Source: Candidatus Nanohalobium sp.
GTDB taxonomy: Archaea > Nanohalarchaeota > Nanosalinia > Nanosalinales > Nanosalinaceae
Direction: 5' to 3'
NCBI GenBank assembly: GCA_042216335.1
Contig: JBDGTY010000034.1
Location: 2,804 to 13,223, forward strand
DNA length: 10,420 nucleotides
The position numbers and the translations under genes were made by a program. A model generated the notes under the pieces. That model had not been told where the DNA came from. It ran no database searches and worked only from the letters and a program-made list of their open reading frames with translations. The number at the start of each line of letters is the position of its first letter. Within the stretch, counting starts at the first letter, position 1. Shown piece after piece: positions 1 through 10,420 of the stretch.

Positions 1-958
1 TAAGGATAAACAGCAGTAACTGGTAGACAACCAGACCTCCAAGATTGACGAGTGTAAAGTACTTGTACTGGTGCCAGAGACTTTTCTGCGACTTGTCAAA
101 TGTTATAGTTTTGTTCCAGAAAAAGTTCCACTGCAGCGCCCCGGCAAAGGCCAGAAAACCCGCAAGCATGTAGTGAAGGTTGTAATATATCGCCGGAAGG
201 AAGATAAGATAGTTAACTACTACTCCTGTGCCCCCGACAGCCATGAACTCCAGGACCTGGACGATACGCTTCGACTGTTTGAAACCCAGGCGATCCAGGG
301 TGAACTTCCCCACCTGCTCCACATACTCGACCGCAGCCGAGAGGTTGAAGCTGCTCTCGCCGTTGCTCCGCTCACCGAACCTGTACGGCACCTCCTTGAC
401 TTCCAATTCGTTCCTGTGGAGAACCTCGAGAAGTATCTTGAAGCCCTCCGCATCCAGCGAATCGACATCAACCTTATCCTTTTTGAAGGCGAAGAAACCA
501 CTCATCGGGTCACTCAGTCTGTTCCGCCAGTAAACCACGTTGTACATCAGGGAGGCGGTCCGGTTGACGAACTTCCGCCACAGCCCCCAGTGCTCGATAG
601 TTTCTCCATCAGTGAAACGGCTTCCGACAGCTATATCGGCGGCTCCCAGGTTTCCCAGAAGCTCCGGTATCTTTTCGGGAGGGTGCTGAAGGTCAGCATC
701 CATAACCACAACTTCATCACCCTCGGCCTCCTGAAATCCTCTGATGACGCTCTGTGAGAGGCCGTGATCCTCTTCCCTGACAAAGACCCTGATCGGAAAA
801 GTTTCGGAGAGTTCTCTGGCTTTCTCTGCTGTACCGTCAGGGCTGTCGTCGTCGACCAGGACTATCTCGTACTCCCCATCTAGTGAAGAATCAATCCTCT
901 TAAAGAGTTCTTTGAGGTTCTTTTCCTCTCTGTAGGTCGGTATTACTATCGAGATCAT
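1..958 (-). CDS. Polyprenol-phosphate sugar synthase (DPM1/GtrB-like GT2) fused to a C-terminal GtrA-like membrane domain; 3' end lies beyond the window edge
   Basis: Absent from the ORF track because there is no stop in the window. Manual translation from ATG 958: MISIVIPTYREEKNL...IVLVDDDSPDGT...GLSQSVIRGF...VVVMDADLQHPPEKIPEL...IAVGSRF...DPMSGFFAF...GFKILLEVL...EVPYRFGERSNGES (DPM1-like motifs). It continues EFMAVGGTGVVVNYLIF...NFFWNKTITF...YFTLVNLGGLVVYQLLLFIL (GtrA pattern). ATGA overlap with the upstream stop at 955-958. Confidence 0.92.
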   Translation of the reverse strand, partial: MISIVIPTYREEKNLKELFKRIDSSLDGEYEIVLVDDDSPDGTAEKARELSETFPIRVFVREEDHGLSQSVIRGFQEAEGDEVVVMDADLQHPPEKIPELLGNLGAADIAVGSRFTDGETIEHWGLWRKFVNRTASLMYNVVYWRNRLSDPMSGFFAFKKDKVDVDSLDAEGFKILLEVLHRNELEVKEVPYRFGERSNGESSFNLSAAVEYVEQVGKFTLDRLGFKQSKRIVQVLEFMAVGGTGVVVNYLIFLPAIYYNLHYMLAGFLAFAGALQWNFFWNKTITFDKSQKSLWHQYKYFTLVNLGGLVVYQLLLFIL

Positions 959-1632
959 CTTCCGGTTTCACTCAAATTCATAAGTTCGCTGAGTCTGCCA
1001 GCGGACCTGTATCCCTCAATCTTTTTCTCGCCGTTCACCACGAGTGCGGGCGTGCTGGTGACATTGTACTGCTGTTCAAGTATATTGACTGCTCCATCAT
1101 CCAGCTTTGTAGGTATGGTGAAGACCAGGAGTTCACCGTCGTATCTCTTCTTCAGGAGGGTGAGTTCTACTCCTACGCTGCTGCATTTCCTGCATTTTTC
1201 GTCGCCGAACAGGTTTCTGGTGAAGAACAGTACAGTGGTGGCGTTGTAGTCACATTTGCTTCTGAGATTCTGTGCGTACATCCAGTAACGGATACCGGAG
1301 AGTATGTACTTCCTCTTTATGATCTTGAACTGCTGTTCCTTGAAGAAGCTGTTCTCCTGGTATTGCTGCACCTTTTCCAGCCGGGAGTTGTATCCCTTGA
1401 CTATGTCCGAAAGACCTGCCTGAAGTGCTGCGCAGGACTCGACCTCTGGAGACTTCAGATACGATAGCTGGAGCTGCCTGCTCTCCATCTCAACGTTGTT
1501 TTCCTGCATCTCGTTCTGGAGTTGCTGGTATCTCTGCGTGTCCATCAGGTTGCTGAAAAGCATCCCCATAGTGAAGACCGTGAGCGTGAGGACGGCTGCC
1601 AGCACGTACCTGTACTTCTGTATCTTTCTCAT
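955..1632 (-). CDS. Membrane-anchored hypothetical protein with a C-terminal thioredoxin-like fold
   Basis: 225 aa. Basic N-terminus and one hydrophobic helix (YVLAAVLTLTVFTMGMLF), then a Gln-rich helical stalk, then TTVLFF...CRKC (CxxC) and QYNVTSTPALVVNG (cis-Pro-type loop). Coupled to both neighbours. Confidence 0.75.
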   Translation of the reverse strand: MRKIQKYRYVLAAVLTLTVFTMGMLFSNLMDTQRYQQLQNEMQENNVEMESRQLQLSYLKSPEVESCAALQAGLSDIVKGYNSRLEKVQQYQENSFFKEQQFKIIKRKYILSGIRYWMYAQNLRSKCDYNATTVLFFTRNLFGDEKCRKCSSVGVELTLLKKRYDGELLVFTIPTKLDDGAVNILEQQYNVTSTPALVVNGEKKIEGYRSAGRLSELMNLSETGR

Positions 1633-1635
1633 AAT

Positions 1636-3060
1636 CTAATCCAACTCGTAAATCCTGTAGCTCTGTTCAAGTCTTGAAGTCTCGAAGATTTTATTATGTT
1701 GCTCCAGCCTTTCCACCAGTCGCTCCTGTTTCTCCCTGCAGTCCTTGATGGCAGGAGCACAGTACCAGGCTGCTGAGTTGTAGACGAAGTAGTCCGCCTG
1801 GTGGAAAACTCTTCTGGTAGTGTTTTCGTAGTGCTCGGGGCGGACTGCGATGAAGTCAAAGTCGCCGTACACCACAGGTGCCGGATGTAGACCACCGACA
1901 GTGCCGTTAAGCTTTGAGGTCTCCCTCAGGAACTCATTCCTCTCAGGATTGCTCCACGTATTCATATGGACAAGCTGAACGCCGTTCACAATCATGACGA
2001 GGCCAGCAGCCAGCAGAACCAGGTTCTCCCTCGAAATAAATTCTCTATTTGTTATCTCTTCAAACCTCGGAAGTTCAAGACTCCTAAGCCCGATGCCCGC
2101 AAACAGTGAGAGCAGGGGTAGGAATACCAGCATGAACCTCGGCTCCTTGTGAGGGTAAATCGTGAAGAACGAGTAGAAAATCACCAGGCCGGCGAGATAG
2201 CCGTACGAGACTCTATCTCTCCCCCTCAGTACGAGATATATGCCAGGCAGGGCGAAGAATACCAGCGGATTCGCGATCACAGCTTCCTTCAGGTAGTAAA
2301 GGCCGTAAAGGTACTGATCCGGGTTGAGAAGAGGGACGGAAGCACCTGAGAGTATCGGCCCAAGGAACCCATTGCCATAGAACCAGTTAAGCGAGAAATA
2401 AATCAGCGGAAGGACTGAAAAGGATGCTGCCATCTTTATTCCTCCTGCAGCCGTCTGGATGATATCATCTGAGTCGAAATCCATCTCCAGAATGGCCTCC
2501 AGAGGAACCTGTGCCAGGACGTAAGTGATACCGGCAGCAGGAGCTGCAAGGGCTGCTGGGAAGCGTGTCAGGAACGCCAGCGAAGCCAGCATACCCGATA
2601 TCACAGGCCTTTGATTTCTCACGTAGTATATAGCAGTAAACGCCAGGAAAGCGGACGGTATACCCGTCAGCAGGTAGTGACTCCACCTCATGTAGACGAA
2701 GCCAGACATGAGGATCAGCGAGGCATAGAGGGCTGTCCTCCGGTCGAACTCACTTTTCGCTATGCTGTAGAACGCAGCCAGTCCTCCAGCCGAGACGGTA
2801 ACCGCTGTAATTCTTGCCAGGTTGGGGAAGAATAGCCCCGTCTTCCAGACTGCTCCTATAAGCAATGGTATCATCGGAGGGCGGAATGATTCGTACAGTC
2901 CGATCTTTCCTAACGTGTAGAGGTTCTTCCCCATGCCGACGTAGACCGTCGAGTCCCATACCAGGGCCCTGTCCCACCTCAGCGCCACGATAACTGCCTG
3001 TATCGCGGTGAATACCCCCAGCATCATCAGTAACTTTCTGTGGTTTTTCCAGTCTACCAT
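1636..3060 (-). CDS. GT-C fold multi-pass glycosyltransferase (PMT/ArnT-like, GT39/GT83-type)
   Basis: 474 aa with many TM segments. WDSTVY acidic motif in the loop after TM1, ESFRPP, LAFLTRFP, HKEPRFMLVFLP, and a soluble C-terminal domain. Confidence 0.85.
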   Translation of the reverse strand: MVDWKNHRKLLMMLGVFTAIQAVIVALRWDRALVWDSTVYVGMGKNLYTLGKIGLYESFRPPMIPLLIGAVWKTGLFFPNLARITAVTVSAGGLAAFYSIAKSEFDRRTALYASLILMSGFVYMRWSHYLLTGIPSAFLAFTAIYYVRNQRPVISGMLASLAFLTRFPAALAAPAAGITYVLAQVPLEAILEMDFDSDDIIQTAAGGIKMAASFSVLPLIYFSLNWFYGNGFLGPILSGASVPLLNPDQYLYGLYYLKEAVIANPLVFFALPGIYLVLRGRDRVSYGYLAGLVIFYSFFTIYPHKEPRFMLVFLPLLSLFAGIGLRSLELPRFEEITNREFISRENLVLLAAGLVMIVNGVQLVHMNTWSNPERNEFLRETSKLNGTVGGLHPAPVVYGDFDFIAVRPEHYENTTRRVFHQADYFVYNSAAWYCAPAIKDCREKQERLVERLEQHNKIFETSRLEQSYRIYELD

Positions 3061-4304
3061 GTTCTTTCACTTCCCACTATCATCTTTAAAATGACGATGA
3101 GCCATAGGAATCCATTGATGAACACAAAGAACGCCAAGTAGAGTACTACCGGGATGAGACCGTGTTCAAGCAGGTTTTCATCTGTGTGGTGTGACGCCAT
3201 GTATGCCATGGCCGCGGAAGTGGTGAAGAGTGTTCCGATCATCGCCAGCGTCACCAGCTGCATCGAGAGTACGGCCCAGTATATGCCGTTTACTATCTCT
3301 GAGAAGCCTGTGGCTGCGAAAGTGAAGTAGTCGAGGCCGAGCCGTGAGAACTGCGAGACGAACGTGGCCAGCGGCACACCGATGAGGTAGACCGTCAGAA
3401 AGAGCACGAATAGTGAGAGCACGGTCTGGGCTAGCTTTGCCGGTATGGCGAACATTCCCAAGTCACCGTACTCCCTGTTAAAAATCATATGCTTGTACTG
3501 TATAGCAGTTTCCAGCGAGCCACGATACCACCGATACCTTTGCCTGTAGAACCCTTTCAGCGTGGAAGGTGCAACAGTCCGTACCTCTGCCTTGCTCGCA
3601 TGACCGATGGTATAATGCTTTTCCTGGAGCCGAAAGCATATCTCCTGATCCTCCACCAGCGAATCCTCGTCGAACATGCCGACCTCCACCAGTTTCTCCC
3701 TTCTGTAGGCGCTGAGAGGGCCTGGCGTGACATGGATGGCATTTATCAGCCCCATGATGTTCCTTGTGAAGATCCCGACGACGTACTCCACCCACTGAAG
3801 CTTCTGAAGCATGTTCTGCGGTTGATACACTTTCATGGCAGAGGCAACTCCCACATGGTCATCACCCATCTCCGAGACGATGTGTTTGAGGGACTTCTCC
3901 TCCAGCTTCGAGTCAGCGTCAACACACGCAACTACCTCGGAGTCGGACTCCCTGACACCTGCGTTCAGCGCCGACCCCTTCCCACCGTTCCCCTTGTCGA
4001 TGACGGTTACACGAGGATTATCCTCGTACTGCTTTATCTTCTCCAGCGTGGAGTCTGTGCTGCCGTCGTTGACAGCTATTATCTCGTATCTTTCTTCGGG
4101 ATAGTCGAGTTCAAGGGCGGACTCTATGGTCATCTCTATGGTGTCTTCCTCGTTGTACGCAGGGATGATGAGAGAAAGAGTCGGGAACTCGTCCAGCATC
4201 TCAGATTCGGGCTCGATCCTGCCTTCGTCGAAAAGTACTATGATAAGGAAGAACGAGATGAACAGGACGACAGCATACAGCGCCCACATCACTGGCTCGA
4301 GCAT
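3054..4304 (-). CDS. Membrane GT2 glycosyltransferase, cellulose synthase/PgaC/IcaA-like
   Basis: 416 aa. N-terminal TM, IIPAYNEE, VNDGSTD, GGKGSALN, DAD, VED and QRYRW (complete D,D,D,QxxRW set), plus C-terminal TM helices. Confidence 0.9.
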   Translation of the reverse strand: MLEPVMWALYAVVLFISFFLIIVLFDEGRIEPESEMLDEFPTLSLIIPAYNEEDTIEMTIESALELDYPEERYEIIAVNDGSTDSTLEKIKQYEDNPRVTVIDKGNGGKGSALNAGVRESDSEVVACVDADSKLEEKSLKHIVSEMGDDHVGVASAMKVYQPQNMLQKLQWVEYVVGIFTRNIMGLINAIHVTPGPLSAYRREKLVEVGMFDEDSLVEDQEICFRLQEKHYTIGHASKAEVRTVAPSTLKGFYRQRYRWYRGSLETAIQYKHMIFNREYGDLGMFAIPAKLAQTVLSLFVLFLTVYLIGVPLATFVSQFSRLGLDYFTFAATGFSEIVNGIYWAVLSMQLVTLAMIGTLFTTSAAMAYMASHHTDENLLEHGLIPVVLYLAFFVFINGFLWLIVILKMIVGSERTW

Positions 4305-4327
4305 AAAACACGAATGAAGGCCAAGAC

Positions 4328-4337
4328 AATTTAAATT
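4328..4337 (-). promoter_or_regulatory. Putative TATA box for the glycosyltransferase operon
   Basis: AATTTAAATT, abutting the truD stop, 24-33 bp upstream of ATG 4304. No Shine-Dalgarno visible, which fits leaderless geometry. Confidence 0.5.
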
Positions 4338-5530
4338 CAGTTATTCTTCCGGATCTCCCTCAGGAAGGTAGTGGCGTAGCAGCCCTTCGGCAGGTCGAAA
4401 CGGACACGCATCCTGTTCTTCGCCATGTTAAGGTCGTCCTCATCCACATCCAGGATCTCGAAGTTCCTGAAGTCAGCGAAAGCACGCCTCAGGGAACCCT
4501 CGGAACGCAGCTCTGGGATATCAGGAGTCCGGAAGTCATCCCTCTCGATACCTTCCTCTTCAAGAACCTCCTGCATAACCTGATCCGGCTTATTATCATT
4601 GAACTCGGTCTTGTAACCGACAAGAGGGATATCGTACTCCTCATCGTACCAGTCCTCCTCCAGAAGCCGGGAAAGCGTCCTGTTAAACACCCAGGACTGA
4701 TACGCATGGACGAACAAGGTCTGAAGGCCTTCAGGCAGCCTCTTGATCGCTCCCTGATAATCCCCAGGATTCTTCGTCAGGTGATACAGAAGAGTCTTCT
4801 CATACGTGAACTTCTCAGGGAAACGCTCAGCGGCACCTTCGACCTCTCGAGTCTCCCACAGCTCCTCCCGGACCTTCCTGATGCTCTTGTACTCATCGTC
4901 GTACGGCTTGGCGATATACGTCCAGACAGCCTCCTCGTAGTCACCCTTAAGGATAAGTCTTCCGACCTGGTGCGTGATAGGCCTTGAAGAGCCGAACCGC
5001 TGCGGTCCGAAATAGTTAGGCATCTTTCCATCCAGCTCATCCACGATCTTGAGCGTTCTGTCTCTGATATCCTCGATAGGCAGCTTGAGGTCTCTGATTG
5101 TTATGTCGAACCTGTTGGCCTTCAGGTTGCCAAGGCCGATCTTGCCGTTCTTGCCGACGACCTCGATGTCGAACTCGTCTGTGTATACGTTTCTGACCTC
5201 TTCCTCCTCAACGCCCTGGATGGAGATAAACTGCTCGGTCACGGCTCGTTTATCCTTGTTCCCGGCGTATCCGATCCGATTTCGAGAAATATGAAGCATC
5301 TTCGACAGTTTGTCGATGGCATCCATCGTCGTCATGTTCTGCTTCCGCAGCCTGACGATGAGGTGATCGCCTTCATCGCCTGTATCGTGAGAAGCCAGTT
5401 CCTTGACTACAAAGTCATCTACCTGCTCCTTGATCGCTCCATCAATTCCGTAGGAGTCAGTGTAGTAGTTCCAGTCCATTTTTCCGAAGTCAACGTCGAC
5501 TATAGAGTCATCTTCCATGTTATTATTCAT
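4337..5530 (-). CDS. truD: tRNA pseudouridine(13) synthase TruD
   Basis: DDFVVKE, GYAGNKDKRAVTEQ (catalytic Asp motif), GNLKANRFDITIR, PNYFGPQRFG, LFVHAYQSWVFN, FDLPKGCYAT. ATGA overlap with the pth2 stop supports start 5530; 5518 is an alternative start. Confidence 0.96.
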   Translation of the reverse strand: MNNNMEDDSIVDVDFGKMDWNYYTDSYGIDGAIKEQVDDFVVKELASHDTGDEGDHLIVRLRKQNMTTMDAIDKLSKMLHISRNRIGYAGNKDKRAVTEQFISIQGVEEEEVRNVYTDEFDIEVVGKNGKIGLGNLKANRFDITIRDLKLPIEDIRDRTLKIVDELDGKMPNYFGPQRFGSSRPITHQVGRLILKGDYEEAVWTYIAKPYDDEYKSIRKVREELWETREVEGAAERFPEKFTYEKTLLYHLTKNPGDYQGAIKRLPEGLQTLFVHAYQSWVFNRTLSRLLEEDWYDEEYDIPLVGYKTEFNDNKPDQVMQEVLEEEGIERDDFRTPDIPELRSEGSLRRAFADFRNFEILDVDEDDLNMAKNRMRVRFDLPKGCYATTFLREIRKNN

Positions 5531-5874
5531 TTTACCAGCTTCAAGTCTCCTGTAACCTTGTCGATTTTCTCCTCATCCGCCGGCCCCACTCCGAGAGCCG
5601 TAACAGTACCAGGCTTGACCTCTGTCCGCCCGGCATCCTTCACTAGGGCAGCAGGTATTTGTAAACCTTTCGCCCTCTCCAATCTTTCCTCAAGATCGTT
5701 CCCTGAGGATTCAACTACTACTTTTCGGCTTCCCTGATCTTCCCAGTCCTTCTGCATCTGTGAACCCACTTTCTTGTATGATTTAAGCGATGCGTGGCAC
5801 GCCTGGGAAATTTGCTTCCCCTTCGAAATACCCAAATCCTCTCTCAGCACGATTACCTGTTTCAACTGCGGCAT
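5527..5874 (-). CDS. pth2: Peptidyl-tRNA hydrolase Pth2 (archaeal/eukaryotic type)
   Basis: KQVIVLREDLGISKGKQISQACHAS, DAGRTEVKPGTVTALGVGP and IDKVTGDLKL are PTH2 family signatures; 115 aa. Confidence 0.96.
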   Translation of the reverse strand: MPQLKQVIVLREDLGISKGKQISQACHASLKSYKKVGSQMQKDWEDQGSRKVVVESSGNDLEERLERAKGLQIPAALVKDAGRTEVKPGTVTALGVGPADEEKIDKVTGDLKLVK

Positions 5875-5897
5875 ACCAATGACTTACTCTTTACGAG

Positions 5898-5903
5898 TTT
5901 TAA
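5898..5903 (-). promoter_or_regulatory. Putative TATA box for pth2-truD
   Basis: TTAAAA on the minus strand, 24-29 bp upstream of ATG 5874. Confidence 0.4.
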
Positions 5904-5998
5904 CTCCTACATCTAAAACAACCAAGTCAATCTTTAATTACCTTTCGGTGACAAGCGAGGCTTCGGTTATTGATCGCCTCGCCAAATAGATAGTACGA

Positions 5999-6104
5999 TG
6001 GGTTCGCCCAGATTCGAACTGGGGATCTTCGCCTTGTAAGGGCGACGTCTTAGTCCAAAGCCAGCAGAGCTGAAACCTTGGATAACCAACTAGACCACGA
6101 ACCC
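5999..6104 (-). tRNA. tRNA-Val(UAC) containing a D-arm intron; CCA not encoded
   Basis: Spliced 74-nt sequence: GGGTTCG TG GTCT AGTTGGTTA T|GAC G TCGCC CTTACAA GGCGA AGATC CCCAG TTCGAAT CTGGG CGAACCC A. Acceptor, anticodon and T stems pair perfectly, anticodon is TAC, discriminator is A. Confidence 0.95.
6050..6081 (-). other. 32-nt tRNA intron at non-canonical position 22/23
   Basis: CCAAGGTTTCAGCTCTGCTGGCTTTGGACTAA interrupts the GGTTAT|GAC D-arm and folds into a relaxed bulge-helix-bulge motif. Junction could be off by 1 nt. Confidence 0.85.
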
Positions 6105-6132
6105 GTTCAGCATAACAGGAAGGAAATGGAAG

Positions 6133-6140
6133 TTTTAAAA
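6133..6140 (-). promoter_or_regulatory. Putative TATA box for tRNA-Val
   Basis: TTTTAAAA, 29-36 bp upstream of the mature tRNA 5' end. Confidence 0.55.
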
Positions 6141-6150
6141 TAGAACCTCC

Positions 6151-9100
6151 CTACTCGACCTCCTTCTCCAAGATCGGGTCGTAAACTGTTTCGCCCGAAG
6201 AGTAGTACGGGTAGTAGACCAGCGAGACATCGGAATCAGGGAACTGGATCTCGATTTCCTCCCTTGTTACTTCCTTCTCTATCAGTTCATCCTCATTTAC
6301 ATTGTCCTCCTCCATTCCCAGATTGAACAACGATTCGACCACCTCAGTGCCCTCAAGCAGACCTTTCTTCTGGAGTTCCTCGACCTTTGAGGCAACTTTT
6401 GAGATACCGACATCAAGCTCGTCAACTATCTCCTGCTTGTCCTTCCCGTTCTTCAGGCAGTTGAAAACCTTTTCAGTCAGGCCGGAGACCGTCTTCCTCT
6501 CGGCCTTGACCTGGTCCTTCACGCCGTCGACCAGCTTCTTCTCGTTCAGGCCTTCGACAAGGTAGAAAGGATAATACGAACGGTCGAACTTCTCGCCGTA
6601 CTCACTCTCCACGTCATCCAGCTCCCGGCGAGGACTGAAGAACCTGATCTTCTCCTTCTCCTGGTAGTTGTCACCGGTCTGCGTCTCGCCGCCGTGCTTC
6701 GATTTCCTCGTCCGTACCTCGGTCATAACAGGATACTCGTTTCCAAGCGCGAAACAGACTCCCGGAGGAAGAGACTTAATCATCGACTCGACCTCGGAGT
6801 TGATGCCCTCAAAGGATTTTGAGATCGCCTTCAGGTCGTTCGGATTGGTCACACGGAGGATGAACTGAGTGTTACACTGAGACAGCACGTTCTTGTCGAT
6901 ACGGGCCGGTCTCTGAGAAATCACTCCTATACCCAGACCGAACTTCCTTCCCTCGGACGCTATCTTCCTCATTATATCGTTGCTGAGCGTCTGGCCGAAG
7001 CCTTTCTCCGGAACAAAGTTGTGGGCCTCCTCCATAATCATAAGGAACGGCGGAATCCTGTTCTCCTTCCGCATATCGAAAAGCTTCTTCGCCAGCATGT
7101 AAGCCGTCATCTCAGTCGTATCCGGTTCCACAGCCTTCAGGTTGATGACAGTCGCCCTGCCAGGCTCAACCAGATCCTCCAGGTCGATCGGATTCTGGCT
7201 GAAAAGACCGGACTCCTCCAGTTGCTCCAGATAGTTCAACAGGTTCCATTTAGCGGTAGAGTCCTCCTGCGAAACCGCATCTTCAATATCCACAAGAGAG
7301 TAATCATCGTCTTTCTCCTTCAAACGCTTCAAAGCATTGTAGAGAACCCCCATCTGCGAGTTGGTGAGGGAATCAGGGATAAGAGTCATCAGCTCCTTTT
7401 TATCGAGGTTCAGAGACGAGAACTTCAGCGGCAGAGCATCCTGATTGATGTCCGTGTTAGGGGAAAATTCCTTGACCTCGTAGCTCCTCTGTTCCTCTTC
7501 ATTCTCAGGATTAGGATATTGTAGAGAAGAATACTCACCGTGAGGATCCATTATAAGCACAGGAAAGTCGTCTTCAAGCAATTCCTCTATTATAACACCT
7601 GTAAGATAGCTGTTATGCGATACGATACCTCCGGTACCTGCGACAAAGTTGTGGTGTTCTCTGACCGTTAAGTCGTAGACGTAGCCCGAGTAATCTTTTT
7701 CTTCTATTGAGACTATCTCGTCCCAGTAAAGATCAGAACTTGCGAGATCGTTGAAAATCTGGCTGTCAAGTTCCTCTGCCATAGCCGAGAACTTCTCCCT
7801 AGAAGGTCTTCTTTCATCCCTCTCATAGAGAGAAACTAGTGTGGAGTGCGAATCTATCTCCTCCGCCAGTTCTCTCTGCGAGATCCCCACTTTGTTTCTC
7901 TCCTTCTTCAGGTAATCTCCTTCTAAGGGAACTACATCAGAGTTAGTGTTTCCTTCTTTCTCTCCCACATATTTCTCCAGCTTTTCCTGCTTCCTGTCTA
8001 TTCCAAAACCTATTTTTTCGGCGAACTTCTGCATCTGTCCGACTCCACTGATACATAACCTGTAGTAGGTATCTCCTTCGTGATCGGAATTGGTAGCCCT
8101 CTTCTCTTTAGAGGAGATTCTCGAAACTATTCCAAAGTCCAGAAGCATGTAGCTTAGAGAGTTAATAACTTCTTTGCTCGCGGACGCAAGGGTTACTTCG
8201 TGATCCTCCATACAGCCCTCACAGTCGTAGAAAGTCCTCAGAAACCTCCTCTTTGACTTCTTCGAGGAACGCATGACTCTATTTGGAACCTTCTTGGTTC
8301 TTGATCTCTGAAGAGTTTCGTATCCTATATCCTCAAGTAAGTGTTTCAGCGAGGTTGAGTCGATATAGTCAGCATTCTCTCTCATTTTGCGGGTTTCAAG
8401 CCCGAAAAGCTCTTTCGAAAGAGTCCTGAATCTCTGCATCAAACGTGTATCATCGTTGGTAAAGACGACTCTATAGCTCCCTCCAGCCTGCTGCTCTGCA
8501 CCTTCCGCGATGACTAAACTAAGGAACTCCGCCAGCTCAGGAGAAAACCTTTCAGGAACCTGGATGCCTTTCGAATTCATCGATAAAGCCAATCCAGAAT
8601 CCTCATCCGGAACAGACCCCTGATACTTCCACTTCTCGATAGTGCCTCTTGGAACATCCAGTTCTCCCTCCATGTCGGAGATACCCATACCTGTCTCCTC
8701 AAGTTCGCTGTATTTATCGTATTGTTCCTGTATATTTTCTCTTCTCTCGGATTCCTCACCAGCTCTAGACTTAAGTCCTTCAGAAAGCTCTAGACTCTCA
8801 TCCGAAGTCGTAGATATTTCACGAGGCACGGCAATATGCTGACCCTCTTCTATATCTCCCGACTCAACAAAGCTATAACCTTCCTCTGCAACCATCAAAG
8901 GATGTTCCCGAGTTACTTCTATTTCACGACCAGACGCAGTCTTTACCTCCAGAATTTTATCTGCTTTTTTCCGATAGGCGTAAATCGCATCAGCATCAGT
9001 AAAGCTGTAACTATCATCAAGAGCCTTTACAGAGCAATCATTCAAAATCCTCAGTTCTTCCTCATCATCCTCTTTAACCACCTGATCCGAGCTTTCGAAA

Positions 9101-9564
9101 ACCTTCTTTATCGGAACCGTGCTCCCGTCAGACATCAAAACACTTGTCTCAGGAGCCACACACTTCCCTGCCCCAGTCTGTGCCAGGACCGCAAAATGCT
9201 TGTAGAAGTCCTCTGGATCGACATGGATGTCAATCTCCGGGTTGGTTTCCAGGTTTCCGATAGTCAGGCCTTCATCGTCGAGCCCCAGTGTTTCCGAGAT
9301 AAGTTCCTGGTCCGCCTGGTAGACTATGCTGTCGGGCTCTATCACTCTTCTCGGCGCTTTCGTCAGCCCTTTGTCTCTGTACCCGATTATACTTGCCTGT
9401 GCGTGTGTTTCTCCATCCGAGTTCTTAGTCACTTCCTCAACCTGGGCGAGGATCCACTGCTCGTTGCTCTTCACCGATACAAAATCGAATTTCTTGACCT
9501 CTTCCGTCGCCCTGAACTTGAAGTTGGAAGTGTTGACCTCTCCTTCAATCGTTCCTACCTGCAT
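6151..9564 (-). CDS. herA: HerA/FtsK-family ATPase (HAS barrel + DUF87-type ATPase), intein-containing precursor of 1137 aa; 620 aa after splicing
   Basis: N-terminal HAS-barrel-like domain, HFAVLAQTGAGK|SY Walker A (split by the intein), IMDPHGEY, Walker B LMIMEEAHNF, SEGRKFGLG, ISQRPA. It may be a paralogue rather than the NurA-associated orthologue. Confidence 0.88.
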   Translation of the reverse strand: MQVGTIEGEVNTSNFKFRATEEVKKFDFVSVKSNEQWILAQVEEVTKNSDGETHAQASIIGYRDKGLTKAPRRVIEPDSIVYQADQELISETLGLDDEGLTIGNLETNPEIDIHVDPEDFYKHFAVLAQTGAGKCVAPETSVLMSDGSTVPIKKVFESSDQVVKEDDEEELRILNDCSVKALDDSYSFTDADAIYAYRKKADKILEVKTASGREIEVTREHPLMVAEEGYSFVESGDIEEGQHIAVPREISTTSDESLELSEGLKSRAGEESERRENIQEQYDKYSELEETGMGISDMEGELDVPRGTIEKWKYQGSVPDEDSGLALSMNSKGIQVPERFSPELAEFLSLVIAEGAEQQAGGSYRVVFTNDDTRLMQRFRTLSKELFGLETRKMRENADYIDSTSLKHLLEDIGYETLQRSRTKKVPNRVMRSSKKSKRRFLRTFYDCEGCMEDHEVTLASASKEVINSLSYMLLDFGIVSRISSKEKRATNSDHEGDTYYRLCISGVGQMQKFAEKIGFGIDRKQEKLEKYVGEKEGNTNSDVVPLEGDYLKKERNKVGISQRELAEEIDSHSTLVSLYERDERRPSREKFSAMAEELDSQIFNDLASSDLYWDEIVSIEEKDYSGYVYDLTVREHHNFVAGTGGIVSHNSYLTGVIIEELLEDDFPVLIMDPHGEYSSLQYPNPENEEEQRSYEVKEFSPNTDINQDALPLKFSSLNLDKKELMTLIPDSLTNSQMGVLYNALKRLKEKDDDYSLVDIEDAVSQEDSTAKWNLLNYLEQLEESGLFSQNPIDLEDLVEPGRATVINLKAVEPDTTEMTAYMLAKKLFDMRKENRIPPFLMIMEEAHNFVPEKGFGQTLSNDIMRKIASEGRKFGLGIGVISQRPARIDKNVLSQCNTQFILRVTNPNDLKAISKSFEGINSEVESMIKSLPPGVCFALGNEYPVMTEVRTRKSKHGGETQTGDNYQEKEKIRFFSPRRELDDVESEYGEKFDRSYYPFYLVEGLNEKKLVDGVKDQVKAERKTVSGLTEKVFNCLKNGKDKQEIVDELDVGISKVASKVEELQKKGLLEGTEVVESLFNLGMEEDNVNEDELIEKEVTREEIEIQFPDSDVSLVYYPYYSSGETVYDPILEKEVE
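7612..9162 (-). mobile_element. Intein (517 aa, residues 135-651) with LAGLIDADG homing endonuclease and HTH domain(s)
   Basis: Block A CVAPETSVLMSDG, block B IEVTREHPLM, block C LAEFLSLVIAEG, block E FLRTFYDCEG, block H SLSYMLLDFGIVSRI, block F YVYDLTVREHHNFVA, block G IVSHN followed by Ser+1. Removal restores TGAGKS. Confidence 0.96.
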
Positions 9565-9586
9565 GGCAAAAGTTTCTGAAGGTATA

Positions 9587-9594
9587 TTGATAAA
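9587..9594 (-). promoter_or_regulatory. Putative TATA-like box for herA
   Basis: TTTATCAA on the minus strand, 23-30 bp upstream of ATG 9564. Confidence 0.4.
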
Positions 9595-9618
9595 TTCCGG
9601 GCGACTGCCTAAAACCTC

Positions 9619-9626
9619 TTATATAA
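9619..9626 (+). promoter_or_regulatory. Putative TATA box for the divergent AT-rich gene
   Basis: TTATATAA preceded by an A-run, 20-27 bp upstream of ATG 9646. Confidence 0.5.
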
Positions 9627-9645
9627 GGCAAGTCAAACAGGTAGC

Positions 9646-10339
9646 ATGGAGAGCCAAATTGATGAAATAAGACAGGAAACAATGGAGAAGAAACCTGAAA
9701 TACCCACTTGGTTAGATGAAATAAATGGCATCTGGGCAGATATGTTTCATTCTGTTCTAGATGAGACTTCCGACGAGTACTTCGATAATGACATCATAGT
9801 CATGAGAGTAATGGAACTACAAAAGTTCCTTTACAAGATAGAATTTTCCCTTTATTCCGGGTTTTATTACTCTCTGAACAGAGATTTGCGTTTTTTTGGA
9901 GGCTTTTATCAGAGCATACCATATAGATGAAAAATATCCAGAAAAGAATCTGGAAGAAAAAAATCAGTTGCTGGCAGATATTAGAAACGGAGAAAAATCA
10001 GCTAATCTAAGCTGGAAAAAACTAGTTGGCAAATATTACTCCAATACTAACTTCGAAGACGACTTAGGAGATCTATATGGCAAATTATGCAAATACGTAC
10101 ACTCTTCTCCATCCGAATGGGAAGAAGATGTGATGAAAAATCCTGCCCACAGAACTACACCTCTTTTCAATGAGAAGGCGTTCGACAGAACACAGGAACT
10201 TACAGAACAGTTTTTAGCTGCCCTTACTTTAATCTTCCTAGAACGATACTTCCCTCAACAGCTTAATGACCTCAACAATTTAGAAAAAATACGTAAACAG
10301 ATTTTTAGCAAAGAAAAACCTTTCCCTGTCCAGATTTAA
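9646..10339 (+). pseudogene. Single hypothetical alpha-helical protein gene (about 230 aa) split by a frameshift in a T7 tract; true pseudogene, slippage site or sequencing error
   Basis: ORFs 9646..9930 and 9896..10339 overlap exactly at T7 (9891-9897). The joined reading gives GFYYSLNRDLRF(F)LEAFIRAYHID...LYGKLCKYVHS. ORF2 has only a TTG start, inside the tract. Visibly AT-rich compared with the rest of the window. Confidence 0.65.
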
Positions 10340-10340
10340 T

Positions 10341-10375
10341 AAAAAAGGTTCGCCTGTTCCGAGTTCGGCGGGCGA
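10341..10375. terminator. GC-rich hairpin next to an A6/T6 tract; possible terminator
   Basis: TCGCCTG (10350-10356) pairs with CGGGCGA (10369-10375), with an inner CCG-AGTT-CGG. A6 at 10341-10346 reads as a U-tract on the minus strand. Confidence 0.4.
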
Positions 10376-10420
10376 TTTAAGAAGATGCATGAGCCACTCC
10401 TAGACATGGAACTCGGGAAG

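Follow-up and report, generated by a model that had tools for sequence, protein, structure and literature searches.

Introduction

Non-canonical introns of archaeal tRNA genes were reportedly catalogued in the primary surveys of Marck and Grosjean from 2003 and of Sugahara et al. from 2008. Introns at sites such as 20/21, 22/23, 25/26 and others are assigned to Crenarchaeota and Nanoarchaeota in the part of the text of Yoshihisa (2014; PMC4090602) considered here. One of the closest described cases is the D-arm intron of the Methanopyrus kandleri pre-tRNA-Glu(UUC), which, as far as the covered text of Kaneta et al. (2018; PMC5829648) goes, has an HBh′ motif with no exon-side helix, and which is processed in an organism whose EndA is an (alpha-beta)2 enzyme that has no specific loop and cuts this intron poorly in vitro. 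The same portion of that paper describes the alpha4 architecture of EndA as strict, ties a loop called L3 of alpha4-type DPANN enzymes to disrupted tRNA genes, reports L3-bearing enzymes of this type from several DPANN lineages together with a higher number of disrupted tRNA genes, and includes the Nanohaloarchaea archaeon SG9 in its survey. No assay of an L3-bearing alpha4 enzyme is reported in the published text covered. In the corresponding sections of Fujishima et al. (2011; PMC3239211), insertions in the EndAs of N. equitans and ARMAN-2 are placed “at exactly same location,” and both this study and Kaneta et al. (2018; PMC5829648) connect such an insertion with the cleavage of relaxed motifs. 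According to the available text of a further paper (NAR, 2025; PMC12397907), the ARMAN-2 enzyme additionally depends on an N-terminal ASL loop (K161).

Here, we describe a tRNA-Val(UAC) gene from a window (the whole stretch of DNA analyzed, 10,420 nt) of a nanohaloarchaeon, a member of the DPANN archaea. With a probability of about 0.88, it is a functional gene whose transcript carries a 32-nt protein-spliced intron at the 22/23 site. Considered alone, the intron adds another example to the non-canonical tRNA introns already known from archaea. It shares the 22/23 site class, the bulge-helix-bulge (BHB) logic and the difficulty of annotation with the introns treated in the covered part of PMC4090602, but differs from them in its nanohaloarchaeal host with a single alpha-type EndA and in its presence in 10 of 50 family genomes, distributed over two clades. 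The M. kandleri intron resembles it in the D-arm site, the HBh′ motif and the missing exon-side helix, whereas the enzyme encountered here stems from a single gene and carries an L3-type insertion. The ARMAN-2 epsilon2 and N. equitans (alpha-beta)2 EndAs (PDB 4fz2/9w2k and 3iey) carry a lysine-containing insertion at the same place, and their hosts likewise have relaxed non-canonical introns, as described in the text covered of Fujishima et al. (2011; PMC3239211) and PMC12397907; in contrast to the enzyme described below, they keep the canonical catalytic lysine and are built from three units or two subunits.

Results

The tRNA-Val(UAC) gene lies on the minus strand of the window and is composed of the following features:

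5999..6104, minus strand: tRNA-Val(UAC) gene, 106-nt pre-tRNA, with nucleotide 1 at 6104 and discriminator A73 at 5999
6082..6104, minus strand: 5′ exon, tRNA positions 1-22 (acceptor 5′ strand, U8 G9, D-stem 5′ strand, D-loop to U22)
6050..6081, minus strand: predicted 32-nt intron at the 22/23 site (CCAAGG...GGACUAA), absent from 18 orthologs, with 10 of the 50 genomes of the family carrying an insert at this position
5999..6049, minus strand: 3′ exon, tRNA positions 23-73
6084..6087, minus strand: central helix H, 5′ strand GGUU, corresponding to G18 G19 U20 U20a of the D-loop
6052..6055, minus strand: central helix H, 3′ strand GACU, intronic
6081..6083, minus strand: 5′ bulge AUC, with the 5′ splice site between 6082 and 6081 (U and C), placed by geometry and orthologs
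6049..6051, minus strand: 3′ bulge AAG, with the 3′ splice site between 6050 and 6049 (A and G), placed by geometry and orthologs
6076..6080, minus strand: intron-side helix h′, 5′ strand CAAGG, pairing with 6060-6056
6056..6060, minus strand: intron-side helix h′, 3′ strand CUUUG
6062..6072, minus strand: inner hairpin CAGC-UCU-GCUG

The acceptor stem, the anticodon arm (anticodon TAC at 6038-6036) and the T-arm are all regular, CCA is not encoded, and the D-arm is broken by 32 nt. Helix H, formed by 6087-6084 and 6055-6052 through the pairs G-U, G-C, U-A and U-G, separates two 3-nt bulges on opposite strands, as is characteristic of a BHB. The intron-side helix h′ comprises 5 bp and is extendable to 7 pairs, the exon-side helix h consists of a single U-A pair (U17-A24), and with these lengths the motif falls outside the strict hBHBh′ form and is of the relaxed HBh′ type. 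The original prediction, made from the DNA sequence, had drawn this very fold, with H formed by GGUU and GACU, bulges cut after AU and AA, h′, the inner hairpin and a one-pair h, and each of these elements was recovered at its position.

Cuts after the second nucleotide of both bulges remove exactly 6081..6050 (32 nt) and leave a canonical tRNA of 74 nt, which is identical to intron-less orthologs (9 of the 23 extracted Val(UAC) genes) and has the D-arm GGTTATGAC. ARAGORN, when given the gene minus 6081..6050, returned a 74-nt tRNA-Val(tac) spanning the whole product. The orthologs were obtained by searching 41 related genomes with the 106-nt sequence and extracting genes from the fetched loci; six loci yielded no gene with the anchors used, and a Val(GAC) gene (L023) was left out of the count. 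Nine of the 23 genes are intron-less (74 nt), nine have an anticodon-loop (37/38) intron only, four contain a D-arm insert and one contains both. Since the bases flanking the two junctions differ, no other pair of cuts yields the ortholog product, and the predicted junction, GGUUAU followed by GAC, is fixed to the base by these comparisons. The mature D-arm GGUUAUGAC, which had been anticipated for cuts at the second bulge nucleotides, is thus supported by the orthologs, and geometry and ortholog junction agree on the non-canonical 22/23 D-arm intron with a relaxed BHB that had been proposed.

Were the excision of 32 nt displaced by one base, splicing would take place at 21/22 and give GGUUAAGAC, with a 4-bp Watson-Crick D-stem GUCU/AGAC, in which a U13-A22 pair takes the place of the U13-U22 mismatch; GUCU/AGAC is also present in the minimum-energy fold of the precursor. 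Nevertheless, GGTTATGAC is found in each of the 18 orthologs that lack a D-arm intron, and none reads GGTTAAGAC, the sequence expected from a 21/22 junction, which is ruled out by this comparison, and the shifted cuts would miss the second nucleotide of two bulges that lie 4 bp apart. Splicing at 21/22 is therefore next to impossible, and the 22/23 junction is used in the following.

The arrangement of the insert is unlikely to have arisen by chance. The required register, i.e., 4/4 pairs in H plus at least five adjacent intron-side pairs, occurred in 52 of 100,000 shuffles of the insert, with 4/4 and seven pairs being observed in the actual sequence. The BHB conformer is not the most stable fold, with -34.6 vs. 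-41.8 kcal/mol for the minimum-energy structure of the whole pre-tRNA (gap 7.2) and -9.3 vs. -14.3 kcal/mol for the local 49 nt (gap 5.0); the latter gap falls within the 0 to 8.9 kcal/mol spanned by 20 canonical introns of this genome. The minimum-energy fold, with two bulges on one strand and both splice sites buried in helices, was rejected as the recognized substrate. An initial count of contiguous pairs, in which h′ amounted to at most two pairs in 20 of 20 canonical introns, suggested that h′ is absent from these introns. This was contradicted by constrained folding, where the closing helix of many canonical introns of the genome is offset or branched.

A pattern search detected an intron at the same site in 10 of 50 Nanohaloarchaea family genomes, with eight distinct sequences. 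The holders comprise three of four genomes of genus g1 (including G000, the genome of the window), two of three of genus g17 and five of five of genus g11. H with 4/4 pairs, both bulges and at least three h′ pairs are kept in all ten holders and hence in all eight variants. In the alignment, 98.6% of 72 pair cells contain standard pairs, compared with 64-67% when the partners are slid by one column, and three pairs are changed on both sides, a score equaled in 9 of 500 shuffles, with all three two-sided changes deriving from a single genome, G064. For h′ alone, 97.5% of the cells are paired and three of five pairs are changed on both sides. The G064 intron is an unrelated 40-nt sequence with the same H, bulges and h′, in which GAUC replaces GACU and still forms 4/4 pairs. 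The inner hairpin shows compensatory variants as well, namely UAGC/GCUA in G013 and G063 and CAGU/ACUG in G001, which represent C-G to U-A swaps. Searches of metagenome contigs with a 27-nt intron/exon pattern and with a degenerate gapped pattern gave no further copies. A transposition of the intron to other tRNA genes, for which the original prediction had suggested to look, left no trace in G000, as a BLAST search with the 32 nt matched its own locus only and otherwise at most 14 nt with E values of at least 1.

The gene is embedded in a neighborhood which is largely preserved among relatives:

6151..9564, minus strand: HerA/DUF87-type ATPase gene, upstream, containing an intein with LAGLIDADG and HTH domains
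6133..6142, minus strand: A/T-rich TATA-like box, ATTTTAAAA, located 29-38 nt upstream of the first tRNA nucleotide
5527-5874, minus strand: PTH2 peptidyl-tRNA hydrolase gene, downstream
4337-5530, minus strand: TruD pseudouridine synthase gene, downstream

The order HerA, tRNA-Val, PTH2, TruD was found at 22 of 23 Val(UAC) loci, the exception being L017, where neither PTH2 nor TruD was matched; the trees do not include this locus. In a maximum likelihood tree of the flanking proteins (27 loci, 897 columns), the ten holders fall into two clades separated by a branch with 100/99 support, and intron-less and 37/38-only genomes are nested inside both of them. Forcing the ten holders to be monophyletic costs 337 log-likelihood units (AU p = 0.00016, for a holder group named after the first tree had been inspected). 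The ten introns are clearly homologous, and their patchy distribution would reflect either one old gain followed by many losses or lateral spread. The introns of G000 and G019 match in 32 of 32 positions at only 75% identity of TruD. A recent lateral transfer, considered on the basis of this identity, is weakened by the fact that the sequence shared by the two coincides with the consensus of most variants, and both lineages may simply keep the ancestral form of the intron.

Further introns in the D-loop were detected in the same genome (1.02 Mb in 74 contigs, 49.4% G+C, 96.2% complete). It contains 35 identified tRNA genes, 33 of which were found by ARAGORN with introns allowed, plus Leu(CAA) and Leu(CAG) from a scan for T-arm and acceptor; the gene on C38 that ARAGORN assigned to “Ser(gct)” reads as Cys(GCA), and its “Ser(cga)” on C58 as Ala(CGC), both with canonical introns. 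In an intron census in which BHB candidates were excised and the sequences re-scanned, and which is incomplete, with several tRNA species, e.g., Asp and Tyr, not found, 10 genes are intron-less, 21 have one anticodon-loop intron (20 by scan, Cys by eye) and four have a D-loop intron. The latter are Val(UAC), Gln(CUG), Leu(CAA) and Leu(CAG), with Leu(CAG) also containing an anticodon-loop intron. All four D-loop introns have an H whose 5′ strand consists of G18 G19 plus two nucleotides, a cut position 4 nt past G19, at least five pairs in h′ and zero or one pair in h. The Gln intron occurs at full length in G000 and G001 only among the 50 genomes, and short Leu D-loop introns were found by a narrow pattern in 5 of the 50; D-loop introns come and go within the family.

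These observations also bear on the question whether the 32 nt are removed at all. The insert forms a stable hairpin able to protrude from the D-loop, so that it might never be excised and the tRNA might function with an enlarged, hairpin-bearing D-loop. However, the minimum-energy fold as well as the BHB fold has G18 and G19 in pairs with the insert, so that these two would be unable to engage in the D-loop/T-loop contact. Covariation moreover preserves the helix-bulge register, which is more than a mere hairpin would call for, the unrelated 40-nt insert of G064 retains the same H, bulges and h′, and the same register recurs in the inserts of three other tRNAs of the genome. A retained insertion is for these reasons very improbable, and removal by splicing is clearly the preferred reading.

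The gene is needed and looks expressed, as far as can be judged from its sequence context. Neither a second Val(UAC) gene nor any Val(CAC) gene was found by BLAST with the mature sequence in the 96.2%-complete assembly, and acceptor-stem variants among relatives are compensatory, e.g., GGGTCCA...TGGACCC in G019. An A/T box similar to the one upstream of the gene, which may act as its promoter, recurs at a comparable distance in the majority of 26 loci (by eye, unscored), the remaining flanks being unalignable. The two common gene finders both mis-model the gene: ARAGORN calls a 71-nt tRNA-Val at 6000-6070, and the Rfam tRNA model matches 5999-6062 with 35.3 bits (cut-off 29), with a false 5′ half taken from intron sequence in both cases. 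That standard annotation might miss this tRNA had been foreseen, and it was borne out insofar as the gene is detected but wrongly modeled. Such a poor model, with 35.3 bits vs. 45-70 for the other tRNAs of the genome, is what might be expected of a pseudogene, i.e., a tRNA-Val gene inactivated by the 32-nt insertion with its function assumed by another gene, and in an assembly of 96.2% completeness a second copy could be missing. Yet the intact Val(UAC) twin that, according to the original prediction, would mark the gene as a pseudogene did not turn up in this assembly, nor did a Val(CAC) gene. The insert occupies one and the same site in 10 genomes, which belong to three genera, the exons are intact, the acceptor stem changes in a compensatory manner, a TATA-like box lies upstream, and the boundaries of the insert fit a BHB register expected in about 5 of 10,000 shuffles. 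It is accordingly exceedingly improbable that the gene is a pseudogene, and we continue with the reading of an active gene with a spliced intron.

The anatomy of the gene, the exact junction and the covarying conservation of the insert are complemented by the presence of both EndA (G000:C10) and RtcB (G000:C6:208-1497, E 2.6e-161) in the host genome. EndA is encoded by one gene of 181 aa, matched by both PF02778 and PF01974 (92.6 and 44.2 bits), and no beta subunit was found with PF01974, PF02778, NF006795 or NF007086. A PF01974 match in a 290-aa ORF on C19 was discarded as beta subunit, as its 13 bits are below the family cut-off of 27 bits. Exactly one EndA match is present in 30 of 31 family genomes, with two in the exception, G015, a genome of 7% contamination. 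The AlphaFold model of the protein (pLDDT 91) has its best match, over the full length, in the M. jannaschii alpha4 subunit 1a79_A (TM 0.81/0.85). A single gene of the ~170-190 aa size with N- and C-terminal domains and no second subunit found is typical of alpha4, and neither the separate beta subunit of an (alpha-beta)2 enzyme nor the three-unit polypeptide of ~390 aa of an epsilon2 enzyme was encountered; the architecture is, from the single two-domain gene, predicted to be alpha4-like and of the alpha type.

The loop between Y110 and H127 comprises 16 residues, compared with 9 in M. jannaschii and 8-9 in short-loop relatives, and the 7 extra residues align with the lysine-containing insertions present in ARMAN-2 and in the alpha subunit of N. 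equitans. The insertion is present in all 37 nanohaloarchaeal EndA loci examined, and we read it, from the wording of the text covered, as loop L3 of Kaneta et al. (2018; PMC5829648). The enzyme thereby has the architecture and the Tyr-His insertion of the L3-bearing alpha4-type DPANN EndAs treated there (62% identity to that of nanohaloarchaeon SG9). The broad-specificity EndA of (alpha-beta)2 or epsilon2 type that had been deduced from the intron is thus borne out only in part: the genome encodes a single 181-aa alpha-type protein, which has a lysine-rich insertion in the C-terminal domain. The lineages invoked at the outset, i.e., Thermoproteales and ARMAN for relaxed introns and haloarchaea for strict enzymes, do not include the host either: the relatives of its EndA are nanohaloarchaeal, with a Candidatus Nanohalobium MAG at 85% identity as the closest named record.

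In this EndA, Y110 and H127 are present and the position of the catalytic lysine is occupied by Ala158 (“NIRA” vs. “SVRK”), leaving the Tyr-His-Lys triad incomplete. Ala158 aligns in HMMER with the catalytic lysine of four solved EndAs (5x89, 1a79, 3iey and 4fz2), which in M. kandleri (5x89) is K334 according to the covered text of Kaneta et al. (2018; PMC5829648). Since Ala158 replaces this lysine, the chemistry of the enzyme is not the textbook one. Among 81 EndA sequences (G000 and 80 loci), which essentially represent two clades, Nanohaloarchaea and Aenigmarchaeota, and hence not 71 independent cases, this position is Ala in 68 and Ser in 3 of the 71 long-loop sequences, and Lys in all 10 with a short loop. 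Every long loop of this set contains a lysine at a fixed place, K120 in the host's own enzyme (read from the listing). A wider set consisted of 151 proteins, i.e., the best 150 representatives plus the query, in which domains with Tyr and His were considered. Here, the lysine is kept in 129 of 133 short-loop domains. Ten domains combine a long loop with Ala or Ser, nine of them with loops of the GV..K.G.K kind and the tenth being an N-terminal repeat of P0002. A long loop combined with Lys was found in 12 domains, two with N. equitans-like loops (P0116 and P0124) and four belonging to 390-418 aa proteins with ARMAN-2-like loops. One reading of this distribution would be that the insertion came first and the old lysine was lost later, with the loop lysine assuming its role. 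The triad is called conserved in the text covered of both Kaneta et al. (2018; PMC5829648) and the NAR paper of 2025 (PMC12397907), and well conserved in the former, unlike the Ala or Ser of the subfamily described here; no mention of a loss of the lysine was found in the text of the EndA literature covered.

The last set of observations concerns the DNA upstream of the tRNA gene. In four of the ten holders, ~1 kb between HerA and the tRNA encodes a free-standing LAGLIDADG_3 protein (PF14528, E 2e-6 to 7e-6) with two LAGLIDADG-like motifs, whose gene borders directly on the 5′ end of the tRNA, at a distance of 22 nt from the site of the intron. Counted to the beginning of the tRNA, the open frame amounts to 322 aa in G043 and 330 aa in G064; the gene is frameshifted in G002 and contains four stops in G001. 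The full frames of G043 and G064 have 326 and 334 aa, which implies that they run four codons into the tRNA and would end at the TAG formed by its nucleotides 13-15. Close homologs (E at most 1e-20) are restricted to those four of 50 genomes and to that spot, and the gene was not found in any of 17 loci without a D-arm intron. In the window, which has no such gene at the tRNA, the tRNA follows the HerA stop codon at a distance of 46 nt, and no kinship between the free-standing gene and the intein nuclease of the window's HerA was detected (BLASTP E 0.47).

In phages, collaborative homing refers to a free-standing homing endonuclease together with an intron which interrupts its target. F-CphI is said to be a phage example of this process. 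By analogy, the Val D-arm intron could be half of such a mobile pair, a possibility that we consider doubtful. The nuclease would target tRNA-Val DNA that lacks the intron and cleave it at 22/23 or close by, the intron would shield its carrier, and repair would copy the nuclease gene together with the intron into new lineages; later decay of the nuclease gene would leave orphan introns such as that of the window. The LAGLIDADG gene next to an intron-bearing tRNA in four of ten holders resembles the phage situation, whereas the intron considered here would be protein-spliced instead of group I and its partner gene is missing from the window. Our literature search found no paper on a partnership of a homing nuclease with protein-spliced tRNA introns. 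If true, collaborative homing would constitute a concrete mechanism for the gain of such introns.

Discussion

The observations on the locus and on the enzymes can be combined into a probable course of splicing. In the precursor, G18 G19 U20 U20a of the D-loop would pair with the last part of the intron, at its 3′ end, and thereby form the 4-bp central helix, flanked by two 3-nt bulges. The 5′ bulge would be closed by the intron helix of 5-7 bp and the 3′ bulge would open straight onto the D-stem strand, giving the relaxed HBh′ motif. The single EndA of the cell would then cut both bulges behind their second nucleotide, and U22 would be joined to G23 by RtcB. With the intron excised, G18 and G19 would be free for the normal D-loop/T-loop contact. 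We infer that this cleavage takes place in vivo, and that it is the lysine-bearing insertion which lets an alpha-type EndA accept a substrate that has no exon-side helix.

For the specialist, the locus is of interest on account of an alpha4-type EndA that has a loop lysine but not the canonical one, and of a presence/absence system with an occasional homing-endonuclease neighbor. A natural substrate of the HBh′ type, devoid of an exon-side helix, meets the sole EndA of a supposedly strict alpha4 architecture, which bears on the bioinformatic claim, made in the covered text of Kaneta et al. (2018; PMC5829648), of a specificity set by the L3 insertion rather than by the subunit type. The EndA subfamily without the canonical lysine and with an invariant insertion lysine offers a testable case of a relocated active-site residue. 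At one syntenic locus, the intron is present, absent or swapped for an anticodon-loop intron among close relatives, and the Val(UAC) locus, which in some of them includes a homing-endonuclease gene, represents a compact system for intron gain and loss in this family.

Gene neighborhood of tRNA-Val(UAC) and LAGLIDADG genes

The tRNA-Val(UAC) gene is flanked in the window by the following genes, in an order (HerA, tRNA-Val, PTH2, TruD) that was conserved in 22 of 23 loci.

window 6151-9564 (-): HerA/DUF87-type ATPase gene, interrupted by an intein
window 4337-5874 (-): PTH2 and TruD genes, after the tRNA-Val gene

Both PTH2 and TruD are tRNA-related, with TruD belonging to the pseudouridine-13 enzyme family. 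The HerA intein spans residues ~143-651 and contains LAGLIDADG_3 and HTH_3 domains. In addition to this intein-borne nuclease, a free-standing LAGLIDADG_3 gene was found between HerA and tRNA-Val in four of the ten relatives carrying the D-arm intron.

locus L124, 527-1492 (+): free-standing LAGLIDADG_3 gene
locus L123, 1579-2568 (-): free-standing LAGLIDADG_3 gene
loci L008 and L007: decayed copies of the free-standing LAGLIDADG_3 gene

The reading frame of this gene stops within the first 15 nt of the tRNA. Searches across the 50 family genomes yielded no close homologs of it elsewhere, and a comparison with the nuclease of the HerA intein gave no detectable relation (E 0.47). An ORF of G000, the genome of the window, is distantly related to the free-standing gene (23% identity, E 2e-8); it ends at the 3′ end of a tRNA-Met gene that lacks an intron and lies on the other strand.

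G000 contig C10, 6291-6938 (locus L159, 1292-1939, +): 215-aa ORF, LAGLIDADG matches below threshold (20 and 18.7 bits)

Further tRNA introns in G000

Besides the one in Val(UAC), three D-loop introns were identified in G000, in all of which the cut site lies 4 nt past G19.

C63, 3-118 (-), locus L126: Gln(CUG), 43-nt D-loop intron
C10, 5244-5369 (-), locus L127: Leu(CAA), 43-nt D-loop intron, three of four pairs in the central helix
C45, 21831-22100 (+), locus L128: Leu(CAG), 126-nt D-loop intron and 60-nt anticodon-loop intron

The tRNA gene finder ARAGORN missed both Leu genes and put the Gln(CUG) intron at the wrong place. Two genes that it labeled Ser(gct) and Ser(cga) read differently when judged by the anticodon loop, the variable loop of 4 nt and the G3-U70 pair, as follows.

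C38, 14719-14841: Cys(GCA), labeled Ser(gct), canonical intron
C58, 38555-38701: Ala(CGC), labeled Ser(cga), canonical intron

Six tRNA genes are located at extreme contig ends (C46, C47, C53, C62, C63, and C66); the G000 assembly therefore tends to break at tRNA genes, and the tRNA species missing from the survey may lie in such gaps.

Sequence motifs were also found to be common to introns of different tRNA genes.

C40, 3005-3152; C53, 22014-22300; C55 (Thr(UGU)): anticodon-loop introns of Val(GAC), Trp(CCA), and Thr(UGU)
locus L030; tRNA-Val 3′ flanks of G011 and G007: further sites of the first motif
C48, 1949-2091, and C58, 38555-38701: introns of Arg(UCU) and Ala(CGC)

G(G)GACTGGTTACGCTC forms the start of each of the first three. 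In the related genome G012, the Val(UAC) intron opens with an almost identical motif, GGATTGGTTACGCTC, and CTGGTTACGCTC is situated beyond the tRNA-Val 3′ end in two relatives, G011 and G007. The motif may mark introns of one family or act as a signal for processing. The Arg(UCU) and Ala(CGC) introns both contain CTGCCGTAGCAGTT[A/G]GCAATAC, and their second hairpins resemble each other, which suggests that the two introns are related although their host genes differ.

The catalytic lysine position of EndA

The sole tRNA splicing endonuclease (EndA) of G000 is encoded outside the window.

C10 (locus L001, 1264-1809): EndA gene

Its Ala158 aligns with the catalytic lysine of solved EndAs. Among 81 sequences compared, which essentially represent two clades and are thus not independent cases, this position is occupied by Ala or Ser in all EndAs with a long Tyr-to-His loop (71/71) and by Lys in all those with a short one (10/10); the long loop itself bears a lysine at a fixed place. 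The top match of the EndA homologue search was P0002, a two-repeat EndA-like protein of 360 aa, each repeat of which keeps the Tyr and His and has Ser at the lysine position and a long loop, that of the second repeat being of the GVKLKRGxK kind. P0002 may represent a fusion-type member of the lysine-less EndA subfamily.
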